The position numbers were made by a program, and so were the translations under genes. From IMG/VR virus record IMGVR_UViG_3300038465_000055, positions 1 through 64,000 of that record: a stretch of DNA of 64,000 nucleotides; one strand, written 5' to 3'. Below, one piece after another: positions 1 to 64,000 of this stretch. The notes under the pieces are model-generated. The model saw only the letters and a list, made by a program, of their open reading frames with translations. It had not been told where the DNA came from and made no database searches. Every line of letters starts with the position of its first letter. Position 1 is the first letter of the stretch. The DNA comes from a virus.

Positions 1-234
1 CCCGCATCCGCAATAGGCCGATTTGACTTCATTCAGGTAGATCCCCGGTCGCTCCTCCTCCGGACAGTCGACACCGGGACAATCCGCAAAGCCAGCCACG
101 GTATAGACCAAGCCAACCTGCGGCAGATATCTGACCACTCTGCAATTGGCGATGAGTGGAATGACGTTGATCACGCGCTGGCCTACCTTGGTGATTCCCT
201 GCCAGCCGCCGGGCACGATGATATGTTTTGTCAT
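1..234 (-). CDS. Hypothetical phage protein, runs off the window edge (MTKHIIVPGGWQGITKVGQRV...)
   Basis: ATG at 234-232 overlaps the stop of the upstream ORF (ATGA); frame open to position 1. Confidence 0.6.
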   Translation of the reverse strand, partial: MTKHIIVPGGWQGITKVGQRVINVIPLIANCRVVRYLPQVGLVYTVAGFADCPGVDCPEEERPGIYLNEVKSAYCGCG

Positions 235-452
235 AGTCCCATCTTCCTTATGTTCGCCTTGTCGATGCGACGTTGATTGCGAGGGCGCTTGTCTTGGATC
301 GCGCTGAATTTTGTCGGACTATGAACCTTGGTCACCAACCAACGATCCTGTTTGCCCTGCACTGAGAACGTAACCGTCTCGCCAAACTTATACCCGTGCG
401 GCTTCGCCGTCTCGATCGTCAGAACGCCACCATCCACGGTTAGCGACGTCAT
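231..452 (-). CDS. Small stand-alone beta-domain protein (E1-FCCH-like)
   Basis: LTIETAKPHGYKFGETVTFS resembles the TxTTxxxHGxxxGxxVxxxG insert seen in structural proteins of this phage; 4-bp overlaps with both neighbours. Confidence 0.55.
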   Translation of the reverse strand: MTSLTVDGGVLTIETAKPHGYKFGETVTFSVQGKQDRWLVTKVHSPTKFSAIQDKRPRNQRRIDKANIRKMGL

Positions 453-919
453 TGGCTAAACCGATGCAGGCTGGCAAGCACATCATGAGCTGACGACGTG
501 TCGCGCGATGCCTCGGTTTCTTCATCCTGCGACATCGCCGCGACCACATTGACCGCGCGAGTATGATTCGTATATTTTGGAACGAACGGTCGCTGCCTCG
601 GTTCAAATGGAGCGCGTGATTCTTTTTCCGCTTCCGCGACAATAGTCGTCGCTGCCTCGCCGAACATTTTCATCCGCGCGCGCAGCAGCGAGCATTCCCG
701 GTTCGAGCGCGCTAGATCGTTTGTCAGGATATCGATCCGATCCGCCGCCTCATCTTGGATGGTGCGAGAATGCCGCAGCTCCAACGTCAGCGCCGCATTC
801 TCCTCGCGTAGTCGCAACGCTTCGGCCAGCGCTCGATCGCACTCTACCAAGAACGGGAGAATCTTTTCCGAGAGCGTATGTTCCGGCGCCCTCATTGATG
901 CAAATTGCCGTGTGTTCAT
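449..919 (-). CDS. Hypothetical coiled-coil protein
   Basis: 156-aa ORF, heptad-like N-terminal half, ATGA-coupled to neighbours. Confidence 0.65.
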   Translation of the reverse strand: MNTRQFASMRAPEHTLSEKILPFLVECDRALAEALRLREENAALTLELRHSRTIQDEAADRIDILTNDLARSNRECSLLRARMKMFGEAATTIVAEAEKESRAPFEPRQRPFVPKYTNHTRAVNVVAAMSQDEETEASRDTSSAHDVLASLHRFSQ

Positions 920-1179
920 GGTTGTCTAATCCTCTTGCATGGCATCGTCAGTGTCCGCGGATCGTCGGGGCGACCGGCGACGGTAACGAGCGCTGTGAAG
1001 TGGCATGTCTCGCATACCACCGAATAGGTTCCGCAGCGAGGTGCCGGATAGGGTAGGTTCCAGCAACATGATTCCTCACCGGGTTTCGCACAAGTCGCGT
1101 CGATCCCGTCAGGGTATTTTGGGTTTGGCTTCTGCGTCGCCGTGCGACCGCTATCGTTGAAATGGATTTTAGCTCCCAC
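916..1179 (-). CDS. Small Cys-rich (Zn-binding) hypothetical protein
   Basis: CETC and other Cys; GTG start preceded by AGGAGG. Confidence 0.65.
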   Translation of the reverse strand: MGAKIHFNDSGRTATQKPNPKYPDGIDATCAKPGEESCCWNLPYPAPRCGTYSVVCETCHFTALVTVAGRPDDPRTLTMPCKRIRQP

Positions 1180-1250
1180 CGGCTCGCCTCCTGTTTGTGA
1201 TTCCCGACCCTATGCAGATCGCCGGCAGATTGTCTATGGTAAAAACCAGT

Positions 1251-1288
1251 GAGGCGCCGACGCCATACAGGTCGTTTGTCGGCGCCTC
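1251..1288. other. Intergenic 11-bp stem-loop (possible minus-strand terminator/attenuator)
   Basis: GAGGCGCCGAC (1251-1261) / GTCGGCGCCTC (1278-1288); followed on the minus strand by ACTGGTTTTT. Confidence 0.5.
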
Positions 1289-1324
1289 TACCCGTCGCAA
1301 CCGGAACGACACCGGCTCGGCGGA

Positions 1325-1552
1325 TCAGTTAACCAGCTCACGGCCGGCAATCTCGATCATGGGCAATGCGGCAACCATACCGCCCCTCTGGACGCCGGGC
1401 GTGCTGGCAGACAGTTTGCTATCGATGCCAAGGAAGCGAAAGCGTACCCTGCACGCCAGACACCTGACTGCGATCAACAACACCGTGACGTCATCGTCCG
1501 CGAAATATGTCGGCACCGCCGTGATCTGGGTTTCCGGATGCTTGCACTTCAT
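1325..1552 (-). CDS. Small hypothetical protein (CxH...CxxC)
   Basis: 75-aa ORF ATGA-coupled to the upstream gene. Confidence 0.55.
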   Translation of the reverse strand: MKCKHPETQITAVPTYFADDDVTVLLIAVRCLACRVRFRFLGIDSKLSASTPGVQRGGMVAALPMIEIAGRELVN

Positions 1553-2364
1553 GGCTTGTCCATATCCGCCATCGGCGGCAAAACAGTTTTTGGATTGACC
1601 CCGATGCTTTTCAGCAGCGACGGGCTGATCAATGTGCCGTCAGACGCATAATGCGGCCGGCGCCCCATCGCCTTGTAGGCCCCGATGATATTTGCCTGAC
1701 TTGCGGCAATTGCTTGACTGGATGCCTCCTCCCGCCGCCGTTGCTCCTCCTCCGTGATAGGATCTGGCTTCTGGTTTTTTACCTTCCATTCTTCATGCCG
1801 CGCGCGAATTCCAGCCAGTTCCTCCTCTGAGAGTTGCGGCGCGCGAATATCCTTGATCGATAGAAGGCGCACGAACCGCGACTTTTCCTCGCGCATATCC
1901 ACAGTTTTGTTTTCGCATTGCTGCGCGACGACTGCCGCTGACGGTGGAAACGTCGGATTGACGCCCTCGACTAATCCGCGCGCCAGCGCCTTGCAGACAC
2001 TCTCGATCGCCCAAACCGGATGATCGCCGAGCGCATTCACGTAGGCCGCTGTTACTTTGTGCGGGCTCTCCATTTTATGTAACGGCCAACCATCTCTAAG
2101 CATCGCCGTCACTGCCGCTGCTGTGCGTTCTCGCGCAGCCATGCCCGCGTGGACAGATGGCGATAATGACCTGCCGATAGCCGTAGCCCGATCGTACAAG
2201 GCTTGCTTGTCAGTCTTCGGGATCTCGCGCGACAGTGTAAGGATGCGCCCTTGTTCAAGCACGTCGTTTTCATACGTGTGGAGCAATTGCAGCGCAGCGC
2301 GAGATTTCGTCAGCTCCTCGCTAACGCCGGTAGTGGCCGCCGTCGTCGTCAGATCGTTGCTCAT
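1549..2364 (-). CDS. Replication-associated protein (helicase-loader-like, lambda P position)
   Basis: AAYVNALGDHPVWAIESVC...FPPSAA pattern typical of the gene following phage replication initiators. Confidence 0.6.
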   Translation of the reverse strand: MSNDLTTTAATTGVSEELTKSRAALQLLHTYENDVLEQGRILTLSREIPKTDKQALYDRATAIGRSLSPSVHAGMAARERTAAAVTAMLRDGWPLHKMESPHKVTAAYVNALGDHPVWAIESVCKALARGLVEGVNPTFPPSAAVVAQQCENKTVDMREEKSRFVRLLSIKDIRAPQLSEEELAGIRARHEEWKVKNQKPDPITEEEQRRREEASSQAIAASQANIIGAYKAMGRRPHYASDGTLISPSLLKSIGVNPKTVLPPMADMDKP

Positions 2365-2824
2365 TGCCTTGGTCCCGCACGCGCTGTTCAAAATGATCGG
2401 CTAGGTCGAACATTGTCTCGCCGCCGTCCGGTGGCCGCCCCGATGGACCGTCAAGCCACCGCTTCTGATGCAGCCATGTCGCCGCCATCGGAATGAATTT
2501 GGAGTCTCCCAGCTTTCGTTCAAGCCGATGTTTCCACTCTGAGCCGAGTCTAACGGCAGCCGCAATAATGATCTCTGGTTTTTCCCCACTCTTGATCGCT
2601 GCGATGAATTTCAGCTCCGCAACGTGTTTAGGCGAGGCCCCGTCACGCCTTGGAAAAACCAGCCAAAATTCCTCGAACGAACCTGCAAGCACTAATTTGG
2701 TTCCTTTGGTCTTTTTGGGCCTCGATCGCACGGCGCCTGCCGTGGCCTGATCTATGATCGGTTGAGGGACGCCGCAGAGCAGCATCATACTCGCCATTTT
2801 CAAAATCTGTACTTCTGTGGCCAT
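2321..2824 (-). CDS. Phage replication initiator, C-terminal-domain type
   Basis: FEEFWLVFPRR...KFIPMAATWLHQKRWLD motif; strong RBS GGAGGAG before ATG 2824 (frame is open back to 3064). Confidence 0.75.
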   Translation of the reverse strand: MATEVQILKMASMMLLCGVPQPIIDQATAGAVRSRPKKTKGTKLVLAGSFEEFWLVFPRRDGASPKHVAELKFIAAIKSGEKPEIIIAAAVRLGSEWKHRLERKLGDSKFIPMAATWLHQKRWLDGPSGRPPDGGETMFDLADHFEQRVRDQGNEQRSDDDGGHYRR

Positions 2825-3222
2825 TTCGTTTTCTCCTCCGCTTATCAACAGGGAATCTTGCTTTCTTCTCTGATTCTGTTTCTTAACAATCTTAGATTCA
2901 ACAAATAATTGAAAATCTATATCGTTTGGCCGATAGGCCGAACCGAGACAGAGTCCACCAAAGGCCGACAAAAGAGCTGTCCGCCTTTGGCTAGACCGGG
3001 AGCCTTGAAAGGCTACTTGCGGACCCGATTCCCCCTCGTCGGCAGAGAGAACAACGGTGAACATATTTCACGCTCGACGTGGCGACCGGGGGCTCGTTCT
3101 TAGCCCTCCCCCATATGACCTATGGCCGCAATTCCATCCTAAGCCTTGGTAGACGCGCGCGACCGGATCGTGGGCGCTTGGGCGGCACGCGACCGATTGA
3201 CACAAGGGGATGGTGGCGAACG

Positions 3223-3251
3223 TTGACGAACGGGCACAAAGGCACTACATA
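3223..3251 (+). promoter_or_regulatory. Sigma70-type promoter of a counter-transcribed RNA
   Basis: TTGACG (3223-3228) - 17 bp - TACATA (3246-3251). Confidence 0.6.
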
Positions 3252-3256
3252 TCGTC

Positions 3257-3336
3257 TCGGTCCGATCAGCCGCCAAGCTTCTATCGGATTTTAGTTTGCG
3301 GCCTGCCGGTTTATCCCCGGCGGGCCGTTTGCTTTT
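3257..3336 (+). ncRNA. Putative ~80-nt antisense (ctRNA-like) RNA opposite the replication-gene leader
   Basis: Promoter upstream; hairpin TCCGAT/ATCGGA (3261-3288); terminator 3299-3336; no ORF inside. Confidence 0.5.
3299..3336 (+). terminator. Rho-independent terminator
   Basis: 11-bp stem CGGCCTGCCGG/CCGGCGGGCCG (one G-U) followed by TTTGCTTTT. Confidence 0.7.
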
Positions 3337-3547
3337 GTAGGATTGATTCGCTGGCCGTGTCGAGTCCGGATTATTTTTCCACCGTTATCCACCGGCTGAC
3401 TTGACAGAGCTGGTATTTACAGCCGTTCATCCAAGGCATCTGGTTTCGCGGAGCGGTTCCGACACATACATCGCAAGGCTTCGGCCACTGCACCAAGGGC
3501 AACCAACCAACATTCTGGATCGCAATCGGCCACGGCGTAACTTGTGG

Positions 3548-4108
3548 CTACCCTTTTCTCCCATAGAATGTCGGCTGCCCGATCCAGTTCCCCCCGGGGA
3601 AATAATACCAGCACGAATTATCTTTGCCCGCCGCCAGCGACCCCGGTATCCACTTCACGCGGCCTATCGCAACAATCTTCGAACACCGCCGCAATAGCCA
3701 CGCGCTTTCGCCGTTGTGCATCCAGTCCGCGTCGAATAGATACCAAGCTGGCTTGATCGAAATAAAGTGTTCGATGATCGCGTGCAGGATCAAGCGCGTC
3801 CATGGCGGATTCGTGATGATGACGTCGCAATGGTTAATCGTGGCCTTGGTGATCTTGAGCGCGTCCCGCTTCTCAATGCGGCAGATGCGCTCAAGTCTTG
3901 TTGATGCGCGTCGTGGGGCGATGTCGCTCGCATAGGCACAGAAGATGTGATCGTTATGCAGGTGACGGATCAGGTTGCCTTGCCCCGCGCACGGCTCCGC
4001 GAAGTAGTCGTCCTTATCCAGATGCGCGAGCAGCGGCCACACCGCGCGCGCTGGCGTGTCATAGGCGTCATTAGCTACGCGCTCGAAATTAGGCGATCGC
4101 TTACCCAT
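3548..4108 (-). CDS. Phage DNA amino-methyltransferase (N6-adenine type)
   Basis: DAYDTP, motif I EPCAGQG, motif IV NPPW. Confidence 0.85.
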   Translation of the reverse strand: MGKRSPNFERVANDAYDTPARAVWPLLAHLDKDDYFAEPCAGQGNLIRHLHNDHIFCAYASDIAPRRASTRLERICRIEKRDALKITKATINHCDVIITNPPWTRLILHAIIEHFISIKPAWYLFDADWMHNGESAWLLRRCSKIVAIGRVKWIPGSLAAGKDNSCWYYFPGGNWIGQPTFYGRKG

Positions 4109-4139
4109 GTTTACTTCCTTAATGAACCGTCTCTGGTAG

Positions 4140-4634
4140 TTAGTCCCAATACTTCGGCAGCTCAATCATATCGGTGCGATCGGCGCCATAGGCCGCGATC
4201 AGCGCGGCATCAGCGCGGTTGTGATCTTTCACTCGCTTGAACTGATCAGCCGACTTCGGAAACAGCGTCATCGCCAGCGCTCGCGAGTCAGCCTTCATCG
4301 TGTGAAGCAGATTGAAGCGGGTTTTCCATTTTTTCGGCGTAACGCGAACGCAGTTGTCAACCTCGCAAACCGAGATACCTTCGAGGATGCCGACATTGCG
4401 CATGAACACGCCGGCGGCGACAACGCCTTGCCCAATGAATGCGTGGACGTTTTCGAAATACAGGAAATCCGGTTCCCATTTGCGGATCAGGTCGCGGTAC
4501 GCGCGCCCGTCGATCTCGCCTTCCTCCGTGTTGGGAATATCAACACACAAACACTCTGGCCAATTGGAACGGCCTGCCTCAAACAAGAGACAGGCCGCGC
4601 CATTCTTTCCGGGATCGACGCCGACGACACGCAT
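4140..4634 (-). CDS. ruvC: RuvC-like Holliday junction resolvase
   Basis: VVGVDPGKNGA, FENV, VTPKKWK, DHNRADAALIA. Confidence 0.85.
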   Translation of the reverse strand: MRVVGVDPGKNGAACLLFEAGRSNWPECLCVDIPNTEEGEIDGRAYRDLIRKWEPDFLYFENVHAFIGQGVVAAGVFMRNVGILEGISVCEVDNCVRVTPKKWKTRFNLLHTMKADSRALAMTLFPKSADQFKRVKDHNRADAALIAAYGADRTDMIELPKYWD

Positions 4635-5218
4635 CAGTGGAGCGGCTGACGATCTTCATCCTGATCGGACTCCATCGTCTGCAGCGAGCCGGCCGCCGGA
4701 TTGTCCTCGTCCATACTGCCGCTGCCAGCGTCGGCTTCGCCGTCATCATCCTCGCCGGGCTTCTTCTTTTTGCTGTTGGCCTTTGCTTGGGCCTTGGCAA
4801 CGACCGGATCGGGAATGAGCTGGCCCTGCTCTGCTGCGCGTTTGCCGAGTTCGAGCGCATCGATATACATTAGAAGATGCGGCAGCGTCGTGGATAGCTT
4901 TCTCGGTGACATGGAGTCGAGTCCGCGGACGATCGACAAAGCCTTGCGATCGAAGTGCTGCGTCTCGCACGCCTTGGCGATCATCTCGCCCATCTTGCCG
5001 GCGGCTTCTGACGCTTCCTTCTGAGAGACCTTGAGACGACGAACGAGCGCGATAACCTGCGCGTCCTGCGGCGCCCGATCCCTGTCGAACGAAAGCTTAG
5101 GCGCGGCGGCGCGTTTTGGCTCTGACGCTGCTTTTACTTTTGGCGACGACTTTTTTGGCGACGACTTTCTTGCGCTCTTTGCTGCGGCCTTCTCGGCGGC
5201 GGACTTCGGTTTGGTCAT
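4634..5218 (-). CDS. GapR/DUF2312-like DNA-binding protein with Lys-rich N-tail and acidic C-tail
   Basis: Core ...AKACETQHFDRKALSIVRGL...LLMYIDALELG resembles the GapR pattern; SPKK repeats at N-terminus. Confidence 0.55.
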   Translation of the reverse strand: MTKPKSAAEKAAAKSARKSSPKKSSPKVKAASEPKRAAAPKLSFDRDRAPQDAQVIALVRRLKVSQKEASEAAGKMGEMIAKACETQHFDRKALSIVRGLDSMSPRKLSTTLPHLLMYIDALELGKRAAEQGQLIPDPVVAKAQAKANSKKKKPGEDDDGEADAGSGSMDEDNPAAGSLQTMESDQDEDRQPLH

Positions 5219-5507
5219 GATTGGTCTTTCCTTCAGGTTGCTGATAGTGGGCGACGTCTTTGACGATCGGCATCGGCTTTCCATCTGGCCACTTCTCAGT
5301 AAACCACGCGGTCAGAAGGTCGTATTTGCGCAGCGTGCAAGATGTCTTGCCGCTTTCGAGATCCGGGAAAAACGTCATCGTCCCGGTCGAGTTAGACCCC
5401 ACGGTCGTGATCTTCAACCCAGCCGCCTCGGCATATGCCTTGGCGAGCGTCACGAGGTTTGCCACAAGAGGGGCCGAAATGGGCTGGATTACTGCGGGCT
5501 GTGTCAT
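5097..5507 (-). CDS. Cro-like transcriptional regulator
   Basis: LAKAYAEAAGLKITTVG...TLRKYDLLTAWFTEKWP pattern of alphaproteobacterial phage Cro-like proteins; first gene of the leftward operon. Confidence 0.65.
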   Translation of the reverse strand: MTQPAVIQPISAPLVANLVTLAKAYAEAAGLKITTVGSNSTGTMTFFPDLESGKTSCTLRKYDLLTAWFTEKWPDGKPMPIVKDVAHYQQPEGKTNHDQTEVRRREGRSKERKKVVAKKVVAKSKSSVRAKTRRRA

Positions 5508-5549
5508 AGGGATATCGTTCTACCCCCTTGGAGTCCGGAAGGGAATCCC

Positions 5550-5608
5550 CCGGTGGATAAATAACAGGTAAAAACCCCTTGACGGCCGCTCTGGTTTTTA
5601 CCTAGCTT
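5550..5608 (+). promoter_or_regulatory. Divergent control region: rightward promoter inside an 11-bp inverted-repeat operator
   Basis: AGGTAAAAACC (5566-5576) / GGTTTTTACCT (5593-5603) flank TTGACG (5579-5584); TAGCTT at 5603-5608; GGTGGATAA at 5552-5560. Confidence 0.65.
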
Positions 5609-5680
5609 GTTCCGGTCAAAAGGTCCGTGATTCCCCCAAGCTGCCAGACAACCGTTCTCACGCAACAGGAGTCCGCAGAG

Positions 5681-6010
5681 ATGCCCATGATCGCTTACAA
5701 ACTGACAGGCACGAATTTTAGAGGCCAGATCGCCGTCGATTTCGTCGCCGAGATGAAGCCCGGCCATGCCGCCACCCTTTACCGGGAGCGCAACAACGAG
5801 TTGGACAAGATGGCCATCAAGGTCCTCGCCGACCAAGGTCCCAACAGCACGTCGATGGATATCGGGTACATCGGCCGCCCGCATAATGCCAAGCTTTCTA
5901 GGCTGATGGACGCCGATCCCGACGTCACATGGCACGGCAAGTTCGGCTACATGGGCACCGGCAAATCCAAAATCCCAGCGATACAGGTTGAGGTGCCCGA
6001 TGACGACTGA
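5681..6010 (+). CDS. HIRAN-domain protein
   Basis: LTGTNFRG...LYRERNNELDKMAIKV...IGYI motif; AGGAG RBS. Confidence 0.8.
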   Translation: MPMIAYKLTGTNFRGQIAVDFVAEMKPGHAATLYRERNNELDKMAIKVLADQGPNSTSMDIGYIGRPHNAKLSRLMDADPDVTWHGKFGYMGTGKSKIPAIQVEVPDDD

Positions 6011-7079
6011 TCCGTACAAATGGCACGATGACGCGATGAAGGGGATTCGCGGTCCGATCCACGACGGCGATCCGATGACTGGCTGGTACCGCAATCGCCG
6101 ACTGATCAGCCGCAAGGATGAATCGCCCAAGCGATACGAATTTGAGGCAGTGGCTTACTGGAAAGACACCGCGACCGGTGAGCAGCGCTGCCACGTCAAT
6201 GGTAAATCGGTGAACGAGACCACATTGCATACGATGTGGCCCTATGCATCGAAATACCCCATCAGCGAGGAAACATATGATGCGTACCTCGCGACCGGAA
6301 AATGGCCAGAGCACAACGATGTTCTGGCCGAGCAAGAGGCGAAGTCGAACGAGGCCCCCGACGATGATTCTCCGGAAGGCGTGCGGAGTCGCATCGACTC
6401 CCTAGTGGCAGAAGCCAATCGCCTGATGAAGAAAGGCGCTGCCAAGACCAAGGCTGAAGCCGACGCGGCCGGCGACGTTGCCGTGAAGCTGGGCGAGCTG
6501 CACGCGCACGCCGAGAAGCTTCGCAAGGCCGAGAAGAAGCCGCATCAGGACGCCGGCAATGCCGTCGACGCGAAGTGGAATCCGATCCGCGACGCCGCTG
6601 ATATTTACCTCAAGCTTAAAGCGATGGTTGTGCAGCCGTGGCTCAATGCCGAGGACGCGCGGAAGAAAAAGGAAATAGCTGAGGCAAACGCGGAGCGCGA
6701 GCGCGTCTTGCAGAAGGCGCGCGACGAGGCCGCCGCAAAGCAAGCCGAGATTGACAAGGCGCACGCTGCCGCTGCCGAAGCCGCGATCGCGAAGAACAGG
6801 CCGATCCCGCCACCGCCTGAAAAGGTCGAAGCGCAGATCCCTGAAGATTTCTATCGGGACGCACCGCAGACGTTCGTTCCTACCAAGGCCGGCACCGGCA
6901 AAACCATCAGCGCGCGCGCCGTGCGCACCGCGCAAATCGACGACTACGCCAAGACGCTGGCGCACTTCGCAGAGCATCCCGAGATCAAGGCATTGGTGCA
7001 AGAGCTGGCCAACAAACTGGCCAAGGCAAAGATGCCGATACCGGGATGTGTGATCTTGGAAGATGGACGCGCGGTGTAA
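6000..7079 (+). CDS. Conserved phage protein of recombination modules (coiled-coil)
   Basis: AEKLRKAEKKPHQDAGNAVDAKW and C-terminal IPGC motif. Confidence 0.7.
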   Translation: MTTDPYKWHDDAMKGIRGPIHDGDPMTGWYRNRRLISRKDESPKRYEFEAVAYWKDTATGEQRCHVNGKSVNETTLHTMWPYASKYPISEETYDAYLATGKWPEHNDVLAEQEAKSNEAPDDDSPEGVRSRIDSLVAEANRLMKKGAAKTKAEADAAGDVAVKLGELHAHAEKLRKAEKKPHQDAGNAVDAKWNPIRDAADIYLKLKAMVVQPWLNAEDARKKKEIAEANAERERVLQKARDEAAAKQAEIDKAHAAAAEAAIAKNRPIPPPPEKVEAQIPEDFYRDAPQTFVPTKAGTGKTISARAVRTAQIDDYAKTLAHFAEHPEIKALVQELANKLAKAKMPIPGCVILEDGRAV

Positions 7080-7081
7080 TT

Positions 7082-7609
7082 ATGCGAACATTGCCTATCA
7101 TAATAACTAGCCCCAAAACGCTGGTTAAGTTCGAAAAACGGTTCATTCCAGAACCTAATACCGGATGCAGCCTTTGGCTGGGAGCGATTAATGATGACGG
7201 CTATGGTCTTTTCTCGCTCGACGGCAAGCTGTTGTTGGCGCATCGCGTTAGCTGGACGCTTAATCATGGTCCTATCCCTGAAGGTAAATTGATCTGTCAC
7301 ACGTGCGATATGCCGCCGTGCGTCAACGACGATCACCTTTACATCGGAACACACGCCAGCAATAACGCCGATGCGCACCGACGAGAACGTCATCCTAAAG
7401 TTCATTCGGTAGTGGCCTGCCGATACGGCCATAGCCGAGAGATTTTTGGTTATCTCTACAATAAGGACGGCAGTAGAAGGTGCCGAGAGTGCGCTCGCCT
7501 AACTGGTATTAGAGCAGAAAATAAATGCAGAGAGCGATTAGGCGACGAGGCGTTTAACCAACGCGCAAGCGCCTATACCGCCAAGTATCTATCCCGTAAA
7601 GGAAAATGA
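7082..7609 (+). CDS. HNH homing endonuclease
   Basis: GCSLWLG..DGYG..AHRVSW..ICHTCDMPPCVNDDHL..GTHASN; C-terminal CRYGH...RCREC. Confidence 0.9.
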   Translation: MRTLPIIITSPKTLVKFEKRFIPEPNTGCSLWLGAINDDGYGLFSLDGKLLLAHRVSWTLNHGPIPEGKLICHTCDMPPCVNDDHLYIGTHASNNADAHRRERHPKVHSVVACRYGHSREIFGYLYNKDGSRRCRECARLTGIRAENKCRERLGDEAFNQRASAYTAKYLSRKGK

Positions 7610-7613
7610 TCTA

Positions 7614-9077
7614 ATGGCCAAGACAACCGTGAAAGAGAAGCCCGCGGAGCAAGAGAAGATCGCCGATCAGCCGACGAACCAAGGCGCTGTCGCTGTATTT
7701 CATCCGCCGCGTCTAGCCTATGCGCCAGCTCTTGAGGAGCGCTATGGCGTCGACAAGGGCCAATGGAAAGTTTTGGTCGAAGCGATCTATCCATCGGCCA
7801 AGACCGAAGAAGCCGTCGTGATGGCGCTGGCCTATTGCAAGCAGCGCAAACTCGATCCGTTCAAGCGCCCGGTCCATATCGTTCCTATGTGGGACAGCAA
7901 GAAGGGCGCGTATGTCGAGACGATTTGGCCGTCGATATCTGAGCTACGCACCACAGCGTCACGAACAAAAAATTATGCCGGCATCGAAGAGGCTATATTT
8001 GGCCCGACACTCACCCGAAAATTCATCGGCGAGACTTACGTTAATAGACAACTACGGGAAGTCGAGATCGAGGTAGAATTTCCAGAATGGTGCCGGATGA
8101 CGGTCCACCGCATCGTCGGCAATATTCGCTGCGCGTTCGTCGGCCCCAAGGTTCTTTGGATCGAGAGCTACGCTACGATCGGCAAGACTGACCTTCCAAA
8201 CAATATGTGGCAGGAACGTACCGTTGGCCAGATCGAGAAGTGCGCCGAGGCCGCCGCGCTGCGCCGCGCCTTCCCCGAGGAGATCGGCAACGAATACGCC
8301 GCTGAGGAAATGGAGGGACGTAAGATCCCTGCGGGCATTGAAGTAGTTACGACCGCATCCAAGCGCGACGATGGTCCGCCGAAGCGAGTAGATGCCGCAA
8401 AGGCCACTGAGACCACGAAAGATCCTGCCAAGGAAGAAGTTACCGAAGGCGAATTCACCGAGACCGATGGCACCAAACACGACGCTGACGGTGTGGTGCA
8501 GGAGGATGACGGCGGCAATACATCAATGGATGATCCGGAGCCTGATAAGCCGATAGCTTGCGTTGTCGACTTCGCCGGGATGAATTTCGCCCAAGCCACA
8601 GCCGCCTACATCGCCGCGCTCGAAACATCCAAGACGACCAAAGACGTCATGGAATTTGCCACTCTCAACCGCACAAGCCTCGACAAGATCTTCGGTCGCT
8701 ATGAAAAGGGCGCTGCCGAAATCCGCAGGGCCGCTGAGAATATGCTGACGAAGCTGCGCCCGAAGAACGTCGAGAACGCTGGCAAGAAAAAGGACGATCC
8801 GATATCGAGCGGCCCGCAGAAGAAAGACGATGGTCCGCCGAAGCGCAAGCCGCCCGTTGGCACCACCACTGCTGGCACCAAGGCGCCAGTTGTCGACCCT
8901 GAAGCCGTTCTGAAAGAGATCAAGCGCATCATCGACGGTGTGACTGACCCGAATGAGTTGGATGGCGTCTGGCGTGATTACTGCGAGCCGCTGATGGAAG
9001 ATCTTTCATTCCCCGGCGATAAAACCGCAGCGCAACAGCTTCACAAGGAAGCAGAGAACCGATTAGGGATCGACTGA
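7614..9077 (+). CDS. bet: Bet/RecT-family single-strand annealing protein with long C-terminal extension
   Basis: YCKQRKLDPFKRPVHIVP, LRTTASRT..YAG, MW...QIEKCAEAAALRRAFPEE. Confidence 0.88.
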   Translation: MAKTTVKEKPAEQEKIADQPTNQGAVAVFHPPRLAYAPALEERYGVDKGQWKVLVEAIYPSAKTEEAVVMALAYCKQRKLDPFKRPVHIVPMWDSKKGAYVETIWPSISELRTTASRTKNYAGIEEAIFGPTLTRKFIGETYVNRQLREVEIEVEFPEWCRMTVHRIVGNIRCAFVGPKVLWIESYATIGKTDLPNNMWQERTVGQIEKCAEAAALRRAFPEEIGNEYAAEEMEGRKIPAGIEVVTTASKRDDGPPKRVDAAKATETTKDPAKEEVTEGEFTETDGTKHDADGVVQEDDGGNTSMDDPEPDKPIACVVDFAGMNFAQATAAYIAALETSKTTKDVMEFATLNRTSLDKIFGRYEKGAAEIRRAAENMLTKLRPKNVENAGKKKDDPISSGPQKKDDGPPKRKPPVGTTTAGTKAPVVDPEAVLKEIKRIIDGVTDPNELDGVWRDYCEPLMEDLSFPGDKTAAQQLHKEAENRLGID

Positions 9078-9078
9078 C

Positions 9079-9417
9079 ATGAAACTGGATCGCAACAACA
9101 TCAACGGCGATGGACGCGGCAAATATGGGCTGATCCGCAACCGCCGCATCAAGCAATTGCTTGAGACAGGGAATGTCCATGTCGCAGCAGCCGTGCAGCA
9201 GGCGCTCGACATCCTCGAACAACACGACGTTATAAATTGGGGGACCGGCGTGGACGATGAATTTTTCGTCATGATGCTCAAGGATCGGTTCACGTCGAGC
9301 GGATTGCAGGGCTACGCGATAAATGCATTCCACGTAGATCCGGAATATGGCGCCGATATATTCGCGCTGGCTGCGCGCTCCGGTCCGTACCATCCAGCCG
9401 TCAAGATGCCTGACTGA
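9079..9417 (+). CDS. Hypothetical phage protein
   Basis: 112-aa ORF in tight operon; EFFVMMLKDRF motif. Confidence 0.7.
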   Translation: MKLDRNNINGDGRGKYGLIRNRRIKQLLETGNVHVAAAVQQALDILEQHDVINWGTGVDDEFFVMMLKDRFTSSGLQGYAINAFHVDPEYGADIFALAARSGPYHPAVKMPD

Positions 9418-9776
9418 TGGGGCGAATGAAAGAAAAGATGCCTGATCTTTTCGGGGATGGCGCAGGCCAAATTCCGAAACGTATGGTCATGCCGCCTGAT
9501 CCCAAACCGTTGACGACCGATCTGGAGGGGTGTCCGCAGGAGATCGCTAATCTATTTGAGCGCCTAGCCCTTCAACTGCACCGCGAAGGACGAAGCCACT
9601 TTTCATCGGACGCTATCCTGCACCGTATTCGCTGGTACCTGAATGTTGAACGCGGAGACGGTGATTTCAAGTGTAACGACCACTGGACTGCACCGCTCGC
9701 GCGCTGGTTCATGGCATCCCATCCAGAATGTAAAAACTTTTTCGAATTACGTGTACGCAAAAGCAAACAGACATGA
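9417..9776 (+). CDS. Conserved hypothetical phage protein
   Basis: FERLAL...SSDAILHRIRW...FKCND...LARWF...FFELR. Confidence 0.75.
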   Translation: MGRMKEKMPDLFGDGAGQIPKRMVMPPDPKPLTTDLEGCPQEIANLFERLALQLHREGRSHFSSDAILHRIRWYLNVERGDGDFKCNDHWTAPLARWFMASHPECKNFFELRVRKSKQT

Positions 9777-10213
9777 GCACGGATCTTTCAGGAAGGATGT
9801 TCGAGCGGCGCGGCAATACGTTGGTGCCGTCCGACTTTATGGCCGAAGAATTTTTGCAAAGCCTGAAGGAAGCCAAGCCGGTATTACTCGACTTCAAGAA
9901 GCCACGCAGCCCTGAGAACCATGCGCACTTCTTTGCGATCTTGCACAAGGCGCTCGAACATCTCGAAGGCTTTGAGGACGAGGATGCTTTGCTCGATTCC
10001 ATCAAACTCGCAGTTGGCCACGTCCGGCAAATCATGCTGGTCGACGGCACCATCGCTTTCGTCCCGAAGTCCATCAGGTTCGCCGCTATGCCTGAAGATC
10101 AATTCAAGCGCTTCAAGGATCGCGCGCTGTTCGTGCTGTCCGAATTACTCGGGTTCGATGCAATCACGCTTCTGCCTGAGATCAACAAGGCCAACAGGAG
10201 AAACCGACGATGA
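9773..10213 (+). CDS. DUF1367/NinB-like protein
   Basis: PRSPENHAHFFA...IKLAVGH...PKSIRFAAMPEDQF. Confidence 0.75.
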   Translation: MSTDLSGRMFERRGNTLVPSDFMAEEFLQSLKEAKPVLLDFKKPRSPENHAHFFAILHKALEHLEGFEDEDALLDSIKLAVGHVRQIMLVDGTIAFVPKSIRFAAMPEDQFKRFKDRALFVLSELLGFDAITLLPEINKANRRNRR

Positions 10214-10746
10214 CTAAACGGCAGAAGCCAAAGGACGAGATTATCGAAGATCAGCTAGAGAAGATTGAGGATCTGGCAGGATTGCTCGTCGACGAACAAA
10301 CGACAAACAAGCATCTCCTTAACAAGATCGCTTCGGCCGATCATGAATTGGCTGAAGTGCGTGAGAGGGAGCGTGATGCGATCGTGCGTGCCGGCGCCAT
10401 GGCAGCTCAATATGACTCTCTTAAAAAATCCGCCGAGCACACCGACGATCTATTGAGTGAATCCAACGCCGCCCTATCCGAAAGCCGCAAGCACTTCGGC
10501 GAGATGAAGCAACAGCTCCTCGAGTCCGAAAAGACAATCGCCCGGCTGCAAGGCTACGTCGACCGCGTCAAAGAGGATGACAACGCCAGAGATGGATTCG
10601 ACGTGGTCGAGCAAAAGCGAGAGGTCGTTCTACCCCGCCGGCATCCAGATGCGGGTTCTTCATTGAGTGTCCTGCCGGACGCCGCAGGCGGTACATACCG
10701 ATCAATGGCCACCGTCCGCCCCAAGCGGCACTGGACCGATTACTGA
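10210..10746 (+). CDS. Hypothetical coiled-coil protein
   Basis: 178 aa, heptad repeats, ATGA-coupled. Confidence 0.7.
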   Translation: MTKRQKPKDEIIEDQLEKIEDLAGLLVDEQTTNKHLLNKIASADHELAEVRERERDAIVRAGAMAAQYDSLKKSAEHTDDLLSESNAALSESRKHFGEMKQQLLESEKTIARLQGYVDRVKEDDNARDGFDVVEQKREVVLPRRHPDAGSSLSVLPDAAGGTYRSMATVRPKRHWTDY

Positions 10747-10753
10747 TATTACA

Positions 10754-10918
10754 ATGGCTTACCGCGACCCCACGAAGATCAAATTCCCTCCCGCCTGCGT
10801 AAAGTGCGGGGAACGGCCGCGAAAGTTACCTTACACGAAATGCTACACCTGCCGATTAAGAATTCTTCGGGCAGCATCCAAAAAGGGATGGGTGTTTCGA
10901 AAGAGGAAAAACAGATGA
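10754..10918 (+). CDS. Small zinc-finger protein
   Basis: CVKC...CYTC; stop overlaps the next ATG. Confidence 0.55.
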   Translation: MAYRDPTKIKFPPACVKCGERPRKLPYTKCYTCRLRILRAASKKGWVFRKRKNR

Positions 10919-12657
10919 AACTCCCCATTCCAGCCGCAGCGATCGAACAACACGTCATTGCCCTTGGCAAGACGCGCTCCGGGAAGTCGTCGAAGATGCG
11001 CGTCATCGTCGAGTATTTCCTCGATCGCAAGACGCCTGTTTGCATCATTGACCCGAAGGGCGATTGGTGGGGCCTGAAGTCCTCCGCTGACGGCAAGAGC
11101 GCTGGCTATCCGATCATTATCTTTGGCAGCGAGTACGCGCGCCATGCTGACGTGCGGATCAATGCGACATCTGGCGCCGAGATCGGCCGCCTCGTCGCAA
11201 CCGGCAATCGTCCTGCCCTGATAGACCTGAAGGGCATGAAGGTCGCAGATCGCAACCGGTTTTTTATTGGCTTCGCGGAGTCCTATTTCCGGCACGCCGC
11301 TGGCGAGCGCGTGCTGATGATCGACGAGGTTCATAATTTTGCGCCGCAAGGCAAGATGCTTTCGTTCGAGGCGACCGAGTCATTGCATTGGGCGAACCGG
11401 CTGATCACGGAAGGCGGCGGCCTGGGAATCACGATGTTCTCCGCATCGCAGCGACCGCAGAAGGTCCACAAGGATTTTGTCACCTCGAACGAAACACTTA
11501 TCGCGTGCCGCGTGATCCACAAGCGCGACCGCGACGCTGATAAGGAATGGGTCGACGCCTGCGGAGATCCTGACGTCGCGAAAGAGATGCTGGCATCGCT
11601 GGCGTCGATGCCGCGTACCGATGCATGGGTTTATTCGCCGGAAGTCGGATTCGGTCCGAAGCAAATCACGTGGCCGATGTTTCAGACCTACGATTCGTTC
11701 GCACCGCAAGGCGTGTCGAAAGCCAAGTTGAAGGGCTGGGCCGACGTCGACCTTGGCGAAGTGCAAGCGGCGATCGCCAAGACGGTCGAGGAGCACAAGG
11801 CGAACGATCCAAAAGAATTGAAGGCGGAGATTGCCCGGCTCAAGGCGGATCTGGCCAAGAAAGCAACGCTGGCGCAGATGGTGGCACCTATTACTGTGCC
11901 CGATCAGGACATGCTTTCGCTGGCCGAGGCGCGGGGATTTGAGCGCGGACTGCAATACGGACTACAGGCATTCGCCGGGCTAGAAGTGGCCGCCCGTAAG
12001 CTAGATTCAGCGCTGGGCGATATTGCCTCCGAGGTTCGCGGCGCCATACAGCGGGCTAGCGATCGACTTACACAGGCACCTAAATTCCAATCGGGCCCCC
12101 CAGCGGTTAACGGCAAATTTCCCGCTGACGCCCCGAAGCGAGCGCCGGCCGCACCGGATGTTCGCAAGCCGCCGCCTAGTGGGGAGCGTGGCGGCGGCAC
12201 CAAATTACCCAAGGCGGAACGGTCGATCCTGACTGCGCTGGCGCAGGTTGGCAACGCATCAAAGGTCAAGATCGCTGTCCTGACCCGTTATGCTGTGACC
12301 GGAGGCGGTTTCAACAATGCGCTGGGCGCGCTGCGCCGCAATCTGTGGATCGATGATTATGGCGCTGGCATGTTGTCGATCACCACTGCCGGAATGGAAG
12401 CGCTTGGCGATTGGACGCCCTTGCCGACCGGCGACGCATTGCTCCAATACTGGTTTTCACAATTACCGAAGGCAGAGCGCGCAATCCTAGCAGTGCTTTG
12501 CGAAGGCTATCCCAGCGTGTTCGATAAAGAACGTCTGGCGACACAAGCCGGGTACGAGGCCAAAGGCGGCGGTTTCAATAATGCCCTTGGCAAGCTTCGC
12601 ACCCTTGAACTAATCGAGCGCAAGGAATTGCGAGCATCACAGGATCTATTCGGATGA
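10915..12657 (+). CDS. HerA/FtsK-family (DUF87-like) ATPase with duplicated C-terminal winged-helix-like domains
   Basis: Walker A GKTRSGKS, IIDPKGD, Walker B LMIDEVH, SQRP; repeat LPKAERxIL...GGGFNNALGxLR twice. Confidence 0.85.
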   Translation: MKLPIPAAAIEQHVIALGKTRSGKSSKMRVIVEYFLDRKTPVCIIDPKGDWWGLKSSADGKSAGYPIIIFGSEYARHADVRINATSGAEIGRLVATGNRPALIDLKGMKVADRNRFFIGFAESYFRHAAGERVLMIDEVHNFAPQGKMLSFEATESLHWANRLITEGGGLGITMFSASQRPQKVHKDFVTSNETLIACRVIHKRDRDADKEWVDACGDPDVAKEMLASLASMPRTDAWVYSPEVGFGPKQITWPMFQTYDSFAPQGVSKAKLKGWADVDLGEVQAAIAKTVEEHKANDPKELKAEIARLKADLAKKATLAQMVAPITVPDQDMLSLAEARGFERGLQYGLQAFAGLEVAARKLDSALGDIASEVRGAIQRASDRLTQAPKFQSGPPAVNGKFPADAPKRAPAAPDVRKPPPSGERGGGTKLPKAERSILTALAQVGNASKVKIAVLTRYAVTGGGFNNALGALRRNLWIDDYGAGMLSITTAGMEALGDWTPLPTGDALLQYWFSQLPKAERAILAVLCEGYPSVFDKERLATQAGYEAKGGGFNNALGKLRTLELIERKELRASQDLFG

Positions 12658-12914
12658 GCGATGATCGTGCAACGCGCGCCGCGCGCGAGAAGGCCATGGC
12701 GCGGCCAGAGTTGCGAGGCACGGAATTCTATTTTGATTTCCCCGCAGCGATACCGCCAGAGGGCGAGAAGCTTTTTACAGTAGTGGTGACAGACGGTCCC
12801 GGCCCGCAATACAAGCTGCCGTTCAACGTCATCTATCGCGACGGGCGATGGTTCAATCCGAGGTATGGCGATAAGCAACTCACTGTCCGCGTGATCAGAT
12901 GGCGGTTCGCATGA
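12654..12914 (+). CDS. Hypothetical protein
   Basis: 86 aa, ATGA-coupled on both sides. Confidence 0.6.
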   Translation: MSDDRATRAAREKAMARPELRGTEFYFDFPAAIPPEGEKLFTVVVTDGPGPQYKLPFNVIYRDGRWFNPRYGDKQLTVRVIRWRFA

Positions 12915-13294
12915 GACCGCACCGGAAGGCAATTACCGATCGCGTCAAGCGCATCGTGCTGGAACGCCAGCGCAATATTTGCGACGGATGCGGGGTTCTG
13001 ATGACAACAGACGACAAGAAGCAATTCGACCATCGGCCTGCGCTGGAACAGCGGGAGGTGAACGCAAAATGGACCGACTACATTCCACCGCAGCTCGATC
13101 CGAAGTATATCGACGCGCTTCACGTCGACTGCCATTTGAAGCGAACGGTTGGACGAACGCCCGGCGCCGACAAGACGGTGACGACTAAAGGATCTGACGC
13201 ATGGCTTGCTGCAAAATTCCGCCGCCTTGAGGGAAGAAACAAACCGAAGCGACGCCAGAAGATTCCAGCGCGGCCATTTCAGAAACGAGCCTAA
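12911..13294 (+). CDS. HNH-family nuclease
   Basis: CDGCG...FDHRPAL...LHVDCHLKRT. Confidence 0.75.
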   Translation: MRPHRKAITDRVKRIVLERQRNICDGCGVLMTTDDKKQFDHRPALEQREVNAKWTDYIPPQLDPKYIDALHVDCHLKRTVGRTPGADKTVTTKGSDAWLAAKFRRLEGRNKPKRRQKIPARPFQKRA

Positions 13295-13297
13295 CCG

Positions 13298-13918
13298 ATG
13301 ACGTTTAATCCATACGAGGTGCTAGACGTGCCACGCGATGCCAGCCAGACGGATATCAGCCGCGCCTATAAGCGGAAGGCAAAAATCCATCACCCGGACA
13401 AGGGCGGCGATCGCGATGATTTCGAAAAGCTTGTCCAGTCCAATATGGTTCTGTCCGACCCGAAGAAGCGATCCAAATACGACACCACCGGAAAGATCGA
13501 CGAGGAGCACCCCGACAATACCGAGGGGATTTTTATCGCCCGCGCGATTGCAGCGATTTTGCAAGCCGCCGACGCCGCCGGCAAACACGGCGAGCCGACG
13601 CTTTTCGACCTAGTCCAGATGGCAAAGGAACAGATCAATAAAGACATACTGGCCACACGCCAGAATCAGACAATGGTCGAGATCAACGCCAAGCGGGTGG
13701 AAAATATCGCTTCCAAGATGCTGCGCAAGTCCAAGGATGGCCAACCTGATTTTGTCGTTCGCGGCATTCAGCGTCACGCTGGCATGATGCGCGAGGCTAT
13801 CGAAAAATCTGACATCCAGATCGTGACCATGCAAGGCGCGCTGAAGATCCTCGAAGATTATGACTTCGTCAAAGACGTGCAACAGGCCGTTACAACATTC
13901 TATGTGACAACACGCTGA
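13298..13918 (+). CDS. DnaJ (J-domain) protein
   Basis: NPYEVLDV...AYKRKAKIHHPDKGG...VLSDPKKRSKYD with intact HPD. Confidence 0.9.
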   Translation: MTFNPYEVLDVPRDASQTDISRAYKRKAKIHHPDKGGDRDDFEKLVQSNMVLSDPKKRSKYDTTGKIDEEHPDNTEGIFIARAIAAILQAADAAGKHGEPTLFDLVQMAKEQINKDILATRQNQTMVEINAKRVENIASKMLRKSKDGQPDFVVRGIQRHAGMMREAIEKSDIQIVTMQGALKILEDYDFVKDVQQAVTTFYVTTR

Positions 13919-14274
13919 TGCCGATCCGGCCAGAAAACAAAGACCGTTATCCGAAAGACTGGCCAGCCATCAGCCTGAGGATACGCGAGCGCGCAGGCAA
14001 TAGATGCGAAAAATGCGGAGTTCCTAATGGAGAATTTATTGTTCGTCACGATGATGGCACGTGGGAAATTACCGACATGATCTTCGCTGGAACCAAGATA
14101 GTTCTGACCGTAGCGCACCTTGATCACACGCCGGAACATTGCGACGACGAAAACCTGCGCGCATGGTGCCAACGCTGCCACAATCGATATGACGAGCCAG
14201 AGCGACGCCGAGGCATCCGAGCAAGAGCGCGAGCATCGCGCGCATCAGGAGATCTATTCGAGGGTAAGACATGA
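13918..14274 (+). CDS. HNH-like Zn-binding protein
   Basis: RYPKDW...RAGNRCEKC...VLTVAHLDH...NLRAWCQRCHNRYD. Confidence 0.8.
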   Translation: MPIRPENKDRYPKDWPAISLRIRERAGNRCEKCGVPNGEFIVRHDDGTWEITDMIFAGTKIVLTVAHLDHTPEHCDDENLRAWCQRCHNRYDEPERRRGIRARARASRASGDLFEGKT

Positions 14275-14453
14275 CTGCGACCTTGCTGGTTTATTTCATC
14301 CTGACAAAAGCCCTGACGTGGGAATTTTTTGCCGTCGAACACACCGACAAAAGTTATTGCGAGATGTCCAGCGATTCGTTAAAGCGCAATTTCGCTGGCA
14401 AGATCGGCAATATGAAAATCATCTGCGCGCCAGACGTCGGCGCCGATATCTGA
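14271..14453 (+). CDS. Small hypothetical protein
   Basis: 60 aa, ATGA-coupled; hydrophobic N-terminus, two Cys. Confidence 0.45.
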   Translation: MTATLLVYFILTKALTWEFFAVEHTDKSYCEMSSDSLKRNFAGKIGNMKIICAPDVGADI

Positions 14454-14503
14454 AAAGAATTGGCGATCGCATGTCGCGCTCGCCGTTACCCCGAGGAGAG
14501 ACT

Positions 14504-15046
14504 ATGAGAAGGTTAATTTACGCTGCGGCTATGATAACCGCGATTTCACCAGCGATCGCCAACGAAGCGCCCGTCAAACCAGAACCGCCCAAGCCCACCA
14601 TGACCATCGACGAATGCATGACGGTGCTGGCTGGCCTCGAAGCGCTCGACGGCTACACGACGATCATCAAGGAGGGAAAGCCCGATGCTCAAGTCGTCGT
14701 TCGTTCCTATGTATTCGGCAACGGTGCGCTGCGAGACGATATCGCCCAAAACCTCACCGCCTTGCGTGACGTTCGCCGATCGACGCAGGAAACTCAGAAC
14801 GCGATCGTCAAAGAGATCGGGAAGGGTGCCAACGATATCCCTGCACAGATCATGGGGCCTGACGGCAAGCAGTTAATCTCGAACCCTGACTATGTCGAAT
14901 ATGTCAGGCAGGTTAACCAGCTCACCGCCAAGCCGTGCAACGCCATCCCCGTTCCCATCAGGCTCAAGGATCTGAAACTGGACATCAACGAAATACCAAA
15001 CTCCACCATCTCAAATCTCGGAAAGATTCTTGTCCGGGATAAGTAA
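14504..15046 (+). CDS. Signal-peptide protein with a DUF1617-like helical body
   Basis: RBS GAGGAG; MRRLIYAAAMITAISPAIA leader; IAQNLTALR...IRLKDLKLD..IPNSTISNL. Confidence 0.7.
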   Translation: MRRLIYAAAMITAISPAIANEAPVKPEPPKPTMTIDECMTVLAGLEALDGYTTIIKEGKPDAQVVVRSYVFGNGALRDDIAQNLTALRDVRRSTQETQNAIVKEIGKGANDIPAQIMGPDGKQLISNPDYVEYVRQVNQLTAKPCNAIPVPIRLKDLKLDINEIPNSTISNLGKILVRDK

Positions 15047-15074
15047 CAAGCATAACAATCTTGGGGATCGATTC

Positions 15075-15113
15075 GCCCGCTGCCGGTGGACCGGTGGCGG
15101 GCTCCTCATTTTT
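15075..15113 (+). terminator. Probable terminator of the rightward operon
   Basis: GCCCGCTGCCGG/CCGGTGGCGGGC stem followed by TCCTCATTTTT. Confidence 0.55.
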
Positions 15114-15126
15114 GGAGCTGCACACA

Positions 15127-15333
15127 ATGGCCATCAACACAAGCAACGAATTCCAGCAATCAAAGACACACTGCCCGGCAGGACATCCCTACACGCCAGA
15201 GAACACAATTCAGGTAAAATCGACCAAGCCGGGGCACTTCAAACGGCAATGCCGCAAATGCAAGAACCTCTCCGCCTCCAGACGCAACAAAGAAAAAGGA
15301 CCGCAAGCAGATAAGCCAGCGGCCCGAGTCTAG
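15127..15333 (+). CDS. Stand-alone HNH-associated Zn domain protein (KTHCPAGHPY...RQCRKC)
   Basis: GGAG RBS; same motif type as the C-terminus of the HNH at 7082. Confidence 0.6.
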   Translation: MAINTSNEFQQSKTHCPAGHPYTPENTIQVKSTKPGHFKRQCRKCKNLSASRRNKEKGPQADKPAARV

Positions 15334-15365
15334 GGAGGAAACGCCCAAGGAGGGCAGCGATAGTG
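15288..15365 (-). ncRNA. mmgR: suhB/MmgR (alpha-r8)-family small RNA
   Basis: Minus strand reads GCCCTCCTTGGGCG-TTTCCTCCCT-AGACTCGGGCCGC...GCGGTCC-TTTTTCTTT: hairpin, conserved UUUCCUCCCU decamer (15332-15341), terminator. Confidence 0.75.
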
Positions 15366-15385
15366 CGAAAGGTCGGACGGACGAC

Positions 15386-15394
15386 TGCGATGCA
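15386..15394 (-). promoter_or_regulatory. PhaR/AniA-like box upstream of the sRNA
   Basis: TGCATCGCA (TGC-N3-GCA) about 20-30 bp upstream of the sRNA. Confidence 0.45.
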
Positions 15395-15446
15395 CTACCG
15401 CCGACTCGATCATAACCCTCTATTGCCGATTCCCTCAATAGATTTG

Positions 15447-16253
15447 TCAGCGCGCAGTGCGGCCCTTGGCCATAAAGGGGATTACAGCCGTGACGCCGAC
15501 GAACAGCAGCATCAGGATAGCCTGTATCCACCCGATCACGTCACTGCGGCCTGATCCGACGCTAGAATTATCCGCCTGCGCTCGGCTTAACTTTTGCACC
15601 TCACCAATAAGCGAAGCGAGCGCCGGATCTTGAAATTTCTGTTTGCCAAGACCTTCAGCTCCGGTTTGTTCAAGCGCTGTTAGTCGTGTGCCAATAACTC
15701 CAAATTGTGCTTGGATACCAGCAAAACTGTTCTGCAAATTCCTAGCCTGTTCATCCGCGGTGTTCTTCACAAGCGTTCGCACATCGTCCGCTGATTTTGT
15801 GACCTGAGCGCTCAACACCAACGCGGCGTCGTCGCCCTTCTTCGCCAGCGCCGCAGCCGTTGCGTTTGCGCGCTCGCTGGCGACCGAAACGTTGTTGGTG
15901 TCAACAATACGGATGGCATCCAGCCTGTTGGCTTCCGCTTTGCGCAGCTTGTCTTCGTAGTCAGCTCGCAATGAGGAATTTTCTTTCAGGCTGTTATATC
16001 GCAACTCCTCCAGCGAGGCTTGTGCTACTCTCAAATCGTCCTGCCGCTTGACCGTAAGATCCAGAACATCGTCAATCCGCTTGACGGCGGCTAACACCAG
16101 ATCGAGAACATTCTTGGTGGGATCAATAGCGGAATTGCCTCTGGAATCTACCGGCTGGCCGGGCTTGGACGGCGCTATAGCCGCATCCTGTGCCGACACT
16201 GGCGAAGAAAGCATCGCCATGAAGGTCAATGCTGCTAGAGCCGCCTTTAACAT
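15447..16253 (-). CDS. Signal peptide + coiled coil + C-terminal TM protein (lysis region)
   Basis: MLKAALAALTFMAMLSSPVSA leader; C-terminal hydrophobic helix. Confidence 0.7.
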   Translation of the reverse strand: MLKAALAALTFMAMLSSPVSAQDAAIAPSKPGQPVDSRGNSAIDPTKNVLDLVLAAVKRIDDVLDLTVKRQDDLRVAQASLEELRYNSLKENSSLRADYEDKLRKAEANRLDAIRIVDTNNVSVASERANATAAALAKKGDDAALVLSAQVTKSADDVRTLVKNTADEQARNLQNSFAGIQAQFGVIGTRLTALEQTGAEGLGKQKFQDPALASLIGEVQKLSRAQADNSSVGSGRSDVIGWIQAILMLLFVGVTAVIPFMAKGRTAR

Positions 16254-16263
16254 TTGTCTTTTT

Positions 16264-16638
16264 TCACCCCCGGCCGAGATAGGACTCTATCAAATGGCCA
16301 GCGAAACCTACCACAGTTCCGACCGCAAGAATGAAGGCCCAGAATAATTTGCTGGCCCACATCACACCGCCTCTGCGAGCGATATCGGTATTATACGCCG
16401 AGATCGTCGGCATGACATTATCGTCGAGATCATTTTTTAATTCTGCGACGTCTTGAATGGCACCGTCGATCTTGCTGGCCATCTGCCCTACTTGTGCTGA
16501 CAGGCCCTCAAAACGTTCGTAAAGTGCCTTGCGTGATGCTGCCGCCGCGGTCTCCTGAGACTTCCATTGATCAGCCATGCCACGCACCGTGCCCTCAAGG
16601 TCACCTAGCGCTCGAATAAGTGAGTTAGGAGTCGCCAT
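16264..16638 (-). CDS. Coiled-coil protein with C-terminal TM (holin-associated, DUF1515-like)
   Basis: ALGDLEGTVRG...SRKALYERFE; TM at C-terminus. Confidence 0.65.
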   Translation of the reverse strand: MATPNSLIRALGDLEGTVRGMADQWKSQETAAAASRKALYERFEGLSAQVGQMASKIDGAIQDVAELKNDLDDNVMPTISAYNTDIARRGGVMWASKLFWAFILAVGTVVGFAGHLIESYLGRG

Positions 16639-16655
16639 CGGTTTGTGCTTTTCCC

Positions 16656-16686
16656 CAGCCCGAAGGCGTCTATCACCTTCGGGCTG
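16656..16686. other. Stem-loop 3' of the outer-membrane protein gene
   Basis: CAGCCCGAAGG / CCTTCGGGCTG; no U-tract on the minus strand. Confidence 0.55.
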
Positions 16687-16704
16687 CTTACCGTTTTCTC
16701 CTAA

Positions 16705-17517
16705 TCAGAATGCTACCATAACGCCAGCAATATATTTGGTGCCAAGGACTGCCTTAACCTGCGCTGGACCGCCGGTGACGGCACCATTTCCCTGAAACAC
16801 GGTTTCGATGTACTCGCGGATGGCGGAGCCATTGCTCAATTGCTCCATCAAGTCGATCTCGATCTTGGGCGACCAAAGCTCCACCTTGTTCGATCCTGCA
16901 CCGAGATAAGCAATCGTCACGTCATCCATGCGGACGCCAGCGCCGAAGCCTGCTTGGATGTTGGTCGCTGCGATTCCTGTCGGCAGGAGAGGAAACGGCG
17001 CGATCGAGCTGAAGGGATTGGGAAGATTCAGCAGCCCGAATGTGCTCTGGATCAGCGACACTGGCATCCATACGAGGCCAGTGGCCTCTGCGGAAAGCGG
17101 ACCGGCAACTGAGAAGCCTTGGTTGGCGCCATTGAAGTTGGTCGCAGATACCTTGCCTTCAACGGCGTAGGCGAGCAGGCTGGATCTGCTGCCCCACGCA
17201 TAGCCCACGGCGGCGCCGATACCCGCGGTTGTCGTGGTCAAGCTTGCGGAGTTGACGCCCGGTACTGTGGCGTTAACCGGACCACCGCCGGCCTCGGTGA
17301 ACAAGCCGACATAAAGACCGGAGCTGCCATAGGGATATCCGGTAAGCCAAGATGGCCCAATGGCTGATGGCGCCTTCGTATAGAGCACAGGCGATGGAGC
17401 AACTACCGCCTGAGGTAACGGAGCGGCGACGGCAGCACCCGGCCCCGGAGAGTTCTGGGCCATCGCAGAAGTCGAAAACAACGCTGCGATCGCCGTCGCA
17501 AGTAATAGCTTCTTCAT
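16705..17517 (-). CDS. Outer-membrane beta-barrel protein (rhizobial Omp25/RopB-like)
   Basis: Signal peptide MKKLLLATAIAALFSTSAMA; YTKAP motif; GLYVG; GAAVGYAW; C-terminal Phe. Confidence 0.75.
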   Translation of the reverse strand: MKKLLLATAIAALFSTSAMAQNSPGPGAAVAAPLPQAVVAPSPVLYTKAPSAIGPSWLTGYPYGSSGLYVGLFTEAGGGPVNATVPGVNSASLTTTTAGIGAAVGYAWGSRSSLLAYAVEGKVSATNFNGANQGFSVAGPLSAEATGLVWMPVSLIQSTFGLLNLPNPFSSIAPFPLLPTGIAATNIQAGFGAGVRMDDVTIAYLGAGSNKVELWSPKIEIDLMEQLSNGSAIREYIETVFQGNGAVTGGPAQVKAVLGTKYIAGVMVAF

Positions 17518-17639
17518 GGTGAAAATCCCCTTTGGTTGCGGAGATCAGAAACTACGCCAGCGCTCTATCAGCGATAGGACGATTTACTAAGCAGACTGAC
17601 GAATTAAGTTAGCTGTGACTTATCCGCAACAAGAGAATA

Positions 17640-18029
17640 TCAGGCAGCCTTCGTCGCATCGGCGGCCATCAGGCTTATGGCCTTCGTCGCATCGGCGGCC
17701 ATCACGTCTGGATGCGTGATCGTCACGACAGCTTTGGCCGTGTCCGCGGCTCCCGTAACAGATGCCGGTTGCATCTTCTTTGCGATCTCAATCGCCGCGG
17801 CCTGCGTCGCGGTATCCGTCAGCTTCTTGAGATACGCTTCTGCTTGCACGTGTCCGTCTTGTACCCACCACGACCAGAACGCTCCACCGGCCGCGACCGC
17901 AGCTCCAGAGAATGCTTCGAGGCCGGGACCGGCCGAGATAAGACCATGGGTAACAAGAGCACCACCCGCGACCTTCAAGACGCTGGTGAACATCAGAGTG
18001 ACGAACGGTTTGATGGCATCCCAATTCAT
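17640..18029 (-). CDS. Putative holin
   Basis: Two hydrophobic segments ending AFWSWW; in lysis cassette. Confidence 0.6.
   Translation of the reverse strand: MNWDAIKPFVTLMFTSVLKVAGGALVTHGLISAGPGLEAFSGAAVAAGGAFWSWWVQDGHVQAEAYLKKLTDTATQAAAIEIAKKMQPASVTGAADTAKAVVTITHPDVMAADATKAISLMAADATKAA
17647..17704. repeat. 25-bp direct repeat, period 33 bp (MAADATKA x2)
   Basis: GCCTTCGTCGCATCGGCGGCCATCA at 17647-17671 and 17680-17704. Confidence 0.9.
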
Positions 18030-18553
18030 GATGAAGACTCCCCTGTGTGTGAAATTTCGACATGCGTGCTGAGAATGAGGAACAGCATTAGCGGACTCCA
18101 GCGATGGAATGGCACAACTGTGGGCCATTTGAAATAGGGGAACGGGTTTGTCCGCAACGCCCAACCCATTTCAGCCGAACAGATCAGATTGCCTATTGTG
18201 TGCAGGTTCAAGGCCGGATCGACAAAATTGATGATTGACTTGATATCGTAGGGTGCTCCGACTCGCTTATCGATGTGATCATAGAAGCAGTTTTGCTGAT
18301 CGATCGTGCATGGCAGATCCACAAATTTCTGAGACATTGATCCATCAGGCAGTTTCATCAGGCTTGCTATATCGTACCCCGCCGGTCGCTTCTTCATGCC
18401 GCCGTCCGCGTGCTGCCCGATCCACCATTGCTTGTCGAGAGAAACGCATTCGCAATGGCTAGGGACGAAAGGCATCGCGAGTCCCGCCTGAAATCTGATG
18501 TCGGCTGATATCAAATCGTTCTCGGTAACAAATCTGAGTGTTATGGCCGGCAC
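18026..18553 (-). CDS. Permuted papain-like (NlpC/P60, YiiX-type) enzyme
   Basis: SHC (His) precedes GAPYD and ICS (Cys). Confidence 0.75.
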   Translation of the reverse strand: MPAITLRFVTENDLISADIRFQAGLAMPFVPSHCECVSLDKQWWIGQHADGGMKKRPAGYDIASLMKLPDGSMSQKFVDLPCTIDQQNCFYDHIDKRVGAPYDIKSIINFVDPALNLHTIGNLICSAEMGWALRTNPFPYFKWPTVVPFHRWSPLMLFLILSTHVEISHTGESSS

Positions 18554-18556
18554 AGT

Positions 18557-18742
18557 TTATCCCTTAAGTTTTTCTGCCGCGACCTTTCTGGCGCTCGCTT
18601 GTAAGGCAATCAACAGATCGAAATCCAGCGCCAGCCGCTTTTCCTGCTCGGCGCCCTTCAGCGACGTTGCATTGATGAGCTGACCGGTATGAAGGCTGAC
18701 GAGAGCCGCTTTCAGGATCTCCTCATACTCTTCGAGCGTCAC
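18557..18742 (-). CDS. Hypothetical protein
   Basis: 61 aa, tightly coupled in lysis cassette. Confidence 0.5.
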   Translation of the reverse strand: MTLEEYEEILKAALVSLHTGQLINATSLKGAEQEKRLALDFDLLIALQASARKVAAEKLKG

Positions 18743-18996
18743 GGCGACTTCACTTTCTGCTCGATCAGCATGGCGATGGTTTCGACGACCGGAAGCACCT
18801 GAATGGCATCTGGATACATTTTCTTGAGGATCGGAATGGCCCTCGCGATAAGCGGCTTCATCTCCTCCGCGATCGGCTTCAGCTCCTCCCAGCCTGCCAT
18901 TAGTCGGCTGAATTCCGGTTGATCCGAATTGAGCGCTTCGATAGTTGCTTCAGGAACGCCCAAGACTGTTAGGCCAATATCGATGATCGTGCTCAT
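18739..18996 (-). CDS. Hypothetical protein
   Basis: 85 aa, ATGA-coupled to endolysin. Confidence 0.6.
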   Translation of the reverse strand: MSTIIDIGLTVLGVPEATIEALNSDQPEFSRLMAGWEELKPIAEEMKPLIARAIPILKKMYPDAIQVLPVVETIAMLIEQKVKSP

Positions 18997-19688
18997 GACA
19001 CAAGCACCGGAGTTGCAACGGTCGGTACCGAAACTGTAGGCATCGAAACCGTAAGACCCTCGATCTGGATCGAGCTGTCGATCGCCATCATCATAGAGAG
19101 CAGCGGCGCCGTTCCCTCCTGCACGTCGATATATTTGGCGTTGTACACGTGATCTCGAACGTACTTTCCGGAAATATAAACGTCACTTCCGGACCACACG
19201 TAGGCCGAGGGAACGCCCATCGCGGCATATCCGAGCCCGTTGAACTCCTCCCAGAGAGTGAGAACACCGCCGATCGTCCAAAGGGGCCACTTCGCTGCAT
19301 AGGGCGCCGAGTTGATCAGGACATCGACGCAGCACCGAGTCCAAGCATCGTGGCCGGGCGTGACATCGCCTTCATGCGCGAGATAAGGCCCCATGTTAGC
19401 CGGGACATTGTGCGAGCGCTGGTTGAGCGGATCACCCTGTCCGAGCTGCTTATCCCAATGCGGAGGCCCGCTATACTCGCGCTCCGATGCGATCGCGATA
19501 AACCACCACGGCACCGGCTGCATCTTCTGTTCGATCAGCCGATCGGTAACGCCCTGATAGCGCGCCTTCGAAACCGGATCACATAGCCGCATCGCGGACT
19601 TGTGGAAGGCCGGAAGTTTGTCGGCCTTGACGTGCATGTTCACCCAGCGATGCGCGTTGACGGCTTCGAGCGCTACAATGTTGACCAT
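18993..19688 (-). CDS. Endolysin (lysozyme-like family common in rhizobia)
   Basis: VPWWFIAIASERE..LGQGDPL..EEFNGLGY..PSAYVWSGS..YISGKYVRD. Confidence 0.85.
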   Translation of the reverse strand: MVNIVALEAVNAHRWVNMHVKADKLPAFHKSAMRLCDPVSKARYQGVTDRLIEQKMQPVPWWFIAIASEREYSGPPHWDKQLGQGDPLNQRSHNVPANMGPYLAHEGDVTPGHDAWTRCCVDVLINSAPYAAKWPLWTIGGVLTLWEEFNGLGYAAMGVPSAYVWSGSDVYISGKYVRDHVYNAKYIDVQEGTAPLLSMMMAIDSSIQIEGLTVSMPTVSVPTVATPVLVS

Positions 19689-19707
19689 GACGATATCTCC
19701 CTTCCTT

Positions 19708-22110
19708 TTATTGCCTCGTGGCAACATCTAACTGCATGACCCCGACACCTCCATTGTATCCAGTGCCAAAATTATTAGCATTTTCTTCTGTGGCTGAAAC
19801 AAAGTGAAACCCAGAGACCGCTGGATAGTTGGCAATTGAGATTGGGCTCGCAAAAAAAGAATTTGCAGTAGCCGTTTCCATCAGAGCACGAGCATCAAAA
19901 CAAGTCGTTCCGTCAAGGCATGTACCTGTGACAGAACCAGACCCCGCCGAAGCGGATGTAAATGCCTGCACCTGATAGCTTGCCGTAAAACCATTCAGGG
20001 GAAGTCCAACGACAAACGATGCCCTGTTATTGACTGAGTTGTCGGCCGCACGGACCGCGCTCGCTCCGGATTGCAACCATACACTCACAGTGTCGGTGAC
20101 CGTCGTTTTGACGTCGACTTGGTTGTACATATTCCAGACACCGAACATCGCAGCGCCGCCACCGCCTGCAGCGCTACCCCAAACATAACTTATCGAACCA
20201 TTTGCAATGGCATACACGGTGCCGAGATACGTGGCTTGGTTCGCAGCGACCGAACCATAGTTCGTCGATCCGTTGAAGCAATTCGCCAGCGCATTCTTGT
20301 TTGTTGGATATGGCCGCGTGATCTGATCGATGACGGTGTAGCCGGTGCCGCGCGACGTATTCGATCCTCCGGTATCGGCCGCCCAGCCGCCGCCGCCGCC
20401 GCCAGCAGTTGACATCGCCAAGCAAATCCTGTTGGCGCCACCATGCACCCACCAAACGTCATAGACCTGAGATCCGACGACCTGACCTGCGCTCGCCGCT
20501 GCGACCATCGCATCGATAACCTCGCATGAGGCGACCGTGTCGATCAGATCAAGCGTGCCATTGAAATACGGGACTCCGCCGCCCACCGCGCAATCATATC
20601 GCAGCGTCGTCTGGTTCGCGCACGACGACCCGCCGCAAGACGTTGCGAGCATGACCGGGGTATTAGCGGCCAGCGTGATGCGACCCTGCGGCGCGATGAC
20701 GGCGCCCGCAACCGTGCATGTTCCGGTGCTTGTAATGCTGCACGTTCCAGAGACAGCTATTCCAGATCCCGCCGCGATAATAACGTTGGTCACCGTTCCA
20801 GTGCCGCCCGCCGTCAGCCAAGCCGGCACGCCGGTCGGCCCTTCGGAAAATACCTGCGTGCCGCTATTGTTACCGGCCAGCGTCGTCCAGATGGTGCCGT
20901 TCCAGAAAGCGAAGTCGCCAACTCGAGTCGGAACAGGCATCAATGCCGTGATCGCAGCCGGCGCCCCGCTCTGACCCGTACCGCCATTTGCGATCGGCGC
21001 AATACCCGTCACGCCTCCGTTGCCGCTGGCGCCTAGATTTATCGCCGACAGCCACGAACCCGAGATCGTCCCAGAGTTGATGGCCGAGCCCGCGATCGAT
21101 GGCGTACCGCCGAGCGCATAAGTTCCGGTGATCGTGCCTGTGATCGCCGGCCCGGTGCCAAACGTGACAGTCGAATTGAATATAGCGCCGCCTGTGACAG
21201 CCAGAAAAAAACCGCCGATGGTCGCGCCGCCCAAAGCCAGCGACGTTCCCGCTGCCACACCGAGCGACGGCGTCGTCAAGGCCATATTGGTGGCGGCGAT
21301 CCCGCTGGGTAGCGTTGCGGAGAATGACGGAACGTTCGATCCGTTCGTCACCAACACCGAATTAGCAGCGAGCGCTGCCGCCGTCATGGTTCCACCGTTC
21401 GTCGAATTGTACGGAACGCCAGTGCCGCCGCTTATGGTCGTGGTTCCATAGGTGATGCCGGTAGCTGGCGCCACGATCGAGCACGTGCTTCCGAGGGCGC
21501 ATGGGATGCCGTTCACGGTCGTGAGGGCAACCGCTCCATTCACATAGTAGTTTCCGCTGACATTGATGGTGCCCGCGCCGGTCAGCGTTCCCATCGTCGT
21601 GCCGACCGTTACGCTGCCGTCTTGCTCGACCCCAAACCTGTCCGTCAACGTCGCGCTGCCATTCGGCGTAACGCCAAAGCGCAAATAGGTTCCATTCTGG
21701 CCCACGCTCCAATTCTGTGCCGCGTAGGTTCTGATCGCCGCCTGCGGGCCGACCACTCCGGTTCCGTTATAGCCGAACGCATTCAACGAACAGACTTCAT
21801 CCGCGGACTGCAACGTTGTCGGCGCCGCTTCCGTGCCATCCCAGCGCACGCAACTATAGCGCGGTACGCTAGCGTAGGCGTCCAGCTCCGTCCTTACCGT
21901 CGTTCCAGCAGCTCCGACAATCTGCAAACCGCTGCCAGCCAAAAAAGCCGGCGTCGTCTGCGAGGCGTTTAGATTGATGATCTGGGGAGAAAGAAACGTG
22001 TTGATCGCGGTCGTGAATGCGCAGTTGACGCACGAAGGCGGACTTGGCTGCGCCGCTGCACCGACAACAGAAACAGCCAGAGCGAATAGTGCCGCGATAA
22101 AACTGCGCAT
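19708..22110 (-). CDS. Tail fibre/spike-like protein with N-terminal signal peptide
   Basis: MRSFIAALFALAVSVVGAAA leader; G/T-rich fibre repeats (PIANGGTG, GTGTVT, PQGRITL, GVWNMYNQ); 16 Cys, mostly in local pairs. Confidence 0.8.
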   Translation of the reverse strand: MRSFIAALFALAVSVVGAAAQPSPPSCVNCAFTTAINTFLSPQIINLNASQTTPAFLAGSGLQIVGAAGTTVRTELDAYASVPRYSCVRWDGTEAAPTTLQSADEVCSLNAFGYNGTGVVGPQAAIRTYAAQNWSVGQNGTYLRFGVTPNGSATLTDRFGVEQDGSVTVGTTMGTLTGAGTINVSGNYYVNGAVALTTVNGIPCALGSTCSIVAPATGITYGTTTISGGTGVPYNSTNGGTMTAAALAANSVLVTNGSNVPSFSATLPSGIAATNMALTTPSLGVAAGTSLALGGATIGGFFLAVTGGAIFNSTVTFGTGPAITGTITGTYALGGTPSIAGSAINSGTISGSWLSAINLGASGNGGVTGIAPIANGGTGQSGAPAAITALMPVPTRVGDFAFWNGTIWTTLAGNNSGTQVFSEGPTGVPAWLTAGGTGTVTNVIIAAGSGIAVSGTCSITSTGTCTVAGAVIAPQGRITLAANTPVMLATSCGGSSCANQTTLRYDCAVGGGVPYFNGTLDLIDTVASCEVIDAMVAAASAGQVVGSQVYDVWWVHGGANRICLAMSTAGGGGGGWAADTGGSNTSRGTGYTVIDQITRPYPTNKNALANCFNGSTNYGSVAANQATYLGTVYAIANGSISYVWGSAAGGGGAAMFGVWNMYNQVDVKTTVTDTVSVWLQSGASAVRAADNSVNNRASFVVGLPLNGFTASYQVQAFTSASAGSGSVTGTCLDGTTCFDARALMETATANSFFASPISIANYPAVSGFHFVSATEENANNFGTGYNGGVGVMQLDVATRQ

Positions 22111-22121
22111 GTGATCTCTCT

Positions 22122-22430
22122 TCAAAACCAAACGACAGAAAATTTGTGACCGTTGGAAGCTGCGTTGACCGAGGTTATCGACGTTTGACCGGGAATGATG
22201 GGCCAACTCGCGCCGGGGTATAGCACGAAGGTTGTCCCGTTCCCCACCAAACCCGCCGGATTTACCGGATCGACATACAGATTTTCCGGCGCCCCGAGCC
22301 CCTGATCCGTTGCCGATATCGGATTGGTTATGAATCCGCCATTCGGGGCGCCGGGAATAACCTCGACGGGCGTCCCACCGTTTGTAACCACCGAGGTGAG
22401 ACCCGGTACCGGGGTGACTGCAACGGTCAT
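22122..22430 (-). CDS. Small beta-sandwich protein paralogous to the N-terminal domain of the 24639-25616 baseplate protein
   Basis: Shared GGxIxNP...DQG..PExL..D..NPA.L...TTF.L.PG...VNAA..GHKFS. Confidence 0.8.
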   Translation of the reverse strand: MTVAVTPVPGLTSVVTNGGTPVEVIPGAPNGGFITNPISATDQGLGAPENLYVDPVNPAGLVGNGTTFVLYPGASWPIIPGQTSITSVNAASNGHKFSVVWF

Positions 22431-22432
22431 TT

Positions 22433-23278
22433 TTAAGATACCCCTGTGAATGGCGGAATTTTCCAAGCGTCGATGTTTGATTCCGTCAAGTCCTCAATAT
22501 CACTTTGGACCCCAGCGGCCCAGCGCGTAACCGCGTCCATCCCCGCCTTGCTCTGCTTTTGCTGGTTAAGAAATTCGGTATCGGCCGCCGGCCGCTGCGC
22601 AGCCTGAAAGACCACCTGATCAGCGACAGATGCTTGCAGTGGCGCAACGCTGTCTGTGATTACTTTTATTTTTGCCTGCGCCGCAGCGCGATCCGCGTCT
22701 GTCTTGGCCGCCAACATTTGAACCGTTAGATCCTGCAATGGAAGTTGGGCCGTCCTGATTTCCACCATGACAGCTTGCAATCTCTGGCTATCGGATAAAG
22801 CAATATCCCCCTCTCGAATCGTGAGCGCGCGACGTTTCCCCGGAGGTGGCGCAATCTTTTCCATCTCCTGCTGTTCCATGGCCGTTACGGAATTCAGAAG
22901 AACGTTCTTCTTCGATCTTAGGATCTGATCAGCCGTGGGATCGTCGTTCACGACTTCATAGTCAGAGATATATTTTCCATCCTTGCCGAGAACGATGGAC
23001 GCCTCGACATCCTGGGAGCCGATCGGACGTTTTACCGGGGCATGACGCGATAGTTTTTCCTCCTGCCATTTGGCTACAGCATGGCTCAAATCGTTAGAGG
23101 CTGTCTTACTGCTCTTGAATTCCGCCCATGTCGGGCAAGGCTTGACCGGGCCGAGCGCCTTGAGTTCATCCGCCACGATCTTGTTTCGCTCCGCCCACAG
23201 ATTCATTTCATCGACATGGAGCTTGACGGTGTCGTCGAATCCTTCCGGCAATCTTGACTTCAAAATCTGATGCGTCAC
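22433..23278 (-). CDS. Tail-fibre-associated (assembly/chaperone-like) protein
   Basis: Follows the tail fibre; helical; ends DIEDLT...IDAWKIP. Confidence 0.6.
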   Translation of the reverse strand: MTHQILKSRLPEGFDDTVKLHVDEMNLWAERNKIVADELKALGPVKPCPTWAEFKSSKTASNDLSHAVAKWQEEKLSRHAPVKRPIGSQDVEASIVLGKDGKYISDYEVVNDDPTADQILRSKKNVLLNSVTAMEQQEMEKIAPPPGKRRALTIREGDIALSDSQRLQAVMVEIRTAQLPLQDLTVQMLAAKTDADRAAAQAKIKVITDSVAPLQASVADQVVFQAAQRPAADTEFLNQQKQSKAGMDAVTRWAAGVQSDIEDLTESNIDAWKIPPFTGVS

Positions 23279-23293
23279 GACGACATTCCTTTT

Positions 23294-24616
23294 TCAAAGT
23301 TTGAGATACCACGTTCCGCTCATCGCTAGATGGACAGTGTTGTGGGCGCCGCCGCCGGTGTTGTACGAAAGAACCGACTGACCGCTGGTAGCCCCCGATC
23401 CCGATCCGGAAACTGCAATCTGAACCGGAGACGGAGAACCAATCTGTAGGATTGGAGATGGGCCACCTTCGAGGTTAACGTTGTACACCGATCCAGTAAT
23501 GATATCCGTGTAGTTTGATACGCCAGTGATGCTGACGCTGACGGACAATGCTCCTCCGCTCGAATCGATCTGCGGAATCTCGGTCGGAGTCAGCGTATGC
23601 AGGTTTTGTCCAAGAATAGATCCCGGTATAGTCGCGCTCCCCGAGCTGAATGGTACACCGCTCAACAACGTCGTGGCAGGGCCGCCCATCGTGTCGACGC
23701 CGATCGGGCTCTTGCCTCGCATGTCGAGCGTCGTGATCGCGCAGTTTGCCGCAAAGTCCGCCGCTGCATTGACGCCTCTAGCGACAAGAGCGCCAGCGCT
23801 GTTACGAAGCGGACATTGCACGTTCGAAAATTCGTTCCAGTGCCATTCGAACAAATTGATCGTGGTTGGATCAGCAAACCCTGTGGCATTCGACGCCGCA
23901 TTGCCTATCGTCAGTGTATTGGCGGTAACCCAACCCGATATCGTTTCCGACGTCGGACGCCACTTGAAATCGCCAGTGGTAGCTATGCCAGCGCTGGACT
24001 GAGATTCCTGAGATGCACTGATGAGCTGATAAGGGCCGCTCCCGGGATCGTAAATCGTGAAGGCGCCCGCAGCCACAATAGCGCCCGTACCAAGAGCGCT
24101 GCCGTTGGGATTTACGATCGCGAAGCTTCCGGCGCCTAGATTGAGCGTCGATGGTCCAGTGTTGCTTGTGGCAGCAAGGATATCGATCACCATGCCTTGC
24201 TGGCGCGTGGTGACTGCCGGGCTCAAAACGACAGCGTAGGCGTTGACTGTTCCGGTATCCTGCGCTGATGTCGCGCTTCCAGATTGGGCCTGCACGATCT
24301 GCATCATGAGGGCCATCGTTCCAGCGGTCGGTCCCATCTGGAAGATATCGCCAGCATTCCATGCCAGCGCAACGGTGCCTTCCTGACCGCGCAGGATCGT
24401 GAAGGTATCCGCAGCCGTCGCGGTCACCCACACCACCTCGGTGATCAAACTGTTGCCAGCCGCGACAAGAGTGCCGATGAAAAATTTATTACCAGCGATC
24501 ACCGGAAAATTTGAGCCCTCGCCTGCAACCAAGGTCAGACTTGTCGCCGCCGCAGTGATCGGACTCGCCAGCGTGCCAGTCGCGTTATCCTTGAACAGCA
24601 TCAGCGGAAAAGTCAT
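23294..24616 (-). CDS. Baseplate-attached tail fibre with collar-like domain
   Basis: FKDNATGTLA..RGQEGT..AWNAGD N-terminus; DMRGKSPIGVD, GQNLHTLTPTEIP, TGGGAHN. Confidence 0.85.
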   Translation of the reverse strand: MTFPLMLFKDNATGTLASPITAAATSLTLVAGEGSNFPVIAGNKFFIGTLVAAGNSLITEVVWVTATAADTFTILRGQEGTVALAWNAGDIFQMGPTAGTMALMMQIVQAQSGSATSAQDTGTVNAYAVVLSPAVTTRQQGMVIDILAATSNTGPSTLNLGAGSFAIVNPNGSALGTGAIVAAGAFTIYDPGSGPYQLISASQESQSSAGIATTGDFKWRPTSETISGWVTANTLTIGNAASNATGFADPTTINLFEWHWNEFSNVQCPLRNSAGALVARGVNAAADFAANCAITTLDMRGKSPIGVDTMGGPATTLLSGVPFSSGSATIPGSILGQNLHTLTPTEIPQIDSSGGALSVSVSITGVSNYTDIITGSVYNVNLEGGPSPILQIGSPSPVQIAVSGSGSGATSGQSVLSYNTGGGAHNTVHLAMSGTWYLKL

Positions 24617-24638
24617 GACGCGAGCCCCTAGCTATTAT

Positions 24639-25616
24639 TTATGATGACGCGATCGAAACATTGAATGTGTACTGAAACGGCAGCTCCACGGCACCCGACT
24701 GAATCGCCTCTTGCAGAATAACCGAATTTGGAGTTAGCGGCAGGATGATATCGATCACGAACCTCGACGGATAGCTCACGCTGACCGAATAGGTATTGTC
24801 TATGACTGGATCTGTCCCGTTTGGCCCATTCAGGAATCGCAAGATGCGCCGCTTTAGCCACTGAGGATTGAACGTCTGGCCGTCCCCGCGATAGAGCCGC
24901 CACGTCATGATTCGCTTGAATATATCGTCTGAGGTCACCGTGACGTTGTCGGCGCCGATTGCCTTGTAGCCGTTCCATACAAGCTGGTTATAGAGCGCCG
25001 TGTTGTAAGGTCCAAGATTTTGATTGAGCCCCGACGAAAGAGTCGGCCGAAGCATCCCGTAAAGACCGTCAGCTACCCAATCGAGCAACGTTCCAGCAAT
25101 CAAAGAAGAGGTATAGATCGGAAGATTTATCTGGTTGAACCAATCCACGAATTGCTGCGCATAGGAATTGTACGACGCGAACATAGCTTGCAGATCTGCG
25201 TCGTCCGCATACTCCTGATAGAGATACGCCTTTATGACATTGACTAGACCGGTTGGCCCCGAGGGAGGAAACGTCGCGCCAGTCGATACCAGAGAAACTA
25301 ACGGCTGAATGATGATAGCGCTGAATTTGTGCCCGACCGTCGCCGCGTTGACATTTAGGTTCGTCGCCAAACCGGGCGGCACTTGGATGGACTGCCCCGG
25401 CGCCAGCCTGAACGTCGTCGGAGATTCGACGAGAGATGCTGGATTGATGAAATCATAGAACAGTGTTTCAGGAATCGGGATTCCCTGATCCCGCGCCGCC
25501 GCCGGATTGGCGATGATGCCACCTTGTACGCCGCCAAAAATCGCAACCTGCGAAACACCACCGATAGCGATGGATGTCGATGCCGCTTTGAAAACTGAAA
25601 CCGGAGCAGCGCCCAT
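24639..25616 (-). CDS. Baseplate wedge protein (gpI-like) with extra N-terminal domain
   Basis: AYLYQEYADD..LLDWVADGLYG..SDDIFKRIMTW; follows baseplate J. Confidence 0.75.
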   Translation of the reverse strand: MGAAPVSVFKAASTSIAIGGVSQVAIFGGVQGGIIANPAAARDQGIPIPETLFYDFINPASLVESPTTFRLAPGQSIQVPPGLATNLNVNAATVGHKFSAIIIQPLVSLVSTGATFPPSGPTGLVNVIKAYLYQEYADDADLQAMFASYNSYAQQFVDWFNQINLPIYTSSLIAGTLLDWVADGLYGMLRPTLSSGLNQNLGPYNTALYNQLVWNGYKAIGADNVTVTSDDIFKRIMTWRLYRGDGQTFNPQWLKRRILRFLNGPNGTDPVIDNTYSVSVSYPSRFVIDIILPLTPNSVILQEAIQSGAVELPFQYTFNVSIASS

Positions 25617-25621
25617 ATATG

Positions 25622-27067
25622 CTACCCCTGCGCAATCGAGATCGCCGCAGCGCTAGTCGAGAAATAGCTTTCCTGATCGCCCGCGACGATCCCCGTGCCG
25701 GCCTGCGGTGGCGTGCTGATCCCGTTGATTGAAACCGTGGGGATGACGCGCGTGAGATATGCCGGATTTAGCACCGTGACGATCGCAGCCTGAAATGCCG
25801 CGATCAGCTCGAATTCGTTGATCGGCTGTCCTACCGTGATCCCATTGATGTATGCAGCCACCGCTGGCGCCCCGAGCTGCGCAATCGATGCCGTGTTTAC
25901 GAAATTAACCTGAGTCGTATTCCAGATGATGCTGACCGTCACCGTCTGCTGCGGCGGCGTGACATAGGTTACGTTGTAGATATCCGGGAAATTATTGATG
26001 GAAACCGAGATATTGCGGGCATTCGGCGTGGCAACTCCGCCGCTTACGTAAGGAGAAAATCCCGTCGAGTTTATGCTGATCGTGAAATTCTTTTCATCTA
26101 TCACCGCAACGACCGTCGTCGGGATGCCGTTGATCTGCACCATGCCGAGAACGCCGTTCAGCTCGACCGGATTTCCTGCGACGTATCCGTGATTAAGCGT
26201 GGTCGTCACTTGCGCATTTGCAGCTTGTGTAATGTTCGACACCGTCATCGACGAGCCGATCAATCCGGTGATGTCGACACCCGAATTCAGGATGGCATTG
26301 GCGACAAGATTTGGATCGCCTCCGCCAACGATGATTTCCCAGCCTCCATTGTTCGGCGCCTGAAGGATAGAAACGAGCTGCGATTGCACGCCGGATATTT
26401 GCTCCAACGCCGTTCGCAAGGTCGTCTGAAAACCGGTGCCTGCGGAAAGAAAACCCTGCTGCACGCGCGCGCGATACGATGCCGCCGTCTCACCTGTGGT
26501 CGAAGGAATTCCTGCAAGCGGATTGTTCACCGTCAACGTCACGTCGTCGGGCACCGATGTCACGAGCTGCTGCACCGTGCCGGGAGGTACCGCCCACGAT
26601 CCCACCACCGAGGCCAGAGCAAAAAGCGGCGCTGTCGTGCCGTTGCCAGATCCATTGTTTGCCCCGATGATTCCTCCGTCTGTGATCGTGTATTGATAAG
26701 TGCCATCGCTGACGATGAATCCGATCCCGATAACGAATCCCGGCGTTCCGGTGAACACAACGAAAACGCTGGTATTGCTGGCACCTCCGATCTGGATTCC
26801 TGTCTGCTGTCCCTGCTGCACAAGCAGGAATTCATTGGCGCCAAGCGCGGTGAGCGAGTTGATAAGATCGACGCGAAATTGGTCGCATTCCAGAATCGCG
26901 AAGGTATCGGTTTGGTTGACGTCGGAAATAAGAGAGGCCGGCAGCCGTCCAGTGTAGCCCGGCGCCGCCGCAGCGATCGCGGCAATGAGACTATCCAGCA
27001 CCGCTTGAGGCTGTAGCGGCGTGAGTCCGGCAGCCGTCACCACAGTCGGAAGATCGGTGGCACTCAT
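25622..27067 (-). CDS. Baseplate J-like protein
   Basis: VVFTGTPGFVI..VSDG, ETAASYRARV, VANAI; FCCH-like insert. Confidence 0.88.
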   Translation of the reverse strand: MSATDLPTVVTAAGLTPLQPQAVLDSLIAAIAAAAPGYTGRLPASLISDVNQTDTFAILECDQFRVDLINSLTALGANEFLLVQQGQQTGIQIGGASNTSVFVVFTGTPGFVIGIGFIVSDGTYQYTITDGGIIGANNGSGNGTTAPLFALASVVGSWAVPPGTVQQLVTSVPDDVTLTVNNPLAGIPSTTGETAASYRARVQQGFLSAGTGFQTTLRTALEQISGVQSQLVSILQAPNNGGWEIIVGGGDPNLVANAILNSGVDITGLIGSSMTVSNITQAANAQVTTTLNHGYVAGNPVELNGVLGMVQINGIPTTVVAVIDEKNFTISINSTGFSPYVSGGVATPNARNISVSINNFPDIYNVTYVTPPQQTVTVSIIWNTTQVNFVNTASIAQLGAPAVAAYINGITVGQPINEFELIAAFQAAIVTVLNPAYLTRVIPTVSINGISTPPQAGTGIVAGDQESYFSTSAAAISIAQG

Positions 27068-27432
27068 CCCGGAACCCCTACATTGATCGTCGGTATCACC
27101 GCGCCTGTCTTGGTGACGATGTTAACGTTATAGGTCGGATTGCCATCCTCGTCGGCCGGGCCGGGCGCGATCGATAGATTGGCAAAATATGGAGCGAACT
27201 GCTGCTGCGTGATGGTCGATTGGTAATCCGGATGCGTCTGCGTGATCACCGAGTTCATCGCGTTGATACCATAATTGGCGTTGTACGGAGCCTCATTGAG
27301 ATTGAGTTTCAACACCTGAATCAGCGTCGTTACCCAAACCCAAGTGTCATCGCCGGTCACCGGATCAGTCGCGACCTCAACCCAGATCGTCGGATTTCCG
27401 TTTTCATCCTTGATGCGGCCGAACGTGCGCAT
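27064..27432 (-). CDS. Baseplate wedge/sheath initiator-like protein
   Basis: MRTFGR..LIQVLKLNLNEAP; position between spike and J. Confidence 0.7.
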   Translation of the reverse strand: MRTFGRIKDENGNPTIWVEVATDPVTGDDTWVWVTTLIQVLKLNLNEAPYNANYGINAMNSVITQTHPDYQSTITQQQFAPYFANLSIAPGPADEDGNPTYNVNIVTKTGAVIPTINVGVPG

Positions 27433-27472
27433 CAGGCAGACCTCGCGATTTCACTGGCTTGGGTAAGGTTGG

Positions 27473-28120
27473 TCATACCGGCGGCCCCGTGTCGCCGCTG
27501 CCAGTCTGGACGCCGCTGTGAATGTGAGCGCTCAATATCTTGCCTTCCGAATTTATGGTTCCGGTCGTCGTGATGTTGGCGCTACCGAAATCGATAAGGC
27601 CGTCCGTGATCTTGATGGTTGTGGCGCCCACGGTGATGTCGACTTCCGTTTCTGATCCGACGATCTTGACGTTACCGTTCTGCGATCGAGCGATAAACCC
27701 TTCCGGCCCGTAAATCTCGTATTTGTTCGGATCGGTCGGCGCTGTGAATCCCTTGTTACCCAGAGGGGCAAATACAAGAGCCCCAAGATTGGCTGGTTGA
27801 GCGAGCGTAGCCGTTCCGCCGCCGAGCCCGGTAATCCCACCTAGTCTGGCGTCCGCCGGTTTTACCCAGCCCTTGCAGCCAACCTGAATCGGAACGCGCG
27901 CATATTCCGAGCCCTCTACCGGCACCGTCACAGTGGTGAACGTCGCCGTCTGTCCCGGTGTCTGGATCTGAAAGCTGACGGTAACGACCGATCCCATCAC
28001 CGCGGTCACCGAGCACGGCAGCGCATAGCCTGATCGAACAAGTGCACCGTGTATTTTCTTTTCCGTGAATTGATTGATGTAGCGCTGGAACGGACTGCGC
28101 TGAGAGTCGCCGCTGCTCAT
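27473..28120 (-). CDS. Baseplate spike (gpV/Gp138-like)
   Basis: LPCSVTAV..PIQVGCKG; C-terminal HIHSGVQTGSGDTGPP. Confidence 0.85.
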   Translation of the reverse strand: MSSGDSQRSPFQRYINQFTEKKIHGALVRSGYALPCSVTAVMGSVVTVSFQIQTPGQTATFTTVTVPVEGSEYARVPIQVGCKGWVKPADARLGGITGLGGGTATLAQPANLGALVFAPLGNKGFTAPTDPNKYEIYGPEGFIARSQNGNVKIVGSETEVDITVGATTIKITDGLIDFGSANITTTGTINSEGKILSAHIHSGVQTGSGDTGPPV

Positions 28121-29187
28121 GACGTCGATGCTCCCGTGTTCGCAGACTGCTGCGTCGGATAAGCATCGAACACGGTAACCCACGCGCCTGCGTCGGACTG
28201 TCTGAAATTTCCGATATGCCGCATCGACTGGATGAAGAACGAACCTTGAAACGCCACTTTCTGATTAACGAGGAAACCTTGCGCCTGCGCGCTGTTAGTC
28301 ACCAACGTCTGCGGCATCTTCACAGACTGACCGACTTTAAGATCAGCGCGCATCGCGCATTTGAAATTGATCAGCGGCGCGTTCTGCCAAGAGGGCTGGC
28401 CTATCAGATCAACGAAATTGATTTGCGCGGAGTTGCCACCGGGAGTTGTCGTGCTTCCAGCCTGCGAAGGAAATGTCGCCGCCGAAGATCCTGACGTCGA
28501 CGGCGATGACGATCCTGATCCTCCCATGCCGTCGAAAACGTTGAACGTTTTCTGAAACGGAACGATGCTCACTCCGGGATAGTTGGTGCCTCCGATGATT
28601 GCCTTGCTCGTCTCATTCGCCCATTGGGCAAACGAAGTGAGATCCGGATAGTGACCATACTGGCTTTCAGGAAAAACCAGAATCGAGCTTATGTTGCTGT
28701 TCACCGAGAAGTCTGGATAGGCTGTCGTCAACGCGCTCTTGATCGCGGTACCCATCGTTTGACCCTGAGGCCAAACCAGAGAAAGGTTTTTTGGATTAGG
28801 CGTTCCGCCGGTGATCGAGCTATTGCCTGTTGGGGCGTCGCCTGCGCGAATAATTAATGCCAGCCATTGATCAGTGTCGATCCAGTTGCCGAATGCATTG
28901 AGAATGTAACCCTGTGCCAAGAGGCCAGCCTGCGCAGGATTGGCCAGCGGAAGACCCTTCGCAAATCCTCCATAGACGCTGATGCTCTTGTTGATCAGGT
29001 TGTTCGCCTGACTGAGAGTCGAAAGCGGAACGCCCCATATTTTTACCAGCGCGTCGCCAAAGGGAAGATGGGCAGACACAACCGGAAGATCAATCTCAAC
29101 CTGCAAGGCATTCGGATTGGTCGAGCCATCACCGTTGAGGCTCGTATAGGTGGCGCCGCCGCCGATCTGGATTGAGTAATAGCGCAT
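28117..29187 (-). CDS. Baseplate hub protein
   Basis: MRYYSIQI..LIGQPSW..MRHIGNFRQSDAGAWVT. Confidence 0.8.
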   Translation of the reverse strand: MRYYSIQIGGGATYTSLNGDGSTNPNALQVEIDLPVVSAHLPFGDALVKIWGVPLSTLSQANNLINKSISVYGGFAKGLPLANPAQAGLLAQGYILNAFGNWIDTDQWLALIIRAGDAPTGNSSITGGTPNPKNLSLVWPQGQTMGTAIKSALTTAYPDFSVNSNISSILVFPESQYGHYPDLTSFAQWANETSKAIIGGTNYPGVSIVPFQKTFNVFDGMGGSGSSSPSTSGSSAATFPSQAGSTTTPGGNSAQINFVDLIGQPSWQNAPLINFKCAMRADLKVGQSVKMPQTLVTNSAQAQGFLVNQKVAFQGSFFIQSMRHIGNFRQSDAGAWVTVFDAYPTQQSANTGASTS

Positions 29188-29190
29188 CGG

Positions 29191-29793
29191 TCAACCCTTC
29201 CATCGACGAAGGGCCGCCTCACTCATTCGTTTCCGAGTTTCCTCAGACCTCTTTCGGCCGACATTGATCGTGTTGCCTTTTTTGAAACAATTGTTCTCCG
29301 TCCTCGGTAGGGTATTGCCCACTCCTCCTCCTCCGCCGATCCTATTTGGCACCAATTCTCCAGATAGAAGCCTGCGAGTCATACGCTCGCTCAATACCCT
29401 CCTCGCTTCTGGGGAAGCGAATTGAGCCTTTGCTTTTCGACTAAGCTTGGCTCGAGTCTGCTCAGAAAAATTATGAGCACCACCACCGCCATCTGACCTA
29501 TTCCAAAGCGGCCCCTTTAATTTGTCAGCACGACCTATCTCATCGATCAAGCGGCGCTCGTTTTCGTAAGCCTCCTCTCTTGTGAGCCCACAAATTATCT
29601 TCTTGGGAACCACAGAAAGACCGCAGCCGATCGCATGAAGGATGCCAAGATTTTTTGAAGGGCTAATATTTTTCGCAAGCTCCCTAGCCGCATTTCTTAT
29701 GTGCATGTTCATGCGGTATCCGCTTCCCATTCCGATATATCTTGGGATGGGATCATCACCGACAAATAGGCCATAGACATAGAACTTGTTCAT
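29191..29793 (-). CDS. GIY-YIG-family homing endonuclease with NUMOD3-like tail
   Basis: FYVYGL..RYIGMG..R; LTREEAYENE; LWNRSDGG; GRKRSEETRKRMSEA. Confidence 0.85.
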   Translation of the reverse strand: MNKFYVYGLFVGDDPIPRYIGMGSGYRMNMHIRNAARELAKNISPSKNLGILHAIGCGLSVVPKKIICGLTREEAYENERRLIDEIGRADKLKGPLWNRSDGGGGAHNFSEQTRAKLSRKAKAQFASPEARRVLSERMTRRLLSGELVPNRIGGGGGVGNTLPRTENNCFKKGNTINVGRKRSEETRKRMSEAALRRWKG

Positions 29794-30281
29794 GGCGACA
29801 CTTCTATTTGATTGTTGGCGATACGGTACACCAGAGTCGAGTTGAAGTATCCAGCGGTCAGGCTGATGTTCTCGCTGGCGACGCCAAGCCTCGTCGCAGC
29901 TCCCGGATCGGCCATCAGCGGATAGGTGAATGTGTACCGGCCTGTGACATAGGCGAGCACCTGACCGTTGTAGGCGTCCGGCGTCGAGCCCGTGATCGTG
30001 AGCGCCACCGTACTGCCGATTCGGTATGGAATGGGATTCGCAAGCGTCCCTGTCACAAAACCATTGGCCCATGACAGCTCCGCAAGATTGGCCCCGTTCG
30101 GAGATCCCACCATTGCCTTGTTGACGATCAGCGTGCCGTCGAGACCTGCGATCGCGAGATAGTATCGCTGCGCCGCCATATTAAAGGTGACGGTCGCGTT
30201 GTAGACCTGACCGTCCAGCGTGGGCTGGAACGTATAGTTCGCGGTCGGTACCGGCGTGAAATCATAATAGGTGATGCTCAT
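29790..30281 (-). CDS. Baseplate plug-like protein with FCCH-like insert
   Basis: FQPTLDGQVYNATVTFNMAAQRYYL; NISLTAGYFNSTLVYR. Confidence 0.7.
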   Translation of the reverse strand: MSITYYDFTPVPTANYTFQPTLDGQVYNATVTFNMAAQRYYLAIAGLDGTLIVNKAMVGSPNGANLAELSWANGFVTGTLANPIPYRIGSTVALTITGSTPDAYNGQVLAYVTGRYTFTYPLMADPGAATRLGVASENISLTAGYFNSTLVYRIANNQIEVSP

Positions 30282-31018
30282 AGGCCGTTGCCGCCGATCC
30301 CGCCAATTGATCCGCTACCCGCCACGCTGCTGCCGCTGGACGATCCCAGCGATGGCACCACCGAGGAGCCGGTGAGGGACTGCGGTGACGTCGACGCATT
30401 GGCGCCAGACGTCGATCCGTCCGTCGTCAGGCCGCCAGAGATCTTGCTCATCATGGTATTGAGAACATTCGAAGCATCTGACTGCGTGAGAAGCGGCTTG
30501 CGAAACGTCCATATCCATTCGGACTGAGGTTGTTTCGGATTTGGCGACACGTCATCCAACCCAAGCAAAACCAAATTGGTGTAATAATAGGCCGGCGTCG
30601 CCACCGTATAGGTTCCTCCAGACGCATTGTGCTGGTCGAGTGCAGCCTTCAACGCCGTCATCGTGGCCAGCTTTATCAGCCACGCGCCCGATCCCCGCGC
30701 CGGGCAATACATCTTCAGCATGACTTTGAGTGGATCAGAGATGACCGCATTCGCCGCTGTGGCCTGATTCGCGAACGGATATTCGCCGAGCCGCTGTGCG
30801 ATCAGAGAGCCACCCGGCATCACCACGAAATTAGCAAAGCAGTTATTCAGATCGAGGTTGGCGCCTTGAAGAATTCCAGCGGTGAAATTGATCGCCTCCG
30901 TCAGCGCGATGATCGGCAACATCCCGCCGAGAAGCGTGGCGATCCCATTGGTCAAAATGATAGGCGAGAGCTGATAGCTCAATTGCGCCGCGATCGCCCC
31001 TGTCGGTTGTCCTGCCAT
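30278..31018 (-). CDS. Tail/baseplate protein (tube initiator-like)
   Basis: YQLSPIILTNGIA..YPFANQATAANAVI..HNASGGTYTVATP. Confidence 0.7.
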   Translation of the reverse strand: MAGQPTGAIAAQLSYQLSPIILTNGIATLLGGMLPIIALTEAINFTAGILQGANLDLNNCFANFVVMPGGSLIAQRLGEYPFANQATAANAVISDPLKVMLKMYCPARGSGAWLIKLATMTALKAALDQHNASGGTYTVATPAYYYTNLVLLGLDDVSPNPKQPQSEWIWTFRKPLLTQSDASNVLNTMMSKISGGLTTDGSTSGANASTSPQSLTGSSVVPSLGSSSGSSVAGSGSIGGIGGNGL

Positions 31019-31056
31019 TGCCCTGAAGTTCCATGACTCGAGTCGTGGTTTTTACC

Positions 31057-32742
31057 TTACTGCGCAACTTGTCTTGTGTTGGTTATGACGGTGCCGCCTG
31101 CCGCATTCTCGATCTTGACCTCGACCTTTGGATTGTAGCCGGGGACACTATGTCCGTGCCTGATATATTTCTGCGTTTCCCATGGCAAAACGTTGATGTT
31201 GTCTCCCGTTCGATGAAACTTGTTGGCGCGACCGGGACCGGCATTGTAGGCCGCAAGGATTTCGTCCGTGTTGCCACCATAGCGCTTGGTCAGATCCGCT
31301 AGAATCGCATCAGCAACCTGCTCATTATACTTCGCATCTTTCAGGCGACTTGGATCAAATCCATACTGCCGCGCCGTGCCGGGCATGACCTGATATCTGC
31401 CGATCGCTCCAGCCGATGAAACCTCCTGATCGCCGCTTCCCTCCAGTTTGCGAACTAGCCCCTTGAGCCACGCGGCATCACCGGTACCTCCGCCAGCGTT
31501 CGCATTTCCGGAGAAAACATCCCATAGCTGCGACACCGCGCTCTTACCGGTCGTCTCGCGCTCCTCGCGCAATGCGCGCGCTCTATTCTTGGTCCCCTCG
31601 TATCCTTCGGAGCCTTCGCCGCCGCCCATCCATTCGATAAACCCACCGATCTTTTTGGCGATCGTCACCATGCCGTCGACGAACGTGCCGATAGCCTTTA
31701 GGAATTCCGGCGTCGAGACATAATCCGCAAATCCTTCTAGCCCTGCCGCAACCCGCTTGATGACGTCCTCGAGTCCCTTGTTACCGAGGAAGCGTTCAAC
31801 GACGTGCGTCGCTGCTTCTGACAGCTTTTGCAGCGGTCCAGTCAAAGGCGTGAGACCGCGAATGAACACCGTTTCGATCGTGTTGCCCGCCGCCCCCAGC
31901 CGCGTATTGAAATCCTGCCAGCGCTTCAGATCTTCCTGCGACACTCCCATCGCACCGCGATCGCGACCGAAGCTTCCGCCCAGCTCGTTCAATTCCTTGT
32001 AGGACGTGGCCTTCAACGCTTGGAACTGTTCCGGGGTAATGATCCCATCCAGCTTGCGCGCCGATAGCGTATCTGACAGCAGCGCATCCGGCGTTCTGTC
32101 TGCAAGCCGCTTCAGGCCGCGTAGGACGCGCATGGAGACGTCTGTAGTATCCCCGGTCAGATCCCGCTCGCTCAAGCCTGCGCCGTACAGGGACGCCCGC
32201 CCAGCCGCGCTATGCAGTGCCGAGTTAACGCCACCAAGGAATTCCGGTCCGACGATTCGGCCGAAGTTCGTGTTGAAAGCTTTCTGATCGCCGAATTGCG
32301 TGTTGTGGCCGAGCCCGTATTGCCGGCCAGCGCTGGCCGATTGCGCCAGCCGCTCGATGCCAAAGAGGCCGCCAGCGCCCAGCAACCCGGTAAAGATCCC
32401 GGTGAGCGTGCCCCATTTCAGCAGCGAATTTGTCGCGCTGGTAATGTTGGCTGCCACCGTCTTGGTATTGCGAGCCAGATCGCGCCAGTATTCCATCTCG
32501 GTCTTGGTGATGCGCAGCGCCTTCTCATGCGCCTCCGTCATCAGCTTCGCCTTGCCGATCGATGCCACCTCCAGCGCCACAAGCTCTTGAAAGCTTTTGA
32601 CGTTGCCTGTGACCATGTTCTGAATGGAGCGCAATTGCTGCGGATGCTTCGCGAGCAACGCCGAATACTGGCGATAGTTCGCATGGAATCGATTGAACGC
32701 GCTATCGTTCAGATCAATGTCGATGATAGATTTGACCGGCAT
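31057..32742 (-). CDS. Tape measure protein with C-terminal lytic transglycosylase
   Basis: Helical body; LEGSG..SSAGAIGRYQVMPGTA..LAAYNAGPG..ETQKY. Confidence 0.85.
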   Translation of the reverse strand: MPVKSIIDIDLNDSAFNRFHANYRQYSALLAKHPQQLRSIQNMVTGNVKSFQELVALEVASIGKAKLMTEAHEKALRITKTEMEYWRDLARNTKTVAANITSATNSLLKWGTLTGIFTGLLGAGGLFGIERLAQSASAGRQYGLGHNTQFGDQKAFNTNFGRIVGPEFLGGVNSALHSAAGRASLYGAGLSERDLTGDTTDVSMRVLRGLKRLADRTPDALLSDTLSARKLDGIITPEQFQALKATSYKELNELGGSFGRDRGAMGVSQEDLKRWQDFNTRLGAAGNTIETVFIRGLTPLTGPLQKLSEAATHVVERFLGNKGLEDVIKRVAAGLEGFADYVSTPEFLKAIGTFVDGMVTIAKKIGGFIEWMGGGEGSEGYEGTKNRARALREERETTGKSAVSQLWDVFSGNANAGGGTGDAAWLKGLVRKLEGSGDQEVSSAGAIGRYQVMPGTARQYGFDPSRLKDAKYNEQVADAILADLTKRYGGNTDEILAAYNAGPGRANKFHRTGDNINVLPWETQKYIRHGHSVPGYNPKVEVKIENAAGGTVITNTRQVAQ

Positions 32743-32746
32743 GGCT

Positions 32747-33092
32747 TCAGAATATGCCCTTCTTGGCGATCACTCCGGTTAGCGTCGCCAGCGAGTTTAG
32801 TATATACCGCTGCCGAAACTCATGGGCCGTACTCCAATCAGCCTCCGGATTGAGATCTTCCATGAAATCGTGGAAGCCCTCGTTCGCCGTCCAATTCAGG
32901 ATGGCGGCGACAATCCCTTGGCTGTCTCTCCAGAACTGGCGATCGCGGTCAACGTCGGTAAGGAATTCCGATAGGCCGTAGAGTTCAATGATGTTGTGTG
33001 CGCATCCCAGAGCGTACCGACCTTTCGGCCCACTTCTAACAGCATCGCCAATTCTTTTCGCCTGCGCATAACCGAGTTGACAGTAAAAAAAA
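32747..33092 (-). CDS. Tail assembly chaperone, -1 frameshift extension (lambda GT-like)
   Basis: -1 frame open from the T8 run to a stop 4 bp before the tape-measure start. Confidence 0.55.
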
Positions 33093-33528
33093 CGAGGATG
33101 TTTTCGACCTCGTCGGCGTCCTGTTTGTCCAGCACGCCCTTCTTGACTGCCTCGTCCATCCCCATGGAATGCCACGCCGTAGCTTTCCATTGAGGAGATT
33201 TGCCCTCGTCCTCAACCACGACAGCCTTTTCGTTCGGAACGATAACGTGAGCCAACCGCCTGACTTCCCCGATGACGTTCATCTCGACGCCCTGCGGACC
33301 TTCCCACACGCCCTGATCCTTGGCTATGTCCCGGAGCGCCTTTGCCGCGATGCGCGACCCGCCCGCGCTGCCATGGCCGCCGCCGAATATCTTGGAATAG
33401 GTCTGACCGAGAACATCCCAATACACATCGAACGTCTCCGGTGAGATAGGTGCAGCATGGACATAGACGACACCGCGATCTTCAGTTTCAACAGGCACGA
33501 CAAAATTCAACGTCTGATCAATCTTCAT
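32896..33528 (-). CDS. Tail assembly chaperone
   Basis: Between tube and tape measure; contains a T8 slippery run (VFF). Confidence 0.75.
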   Translation of the reverse strand: MKIDQTLNFVVPVETEDRGVVYVHAAPISPETFDVYWDVLGQTYSKIFGGGHGSAGGSRIAAKALRDIAKDQGVWEGPQGVEMNVIGEVRRLAHVIVPNEKAVVVEDEGKSPQWKATAWHSMGMDEAVKKGVLDKQDADEVENILVFFTVNSVMRRRKELAMLLEVGRKVGTLWDAHTTSLNSTAYRNSLPTLTAIASSGETAKGLSPPS

Positions 33529-33576
33529 GCAGACTCTCCCGTTGGCCGCCCGGTGAAGGCGGTTTGTCCTAAGACT

Positions 33577-34023
33577 TTACGCAGCATTCCACATCGCATT
33601 GTTCACGTAGTACGTCGATTTGAAGCGTACCGTGAACGCCGGATTTGTGCCTCCAGAGTCGAGTCCGTCGACGCCTTCGATCGCCGCATTCACCACGTCG
33701 AACGGTGGAATGGCTGCGGTATCGAGCCGGATCGAACAGTTGCCCAACCGCGTGTCGTTTTCCCATGCCGCCTTGTAGAGCGCCGCAAGCGCGACCGTCT
33801 TGACGATCCCCACGCTGAAGGAAAACATCATCCACGGTTCCGGCGACGTGACGGCGCCAGCCATCGCCGCAAGGAATTGCGTCATGTCGCCGTCGATCCC
33901 AAGCTTGATCGCCTCTTTCGTCATGTTTTGAGCATTGACGTCGAGCGACGGGAAGGCGTCAAACAGAACGCTGCCGCGCAGCCTGTTGAGCGAACCGAGC
34001 TGAATGAGAGGATTGGCAGCCAT
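33577..34023 (-). CDS. Tail tube protein
   Basis: NPLIQLGSLNRLRGSV..GAVTSPEP; follows sheath. Confidence 0.8.
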   Translation of the reverse strand: MAANPLIQLGSLNRLRGSVLFDAFPSLDVNAQNMTKEAIKLGIDGDMTQFLAAMAGAVTSPEPWMMFSFSVGIVKTVALAALYKAAWENDTRLGNCSIRLDTAAIPPFDVVNAAIEGVDGLDSGGTNPAFTVRFKSTYYVNNAMWNAA

Positions 34024-34050
34024 GACGATCTCGCCCTTTCAGAAAAAGGT

Positions 34051-35436
34051 TTATGCGTTGACGATGAAATTCGAAACCGAGAGATTGTATATGATCTGTT
34101 TGAACCCGCGCGCCGGGACATAGGCAATCGACAACCCGCGGTATATCCCCGCCGGGAAGTCGGTCGGATTTTCCGCAGCATTGATCAGGAATGGTTCGGC
34201 GTTGACGACGGTCATCCCGGTATAGGCGCCAGATTCAAACGCTGTGATGAAGTCGCTCTGCGAGAGCTGTGTTTGTATAGTGTTGCCATTGAGAACGAGG
34301 CCGTTTGTGACACCTTGCTGCATCGTGCTCAATGCAACCCGCTGTATGCGGTTGATGCCGTTCTGATCATAGTACAACGGATTGTTTTTGTTGTTCGAAT
34401 TGGCGACGACATAATTCGAGGTATTGAGGTCGAGGTTGATTTCAACCCAATCGACCGAATACCAATAGAGCATGTCGTTGCCGTCCAGCGACGTGCCATC
34501 GCGCAGGATGACGTTCGACAACCCGGCTTCCGAAGCTGGGCCACCATAGTTGACGAAAGCCGCTTCGAACTCGGTGGTCTGCGTTCCGAAGCCCGCCGCC
34601 GGCCATGGCGTGATGCCGAAGCCGTAGTTGTAGCAGAACGGAGTCGCCTTGCTTGTGGATGACGGATTCTGCCCGATCAGGCTGCGGAACGGCCATGCCG
34701 CGCCGAATTCGGTTGGCGGCGCATCTGGCGATGGAATGAAGATGAACGCCGACTTGTCCGCGCCAACATAATCGGTGTAGGTCCCCGGCGTGCTGGTCGT
34801 GATGAAGTAAAGCCGCGATGTCGGAGTCGTGTATTGCGCTATCAGCGCGAGATACTGCGACAGGCCATCCCATTCTGACGGGACGAGGAACGCATAGATC
34901 GTGCCGGGATTGGCCGCGATATAGGTCGCCAGCGCAGCGATCGCAGCAACCGGCGCCAGATCGCCCAGCTCAAGCACATAGGGTGCAACCTGACTCCCCT
35001 GCGCCCAGAACGTATTATTCTGCGTGACCAGCTCGTTGACGTCGGCAGATATCCAAGTGCCGGGCACCGTTTCCGCCCCCGGATTCGCCGCCAGCGGATA
35101 AGTAAAGGTGCTGGCACCGGTCACCGTCGCCAAGAATGTGCCGTTGTAAGCAGCCGGCACCGCACCAACGATCGCGACTCCCAACGTCGAAGGATTTGGA
35201 AGCCCATGAGGCGCCGCGGTGGTAACGGTTGCGATACCACTCAGCCACGTGATCGAGGTGATCGCCGCCCCCGGCGTCAGGATCGAATTGATGGAATTGG
35301 ACTGCGTCAGGAGTTGCCTCGTCCCCGGCGCCAGCGTGGTGCCTCCGACCGAAACGATGGCGCCAGTTTGCTGCAAGGTCGAAGGGGCGGGCGCGGAAAC
35401 GATGTTCGCGTTGACGATCGTGATCGGATTGCTCAT
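34051..35436 (-). CDS. Tail sheath protein with FCCH-like insert
   Basis: YWYSVDWVEIN..NPLYYDQNGINRIQ..PARGFKQI. Confidence 0.85.
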   Translation of the reverse strand: MSNPITIVNANIVSAPAPSTLQQTGAIVSVGGTTLAPGTRQLLTQSNSINSILTPGAAITSITWLSGIATVTTAAPHGLPNPSTLGVAIVGAVPAAYNGTFLATVTGASTFTYPLAANPGAETVPGTWISADVNELVTQNNTFWAQGSQVAPYVLELGDLAPVAAIAALATYIAANPGTIYAFLVPSEWDGLSQYLALIAQYTTPTSRLYFITTSTPGTYTDYVGADKSAFIFIPSPDAPPTEFGAAWPFRSLIGQNPSSTSKATPFCYNYGFGITPWPAAGFGTQTTEFEAAFVNYGGPASEAGLSNVILRDGTSLDGNDMLYWYSVDWVEINLDLNTSNYVVANSNNKNNPLYYDQNGINRIQRVALSTMQQGVTNGLVLNGNTIQTQLSQSDFITAFESGAYTGMTVVNAEPFLINAAENPTDFPAGIYRGLSIAYVPARGFKQIIYNLSVSNFIVNA

Positions 35437-35489
35437 CGGGTGCCCCTAGAGGGAGATGTGATGCTGGTTTCCGCGCCTTTGGCTTGCAA

Positions 35490-35861
35490 TTACTCGTAGT
35501 TTATCGCGATCGTCTGGCCAGCGCCGGGGACGACTACAATGCCAGTGGAGCATGGGAAGTTGAGCTGGGTATTCCCGACCGCGGCTGGCGTCGTAGCGAT
35601 CTGGTTGGCCGCCGCAGCCGCGCCAGTGGTCGCACAATCGTTGATGGTCCCAGCCGCACCGGCCACCACAACTGTAAATGAAATGACGGTTCCCGGCGTC
35701 GCCTTCACGACGGTGGCCACCGTGATATTTTTAAGCGTGGTGGACGCATCGGAAGCCTGACTCGCTGTTTCGAGCCGGCCGGCCGCGTCCGCCAGCGCTG
35801 GCACATAAGCACCTGACGGATTCTTCGCATACATTTTCTGGGCGTTTGCGTTCTGGACCAT
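35490..35861 (-). CDS. Small beta-sandwich virion protein
   Basis: NITVATVVKATPG..GTINDC..FPCSTGIVVVPGAGQTIAINY. Confidence 0.7.
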   Translation of the reverse strand: MVQNANAQKMYAKNPSGAYVPALADAAGRLETASQASDASTTLKNITVATVVKATPGTVISFTVVVAGAAGTINDCATTGAAAAANQIATTPAAVGNTQLNFPCSTGIVVVPGAGQTIAINYE

Positions 35862-35879
35862 CGTCGTCTCGCTCCTATT

Positions 35880-36836
35880 TTAGACAGCTTGAGGAAAATA
35901 ATTGTTTATCACTTTCGTGATCAGTTGCCGGGCGATGTTGCGCGCGGTGAATTGGTGGTACGAGATTTCAAACTCAACCGACTTCTTTTGCGCGATCGTC
36001 ATCAGCTCGGGCTGGATTCGACGCTCGTCCATAACCACAGGCATATTCATAATGCCAAACGTATCATAGTCCAAGCTATACTGGTTGACGGCATCGACCA
36101 AAGTCAGCGCTTCGGCATTGCGCAGCCCGAACATCGTGATTTTGACCCGATCGGATACAAGCTGGAAATGCGTTCCATCTTTGCCGATATAGGCCGTGGA
36201 CTGCAAAGCGATCGGGCTTCCCTGCAAGATATCCACAGAAGCGAATGGAGGGCTCATGTCGAGCGGCAGGAGGTAGGCCGGATACAAGGTCACCGGAAGC
36301 GCCCAGCGAACGCCCGGCACCGGCGGCTGATAGGCGTTCATCGCCAGCCAGAGCGGAAGGCTGTTCGACGCAATGACCTCGTCGGTGGCGAGATGGCTGG
36401 CCGAATTGACGACCTGAGTCCGCATGTCCGGATAGATCGCAGCGCCATAATAGTGATGCAGGCCCGATTGCTTGAAGTATTTTCCACGACCTGAGAAACC
36501 GAACATCAGGCCATCGAATTCGCCGATCCACATCGTCTTTGGATCGACCGCATTCAGCGGCGTGACTTCGCTCAGTGACGTGAATACCACGCGATTGAGC
36601 GCGAATGTCTCCTCGACGTCCTGATGGATCTCGGTGGCATAATGCAGCGAGCCCATCACCTTCATCGTCTTGAGCGGTCGAATCCTCACCCAGAAGCGAT
36701 AATTATCTAGCGGCAGGATCGCTTCTGCGTAGTGCGTAAACTTGATCTCTTGCTGGATCGCGATCGCCTTGACGCCTTCGGCAAGGTCGCTTCCTAGCGG
36801 AGTGTCTGCGCCAGAGGCTTCGTCAATTCCCGGCAA
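35880..36836 (-). CDS. Head-closure/tail-completion protein
   Basis: TTG start right after the upstream stop; ILPLDNYRFWV, GSLHYAT, SNSLPLWL. Confidence 0.7.
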   Translation of the reverse strand: MPGIDEASGADTPLGSDLAEGVKAIAIQQEIKFTHYAEAILPLDNYRFWVRIRPLKTMKVMGSLHYATEIHQDVEETFALNRVVFTSLSEVTPLNAVDPKTMWIGEFDGLMFGFSGRGKYFKQSGLHHYYGAAIYPDMRTQVVNSASHLATDEVIASNSLPLWLAMNAYQPPVPGVRWALPVTLYPAYLLPLDMSPPFASVDILQGSPIALQSTAYIGKDGTHFQLVSDRVKITMFGLRNAEALTLVDAVNQYSLDYDTFGIMNMPVVMDERRIQPELMTIAQKKSVEFEISYHQFTARNIARQLITKVINNYFPQAV

Positions 36837-36837
36837 T

Positions 36838-37284
36838 TTACGTGACCCATGCTCGAAGTGATGATTCGTACAATTCTGTATCAACAAACGACACCGGACG
36901 CGAGTTAGATCGACGTCCGCGCTTCTTCTTCCGCCCGCTCCGCTTCTTCCCCAAGGCACGGTCGATCGCTGCCTGCGTCGGCACGCCGGGATAGCCAAGG
37001 CTGTCCATTTCTCCGTTTGTGATGAATTCCTTCATGCCTTCTTCGATCTTCGAGGCGCCGCCCGCGAACACATCGATGGTTGCCGGGGCCCCCATCAGCA
37101 GACTTTCGAGCGCTCCGCGCGCGCCTTCCTCCATCGCCGTCGCCATGTCCGGCCCGTGAACCTGCGAATAGATTTCGAGGATATGATATTTGTCCTCAAG
37201 CCAGCCTGCGACGTCGCCGGTCGTCACCGTGCCCTTCTGGTCATAAGGCAGATCGTCAATGACTCCGAGATGAAGTACGGGCAT
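36838..37284 (-). CDS. Neck/tail-completion protein
   Basis: LHLGVIDDLPY..TTGDVAGWLEDKYH..GVPTQAA..SFVDTELYESSLRAWV. Confidence 0.75.
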   Translation of the reverse strand: MPVLHLGVIDDLPYDQKGTVTTGDVAGWLEDKYHILEIYSQVHGPDMATAMEEGARGALESLLMGAPATIDVFAGGASKIEEGMKEFITNGEMDSLGYPGVPTQAAIDRALGKKRSGRKKKRGRRSNSRPVSFVDTELYESSLRAWVT

Positions 37285-37298
37285 TTATCTCGCTTCCA

Positions 37299-40200
37299 TC
37301 AGTGACCGCTGTTGAAACTCGACGTGCCATTATAATTTTGCCAGAACGGCGAAGTGAGCGGGTTGCAGAACAGACTAGTACACGAACTAAACCCCCATTG
37401 TTGCGAGAGAAGAAAATTCAAAGACGAAGGAGACCCCGAATTAGGCATCAAACCAAAGGTGACTTGATTGATGTCGGTCCCCATGAATCCCTTGTAGTAA
37501 TACTCCCATGTCACGGCGAATGACGGATCATTCTTATACCCGGTAAAAACTGCGTCATTGAAAGCGTTGGCCGCTCCTGTACTCGACGGATCAGAGAACG
37601 TGATGCCTTCTCCCGCGTTCGTTCCCGTGGCATTGCCAGATAGAATCACATAGTTGCCGGTGCATGTTGTAGGGCATCCGCTGTTGATCGACGAAACCGT
37701 CAGCCCCGAAATATCGCCCGCGGCAACCGTCATCCCTGTGTAATAGCCAAGAGCAGTCGAGAGACTGTCGACGACGGTGTTTGTGTGAGTCGACCCGGTA
37801 ATTCCAACCGTAGTGCCGATCTGGATCGGAGGCACCGCCGCAGCGAAGGTAGCTGCCGCATAAGGATTAACTTCAATGTCGCCTTCGTACCACCGCATCA
37901 AAACCGGACCCATCCCAGAAGGTCGAGGATTGGCTGCCGTCCCGCAACTCTGTTGAGTGGAGCTGCTGTAGCTACAGGCAAGAGTTTGCCAGAGCTGAAG
38001 ATTAGTCTGGACCGTGGAATTGTTGCCTTGCGTAAAAGTAAATGGCGTCGATGTGTATATCAGAGAGTTTAGCGACAACGTACCGGTGCCGGGCGTGCCG
38101 CAATTTACATCGCTGCCGTTTTGGATTCCGGCAGTGAACCCTTTCATGGTGAAGTTCCACGGCGAAGTGGTCAGCGCCGCCCCCGCGGATGTTGTGGCTG
38201 CACTTGTGACGTAGAGACCGGCCCCACCGGTCGTGCCCGAGGTCTGGCTGACGATCGTGGTGGTGATGGTGGACGGAACGCCTGTGCCAGCAACCGCAGC
38301 ACCTATCGCAATGGTGCCCGTGACGCCGGTTACGGTGAGGTTGGTTCCGCTGCCAGTCCCCGTGAAGCTGGCTGTGCCGGTGATGGTGTCCGTCGTATAG
38401 ACTTGGTTTCCTGCTAAACCACTTGGAAGCGTTCCACCGGGCGATGTGAACAGGAAGAAGTTGCCATTCCCTCCCGGCTCGTATGACGATGCGCCTGTCC
38501 CCGTCGTGAACGTGGTGCCGCTGCAAGTAAGTGCTTGGGGTGCTCTGCGCGGATAAGTCCCCCTCAGGTCTTGGTCGATGAGCGATATGGCGGCGGCTTC
38601 GCTGCCGTTGATCCAGTCGTTCACGACAGGTTGGAAAAACCAAGCTGATGCTAGCCCGAATCCAGAGCCTCCGACGTCCGACCCGTTCGTGATGTTGTTG
38701 CCGCCAACATATGGCGCACCTCCGATCGTGTTGATGTCGTCGATGGGGCGGTTAGGATAAACATTTCGTCCTGCTACTGAACACCCGCTGGTAAACGTTC
38801 CGCCAAAATGTACGCAAAGTGGAGCGTTCGTTGCTGTGCTTAGAAGTGACCCGCCCAGAGCCAAGATATAATCGCTGGAAGAAAGGGCGCAGCAGAATTG
38901 CCCCATCATGGCGGCTTCGTAACGAGAGCGATTTGAGCCACTAAATACGGACGAAAATGCAAGCGCTGTGTCCGAAGCCAGCACCGCCATGTAGTGCGTA
39001 TAATCGAGCGGAGAGCCGTTGGTTATATTGAGCCAGTTCTCACGCTGGATCGCCAGCCGCCATGGTTGATACGCCGGATTCCAGACCTCATTGCCATCTT
39101 CAGTAAGCACCTTGAGCGGCGCTTTCATCAAACTAAGAATAAGGGAGGCCGTTCTGGTCTTGTAAGTGTTGGTGGCCGTTATCGGAAGATTCAGCCAGAA
39201 GTTCGCGTCGGTCTGATTGGCAAGATTGATGAAATACTCATACGGCGCCATGCCCGGCGAGACGCCGCCGCCCTGTTCGATGACCCCGCCTAAAATGGCA
39301 TCGTAAGCAAACGTGGAGTAGCCGGTGCCGAGCTGGTTGGAATTTATTCCACCACAGTTGTCGTTGTAGCCCTGTCCTTCGCAGTTCAAGATGAACGCTT
39401 GAGCGCCGCCGGCCTTCGTGGAAACAACGATTGCAAATGGACTTATGTAGCCTAGGCAACCGGAACAGGCATGGACAAACGCTGTGTTGAAGGTGACGTG
39501 GTAGCCATCACTTGAGATGTTAGTTATTGTCTGGACGCCACCAGCCTCGGTGGTGCCGCTCGTCAATCCATTGACATAGAGCACATTTCCGACAATGGCG
39601 GCGGACACGTTGCCCGCGTAAAGCGCCTGCGCCGCAACAGTCTGCGAAACGCTGACAGCATAAGTTCCTGTGCCACCGGCCCCCGTGCAAGCAGGCGCAC
39701 AAGCAGATGAATTGGTCGTGGAGTTTCCGACAATCGTGGTGTTGGCCGCAACCGACGTTCCGGAGATAGAAAAGACCGTGTCTCCGAGCAGTACGGAGGC
39801 GCTGCCGCCCCCGTAGCTGTTGAAGGCGCTGACGGTCATCGTCGTACCAGAAATGCTGGCCGTCGTCATCTGGCTGTGCGCGATCGACGCCGAAACGCAC
39901 GGACCGCCGCCGCAGTTGGTCGTGCTGTCTCCGACCGCGTTGACTAGAGTCCATCCCGGCGTCGGTCCTGTGCCGGGATTTCCCATCACGGTGTCGCCAT
40001 CAGCCCATGCCCCTAGGCTCTGGTCGTTGGCGCTGTTGTTCATGTCGTCAGAAGGCGCGCAGGTAAAAATATATGGCGCCTGTCCTGACGAGCCAGCCGT
40101 GAGCGGACACGTCGGCGTAGTATTGCCCGCTCCTCCGGAACGAGCGCTCGGCACATTACGGCTGGTGAATGTGAGATGGAGGTCGGTGATCTGAGCACGA

Positions 40201-41096
40201 TAACCAAACGTCGTCATCTTGGTAGTGTCGGAAGCGCTTGATCCCATATTTCGGAGCCAGCCGAAGCCAGCTCCCTTTATGGCTGCTACAAATTCAGGAA
40301 CGAAGAACGAGCCGGAAGCCCCGCTGGTTGACATCGCAAGCGCGTATTGGGAGCAATCATCGTTCGGCGCGCCGCCGTTATTGGTGCTCCGACAAAGTAT
40401 CCACTCGCCGCTGCCCGGCGCAAAAGCATAACCCGTCGGATAAAGAATGGAGAGACCGAAGCACTGCGACGTGCATTGAAACACTGCCGTGCCAGCCGTG
40501 CTGCCGTTGCACTTGAAATTCTGGTTGCTGCTGGTGAACGTGCCCGGTGTGCCGGAACCGCTGAGCGTCATTCCACCCGTGAAAGACGACACCACAAATG
40601 TCGGCGTGGTCGTATTGCCGAAAACTATCGACATGAACGGACGTGTCGCGGCGCACGACAGCGTATAGGTTGAGTTTAACCACAGACCATTAGTCTGCGA
40701 ACCAATCTGCTGCGTCAGCGTCGTAATCGGATATTGGCTACCATCGACGTCGATGGAAGTATTGTTGTTTGTTGCTTGGTTTCCCCTCAGGGCATTTGTG
40801 TAAGTGATCGGCGTAAGATCCGCGCCGACACTGAGCATTACTTGGGAAATGCCGGCGGGTGGCGATAAGGGCGCTGAACCATGACGATAGCCGACCGGCA
40901 GAAAGCGAGACTCACCTTGGCCGAAAAATTTAACGGCTCCCGACAACGAAGCCTTCTGCTCAATGATTAGATGCTGGATCTGAATCGAGTAGGCCAGAAG
41001 ATTATTGCGCTGCGGATTGACCGGCATCGCAAAGGAAGTCGTCGTCGCCAGTGCGACTACCACACCAGCCAGAGCTGATAAAAATCTTTTGAACAT
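37299..41096 (-). CDS. Large exported glycoside-hydrolase-like (clan GH-A-type) protein with inserted beta domains
   Basis: Signal peptide MFKRFLSALAGVVVALATTTSFA; WLRNMG, FINLANQTDANFWLNLP, EDGNEVWN, WYEG; about 28 Cys. Confidence 0.7.
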   Translation of the reverse strand: MFKRFLSALAGVVVALATTTSFAMPVNPQRNNLLAYSIQIQHLIIEQKASLSGAVKFFGQGESRFLPVGYRHGSAPLSPPAGISQVMLSVGADLTPITYTNALRGNQATNNNTSIDVDGSQYPITTLTQQIGSQTNGLWLNSTYTLSCAATRPFMSIVFGNTTTPTFVVSSFTGGMTLSGSGTPGTFTSSNQNFKCNGSTAGTAVFQCTSQCFGLSILYPTGYAFAPGSGEWILCRSTNNGGAPNDDCSQYALAMSTSGASGSFFVPEFVAAIKGAGFGWLRNMGSSASDTTKMTTFGYRAQITDLHLTFTSRNVPSARSGGAGNTTPTCPLTAGSSGQAPYIFTCAPSDDMNNSANDQSLGAWADGDTVMGNPGTGPTPGWTLVNAVGDSTTNCGGGPCVSASIAHSQMTTASISGTTMTVSAFNSYGGGSASVLLGDTVFSISGTSVAANTTIVGNSTTNSSACAPACTGAGGTGTYAVSVSQTVAAQALYAGNVSAAIVGNVLYVNGLTSGTTEAGGVQTITNISSDGYHVTFNTAFVHACSGCLGYISPFAIVVSTKAGGAQAFILNCEGQGYNDNCGGINSNQLGTGYSTFAYDAILGGVIEQGGGVSPGMAPYEYFINLANQTDANFWLNLPITATNTYKTRTASLILSLMKAPLKVLTEDGNEVWNPAYQPWRLAIQRENWLNITNGSPLDYTHYMAVLASDTALAFSSVFSGSNRSRYEAAMMGQFCCALSSSDYILALGGSLLSTATNAPLCVHFGGTFTSGCSVAGRNVYPNRPIDDINTIGGAPYVGGNNITNGSDVGGSGFGLASAWFFQPVVNDWINGSEAAAISLIDQDLRGTYPRRAPQALTCSGTTFTTGTGASSYEPGGNGNFFLFTSPGGTLPSGLAGNQVYTTDTITGTASFTGTGSGTNLTVTGVTGTIAIGAAVAGTGVPSTITTTIVSQTSGTTGGAGLYVTSAATTSAGAALTTSPWNFTMKGFTAGIQNGSDVNCGTPGTGTLSLNSLIYTSTPFTFTQGNNSTVQTNLQLWQTLACSYSSSTQQSCGTAANPRPSGMGPVLMRWYEGDIEVNPYAAATFAAAVPPIQIGTTVGITGSTHTNTVVDSLSTALGYYTGMTVAAGDISGLTVSSINSGCPTTCTGNYVILSGNATGTNAGEGITFSDPSSTGAANAFNDAVFTGYKNDPSFAVTWEYYYKGFMGTDINQVTFGLMPNSGSPSSLNFLLSQQWGFSSCTSLFCNPLTSPFWQNYNGTSSFNSGH

Positions 41097-41102
41097 TTTT
41101 TA

Positions 41103-41903
41103 TTAAGTTCCTGGATACCAGTATGCCCACGGATTTTCGGACCACTTCAACAGAGTGTTGAACGACAGCATGTTGCCAAAATTAAAACTATACATATACG
41201 CAGCGATGTGACCCGGAAACGCTGCCACTGCCGCAGTGTGGTTGCCTATGTTGAAGGTGCCGTCACCTGCCGAGGCTCCGACGCTGGCCAATGCAGCCTG
41301 TGTGGCCACTACTTTTCCCGTCGCCAGATTGCGAATGATTCCGTCAATTGAATTTGCACCGTTGGCATAGTTACTGAAGGCCGCAAAGTAAGGCACCCCA
41401 ACCGCAAGCGCATAGCCAGCAGTCGGAAACGCTCCGGCGGTTTCCGGAAATAAAACAGGAGCAGTACTTACAAGCAAAGAGTTGCTCGTATTTGCATTTG
41501 CCGTGCTGTGGAGAGCAGCCGTGACTGTTGGGATGCTGTCCATGACGAAAATGCAACCATACGTAAAACCACCGATCGGATTCCTTGCCGAGAAACCGGA
41601 AAACTCGATCTGATCCGTGCTGGCGCCGTTGAACTTGACGCTTGGACCGATCACCGGGTCTAGAAATCCAGTCGGAGCACCAATGATCGTTCCCGGTTTG
41701 CCACCTAGAAGGTTTGTGAAATTCCCGCCTAAATTGGCCACCGCCGATATCCACGGCTGTCCAGAAACAGGATGACTCTGATTCATCCCCGGAGCCACCC
41801 CAGCCGGAAACGCAAACGGCGGCCTTTGAGCTGCAAACAGTTTGCGCGACGGCAACAGGAGGGCTGGGGCAGCAACTTGGATAAGACGACGGCGCGACAG
41901 CAT
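41103..41903 (-). CDS. LamG/concanavalin-like protein with twin-arginine-type leader
   Basis: MLSRRRLIQVAAPALLLP; FTYGCIF, FNIGN..FPGHIAAY; ends ENPWAYW. Confidence 0.7.
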   Translation of the reverse strand: MLSRRRLIQVAAPALLLPSRKLFAAQRPPFAFPAGVAPGMNQSHPVSGQPWISAVANLGGNFTNLLGGKPGTIIGAPTGFLDPVIGPSVKFNGASTDQIEFSGFSARNPIGGFTYGCIFVMDSIPTVTAALHSTANANTSNSLLVSTAPVLFPETAGAFPTAGYALAVGVPYFAAFSNYANGANSIDGIIRNLATGKVVATQAALASVGASAGDGTFNIGNHTAAVAAFPGHIAAYMYSFNFGNMLSFNTLLKWSENPWAYWYPGT

Positions 41904-42548
41904 TTAGTTTTGTCCTGCAATCGGAGCTAACTTTATCAAATTTCCGGTCCCGCCCAGCGCAGCGCCACAGTTATTTTGGGTCATCACCTTGAACTGAAGT
42001 GCAGGAACGTTAATCGGCCCCGGCGCTTTATAGGTGTTGGTGCTGATCGCAGCAGTGGGAAGAAAAATTATAGCATCTGGAGAGCGGACCATTTGCGCTG
42101 CTGTGGCAGTCTCGAACGTTGTTCCGTCTCCGGTTTGAAGAAACCAGATCGAGATGTTGCCGCCCGCCGTGCACGTCGCGGTGGCGCCAGAGGTGAAGAA
42201 GATTTCACCGAGTTGTGCGCCGCCTGTGTTTGAATTGTTGAACAGTCCAGAGGTGCCACCAACCGAACTGACGGCAACCGCACCATTGGCTAGCGCGTTC
42301 AATTCTATCGATTCCAGCGTCAGCAGCGCCGAGTAAAGACCATTGTTCGACGAGCCGAGATACCATTTGTGCGGCCCTGCATTCGGCGCGCAGTTTCCGT
42401 CATCTCCGGTTTGCGTGCTCATACCGACCGAGGACGGCACGTTGTTGTTGATCGAGATCGGATTGGTGCACGCCGCCAGCGCTGGCGCGGCGAACGCGAT
42501 CAGCCAAAGCACGACTGCTGTTAGTGGTGCTGCGAGACGCTTGATCAT
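41904..42548 (-). CDS. Exported beta-sandwich protein
   Basis: MIKRLAAPLTAVVLWLIAFAAPALA leader; 4 Cys. Confidence 0.75.
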   Translation of the reverse strand: MIKRLAAPLTAVVLWLIAFAAPALAACTNPISINNNVPSSVGMSTQTGDDGNCAPNAGPHKWYLGSSNNGLYSALLTLESIELNALANGAVAVSSVGGTSGLFNNSNTGGAQLGEIFFTSGATATCTAGGNISIWFLQTGDGTTFETATAAQMVRSPDAIIFLPTAAISTNTYKAPGPINVPALQFKVMTQNNCGAALGGTGNLIKLAPIAGQN

Positions 42549-42560
42549 AGTGATCGCTCC

Positions 42561-42746
42561 TTACCGGAAGATGAGAGAGAAATATTGACTGTTGCAGGCT
42601 TGCGAAAAATCCAGCTCGTTCGAGCACGAGTTCCCGCCACCACTGCCGGCGCCGAGCAGCATGATGCTTGCCGCGCGCGACTGATCGCCGCGAACCGAGC
42701 ACGACGCGATCGCGATGAGAACGAGAATGATAATGCGCTTCTTCAC
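42561..42746 (-). CDS. Small exported/lipoprotein-like peptide ending LDFSQACNSQYFSLIFR
   Basis: GTG start with GAGGAG; MKKRIIILVLIAIAS-C lipobox-like. Confidence 0.7.
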   Translation of the reverse strand: MKKRIIILVLIAIASCSVRGDQSRAASIMLLGAGSGGGNSCSNELDFSQACNSQYFSLIFR

Positions 42747-42757
42747 GTATCCACTCC

Positions 42758-45700
42758 TCAGAATTGCATGTAGCTGATCGAACCGGCGACAGCCACCGCT
42801 GCCGTTGTAATGGCGCACAGCGCGTTTCCTGACGGCACCTTCAAGATCGTCCCCACACCGCCGCCTTTCGTAAGACCCGGATTGGACGTGCTCAGAGAAT
42901 ATGCCCCGCTAAGTGTGCCCTGCCCTGTAGCGCAAGCCGTTCCAGTTCCGTAAATCCATTGGAACGTGTCCACACCCGCGGCCATGAAATCTTCCGACGT
43001 GACATAGATCGACGTCGAGCCCGACAGCGCGACGATCTGGGTTGTAGTCGCCGTCGAGATGCTGATCGGCGCAGACAGGCTGTCCTGCGACAAAGTCTGG
43101 CGCCCCACGCCAGTTCCGGTCTGACCTTGGCCGGTTGCCGTAGCCGTTCCAGCCGTCTGGGCATTGTTGGTCTGCACCACAACGCTGGGCGCCGAGCCCG
43201 CCAGCGTCGCGGTATCGGTGGCAACGGTGACTCGAGGAACTGTGGCTCCCTGCGCTCCGGTACCGGTGGCCACCGCGGCGTTGCCGACCATCAGGTTGGC
43301 AAAGAGACCGTTCGTGGCACTCAGGACCGCGTTGCCTTGCAGGAGGTTGGAGAAGATGCCGTTGGTCGCTGACAAGGCCGAGCCGCCTTGCGTGAGACCA
43401 GCCGTCCACGTGCCCGATTGCGTGGCTGCAACCGTGCCTGTGATCGTGGTCGACGTCAGCGTCACGGCAAGACCGGAGACACCCGCCGCAACCAGCAATT
43501 CACCGCGCGAACTGAATAGCAGCGCAGCCTGTTGCGTGTTCGTCATTGTCGGCTGCGCCGAAAGATACTGACCGCCGACCGTGAGCGCGCTGGTCGACGC
43601 CGCCGTCGCCGCATTGAGCGGACCCGTAACCTGCGGGATCGGCCCCTTGATATCGTCGTCAAGCTGGCCGAGACAGCCGATGATGGTATTCCCTGCAACC
43701 GAGCAGGTATGCGCCGAGGTGATCGTTCCCTCGACGACGTTGGCGCCGTTGGCGAGCGAGCCCGCTGCGAACGCACCGGACGCGAACGCGCCCGACGCAT
43801 AGGCGCCCGAAGCGATCGAGCCCGACGCATAGGCGCCGCTCGCCACCGCACCGGACACCATCGTGACAGCACCGCCCCCACCGCCCACCTTGACGTTGAC
43901 TAGCAGGTTGCCCGCGGCATCCATCTGGAACGGCGAGAAGTTCCCGGACGTGATCGTGGCCGGCGTCGTGTTGAACTGGCCACCGACTAGAACTGAGCTG
44001 AATGTGCCCGTCGCGTTCTGGCCAGCGAAATCGAGCAGCGCGCCGGCATTGCCGACGATCCGATCGCTCCACGTGCCAGATTGCGTGACTGGAATGGCGC
44101 TCTGGTTGCTGGCGATCGCAACCGAGACGCTATTGGCCATCGTGACTTGGCCGTTTGGATTGACGCTATTCGGCGAGATCGATACGACGATCGCCGTGTC
44201 GGTAGCCAACGGCGGCGTGCTCCCGAGCTTGATTGCCGCCCCGACGACGTTCTGACCAGCCGCGCCCGTGACTGTACCGCCGAACACGACCGGGGGATTG
44301 GCGTTCGCAACGCCCACTGCCGTGGGACCAAAGACCGCCCCCCCGCCGCCGCCGCCGCCGGTGCATCCAGAGATACAAGCGACATTCAGGGCATTCGTGG
44401 TCGAGGCTATGACGTTCCCGGAGCCGTCGACGATCTGGGTTTTTGCCGCGCCGCTGGTTTGCAAGGTGGCCGTGGCCGCGCCCGTGGGAAGGCTGATAGT
44501 TCCTGTGATGTTGTTGATGTTGTTCGTGGCGCCGGTGAGCTGGACGCCAAAGGTACCCGTTCCGACGACGGTCGCATTGAGGGCCGCCGCCGTGGCCTGC
44601 GTCACAGCGAACGAGCTGTTGCCGATCGAACCGCCGGCCTGAAATGGCGTTCCAAGCGCTGCTATGATAGTCGCCTGATTGGCCGCCGTGCCGGCTCCCC
44701 CCAAGGTGCCAAGGTTGACCGTAGGCGTTGCCGCGAAGGCAGGGAGCGTCCCCAAGATGCCAAAGGCCGTATTGGCGATGCTGCCACCGGCTTGGAACGG
44801 CGTGCCCAGCGCCGTCTGGATCGCCGCCAGCGTGGTCTGTGTCGCGACCCCCGCGATGGTCCCCAGATTGACGGTTGGCGTCGCAGCAAACGCAGGCAGC
44901 GTGCCCGTGATGCCAAACCCGGTATTGGTGATCGAGCCGATCGCGTTGGTGCCCGCAGCGAGCCCAATCGACCAAGCGCCAGACTGCGCGGCCGGGAATG
45001 TGCCGCCAGCGCCGGTAACAAGCAGCGCCGAGCCGTTCGAACCGGTATTGGCGAGAGAGACCTGAAGCGGGGCCGCCGATACGCCGACTTCCGCTCCCGC
45101 CGCGTTGCGCAGGTTCATCATGACAGCGCGGAATTCCGTCAACTGCACCATGCCCTGATCGCCAGCCGTCAGGGGATTTGCCGTCACCGTCGTCTGATAG
45201 AAACCGCCCGCGCCAGCGAACAGCGAAGCGCCGGCCGCGAACAGCGCACCATCCGCCGTGCTCACGCCCGAACCCGAGCAGTTCGAGCACTGGATATTCA
45301 GGTTGCCGCCGGTACCGGTGAGCGGAACAAGATTGCCGCCCTGCAACATACCGACGTAGGTGGCCGAGCCCGGCGCCAGCGTGGCCACCGCTCCAACGGA
45401 CGCATTCGGAGCCGCGCCGCAGCCCGTGCCGCAATTGAATGTCGGGGTGGCCGCAAATGCCGGGAGCGTGCCGCCGAGACTGACAGTGCCGCTGACCGGT
45501 TGCGTTACCGCAGATCCGTCGACCATGAGGCCATTGGCGGTCGCGACCAATCCCGTCAGGACGCCGCCGACGCTGGCGCCGAGATAGGTGGCAGAGGCCG
45601 GCACCGCGATCGAGGTGAGCGCAACCGACGCATTCGATCCGTTGCAACCGCTGACGCAATTGACATTCGGCGTGCCCGCAACCGAGACAGGAAGGGTGAC

Positions 45701-46126
45701 CGAAGCCTTGATGCTTACCCATTCTCCATTGGTGACGTCGCCGAGCTGCGGCTGAAAATTACCCGACACATCCTTGAAGCCGCCCGGCGTGCCGAAATTT
45801 CCGATCGGGCTTGCGAAGGTGGCCGAGACGCCAGTGCCGCTGCAATTCGAGCATGTGATGCTGCCGGTGACTGCAAACGTAGCTCCCGCGCCGGGCGAGA
45901 CAAAGATCGGATTGGCCGACACACCCATCGGGTTGCCAGTCTGATCCTGAATGACGTTAGCCGCGCATATGACGCTGTTCGAGCAATTGAACCCATGCAG
46001 TTGGCGCGGGATCTTGTAGGCGTCGAGGAACGAATAATTAGGGAACGTGGCCTGTTGAGCCAGAGCTGGGGAAAGGCCAACGAGCGACAGCGACCAGATC
46101 GCCAATGCCAAGAGAGCTTTTTTCAT
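42758..46126 (-). CDS. Large exported fibre-like protein (repeat-rich shaft, C-terminal beta-sandwich)
   Basis: MKKALLALAIWSLSLVGLSPALA leader; GTLPAFAATPT x3, ALGTPFQAGGSI x2, SGAYA pentapeptides; 16 Cys. Confidence 0.85.
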   Translation of the reverse strand: MKKALLALAIWSLSLVGLSPALAQQATFPNYSFLDAYKIPRQLHGFNCSNSVICAANVIQDQTGNPMGVSANPIFVSPGAGATFAVTGSITCSNCSGTGVSATFASPIGNFGTPGGFKDVSGNFQPQLGDVTNGEWVSIKASVTLPVSVAGTPNVNCVSGCNGSNASVALTSIAVPASATYLGASVGGVLTGLVATANGLMVDGSAVTQPVSGTVSLGGTLPAFAATPTFNCGTGCGAAPNASVGAVATLAPGSATYVGMLQGGNLVPLTGTGGNLNIQCSNCSGSGVSTADGALFAAGASLFAGAGGFYQTTVTANPLTAGDQGMVQLTEFRAVMMNLRNAAGAEVGVSAAPLQVSLANTGSNGSALLVTGAGGTFPAAQSGAWSIGLAAGTNAIGSITNTGFGITGTLPAFAATPTVNLGTIAGVATQTTLAAIQTALGTPFQAGGSIANTAFGILGTLPAFAATPTVNLGTLGGAGTAANQATIIAALGTPFQAGGSIGNSSFAVTQATAAALNATVVGTGTFGVQLTGATNNINNITGTISLPTGAATATLQTSGAAKTQIVDGSGNVIASTTNALNVACISGCTGGGGGGGAVFGPTAVGVANANPPVVFGGTVTGAAGQNVVGAAIKLGSTPPLATDTAIVVSISPNSVNPNGQVTMANSVSVAIASNQSAIPVTQSGTWSDRIVGNAGALLDFAGQNATGTFSSVLVGGQFNTTPATITSGNFSPFQMDAAGNLLVNVKVGGGGGAVTMVSGAVASGAYASGSIASGAYASGAFASGAFAAGSLANGANVVEGTITSAHTCSVAGNTIIGCLGQLDDDIKGPIPQVTGPLNAATAASTSALTVGGQYLSAQPTMTNTQQAALLFSSRGELLVAAGVSGLAVTLTSTTITGTVAATQSGTWTAGLTQGGSALSATNGIFSNLLQGNAVLSATNGLFANLMVGNAAVATGTGAQGATVPRVTVATDTATLAGSAPSVVVQTNNAQTAGTATATGQGQTGTGVGRQTLSQDSLSAPISISTATTTQIVALSGSTSIYVTSEDFMAAGVDTFQWIYGTGTACATGQGTLSGAYSLSTSNPGLTKGGGVGTILKVPSGNALCAITTAAVAVAGSISYMQF
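43751..43860 (-). repeat. 15-bp/pentapeptide tandem repeat (SGAVA-SGAYA-SGSIA-SGAYA-SGAFA-SGAFA-AGSLA)
   Basis: Seen in translation and in DNA (CCCGACGCATAGGCG repeated). Confidence 0.85.
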
Positions 46127-46151
46127 CGCTCGAATTCCCCAAAGGAAAGTG

Positions 46152-46592
46152 TCAGCCGCCGATCAGCGGTATGTACTGCGAATTTTCTGCATCCGAAAAA
46201 TCAAGGTCAGGATCTTCTTCGCCTCGTATCCGCAGGTAAACGATTTCCACGAAGATACGGCCCTGCGCCGTCGTCGCATTGTTCATCAGAGCATACACTG
46301 ATCCGATTGCTCCGACCGACAACCAGACGGAAACAAACGGATTATTTATTGCCTTGTTACCTATCACCAAACCTTCATCCGGAGGTTCGATCTGATCCCA
46401 CGTCGAAGTCACGATCGTGTCGCCCGCCGCCGCCGGTGGCACAGCAAGCCGTATCGAATAATCGATACCGAAGTCGAGTTTTTCGATCGAATTCTTTGCT
46501 GGCCATTCAAGCAGTTGGCGCCCGCGACCGGGGGTAACGATTCGCGAAAATCCTGCCGGCAGAATAACCCGCTGTGAATTAACGCCGACCAT
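46152..46592 (-). CDS. Phage fibre-adaptor-like protein ending LDFSDAENSQYIPLIGG
   Basis: WPAK..EKLDFGIDYS..GDTIVTSTW..VSVWLSVG..TTAQGR. Confidence 0.7.
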   Translation of the reverse strand: MVGVNSQRVILPAGFSRIVTPGRGRQLLEWPAKNSIEKLDFGIDYSIRLAVPPAAAGDTIVTSTWDQIEPPDEGLVIGNKAINNPFVSVWLSVGAIGSVYALMNNATTAQGRIFVEIVYLRIRGEEDPDLDFSDAENSQYIPLIGG

Positions 46593-46605
46593 GACCGTTC
46601 ACGCC

Positions 46606-46920
46606 CTATTTATAATATGACACGTTGAGGACAGCGGTTGCCGACTGCTGGATGAATTGCAGCGCGGCCAGATTGGCGAGGGGAATCGGCGCAGCTCCAG
46701 CCGTGATCTGCATCCCGATCGTCGCAGTTGGCGCTGTCCCGTCATCGCGATAATTCACATTTGCGCCCGTGCACATCACCAAGGCATAGGTCGCGCCCGC
46801 CGGCACTGTAAACGCCGCCGCCACTGTCAATGCCGTGATCTGCTGGAATCCCAACGGCTTGCCTGACGGGATGATCGTGACCGGCGTCGACGCACCAGCC
46901 TGCACAAGTTGGTTTGCCAT
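46606..46920 (-). CDS. Small beta-sandwich virion protein
   Basis: PLGFQQI..VPAGATYAL..VNYRDDGTAPTATIGM..LNVSYY. Confidence 0.75.
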   Translation of the reverse strand: MANQLVQAGASTPVTIIPSGKPLGFQQITALTVAAAFTVPAGATYALVMCTGANVNYRDDGTAPTATIGMQITAGAAPIPLANLAALQFIQQSATAVLNVSYYK

Positions 46921-46933
46921 TATCTATTTTCCC

Positions 46934-47452
46934 TCATGTGATCCCGAACAGAGTCGGTCCCCACTTCTGTGCGATCGACAGATAGCGTCGGCCCCATGGC
47001 GTCTTCATGTTTTGCAGATCCGACAGCGAGAGCTGCGCGAGCGAATCAGGAACGACCATCGACTCGCTTGTTCCCTCATCGCTCGCGGACGATATCACGC
47101 CTGAGACGAAACCGTTGACGTTGAATTTTCTTCGCAGATACGCAAAGACAGGCAGCCTGTCCTTACCGATGGTCCCATAAAACGGCGGCGGATTGCCGAA
47201 CGCATCACCGATGTCAGGCGCATAATTGATCAGGATATCCGCTGCCAGATTGTAGACCGCCTGATGATAAAGGAACGGCACAGCACACCTGATGAAGCCG
47301 TTCACCGTTTCCCGCGCCGAGTGAAAAGCAAAGAACACCACCGGCGAGGTTGGTGGCAACTGTGCCGGAGTGATCTGCATAAAACCGTAGACGAATTGAA
47401 GGAATCCATCGACGGTCGGCGGGGGAACGATGAACGGCGGATCATTATCCAT
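46934..47452 (-). CDS. Head-tail adaptor (DUF4054-like)
   Basis: AVYNLAADILI..GVISSASDEGTS..KTPWGRRYLSIAQ. Confidence 0.8.
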   Translation of the reverse strand: MDNDPPFIVPPPTVDGFLQFVYGFMQITPAQLPPTSPVVFFAFHSARETVNGFIRCAVPFLYHQAVYNLAADILINYAPDIGDAFGNPPPFYGTIGKDRLPVFAYLRRKFNVNGFVSGVISSASDEGTSESMVVPDSLAQLSLSDLQNMKTPWGRRYLSIAQKWGPTLFGIT

Positions 47453-47706
47453 CAGCGCGGTCCCTCGAACGACTCGAGAAACAGGCCCTCTCGATAGGCG
47501 CCATTGTGCAGGACATAATGCCGCGCGCCCCACTTGATGACGTCTGGAGGCCCGCCGGGCGGCAGCCTGATCGTTGTGACGCGCTCCCCTGACTTGGTGA
47601 ACAACTGCACGTCGCCTCTATTTTCAGGACGCTTCATTTCCTGCTGTGGCATGTCAAATCCCGTGATGTTCCAAACCTCGCCTTTTTCATCTGCCCACTG
47701 GCCCAC
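47452..47706 (-). CDS. Hypothetical protein
   Basis: 84 aa; TGATG-coupled. Confidence 0.55.
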   Translation of the reverse strand: MGQWADEKGEVWNITGFDMPQQEMKRPENRGDVQLFTKSGERVTTIRLPPGGPPDVIKWGARHYVLHNGAYREGLFLESFEGPR

Positions 47707-47712
47707 GGCGCG

Positions 47713-48210
47713 CTACCCCTTTCGCCGCTTCGACGGCCGAGCCGTCCCGGTGTCGATCTCGGTGCGATAGCCATCTGCCCATGCGCCATCTTCATCCTGC
47801 ACCGAAAACTCCGTCTTTCGAATGTTGGGAAGATCGTACTTCTGATTATCGCGCACCATCCGGTTGGTCTCGACGATCGCCGCCACCTTGCGCATTTCCT
47901 GCCCGCGCAGCACAAGCACGTTCTGGTTGGCGTGAAAAAGCTTTTCGATTTTCGACGAGCTGATTTCCTTGCCGACCTGATAGCAAAGCCCGCGGAACAT
48001 CGTGCTCCCTTGGTCGATCGTGTCTACCGACGTCAGGCCGTACTTTTCGCCCTGATGAACGATCGCCGCGACCTCATCCGGTGTAAGATCGCCGCTGATT
48101 TTGATCTGCTCGCCCATGGGAATGATTTCGTGCAGGGCACTCTTTTTCTCCGGAAGCCGGTAATAGAAATCCCAATGCTGTCCCGTAGCGTTTCCAAGAT
48201 ATAGATCCAT
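47713..48210 (-). CDS. Conserved head-module protein
   Basis: MDLYLGNATGQHWDFYYRLPE; AGGAG RBS. Confidence 0.7.
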   Translation of the reverse strand: MDLYLGNATGQHWDFYYRLPEKKSALHEIIPMGEQIKISGDLTPDEVAAIVHQGEKYGLTSVDTIDQGSTMFRGLCYQVGKEISSSKIEKLFHANQNVLVLRGQEMRKVAAIVETNRMVRDNQKYDLPNIRKTEFSVQDEDGAWADGYRTEIDTGTARPSKRRKG

Positions 48211-48284
48211 CGTGCCTTCTCCTGTTGATGGTGGTGCCCGGCATTCCACCGGGCGGCGTCCTTAGCGTCCGCTGCATCATTCCT

Positions 48285-48320
48285 TTATAAACGAAACGCG
48301 GCAGCCGTGAAGCTACCGCG
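48285..48320 (-). terminator. Terminator downstream of capsid/coiled-coil genes
   Basis: Minus strand CGCGGTAGC-TTCACG-GCTGCCGCG-TTTCGTTT. Confidence 0.7.
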
Positions 48321-48348
48321 CTGCGTTCCTCCGCCGATATTCAAAAAC

Positions 48349-48510
48349 TCAAAACTTGATGTTGAAGCCGGGACCGCCGCCGCCCTGAAGATGCTGCTCG
48401 ATATGCTCCAAGCGCGCTTTAAGCTGCTCGATCTCCCCCAGCGCTGTTTCCAGCGCCGTCTGTAGCTCTTGCACGACGGCCGGTAGATTTGAATTTAATG
48501 GTGTCGCCAT
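48349..48510 (-). CDS. 53-aa coiled-coil protein (moron-like)
   Basis: AAGGA RBS; LQTALETALGEIEQLKARLEHIEQHL. Confidence 0.6.
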   Translation of the reverse strand: MATPLNSNLPAVVQELQTALETALGEIEQLKARLEHIEQHLQGGGGPGFNIKF

Positions 48511-48603
48511 GTTGTTTTCCTTTTCGTCGCGACTCTCGCGCAAGCCACACATCAAGATCAAGGTTGCTCTGGGCTTTCGTTATAGCAGCAAGTAGCTGAA
48601 ACG

Positions 48604-49626
48604 TCAGCTATATTGCATCGATATCACTTGGACTGCCTCACCACGGAGTCCCCATCCACTCGTAATCCTCATCTCGGACACGACGTCGACGGCGCCACCG
48701 GGCAGAGGCGCGGTCAGTTCGCGCGGCGCGACCATGTCGCAGAGCTGCAAGACGCAAGCGTCTAGCCCCGGAGCGATGTTAGCGAATTCGTTGGTGTTCC
48801 AGTTCGTTGTCGGCTGCGGATTCTCGACTTCCGGCATGACGAGCAAGACCGCATCAAGGCCACCGGCGCCCTTGCCGATCAGCGTGTCGTCATAGGCCCA
48901 GATGATCTCGTCACCGTTCAAGCCACCGACGCCCTCGACCACGCCAGCGGTTGACTGCGAACCGGCGCCTGCGCGCTGATACTGCGTGAGCTGGACGACG
49001 TTGTACTCGAACTGGCCGAGCGTGCGCTGCGATCCGAGGATCGTGAATTTGCGGCCGATGCCGAGCTGGTTGGTGCGAGTCTTCATCGCGAGCAACTGGC
49101 TGATGACGAAGAACGCCATCTCGCCGTTGTCATAGGTGATGACGGTATCGTTGCCGTAACTGTCCGGCGGTAGGTTGATCGCGACGGCGCCTGCCGTATT
49201 CAGCAGGCCCTCGCCGTTGGCCGGGTTCATGCCGTAGAGCAGCGCGGATCGAGTGAGCTGGAAATGCCCCTGACGCATACCTAGGCGATAGGCTTGTTCG
49301 ATCGCCATGCCGCGACGCGCCATCGCCGCTGAATCGTGATGATCCCATTCGGCACGAACCCGCAGCAGGTAGGTCGCCGTCTGGATGTATGAAAGGAAAA
49401 TGCCGATCGACGGGAGCTGGTTATAGGCGCTCTGTCCCGCCGCCATCTTGGTGCGAACATCGGCGCGATTGATGTAGCAGGCCAGATCGCCTTCACCTAG
49501 CCTCACCATCAGGTCGCCGCTTGGAAGTGTCTTGAAGGCGCCCGAAGCTTGGCTATAGGGCAGCAACACTTCCGGAAGCGTGAGCGACGGATTGAGCGTG
49601 ATAAAGGCCGGTGCAATTACGGGCAT
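48604..49626 (-). CDS. Major capsid protein
   Basis: 340 aa after protease and decoration genes; PEVLLPYSQASGAF, EMRITSGWGLR. Confidence 0.8.
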   Translation of the reverse strand: MPVIAPAFITLNPSLTLPEVLLPYSQASGAFKTLPSGDLMVRLGEGDLACYINRADVRTKMAAGQSAYNQLPSIGIFLSYIQTATYLLRVRAEWDHHDSAAMARRGMAIEQAYRLGMRQGHFQLTRSALLYGMNPANGEGLLNTAGAVAINLPPDSYGNDTVITYDNGEMAFFVISQLLAMKTRTNQLGIGRKFTILGSQRTLGQFEYNVVQLTQYQRAGAGSQSTAGVVEGVGGLNGDEIIWAYDDTLIGKGAGGLDAVLLVMPEVENPQPTTNWNTNEFANIAPGLDACVLQLCDMVAPRELTAPLPGGAVDVVSEMRITSGWGLRGEAVQVISMQYS

Positions 49627-49708
49627 TTGTTCGTCTCCGGTATGGGCTCAATCGTCTGATGATGAGCGGGTGATGGCGTCTGTCGGTTTGAGGTTGCGGG
49701 AAACGCGA

Positions 49709-50593
49709 TCAGATCTTGATGAGCGCGCAGGCACCATTGCGGTTGAAAATGTAAGCGCCGGCCGAATTGAGCTGGACCGTCATGCAGTTCGTCGCCTTCA
49801 CGTCGAGCACTTGGACCGGAAGGATGCCGCCGCCAGCGACGAGCGTGCCGAACACTGTGCCGGCGCCGGGCGTCGACGCGAGCGGATTGGCTGTGACAAT
49901 GGTCGAGCCCGTGGTGCCGGCGAGCGTGAGGAAGGTGCCGTTGTAGGCGGCCGGGGTGATACCCGAGAAGGTGACGTATTCTCCGACGCCGATGCCATGC
50001 GCTGACGTCGTGGTGTAGGTCGACTGGCCACCGGCGGTCGCAGCCCACGTCGCCGCTGTGATGACGTTCGCGTTATATATCGCCTGACCTGCGATAAGCT
50101 TCTGGCCGCCAAAATCCCAGCTCACTTGCGAAGTGATGATATTGCCCTGCAAGTCGATCAGGGCCGGGTCCATCGCAACCGCGATGCGAGCCCCACATCC
50201 GAGTCGATAGCCGTGGACACTCATTCCCGAAAGCGCGACGGGCACTTCCTGCGTTGCCGACTGGATCATGGAGTGATCCTGATCGAATACGCTGAAACCA
50301 ACGAGGTTGAAATTTCCGGGAGTGCCTGTTCCGGGATAGAGCCCTGTTGCGCGGCCGAGGATATTGCCGAGCACCGAACCGGGACCGTTCGCCAGCCCGC
50401 CGATCTGCTCATAGATGCCGACACCACCGTACATCGGGAGCGTTTCGGTTACGGCCAGCACGCCGCCGAACAGTTCGTGGCGAATGGCGGGATCGTCCAT
50501 CGCCTGACCTTGGATGTAGCCGGTGCTCTCGACATTGAACGAGCCACTGGCATTCGTCGTGACGATCGGGTTGTAGCTGAGAGAACCTACCAT
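49709..50593 (-). CDS. Capsid decoration/cement protein with FCCH-like insert
   Basis: GYIQGQAMDDPA..ETLPMYGGVGI..YRLGCGARIAV..VSWDF. Confidence 0.75.
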   Translation of the reverse strand: MVGSLSYNPIVTTNASGSFNVESTGYIQGQAMDDPAIRHELFGGVLAVTETLPMYGGVGIYEQIGGLANGPGSVLGNILGRATGLYPGTGTPGNFNLVGFSVFDQDHSMIQSATQEVPVALSGMSVHGYRLGCGARIAVAMDPALIDLQGNIITSQVSWDFGGQKLIAGQAIYNANVITAATWAATAGGQSTYTTTSAHGIGVGEYVTFSGITPAAYNGTFLTLAGTTGSTIVTANPLASTPGAGTVFGTLVAGGGILPVQVLDVKATNCMTVQLNSAGAYIFNRNGACALIKI

Positions 50594-50675
50594 GGCCCAG
50601 AGTTCCTTGCGTGAGTGCGACGATCGTCGCGATTATGCCAGATCCTAAAAAAGAAAAGACGCCCGCGCGCCGCCC

Positions 50676-52679
50676 TTAGTGTTGGGTCGGCATGCGGGTA
50701 CCGATGAAGTTGACGTTGCGGTGTGGGCGCGACATCTGCGCGAAGATCGTGCCCTTGCCGACGAACCGTGTGATCTTGTGGCCGCCCGGTGCGGTTTCCT
50801 TGATCTCGCGATGCTGGAATGGCTGCGCATCTGTCGGGTCCATCGCCGCCTTGAAGGCGTCTGCCCGAATGCCGTCGAGCGCGATCGTGAAGCCCTTGGC
50901 ATCGGCAGCGATCACCGCCAGATCGACATCCTTCCACGTTTTTGAGTGGGGCTGAAGCTTGCGGGCAAGCCGAATGTTGTAGGCGACAATATCCTCGCCG
51001 GACATCGGCGGATCTGCGCTGTCATTCATGGCGCGCAGCACGACGTCGGCTTTCGCCTGTGCATCTGCGAAGGCATCGCGATCGGCCTGCGTCATCTTGC
51101 GCGGCTGCATCGAGGTGACCATCGCCTGAAGCTTTTCGAATTCAGAGCGAGGAACGCTGTCAGCCTTGGCTGCATCAGCCTTCTCTTTCTCTTTTTCCTT
51201 GTCCTCGGCATCCTTCTTGGCAGCATCAGCCTTTTCTTTTTCCTTCTCTTTTTCCTCAGCGTCCTTGCGCTTCTTGTCGGCTGCCGTCTCCTCGGCTCCC
51301 TCGCCGTCTTTCTTGGCGCCGTCCTTCTTGGCCGCGTCTTTCTTCTTCTCCTCCTCCTCCTTTTCGGAATCGGACTTGGCGGCGTCCTTTTTCTTTTCTT
51401 CTTCCTTCTCTGCGTCGCGCTTCGCCGAGTCGGACTTCACCGCGTCCATCACAGCATCGTACTTCGAATCCATTTTCTGACAGTGCGAGGCCATGTCCTG
51501 ACGGAGACCATCCGCCATCTTCTTGAACGAATCCATGATGGCGTCCATCACACCATTTGCGTGCGAACCAACACCGGCCTCATCAGCAGCCTTCTTATCG
51601 GCATCCGCCTTCTTCTCTGCTTCGGTTTTTTCGGCCACGCTGGAATCTCCTCTGATGATGTGATCGCTGCTAATTCCGGCGGGCTCCCCGCCTTTGTCCC
51701 AAACACCCTGCTGGCAGATCGCGACATGATCTAGCAAACCGGGGTCGCCTTCAATGAGTAACAAGCTCTTGTCGGGAAGTGCTACGGACTGATTTACACT
51801 GAGTTTCGTGAAAACAACAGTGGGACTTGTGGACAGCACGCCTTTTTCCATCTCGGCGTTGGCCTCGTCGTCATAGATCTTGGCCACCGCCCAGACTTCA
51901 TCTTCGTCGATGTAGGGCACAAAAACGGTGCCGACGATCCGCTTGGCGAACTCTTTTGACGTCAGCTTCGCCTTAGCCGGGTGCAGCCAGATAACCGGCA
52001 GCCCGTTGCATCGATCGAGGAAATCCTGATTGAGATAGTGCTCTGGCGGCCGATAGACGTGCTCGTCATAGACGATCGTCTTGCCGTCGTCGTCCTTTCG
52101 CTTCTGCGCCTTGCGGAATGACCGGCCCGTACCCGTGATCCGCATCGTCCACATCGTCATGTTGATGTAGCGCTGCGGCGACATTAGCTCGCCCGCGGCC
52201 ATCGCGCGCGCGATCCCCAGCTCATTCATCGTCAGCTTGTCGAGCGCGATCTGACAGCCGGGATGCAGCGGTTGCGGCGCGTCGCCGATCGACGACCACA
52301 CGAAGCCGTCATGCTCCTCATTCAGCTTAGGTGTGAACTGGACCGGGACGCGGACAAGGAACGTCGTGAAATCAACCATAGGCGGAGGCGGCAGCTCGAC
52401 CACGTCAGGAACAAGCGACGCCGGCTTTTCAGCTACATCCTCCAACACCGGCTTGATGCGCCTTGCGTGCAGACGCAGCGCCGCTGGCTTTACCTTGTAT
52501 CCGGTCTCCTCCTCGACCTCGCGGATTGCCGCACCATCGGCGTCCTCGCCATCCTCGATTTTTCCACCGGGAAACGCCCAACGGCCGATCTGGTCGCCGT
52601 CAGCGCGGCGCAGGAATAAGGCTTTGCCCTCGGGATCGAGGAACAGGATGCCGGCGGCGCGAATCACATTATCGGTCAT
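50676..52679 (-). CDS. Nudix hydrolase - prohead protease (DUF2213-like) - scaffold fusion
   Basis: Nudix box GGKIEDGEDADGAAIREVEEETGY; RCNGLPVIWLHP, STSP, LDHVAIC..GVWDK; K/E/D/A-rich scaffold. Confidence 0.85.
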   Translation of the reverse strand: MTDNVIRAAGILFLDPEGKALFLRRADGDQIGRWAFPGGKIEDGEDADGAAIREVEEETGYKVKPAALRLHARRIKPVLEDVAEKPASLVPDVVELPPPPMVDFTTFLVRVPVQFTPKLNEEHDGFVWSSIGDAPQPLHPGCQIALDKLTMNELGIARAMAAGELMSPQRYINMTMWTMRITGTGRSFRKAQKRKDDDGKTIVYDEHVYRPPEHYLNQDFLDRCNGLPVIWLHPAKAKLTSKEFAKRIVGTVFVPYIDEDEVWAVAKIYDDEANAEMEKGVLSTSPTVVFTKLSVNQSVALPDKSLLLIEGDPGLLDHVAICQQGVWDKGGEPAGISSDHIIRGDSSVAEKTEAEKKADADKKAADEAGVGSHANGVMDAIMDSFKKMADGLRQDMASHCQKMDSKYDAVMDAVKSDSAKRDAEKEEEKKKDAAKSDSEKEEEEKKKDAAKKDGAKKDGEGAEETAADKKRKDAEEKEKEKEKADAAKKDAEDKEKEKEKADAAKADSVPRSEFEKLQAMVTSMQPRKMTQADRDAFADAQAKADVVLRAMNDSADPPMSGEDIVAYNIRLARKLQPHSKTWKDVDLAVIAADAKGFTIALDGIRADAFKAAMDPTDAQPFQHREIKETAPGGHKITRFVGKGTIFAQMSRPHRNVNFIGTRMPTQH

Positions 52680-52681
52680 CG

Positions 52682-53038
52682 TCAGTCGCTCGCGCTCACG
52701 TTGGCCGGGATAGGCGGCATCGCCACGATATCAGATCGCTTATGCCAACTGTCAGAGCAAAACTGGATTTGTCCATCGGTGATGATGTAGTGGCACGTGC
52801 CGTCTATCGGATGGCCGTCCTCGTCGCGATGCCATTCTCCGTTCCACTTGCCGTCGACCACAACCAAGCGTTTGCCGGAATGCTTGAAACTCGGCGTGAA
52901 CGTCGGCTTGTCGACGTCGCCGTTCCATTTCCAGCCGAAGCCATCGAACACCGGATGCAGCACCTCGCACGCTGGGCACCAATGAAACATCCGGTTGCCG
53001 TTGCGCTCTAGGATTGGGCTCAAACGCTCGACCGCCAT
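52682..53038 (-). CDS. DUF6527-like Zn-binding protein
   Basis: HWCPAC..H..WKWNGDVDKPTFTPS..CHYIITDGQIQFCSDSWH. Confidence 0.75.
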   Translation of the reverse strand: MAVERLSPILERNGNRMFHWCPACEVLHPVFDGFGWKWNGDVDKPTFTPSFKHSGKRLVVVDGKWNGEWHRDEDGHPIDGTCHYIITDGQIQFCSDSWHKRSDIVAMPPIPANVSASD

Positions 53039-53039
53039 T

Positions 53040-53390
53040 TTAAGTCATGCTCCCCGGCATAAAACATCGAACCTGCGGCCTACCGTCGATCCAGATGGGC
53101 CAGACGATTGTCCGTCCGTCGAGATTGGGAACGGTGATCAGGGCATCGTCAGGAACGTCAACCCACTCCCGCAGCATGAACACACGGTAATGGCCGCGCT
53201 TTACCTCCCAATCGGCATCCTTGACCACATCCCCGTCAGCGTCAGCGCAGCAGCGCCCTTTGCCCGATTGCAGGCCCTCAAACCACGCATGAAGCGGCGA
53301 TTGCGAATGGCCGTCGCCTTCCTTGGCAAACGAAGCTGCAACCCCCGAGAGGATGATCCAGCAAATTGAGATGGCTCTCGACGAGATCAT
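53040..53390 (-). CDS. Host-type small secreted protein (Bradyrhizobium-like)
   Basis: Signal peptide; WFEGLQSGKGRCCADADG..VDVPDDA..RCFMPGSMT. Confidence 0.75.
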   Translation of the reverse strand: MISSRAISICWIILSGVAASFAKEGDGHSQSPLHAWFEGLQSGKGRCCADADGDVVKDADWEVKRGHYRVFMLREWVDVPDDALITVPNLDGRTIVWPIWIDGRPQVRCFMPGSMT

Positions 53391-53396
53391 GAAAGG

Positions 53397-53561
53397 TCAT
53401 AGCCTTCCGAGCAGCAGCAGGACGAGCAAGATCACAACGATAAGGCCGAGGCCGCCGCCGCCATAATAACCGCTTCCGTAGAACGGTCCACCGCCGACGC
53501 CCGTGAATCCGCCGAGCAACGCGATAACAAGGATGATCAAGATAATTGTCCCGAGCGACAT
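53397..53561 (-). CDS. DUF3309-family small membrane protein (absent from ORF track, 54 aa)
   Basis: MSLGTIILIILVIALLGGFTGVGGGPFYGSGYYGGGGLGLIVVILLVLLLLGRL; AGGAG RBS. Confidence 0.85.
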   Translation of the reverse strand: MSLGTIILIILVIALLGGFTGVGGGPFYGSGYYGGGGLGLIVVILLVLLLLGRL

Positions 53562-53709
53562 GGTCTTTACTCCTTTGCGTCGCAGCCCTTGCAGATCGAT
53601 GGAGGGCCGGGCTCCATCGGAGGATCTGCCTCCGAGCAGTCGGTAACACCCCCGACATAGTAGCAGCCCTTGCGCGCGGGGACCATTTCAACAATGGGTG
53701 GCTTGCCCC

Positions 53710-53907
53710 CTAGTAAAAAGAATGGTGGCCCGCTCCTATGCCCTGCAAGGGAAAACCAAACTCGGCCAATCCCAGCAGCACGATCAAAATGAGGATAAGC
53801 GCATCGTTGGCCCAACCATATTGCCACGTCGGGCCTCGCCGATAGCCTATGACGCTAAGAATGACGATGACGATAAAAATGCCCCAGAAGATGTATCCAA
53901 GCGGCAT
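53710..53907 (-). CDS. Small two-TM membrane protein
   Basis: MPLGYIFW..LILILIVLLGLAEFGFPL; GAGGAG RBS. Confidence 0.7.
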   Translation of the reverse strand: MPLGYIFWGIFIVIVILSVIGYRRGPTWQYGWANDALILILIVLLGLAEFGFPLQGIGAGHHSFY

Positions 53908-53917
53908 GGCGCACTCC

Positions 53918-54748
53918 TCATGAAGCCAGTTCGACTCTCACGCGATCCAACTCAGCTTTACCCTTAACGGTGAGCATGTCCGGCGGCAAGTCCCGCAATG
54001 CGTAAATCCAAACCATGTAGCAGCGGCAGAACGGTTCCTCTCCAACCTTTGTTACCTTGTCGTACCAGCCGGCGCCGACGGGTTTGACTAAACCTTTCTC
54101 GGTCGCCCACGTATCGCGCAGCAAATAGATTTCCTGATCTCGTTCCTTGTGATCCTCGCGATAATCGTACCCCGGCTGTTTCCAATGCGAGCGCCAGCGT
54201 CCCGCGATCGCTTGCCCGCCAATGGCTACCACCTCCGAAATTGACGCTGTCAGCTTGTGACCTTGATCGATAAAAACTCGCCGTTCCTCAAAGGATAGCG
54301 ACGTTATCGATCGGCGAATCTTATCCTTGAGGCCAGCCTTGTTGCCCTGAGACGTCCCGCCCTTCGGCACCGACGTAGCCCAGCCAGAGAAGCGAGACAT
54401 CATGGTGTCGATCGTTGTCTTGCGCTTGCGCTTGATCAGATCTGCCGACGCCATGATGCGCTGATCGAGGATCTTACGAAGCTCCGGTCGCAGCTTGTCG
54501 ACAGTGAATGTGCTGATGCCGGGATGCTTACTATAGATCTGGCCCTTGTCGATCAGGCGCTCGTAAATCTGCGCCAGTCCGTCGCGCAGCATCTTGTCCA
54601 TCTCGGCTTCCGGCAGGAGCGAAGCCCTAGCCGACGTCGCCAGCTTTTCTTCCCATCTGCGCACGCGACCAATTTCGTCAAAGCCGTGATCGAGGATATC
54701 GACCACGGCCTGAGTCACGACGCGATAGAATGTGCTCTTGTCAGCCAT
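53918..54748 (-). CDS. Head morphogenesis protein (MuF/SPP1 gp7-like)
   Basis: IDQGHKL..WRSHW..YDYREDHKERD..GEEPFCRC. Confidence 0.85.
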   Translation of the reverse strand: MADKSTFYRVVTQAVVDILDHGFDEIGRVRRWEEKLATSARASLLPEAEMDKMLRDGLAQIYERLIDKGQIYSKHPGISTFTVDKLRPELRKILDQRIMASADLIKRKRKTTIDTMMSRFSGWATSVPKGGTSQGNKAGLKDKIRRSITSLSFEERRVFIDQGHKLTASISEVVAIGGQAIAGRWRSHWKQPGYDYREDHKERDQEIYLLRDTWATEKGLVKPVGAGWYDKVTKVGEEPFCRCYMVWIYALRDLPPDMLTVKGKAELDRVRVELAS

Positions 54749-55070
54749 GCTGATCTTGGCCGCTCTCCTGAGGCCCATCAGCCTTTTCGATTAGCGTGTA
54801 GCTTTCGAGGAACGCCTTGCGCGACGAGAACGACCGATAGCCGTCGTCATAGATCACATAGAAGTCGCCCTGCTTCGGCGTGTAGCGCGCGAGCATCTTA
54901 GGGTCGATCTGCTGCGAAGGATATTTCGCATCCATGAAATGCAGGAGACCATCTGCCATGCCCATGATCTCCAGCGCGCGCACCGTCTTGTGTGACTTGT
55001 AGAGCGGGACTTCCTTGTTGATGTTGAGCGTGGGGAAGCCGTTTGAAGTCTCGATATTATCGTCGGTCAT
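54741..55070 (-). CDS. Conserved phage protein (YKSHK...YVIYDDGYRSFS)
   Basis: Recognisable motif; coupled to neighbours. Confidence 0.7.
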   Translation of the reverse strand: MTDDNIETSNGFPTLNINKEVPLYKSHKTVRALEIMGMADGLLHFMDAKYPSQQIDPKMLARYTPKQGDFYVIYDDGYRSFSSRKAFLESYTLIEKADGPQESGQDQHG

Positions 55071-55261
55071 GTTTCAACCTTTCCTCGTTGATTTCGTTGC
55101 TCTTGGGAACGTTTCTGACGGATTCTCTCGTTGGTGTTGATGCGGCTGGCCTGCAACGCATATTCCCGCGCACGTCTGTTGAAATCGGTCTCTGGCGGAA
55201 TTAACCCGACCAGCTCCAAAATCTCTCGCTTCACGACCTTGTAATTATTTTTATGCCTCAT
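55067..55261 (-). CDS. Hypothetical protein
   Basis: 64 aa, ATGA-coupled both sides. Confidence 0.5.
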   Translation of the reverse strand: MRHKNNYKVVKREILELVGLIPPETDFNRRAREYALQASRINTNERIRQKRSQEQRNQRGKVET

Positions 55262-56808
55262 GCTGCATTTGGCCTGCGATCTGGCGCGATGATCGGCGAG
55301 TTTGGCGTCTTGCCGCTGCCTGTATATTGCGCCAGCGAATCCCTGTAGGCTGCGAGCGCGTCGGTCCTCGGTTTGAACGAGCCTTCGATGTTCTTCGTCT
55401 CGGCCTGTTTTCCCTCCATCTCCAACTGCTTCTCAGGCGGCACATAATTGACCAGAGCGTCGAAATCCAGATCGAGCCGCACGCCGAACATCAGCTTTTG
55501 ATTGTTGAAGATATCCTGCAACCATTCGAGCAGCTTGGCCTTGTTGTCCGGATCGGCCATCGGCGCCATCATCTCGAAGGCCGCCAGCACCGCGCGGAAG
55601 CGAACGTCCTCGACTTGGATCTTCTCGCTGTCGGGCTCTGTCAGGAGGTTAGGCCACGTCGCCTTCATGTTGTTGGTGACGTCGTAAAACCACGTCTGAT
55701 ATTTGACGCCTCCAAACTCATCCGGAAACTCGCTCTTGATCGTATCGAAAAACTCCTCGTTGAATGCGCGGCGTTGGATGATCGGGTCCATAAACGCATA
55801 GGTTGGCGCCATGTCGTCGCGAATGCGTGTGATGAAGCGAGACTCGGCTGCCGCGTCCTCCGTGCCCTCGCCAAACCCCTCTGCGAAAGTCTCATGGTTC
55901 AACATGCGAGCTGGCATCGGCACAGCCGTGGCAATGTTTTGCAGGACGTTCTTTCGCGACTCGGACATAGCGGTGTTGACGTTAGTGAGGTCGATCCCCT
56001 TGATATCCTCATCCTTCTCGACGCTGATGACGTTCTCGGTGGCCGCCTGCTTGATCATGGCGCGCTTGATGCCGGCCATCAGCAGCATCGCCCGATCGAT
56101 AATCGATCCTGCCGACTTCAGCACCGCGACGATGATGCCGGCTTTCTTCGTAACCATGTCGTCGGTGATCATGGACTGGACGAAAGACTTCAGCGGGAAC
56201 AGCGCGCGCTGGTAGGCCGATCGGCCGACGTAACCGTAAGCGCTGGCCGTGTACTCGATATAGATCGGGCTTTCGTTCATAACCACGATCGCGCGCGAGC
56301 GATGATACGACACCCCATTGATCGCTATGTTGTCGACCTTCTGGAAGTCGGTTGCATTGGGGCGCTGATTAAGGACGAGGCTTCCGGCGGTATTGAGAGG
56401 ATCGAGCACATTCCAGCTAATCGACAATTTGGCAAGTCGATCGAACGGCATAGGCTCAGAGGGCAGGAAATCGTCACTGACGACGCACAGCGTAGAGATG
56501 CCATACACTCTCGCCAGTACATGAGTGTTGAAGATATTTCTGTCGGCATTGTCGGACGTCCACTGCTTGTTCCATTGCTCCTTTAGCCGCTGCTCGATGC
56601 CGGGATGCTTTGGGAACGCGATCTCCCGCGGCTGGCTCATCGCGATGCGAATCGGCTCCTCGACGATCTTGGCGCCGAGCGGGTGGAACACGTAGATGGT
56701 TTTGCAGATCTGGTAACTGGCGGGAGCGCCGGGGACTATCTCAGGGGCCATAAGCAGCCCTTGGAGCGACTGGCCTAGCGTGCTGCCGTTGATGATGACT
56801 TCGGCCAC
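55258..56808 (-). CDS. Portal protein (DUF1073-like)
   Basis: HPLGAKIVEEP..ARVYG..LDPLNTAGS..YHRSR..GFGEGTED; follows terL. Confidence 0.88.
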   Translation of the reverse strand: MAEVIINGSTLGQSLQGLLMAPEIVPGAPASYQICKTIYVFHPLGAKIVEEPIRIAMSQPREIAFPKHPGIEQRLKEQWNKQWTSDNADRNIFNTHVLARVYGISTLCVVSDDFLPSEPMPFDRLAKLSISWNVLDPLNTAGSLVLNQRPNATDFQKVDNIAINGVSYHRSRAIVVMNESPIYIEYTASAYGYVGRSAYQRALFPLKSFVQSMITDDMVTKKAGIIVAVLKSAGSIIDRAMLLMAGIKRAMIKQAATENVISVEKDEDIKGIDLTNVNTAMSESRKNVLQNIATAVPMPARMLNHETFAEGFGEGTEDAAAESRFITRIRDDMAPTYAFMDPIIQRRAFNEEFFDTIKSEFPDEFGGVKYQTWFYDVTNNMKATWPNLLTEPDSEKIQVEDVRFRAVLAAFEMMAPMADPDNKAKLLEWLQDIFNNQKLMFGVRLDLDFDALVNYVPPEKQLEMEGKQAETKNIEGSFKPRTDALAAYRDSLAQYTGSGKTPNSPIIAPDRRPNAA

Positions 56809-57267
56809 TTGTTACCCCGTCGCGAGAAGCTACAGGGCAGCCTTATCATCACCGGGCGCTTTCGTCACTATCGACTTAACATGATCTCTCGGAACAAGCT
56901 TTTGTGCTTTTGCATGGAGCGAGGCAATCTGATCTTCGCCGGTTTCAATCCACGTCCGCGCTGATAACGATCCCAAGCTTTCATCCATGGCCTGCGGAGA
57001 GCACGCAATCGATGCAGTGTGCGTGCTAATGCTTTTCGGCATCGTCCCGGCGCCAACCCTCAAGCCGCTCGCGCAATTCATCTATGTTCATGTGTCGCTC
57101 CCAGCGCGCATCTAATTCCGTCCATCGCAGCTTTGCCGCACGCGCAGACGCCGGACCAATCGGTGCAGTCTCTCCCGCTGTCACGCACGGCATTTCCGCC
57201 TATCGCCGCGTTGGCGGCCACGAAAGAGACCGATGCTGCGCCGGGATGCTCTGCGTGGGCAACTATG

Positions 57268-58674
57268 TCACTGGCCTTCGGAGTTTCCGAGGGCGATGGC
57301 GAGTCCGTAGCAATATGCGTCCAGAAGGTCATCTGCTCGCCGACTGGCATCTTTGTCACCGATTCTAAAGCCTGTAACCTGCGTCAACAGATGGTTGCGC
57401 GTCTCGCGCTTGAAAGTAACGGTCTTGTCATAGGCTAGTTGGCTGGTTTTTACAAGGCCGCGATAATGATAACTTGAGACCGAAATGGCTCTTTCGTCCT
57501 TACCGGCCGCCGTCAGGGTTGATTCGATCTCGTTGACGTTCCAGCCACGATTGCGGCCCTGCTGCAGCAGGATAGAACCGGAACCTTTATCCTCGATCCA
57601 TGCGCCAACGCTGCCCTGCCGGGCGCCGCATTCCTTCGCATAGTGCTCCAGCATGTCGAACACCACAGGCATCCAGAGCTCTAGTGTGGCGCCCTCAACC
57701 TGAATGATGTCCCAATCGAGAACGGTCAGAGGATGCTGCGCTGTGCTATTGAGCGCGAAATAGATCACCGCCGTGCCATCGTGCTCGGCGCCATCCTTGA
57801 CGGCGGTGTCGATCACAGCGAACACGGTATCGCACGGCTTGACGCCAGCGATCGGCTTACCTTCCACCATCCACTTCGCTGGATCAAAGAACGCCTTGCC
57901 TGCCCAATCGACGAACTCGGCCTCGTACTCTTGCGCATAAACCAGAGGATCGTTGTCGCGCCGCAGGTCCTCAAGATACGTCGTGCGATTGAGAATCCAT
58001 TGCATTCGGCTTTCGCCCGGCATCCGCTTGGGCAACCGATCGTTGTCGACCGTCTTGGCGTGATACTCAATGAAGCTGTACTGCGGATCGGTGCAGATCT
58101 TGTAAAAGAAATTGTCTGGATTCTTGCCGGCGCTATTCGAGCAGACCAGCGCTTCACCGCGGAAGTCGAACAGCGTTGGCTTGATCGACTTTTCCCAGAT
58201 GTCCATCATCGAACCATCGGTGGTGTTGTCACCATCCTTTGCGAACGCTGCCTCGTCGATCACGATGCGCTGATAGCGGCGCGATCGCCCGGCCATGTGA
58301 TTTTCCAATGTCCAGAAGTCTAGGCGCCCGCCGCTCCATGATCTCATGACCGCTGCGCCCTTGCTGCCACCGTCGACGATCGGCGCAAATGCTCCGCGCA
58401 TTTCTGTGTAGGCCTCCGACCACGTCTTATGCTGCGGAGCGAACCAGCCGCACTCCATGCCGTTGGCGAGCCCGTCACCGATCCACAGCTTTGCATAGTC
58501 GGTCTTGCCCCAGCGCCGGCCGCAACGCAGCGCTTTGAAGCGATGCCCCGCCAGCGCGTGCCATGCCGCAGACTGCCCCTTATGCAGTGTCGGGAGCGAC
58601 AGCCTAACTTGGATCTCTTTGTCGCCGGGATGCCTGTGCTCGCGCTCGTCGTCCAGAATTACAACGTCGCCCAT
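57268..58674 (-). CDS. terL: Terminase large subunit
   Basis: Walker A CGRRWGKT, Walker B IVIDEAAF, QEYEAEF, nuclease IDTA, EDKGSG, DDLLD. Confidence 0.95.
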   Translation of the reverse strand: MGDVVILDDEREHRHPGDKEIQVRLSLPTLHKGQSAAWHALAGHRFKALRCGRRWGKTDYAKLWIGDGLANGMECGWFAPQHKTWSEAYTEMRGAFAPIVDGGSKGAAVMRSWSGGRLDFWTLENHMAGRSRRYQRIVIDEAAFAKDGDNTTDGSMMDIWEKSIKPTLFDFRGEALVCSNSAGKNPDNFFYKICTDPQYSFIEYHAKTVDNDRLPKRMPGESRMQWILNRTTYLEDLRRDNDPLVYAQEYEAEFVDWAGKAFFDPAKWMVEGKPIAGVKPCDTVFAVIDTAVKDGAEHDGTAVIYFALNSTAQHPLTVLDWDIIQVEGATLELWMPVVFDMLEHYAKECGARQGSVGAWIEDKGSGSILLQQGRNRGWNVNEIESTLTAAGKDERAISVSSYHYRGLVKTSQLAYDKTVTFKRETRNHLLTQVTGFRIGDKDASRRADDLLDAYCYGLAIALGNSEGQ

Positions 58675-58880
58675 GGGAATACTCCTCTAGCCACGGCATC
58701 ATTTCTATAAAAATGGCGAAGCTTCTGTTCCATCCTAAACCGCGCGCCGTGCTTCACCCCGGCAGCATTGAACAGTCTGCTCAAGATCACGCGATGCCGA
58801 TCGGTGTGTTTGCTGATCTCACGCAACGTGGCGCCGTCCATATAGAGCTGGATCGCTTCGGCGCGCTGCTCGTCGGTCAT
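58659..58880 (-). CDS. HTH DNA-binding protein
   Basis: MTDEQRAEAIQLYMDGATLREISKHTDRHRVILSRL. Confidence 0.6.
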   Translation of the reverse strand: MTDEQRAEAIQLYMDGATLREISKHTDRHRVILSRLFNAAGVKHGARFRMEQKLRHFYRNDAVARGVFPWATL

Positions 58881-58921
58881 GTGCCGGCGCCCCGTCGTAA
58901 GCTTGGCGATCTTCCTCCGCT

Positions 58922-59158
58922 TCATTTGCCAGAGCACTCCGGACAGAGCCAGATGCGACCTTGCGGCCCGTTGCGCTCAAGCCAGCCGGCAAGCATCGCT
59001 AGGTTGTGGGCCCCTATGTAACCGTTTGGATCGGAAAAGATCTTGTGCCCATGGCAGAACATCTTCGAGCGATCGTCGCAATCCAGCTCCACTTGTATCG
59101 GAAGCCGGCCAGCTCGATCGGGGGCCAAGGGCATACTATGCGTGATCGAGATGCCCAC
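58922..59158 (-). CDS. Small Zn-ribbon protein
   Basis: CD..C..AGW..WLCPECS. Confidence 0.55.
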   Translation of the reverse strand: MGISITHSMPLAPDRAGRLPIQVELDCDDRSKMFCHGHKIFSDPNGYIGAHNLAMLAGWLERNGPQGRIWLCPECSGK

Positions 59159-59267
59159 GGGAGCGCTTACCTAAACCAAAGCCATGTGCCCAGCCCGATC
59201 CCTATTGCCACGGCAAAGGCAGAGAGCACAAAACCAATAAGAAATCCCTCCAAAGCAGCACGGTCCA

Positions 59268-59450
59268 TCACTTCTTGTCCCATGGTGTTGGCGGTAGCGT
59301 GACAGGCTTCGGAGCGAATCCGCCTCGGCGTTTGTCAATTGTGTATCTCGTACCTGTCCTAGACGACGCCTGCCGCATGATCATAAGCTTTTGCTGCTCT
59401 CTGGCGGTAAGCGGTGGATCGCCTTTCTTCTGGATCGTCATCGTGGCCAC
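59268..59450 (-). CDS. Hypothetical protein
   Basis: 60 aa ending PKPVTLPPTPWD. Confidence 0.45.
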   Translation of the reverse strand: MATMTIQKKGDPPLTAREQQKLMIMRQASSRTGTRYTIDKRRGGFAPKPVTLPPTPWDKK

Positions 59451-59481
59451 CGCCTTGATACCATGCCGGGCTTGAACGCCT

Positions 59482-59622
59482 TCAACAGATCGACCATGGC
59501 AGATCTCCCATCTTCATCGCTGAAATAGAGCACAGCCGCGTCGACCCCGGCTTAAAGTGATTGACAAAAATACGTTCGATGAGAGCAGTGTATCGGTTCT
59601 CGACAGTCTCTCCCTTAGCCAT
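59482..59622 (-). pseudogene. Probable truncated N-terminus of the cognate restriction endonuclease
   Basis: MAKGETVENRYTALIERIFVNHFKPGST starts overlapping the dcm stop and resembles N-termini of endonucleases paired with this MTase type; stops after 46 aa. Confidence 0.5.
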
Positions 59623-60946
59623 GGAGTTCTCCCAAGGCATGCAGGCGAGCCGCTTCCGTCTCTTGCTGAGTTCGCTTGCGAGCACCACTCTTCCGATCTC
59701 GCCTTCCGTTCGGAGCAGCCACTCCGAAGTAGCTCGCCGCTTGCGACATCTCGATAGAAAGTAGAGCTACGTCCCCGAGCTCGACCGCCTTTCTAGGGCG
59801 GCTCGGCCTGTAGCCAAGTCCCCTAACTATTTCGCTCGCAATTGCCCGAGCTAAAGCGGGAGGGACGGCGTTGCCGATCTGTCGCGCTCCATGCCACTTG
59901 GTCGAATGCAGTCGAAACCAATCGGGAAAGCCGTGCAGTCGCGCCATCTCACGCACAGTGATGCAGCGCGGGTATTTGTAGTGTATCGGTCGCGGGCTTG
60001 TAAAAGCACCTCGGGCTCCGTCAGTGCCGGCCCTAAGCGTGTTCGAGAGACCTTTTGCCGGCAGACGGAAGAACCTGGAAATCGGTTCTACCGAACCCGG
60101 CTCGGTGCGGTCGAACCTCTGTTGGGAAATCACCGAGTGTCCGGTTCGCCAAGACGAGGTCAAAACGGACGGGTCCCAGTTTCTCACGTATCCATAGTGC
60201 CATGCATCGTTCGTTAGGCACCGCAATTCTCTGGCGTAGGTTGATGGCTTATTCCACTTTGTGGGTCGCATGCTATCGCCCCGCTCTAGCGCCGCGTATT
60301 TATCGGCGTTCGGTAAATCACCAAGAGCGTCGGCGCATGTCGGGCCATGTGGCAAATCCAGCGCGGGTTCGTCGGCGGCACTTGTCGTTCGCCGAGGGTA
60401 CTCGGGCAGCCGCACGCCTTTCTTAGCACCGACCAAAATCAAGCGTTCACGATGTTGCGGAACGCCGAAGTGCGCAGCGTCAAACACCTGCCACGGCAGC
60501 CGGACAACATAGCCGGCTTCTGCAAACGCAGCGACAAGCTCGTCCAAGAAGGCGCGGTGCCGCCCGACCGTCAGGCCCTTTACGTTCTCGAAGACAAATG
60601 TCTGAGCGCGCAATTCGCGCACGAGCCGCACAAATTCCAGAACAAGCGAATTGCGCGGATCATCAAGGACGCGATGACCGATCAACGAGAAGCCCTGACA
60701 TGGAGGTCCACCGAACACGCAATCAACTTGCTGATTGCCAATTCCGGCGGCCCGCCTGATCTCCGCGCCGGTAATCTCCGCAACGCTTTTTGGGATAACT
60801 GCGCAATTCGGAAAATTGAATTTGTGAACAGCACAATGGATCGGCTCGATCTCCACCGAGGCGACTACGTCAAACCCCGCCTGCTCGAACCCAAGCGACA
60901 TTCCCCCAGCGCCCGAAAACAGGTCAATTCCAATAGGCCGCGCCAT
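59615..60946 (-). CDS. dcm: DNA (cytosine-5) methyltransferase
   Basis: DLFSGAGG, GGPPCQGFS, FENV, PQHRER, TVREMARLHGFPD, QIGNAVPP. Confidence 0.96.
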   Translation of the reverse strand: MARPIGIDLFSGAGGMSLGFEQAGFDVVASVEIEPIHCAVHKFNFPNCAVIPKSVAEITGAEIRRAAGIGNQQVDCVFGGPPCQGFSLIGHRVLDDPRNSLVLEFVRLVRELRAQTFVFENVKGLTVGRHRAFLDELVAAFAEAGYVVRLPWQVFDAAHFGVPQHRERLILVGAKKGVRLPEYPRRTTSAADEPALDLPHGPTCADALGDLPNADKYAALERGDSMRPTKWNKPSTYARELRCLTNDAWHYGYVRNWDPSVLTSSWRTGHSVISQQRFDRTEPGSVEPISRFFRLPAKGLSNTLRAGTDGARGAFTSPRPIHYKYPRCITVREMARLHGFPDWFRLHSTKWHGARQIGNAVPPALARAIASEIVRGLGYRPSRPRKAVELGDVALLSIEMSQAASYFGVAAPNGRRDRKSGARKRTQQETEAARLHALGELHG

Positions 60947-61074
60947 CGTCACCCCAAATCGATTCGCTATCGACATTAACGGCAACGCCACTCTATTGCT
61001 TTGGACATCGTACGTTGATCACAAGAAATCTTTCATGCTTATCCGGTTTGGACATACGGCCCTAGATGTTGTGG

Positions 61075-61299
61075 TCATGTGTCGTCATCTTCTGCGTAGG
61101 CTCCGGGCTTGCAGGTTTCCCATCCGCCGTCGTGATGGTCGGTGTGGCAGGTTTCGCACCATGTCCGATTGCCTTCACAGACCGGACATTGATGAACGTT
61201 CCTGCGGTTGCCTTCCCCGAGCGCCGCGATATCAGCGTCGCCACGCAACAGATTCTGGCAGGGCTGCGTCCCGACCGTGTAGCGGTGCTGCGGTTTCAT
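61075..61299 (-). CDS. Small Cys-rich protein
   Basis: CPVCEGNRTWCETCHTDHH; ATGA-coupled. Confidence 0.55.
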   Translation of the reverse strand: MKPQHRYTVGTQPCQNLLRGDADIAALGEGNRRNVHQCPVCEGNRTWCETCHTDHHDGGWETCKPGAYAEDDDT

Positions 61300-61550
61300 G
61301 CCATCCTCGCATCCGGGTCATAATCGTCTGGCGGGGTCAATTGGTGCATCAATCTGACCAGGGCGGCATTCGCTTTTGGCCCAAACGCCCCGTGATCGAC
61401 CGGAAACGCCTCAGATACGCGGCTGAATATCTCTTCGCCAACTTCTTGATGCACGAGATCAAGCAGGCTTCCAAAGGCTTCTACGGCGTCGGCTAAATCG
61501 CCAACCAAATCCGCCGCGATTTGCAGGCGGATAGATTTCTGAGCGCTCAT
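61296..61550 (-). CDS. Hypothetical protein
   Basis: AGGAGG RBS; 84 aa. Confidence 0.6.
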   Translation of the reverse strand: MSAQKSIRLQIAADLVGDLADAVEAFGSLLDLVHQEVGEEIFSRVSEAFPVDHGAFGPKANAALVRLMHQLTPPDDYDPDARMA

Positions 61551-61630
61551 TGCGGCCTCCTAGATATAGTGGGTTTCAGCGTTTGTGTGCGGCAACCGGA
61601 TAAGCATGCAAAAGTATTCTACGCTCATGG

Positions 61631-61762
61631 CTACCACCACTTGATCAGGAAATGGACGACGATGACGGCAGCGCCGCCCCACACCATCGTCCAGAAGGCA
61701 GCGTAGACGCCGATTATCAGGAACGCAGCCCACGGCACTGGCGCCTTTTTAGGCTCGCTCAT
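61631..61762 (-). CDS. Small membrane protein
   Basis: MSEPKKAPVPWAAFLIIG..VIVVHFLIKWW. Confidence 0.55.
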   Translation of the reverse strand: MSEPKKAPVPWAAFLIIGVYAAFWTMVWGGAAVIVVHFLIKWW

Positions 61763-61965
61763 CGTCTGCCCTTCGCAAAATCTTCGGTGCATGACGGGCA
61801 AGCGTGCGCCCATTGTTTGTCTGGGCCTTTGTAGACGCGCCAGCCATTTTGTTTTGCAGCGGCCAGCGCCGCAGTGAAATCCACATGCTCAGTGTCGAAA
61901 GATTCAGGACACTCGTCGCAATGAACCACAAAGGCTTGCGCGCCGGAATCGAGCTGCATCGTCAT
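61759..61965 (-). CDS. Small Zn-ribbon protein
   Basis: CDEC..AKQNGW..HACPSC. Confidence 0.65.
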   Translation of the reverse strand: MTMQLDSGAQAFVVHCDECPESFDTEHVDFTAALAAAKQNGWRVYKGPDKQWAHACPSCTEDFAKGRR

Positions 61966-62192
61966 GACAGCTTCTCCAATAGCTGCTCGGCCTTGTACTT
62001 TACCTTATTGAGCGCGCCATGATCAAACGGCTTGTTATCGGTGGCGCACAATACGCGCCCCACTGGCAGCGCCGCGACGAACTCGCGCAACAGATCCTCG
62101 GCGTTCTCCGCGCGCACGCACAGATCATATGCATCCTTGGCGAGATCAGCAGCTCGCTTGTAGAGTCCCAATAGCCGATCGGTGTCGTTCAT
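61962..62192 (-). CDS. Hypothetical protein
   Basis: MNDTDRLLG..; ATGA-coupled. Confidence 0.5.
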   Translation of the reverse strand: MNDTDRLLGLYKRAADLAKDAYDLCVRAENAEDLLREFVAALPVGRVLCATDNKPFDHGALNKVKYKAEQLLEKLS

Positions 62193-62650
62193 AGCGTGCC
62201 TTTCTTCCTGCGCCGGTACCACGTGCGCCGCGATATCCTCGGCCGCATCTTCTTCCATGGCTTTGTCTGCTCGATCGTGCTGGCCGAGTCCTCAAGGCGA
62301 GGGCGGCCGGGCTTGTGCTTAACAAGCGTTGCTTCCACATCCTTAAGATCGTCGCTGGATGGCGGTCGCCAAGCAGGCGCACTGGCGTAAGATCCAACAG
62401 CTTCGGGTGGCACGCACCGATGCGTGCGCCCGACGAGCGCGAGGTTGGCGCCACATGCCGGGCAGTTGTCAGTCATCATCGTCGTCTTTCGGCACAGTAT
62501 TGTCGCTCGGACCTGCAACATCTCTGGATTTTTCTCAATACAAACGGGGAAGCCGAGAGCGTCCATAATCAATCCGCGCAAATCCTCGGCAGCTCTGAGA
62601 TCGTCACGCTCGAAATCAGTTTCCATTTCCACGACGAACGCTCGCTTCAT
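62189..62650 (-). CDS. Zn-ribbon + AT-hook-like + HTH-like protein (paralog 2)
   Basis: CPACGANLALVGRTHRCVPP..GRPR..PW..ISRRTWYRR. Confidence 0.65.
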   Translation of the reverse strand: MKRAFVVEMETDFERDDLRAAEDLRGLIMDALGFPVCIEKNPEMLQVRATILCRKTTMMTDNCPACGANLALVGRTHRCVPPEAVGSYASAPAWRPPSSDDLKDVEATLVKHKPGRPRLEDSASTIEQTKPWKKMRPRISRRTWYRRRKKGTL

Positions 62651-62931
62651 TTGCGGGACGCCTTTTCCTCTGCCTTACGACGACGCCATGTCCTTTCTGA
62701 CATACCGAGAGCAACCCACGGTTCGTGCTTGGGCGACTTTGGATCACCAATGCGAGGGCGACCACGCTTCGGATTGATTGCACCGGGGGGCGAAGGTCTC
62801 GTCGTGACCTGCGAAGGCCCTTGGTTCCTACCGCCCTTGCGCACCATGCCCTCAGTCAACGGTGGGATACACCGATGGCTGATGCCGACCATATCGATGT
62901 TAGCGCCGCATTTGGGACAGGGATTTGCCAT
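62647..62931 (-). CDS. Zn-ribbon + AT-hook-like + HTH-like protein (paralog 1)
   Basis: CPKCGANIDMVGISHRCIPP..RGRPR..PWVALGMSERTWRRR. Confidence 0.7.
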   Translation of the reverse strand: MANPCPKCGANIDMVGISHRCIPPLTEGMVRKGGRNQGPSQVTTRPSPPGAINPKRGRPRIGDPKSPKHEPWVALGMSERTWRRRKAEEKASRK

Positions 62932-62975
62932 GACCGGATTTATGGCAGAATTTATGGCAGTGCGCAAGGCCGGCG

Positions 62976-63605
62976 CTATTTACGCGGTTCCTCTGGCGGG
63001 ACTTCGTCATAGTCGTCGCCCTCAGGCTTCTCAGGCGTCGACCCCTTCGGCAGCCCGCCCTCGATAATGATGCGCCTTGTGATCGTGGGGCCGCCCGGCG
63101 AGCCATCAGCATTGGGCACGTACTCATCGCCCTTGCCCAGCACCGGCCGCGGATCGAGCGGTTCGCTGCGGAAGCCCATTAGGTTCTTCGACATAAAGAA
63201 TGACGTGCCTTCGAGACCTCGCGCTAGATTTTTCATCAGAGTGCCGCTCAAGATCGCAATCACCGCAGCAACTCCGGTATCCAGCTCTTTCCTGAAATGC
63301 TTGTGCAAAGTCTCAACAGTGATGGGCCATTGCGTGTGCGGATTCATTATCGCGTTGGCGATCACCTCCTCCGATTGCTTCATCCCCTTCATCATCAGGA
63401 CAATACGGCGTTGATCGTCAGTGGGCGAGAATGGCCTCTGTCCTGCCCCAGCGCGCTTGCCGCCTTTCTTTGGAGTGGGGATGCCAAGCTTATGCATCAT
63501 GCGAAGCTCTTTGGCGCGCTTTCGCTTCGCTTTTAGCTTCTGAGCGGCAGTCAGCGGTTTCGCTGGCGCGTCGTCTTTTTTAATTGGGTCCGACTGATCC
63601 GGCAC
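62976..63605 (-). CDS. terS: Terminase small subunit
   Basis: PFSPTDDQRRIV..IA..TLHKHFRKELDTG..IIIEGGLP. Confidence 0.75.
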   Translation of the reverse strand: MPDQSDPIKKDDAPAKPLTAAQKLKAKRKRAKELRMMHKLGIPTPKKGGKRAGAGQRPFSPTDDQRRIVLMMKGMKQSEEVIANAIMNPHTQWPITVETLHKHFRKELDTGVAAVIAILSGTLMKNLARGLEGTSFFMSKNLMGFRSEPLDPRPVLGKGDEYVPNADGSPGGPTITRRIIIEGGLPKGSTPEKPEGDDYDEVPPEEPRK

Positions 63606-64000
63606 GACGACGAGATGACCTCATAAATTGTTCTGCGCTCAGACTGCGCGGCCCGACTTATAGACCTCATTTCATTTCTGTTGTGGTTCCAGTGATTTGT
63701 CAATTTGACAATGGGTAACAAGCAAGGCAGGCTTGGCACAATTAAACAGGTGATTTGCTTGTAGGAGGATGGCTCTTGATCTGGACGATAGGCTACCAGC
63801 GCTTGGCGCCCTCTCGCTTGCTTGAGCTGGCCGAGCGATTGGATGCGCTGGTTATCGATGTTCGAGCTGTTCCAAAGACGCGGATCAAGGGCTATGGAAC
63901 CCGCCAGCTTGAGACGCTTCTGGGGCGCCGATATCTCTGGGCAGGCAGCGTTCTAGGCGGACGTGGGCATGGTGGGAAGGTGACCGAGGAAGGGATTAAG

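Follow-up and report, generated by a model that had tools for sequence, protein, structure and literature searches.

We analysed a 64,000-nucleotide stretch of a viral genome (positions 1 to 64,000 of IMG/VR record IMGVR_UViG_3300038465_000055, hereafter the window; the whole genome is 74.7 kb), focusing on a group of minus-strand genes in the neck-gene region of what is a contractile-tailed phage. These genes encode a Gp77-type fibre-tail adaptor, a giant fibre, a small lipobox peptide and a knob protein. Their features are collected in Table 1, where loci retrieved for comparison are designated by L numbers and P0114 is a distant adaptor homologue.

Table 1. Features of the locus, with the observations on which each assignment rests
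Position (strand)	Feature	Supporting observations
46606..46920 (-)	104-aa conserved neck-region protein just upstream of the module	In L044 its homologue carries a signal peptide and directly precedes the tag peptide
46152..46592 (-)	146-aa fibre-tail adaptor: Gp77 domain (residues 33-120), then an acidic linker GEEDPD and the C-terminal tag	Pfam PF23148 at E 2.4e-15 and 57.2 bits against a cut-off of 27; PDB 8JOU_D (GP4 gp77) at E 0.002; about 197 homologues end near residue 123 and have no tail
46155..46205 (-)	Tag copy 1: LDFSDAENSQYIPLIGG (L130-G146), no Cys	P0114 carries the same tag
42758..46126 (-)	1122-aa fibre with a signal peptide (residues 1-23, ALA|QQ); mature N-terminus of partner type (NYSFLDAY...FNCSNSVIC); 16 Cys	N-terminus homologous to the proteins downstream of tags in L097, L147 and L094 (E 2e-5 to 1e-4 in a small database); internal blocks shared with the L044 555-aa fibre
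42561..42746 (-)	61-aa exported mini-adaptor (export inferred from sequence): n-region KKR, hydrophobic core, lipobox LIAIAS-C16, Gly-rich linker, then tag copy 2	GAGGAG Shine-Dalgarno at 42759-42754, 7 nt before the GTG start; homologue in L044 (41% identity); 16 unique Cys-flanked tags of the same build; lipobox read from the sequence without a predictor
42564..42614 (-)	Tag copy 2: LDFSQACNSQYFSLIFR (L45-R61), flanked by Cys41 and Cys51 around LDFSQA	
41904..42548 (-)	214-aa exported protein (export inferred from sequence): signal peptide (residues 1-26), Cys-loop partner-type N-terminus (ACTNPISINN...), predicted CBM6/TNF-like jelly-roll knob (residues 72-212)	N-terminus homologous to the L107 partner at E 6e-8; AF2 pLDDT 75-92 for residues 72-212 and below 50 for 21-71; VIA gives Z 8.6 to CBM6; homologues exist with and without a signal peptide

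The adaptor and the 61-aa peptide both end in LDFSxAxNSQYxxLI, and the shared ending reported in the preliminary description is therefore confirmed. The motif occurs exactly twice in all six frames of the window and of the whole genome, and eight fixed residues found twice in 128,000 codon positions cannot be chance. Codon by codon, the two copies differ at most synonymous sites (CTT/CTG, GCA/GCC, AAT/AAC, TCG/AGT, CAG/CAA, TAC/TAT, CTG/CTC), and a repeat search reported no DNA repeat there, so the conservation is at the level of the peptide and not of the DNA, and selection acts on the peptide. In one respect the earlier account needs correction: the two proteins do not simply flank the giant gene, as each lies immediately upstream of its own fibre-type gene (1122 aa and 214 aa).

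Distribution of the motif and of its downstream neighbours

To determine whether the motif is private to this phage, we ran two DNA-pattern scans of IMG/VR, which gave 95 hits. Of these, 78 are in frame within 10 residues of a stop, 15 are one antisense artefact and 2 are random. The artefact group (LSVLDFSLSPNSQYTPSG) is antisense to a real 244-aa gene and was removed from the counts; an overlapping-ORF filter helped to confirm this, although it proved unreliable as a general filter in GC-rich DNA. In contrast, the same pattern in 596 Gb of bacterial genomes gave 58 hits scattered along ORFs, of which only 2 were real tags, both with a partner gene downstream. Defined as [LMF]DFSxxxNSQY plus 2-11 residues (mostly 4-6) and then a stop, behind a Pro/Gly-rich linker, the tag is found in 72 unique contexts (about 5 of them from the antisense artefact group), and both window copies fit this definition. 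Because the D, F, S, N, S, Q and Y positions were fixed by our search pattern, their invariance is partly by construction.

The carriers, many of them from uncultured phages, belong to unrelated virion families: tail terminator, tube (L103, whose cultured homologues end before the tag), head closure, Dit, J-like, Mu gp48/baseplate wedge, Pam3 gp18, Hoc-like and Gp77, the last including a second adaptor, as well as mini-peptides of 37-85 aa. Of about 197 Gp77 homologues, only the window protein and P0114 carry the tail. Tags flanked by two Cys, as in the 61-aa peptide, form a recurring subclass with 16 unique examples, most on small signal-peptide peptides. The lipobox, however, is peculiar to this phage, as homologous peptides carry ordinary signal peptides.

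The gene downstream of the tag often begins with a second motif, [ILV]x[IV]KD[AG]xG, which sits at Met1-5 or right after a signal-peptide cleavage site. Among unique adjacent downstream genes, 34 of 57 start with this partner motif, compared to 47 of 4399 background ORFs (1.1%; binomial p about 4e-52, not corrected for relatedness), and about 10 more carry it right after an AxA signal-peptide cleavage site. Not all carriers follow this trend: the baseplate-type ones in L089, L111, L160, L169 and L178 are followed by the next baseplate gene and not by a partner-type gene. A reciprocal scan starting from the partner motif gave 10 loci, 5 with canonical tags, 2 with variants (AFNxxxNSQY and LDFSxxCDSQY), 1 possibly divergent and 2 unrelated. 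Some partners fall in PHROG tail-fibre families, and one carries an RcGTA spike-base domain. Both window partners match this class by homology, although both are degenerate relative to the consensus.

Signal-peptide partners carry about four times more Cys than the others (1.94 versus 0.46 per 100 aa, p 1e-6), and in 12 of 12 the number of mature Cys is even, so export looks real on sequence evidence. Co-occurrence of the motif with signal-peptide fibres, which had been predicted beforehand, also holds.

Several searches returned little or nothing. A word-index homologue search with the adaptor found only the protein itself, and searches for related loci with the adaptor and with P0114 found nothing in viral contigs. 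Among 80 related loci (capsid relatives), none has a Gp77 adaptor, only L044 has the peptide, and none has a cytoplasmic-type partner motif. PDB sequence searches with the partner N-terminus and with the 214-aa protein gave nothing significant. We also considered whether the tag might be the first strand of a split LamG domain, but the partners have no LamG or other Pfam match.

A proposed tag and socket for accessory fibres

We favor, with moderate confidence, a reading in which the motif, LDFSxxxNSQY followed by 4-6 mostly hydrophobic residues at a free C-terminus behind a Pro/Gly-rich linker, is a portable docking tag, and the socket is the extreme mature N-terminus of the protein encoded immediately downstream. 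That N-terminus has the consensus M(A)(D/N)N-[ILV]-x-[IV]-K-D-[AG]-x-G-xxxx-[IV], which reads like a beta-hairpin. In this view, the tag-coding 3' end and the fibre gene would move together as a cassette that can be grafted onto any exposed C-terminus in a virion. The window would hold two such cassettes: in the first, the Gp77-type adaptor holds the 1122-aa fibre, and in the second, the exported, probably lipidated mini-adaptor holds the 214-aa glycan-binding-type knob protein. What our sequence comparisons establish is the motif, its C-terminal restriction, the diversity of its carriers, its coupling to the downstream N-terminal motif and the homology of both window partners to that class, whereas physical contact and binding, stoichiometry, expression, export, and where and when docking happens are inferences from these data.

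AF2 leaves the N-terminus of the 214-aa protein disordered as a monomer, as expected for a region that folds on binding. On the other hand, an AF2 run on a natural in-frame read-through fusion (the L090 carrier, stop and partner), judged without coordinates or PAE, gave only pTM 0.24 and predicted part of the tag as a helix. Moreover, tag and partner are less than 60 nt apart, so their co-occurrence could reflect linkage alone, and in the window the adaptor is cytoplasmic while its presumed partner has a signal peptide.

The interpretation offered in the preliminary description is only partly supported. Its proposal of a docking peptide remains the best reading, and the two-Cys loop it pointed to is real as a recurring subclass. 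Its further suggestions, that the membrane-tethered copy chaperones the 1122-aa fibre until the adaptor displaces it, or that it links successive subunits, are not supported. In the hand-over version, the exported peptide would cap or chaperone the exported 1122-aa fibre in the periplasm, and the virion-borne adaptor tag would displace it at or after lysis. While this would fit the presence of two exported sockets (1122 and 214) but only one exported tag, the separation of adaptor tag and fibre in different compartments before lysis, and the occurrence in L044 and L094 of exported Cys-flanked tag peptides preceding fibres with a 1122-like N-terminus, it seems unlikely given that everywhere else the tag gene directly precedes its own partner. 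The peptide and a 214-like N-terminus also travel together as a unit in L107 and L146, and L097, L147, L154 and L164 pair a cytoplasmic tag with an exported partner with no exported peptide in the stretch examined. The more economical pairing is therefore peptide to 214 and adaptor to 1122.

It is also conceivable, though somewhat less likely still, that the tag is read by a third party, such as a common assembly chaperone, a protease or ligase, or a host factor, without touching the downstream protein, in which case the conserved neighbor would reflect cassette inheritance only. The polar conserved core (D, S, N, S, Q, Y) and the need for a free C-terminus do resemble recognition or processing signals, and contact between tag and partner is so far only inferred. 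However, no third gene recurs in the loci, and the partner motif sits at the free mature N-terminus in both the cytoplasmic and the exported classes, which is hard to explain unless the two ends meet.

Two other possibilities are very unlikely. That the second copy is a decaying relic of a recombination or duplication that inserted the giant gene, with the 61-aa ORF not a gene, could be suggested by the way the copies bracket the 1122-aa gene as direct repeats would, but it is at odds with the absence of a DNA-level repeat, the diverged synonymous codons (including TCG versus AGT), the strong Shine-Dalgarno, the intact signal peptide, the homologous exported peptide in L044 and the other Cys-flanked tags of the same build. 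That the 61-aa lipoprotein is an o-spanin-like or Llp-like envelope protein for lysis or receptor masking with an incidental tag resemblance would be in keeping with its lipobox, small mature part and Cys residues, as in Rz1 and T5 Llp, and with the small signal-peptide coiled-coil proteins resembling i-spanins that follow the peptide in L044, L094, L109 and L147, but its neighbors in the window are the 1122-aa fibre and the 214-aa protein and not an i-spanin gene or lysis cassette, its homologues lack a lipobox, and its tag is identical in build to 70 or more virion tags.

It is tempting to go one step further and suggest, tentatively and as something less likely than not, that a class of accessory fibres is exported by Sec, oxidised in the periplasm, and joins cytoplasmically built virions only when lysis merges the two compartments, snapping onto a universal C-terminal tag displayed by virion proteins. 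Exported mini-peptides with a disulfide-looped copy of the tag would then act as periplasmic anchors or placeholders. Five independent loci (the window, L097, L147, L154 with a baseplate wedge, and L164) pair a cytoplasmic virion protein bearing the tag with a signal-peptide, Cys-paired partner. This subclass raises a question with no textbook answer, namely how virions assembled in the cytoplasm acquire parts that fold in the periplasm.

If the tag and the fibre N-terminus do bind each other, this would be a natural and widely shared plug-and-socket that phages of all three tail types would use to bolt extra fibres onto neck, tube, baseplate, tail tip or head. It would explain how host-range modules move between unrelated virion scaffolds, give annotators a rule for spotting fibres and their attachment points in metagenomic phages, and offer a compact handle of about 17 residues for studying fibre attachment.

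Relation to described attachment systems

We found no prior description of this arrangement, and a literature search for the motif together with phage returned nothing relevant. The closest system for the adaptor is gp77 of the Ralstonia podophage GP4 (PF23148; PDB 8JOU chain D) and its Bcep22/BcepIL02-type homologues. As in BcepIL02 and UAM5, the adaptor gene in the window directly precedes the fibre genes. Typical members, however, are 90-100 aa and end with the domain, whereas this one has an added 24-residue linker and tag and sits in a myophage neck module, and the fibres next to BcepIL02 gp57 start with a different N-terminus.

In the chain-like fibres of GP4, VP1 and A1002, small fibre dimers are strung on a rope or fiber-dock segment by beta-sheet augmentation (PMC13730344). 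Similar to our proposal, that system is modular and adaptor-linked, and an extended peptide from one protein serves as the docking site for a separately encoded fibre unit. There, the dock is an internal, repeated segment of a rope or nozzle protein that binds dimers, while here we find one tag per carrier, always C-terminal, with a different sequence and on many carrier families. In a fold search with the 214-aa protein, the best matches were CBM6/TNF-like jelly rolls, and no fibre chain of entry 8JOU was listed.

In the anchor-branch receptor-binding-protein systems of SP6/K1-5-like and Klebsiella phages, a conserved N-terminal peptide of the second spike reportedly docks on an adaptor or branching domain (Leiman 2007; Latka 2019). 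These share with our loci a conserved N-terminal docking element on interchangeable fibres or spikes and cassette-like swapping, but they use folded adaptor domains within one phage lineage, whereas the virion-side element here is a peptide of about 17 residues shared across myo-, sipho- and podo-type carriers. By analogy only, and without homology, a short terminal peptide also completes or latches onto a partner domain in chaperone-usher donor strands and SpyTag/SpyCatcher. An obligatory isopeptide bond is unlikely in our case, as the Lys in the partner's KD is not invariant (L or R also occur).

Tractable relatives are the Limnoglobus roseus PX52 prophage (L225) and Microcystis phage Mwe-JY08. 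Among cultured phages, L091-type carriers have no match. The only isolate lead is Microcystis phage Mwe-JY08, which has a partner N-terminus and a divergent upstream 45-aa ORF.

Composition of the locus

The genes of the module are encoded in the order listed below, and they sit among the neck genes of a genome that is a complete 74.7-kb IMG/VR record. The phage is contractile-tailed, and its sheath, baseplate hub and portal genes were identified. The 146-aa protein matches Pfam PF23148, the fibre-tail adaptor gp77 of podophage GP4, over residues 33-120, and it also matches PDB 8JOU chain D. Residues 124-146 lie beyond the domain.

Features of the window and of two loci from the comparison
Sequence	Position	Strand	Length	Feature
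Window	46606-46920	minus	104 aa	Conserved neck-region protein just upstream of the module
Window	46152-46592	minus	146 aa	Gp77-type adaptor with C-terminal tag
Window	42758-46126	minus	1122 aa	Protein with a signal peptide
Window	42561-42746	minus	61 aa	Small ORF with signal peptide and C-terminal tag
Window	41904-42548	minus	214 aa	Protein with a signal peptide (p214)
Window	41103-41903	minus	266 aa	Protein with a twin-arginine-like signal (SRRRLIQ) and a LamG-like start (VKFNGASTDQIEFSG)
Window	37299-41096	minus	1265 aa	Protein with a signal peptide
Window	19708-22206		832 aa	Second signal-peptide fibre, near the baseplate genes
Window	29191-30072			Homing-endonuclease-like ORF (phrog_314) among the tail and baseplate genes
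Window	50676-52679		667 aa	Head-module protein with a NUDIX-like N-terminal stretch and a weak match to a head-maturation protease
L044	13200-13574			Small signal-peptide protein with coiled-coil character, downstream of the tag ORF
L087	7943-8044			Spurious small ORF, a false positive of the pattern scan

The preliminary description held that the adaptor and the 61-aa peptide end in a shared motif, and this observation is correct: both proteins end as described, and the motif occurs only twice in six frames of the window and of the genome. The two coding stretches differ at nearly every synonymous position, including TCG versus AGT for one Ser, and no DNA repeat was detected there, so it is the peptide that is conserved and not the DNA. 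For the small ORF we prefer the 61-aa reading to the 85-aa one, given that GAGGAG lies 7 nt before the GTG start and that the signal peptide begins at that start.

A C-terminal tag on unrelated virion proteins

In the adaptor, the tail is an add-on. A full HMMER scan of 1.8 billion representatives found about 197 Gp77-domain proteins, nearly all of which are 90-100 aa long and end at query residue 123 or so; BcepIL02 gp57 and the Mwe-JY26 homologue show the same. Only one other protein carries the tail, a 158-aa homologue (P0114) that is 36% identical and ends ALDFSEDGNSQYLALI behind a Pro-rich linker.

To determine how widespread the motif is, we back-translated xDFSxxxNSQY into two DNA patterns and scanned IMG/VR, which gave 63 + 32 = 95 loci (loci from this and the other searches are numbered with the prefix L). 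Of these hits, 93 are in frame and within 10 residues of a stop. Fifteen of the 93 form one group (LSVLDFSLSPNSQYTPSG; locus L087 and 14 similar loci), which we showed to be antisense to a real, conserved 244-aa gene and discarded, leaving 78 tags. Before this artefact group was removed we counted 72 unique contexts, about 5 of which belong to it. After the Tyr come 2-11 residues, mostly 4-6, typically [IL]-[PG]-[LA]-[IL], and before the Leu comes a Pro/Gly/Ser-rich stretch. Because D, F, S, N, S, Q and Y were fixed by the pattern, their invariance is partly by construction.

As a control, one of these patterns (the TCN/TCN version) was run against 596 Gb of bacterial genomes, where it gave 58 hits spread all along ORFs. 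Only two of these are real tags, in a Rhodospirillales MAG (L182) and in the Limnoglobus roseus PX52 chromosome (L225), and they are the only two bacterial-genome hits with a true tag plus partner. L225 is from a sequenced strain and may be a tractable prophage.

Pfam and PHROG scans of 35 carriers showed that the tag is borne by unrelated virion proteins: a tail terminator (L110), a tail tube (L103), a head closure or completion protein (L151), a distal tail protein (L150), a J-like tail protein, a Mu gp48/baseplate wedge protein (L154), a Pam3 gp18 plug, Hoc-like and Ig domains (L122), and the Gp77 adaptor. For the tube protein, 387 cultured homologues align only up to residue 309-314 or so, before the tag. 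Many carriers are peptides of only 37-85 aa, with or without a signal peptide.

The downstream N-terminal motif and the two window partners

The gene starting within 40 nt after the tag ORF begins M(A)(D/N)N-[ILV]-x-[IV]-[KLR]-D-[AGS]-x-G-xxxx-[IV] in 34 of 57 unique cases, compared to a background of 47 of 4399 ORFs in the same loci, a test that is not corrected for relatedness. In about ten further cases the same motif follows an AxA signal-peptide cleavage site, as in L097 (ARA, then DYVIKDGNG) and L154 (AMA, then DYIIRDGNG). These partners have no Pfam family, although a few fall in PHROG tail-fibre families and one carries an RcGTA spike-base domain.

A reciprocal scan started from the partner motif returned 10 loci. 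Five have a canonical tag upstream, two have a variant tag (AFNSQSNSQYLTTI; LDFSFACDSQYLIL), one has a possibly divergent tag, and two have an unrelated protein. One cultured phage, Microcystis phage Mwe-JY08, has MPDNITVKDANGENQ at the start of a fibre-like gene, and the ORF before it is 45 aa long and ends in a divergent sequence.

Both partners in the window fit this pattern. The N-terminus of the 1122-aa protein aligns with the partners of L097, L147 and L094 across the signal peptide and the region DYVIKDGNG...FTC..C. The N-terminus of p214 aligns with the L107 partner (ACTNPLSIKDGTG...), and L107 also has a 61-aa Cys-flanked tag peptide just upstream. AF2 predicts p214 residues 72-212 as a confident jelly roll and leaves residues 21-71 unstructured. 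The predicted knob resembles CBM6, TNF-like and fibre-head domains (Z 8.6, rmsd 2.8 Å over 109 residues), a range of Z that is suggestive rather than proof, and it also aligns with the exported PBSX protein XepA (6i56, Z 8.0), another phage-encoded secreted jelly-roll protein.

Homologues of p214 exist both without a signal peptide (starting MATNFLxAPGTNG) and with one placed in front of the same residues, so the signal peptide is an add-on. In a MAFFT alignment, the N-termini of p214 homologues P0158-P0166 (MATNFLxAPGTNGFI...) were placed onto the tag (SNELDFSQACNSQYF...), which could be due to a cis-encoded tag-like strand or to an alignment artefact.

Inferred docking and export

We read the tag and the partner N-terminus as two halves of a docking interface, in which a free C-terminal peptide on a flexible linker would bind the free N-terminal hairpin of the fibre. 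A documented analogue is the beta-sheet augmentation that fixes fibre dimers onto the rope or fiber-dock segment in GP4, VP1 and A1002 (PMC13730344). While the tag, its carriers and the motif that follows it were read directly from the sequences, contact between the two halves is inferred, as the AF2 fusion test was not decisive; export and the moment of docking are likewise inferred. We found no description of this tag in the papers, Pfam, NCBIfam or PDB searched.

The tag-coding end and the fibre gene appear to travel together. The same tag subtype (...NSQYIGQV[VI]) with the same partner subtype (MAQVPxxxVKDA...) sits on the tube protein of L103, and the same tag subtype sits on the head-closure protein of L151, whose downstream gene was not recovered. 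L090 and L125 carry the same tag and partner subtypes on carriers without an assignment.

The interpretation in the preliminary description is supported in part. Its proposal of a docking peptide is the best reading, but its further suggestion that the exported copy may hold or chaperone the fibre until the virion-borne copy displaces it remains conjectural, and is less economical than a pairing of one tag with one downstream partner.

Signal-peptide partners hold 1.94 Cys per 100 aa, against 0.46 in the others (p 1e-6), and all 12 have an even number of Cys once the signal peptide is removed, which argues for real export and disulfide bonding. Nevertheless, five loci (the window, L097, L147, L154 and L164) pair a cytoplasmic tagged protein with an apparently exported partner, and in three of them the carrier has a virion-protein assignment. 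The simplest reading is that docking occurs at or after lysis, a possibility that we keep separate from the docking interpretation itself and offer only tentatively.

With the 266-aa and 1265-aa proteins, the window has five consecutive products in a neck module that are exported, as judged from their signals. In L044, L094, L109 and L147, a small (85-124 aa) protein with a signal peptide and coiled-coil character sits between the tag carrier and the exported fibre; it is reminiscent of an i-spanin or of a periplasmic assembly factor, and the window has no such gene. The 832-aa fibre has a signal peptide but neither a tag nor a partner motif, so it must dock in some other way.
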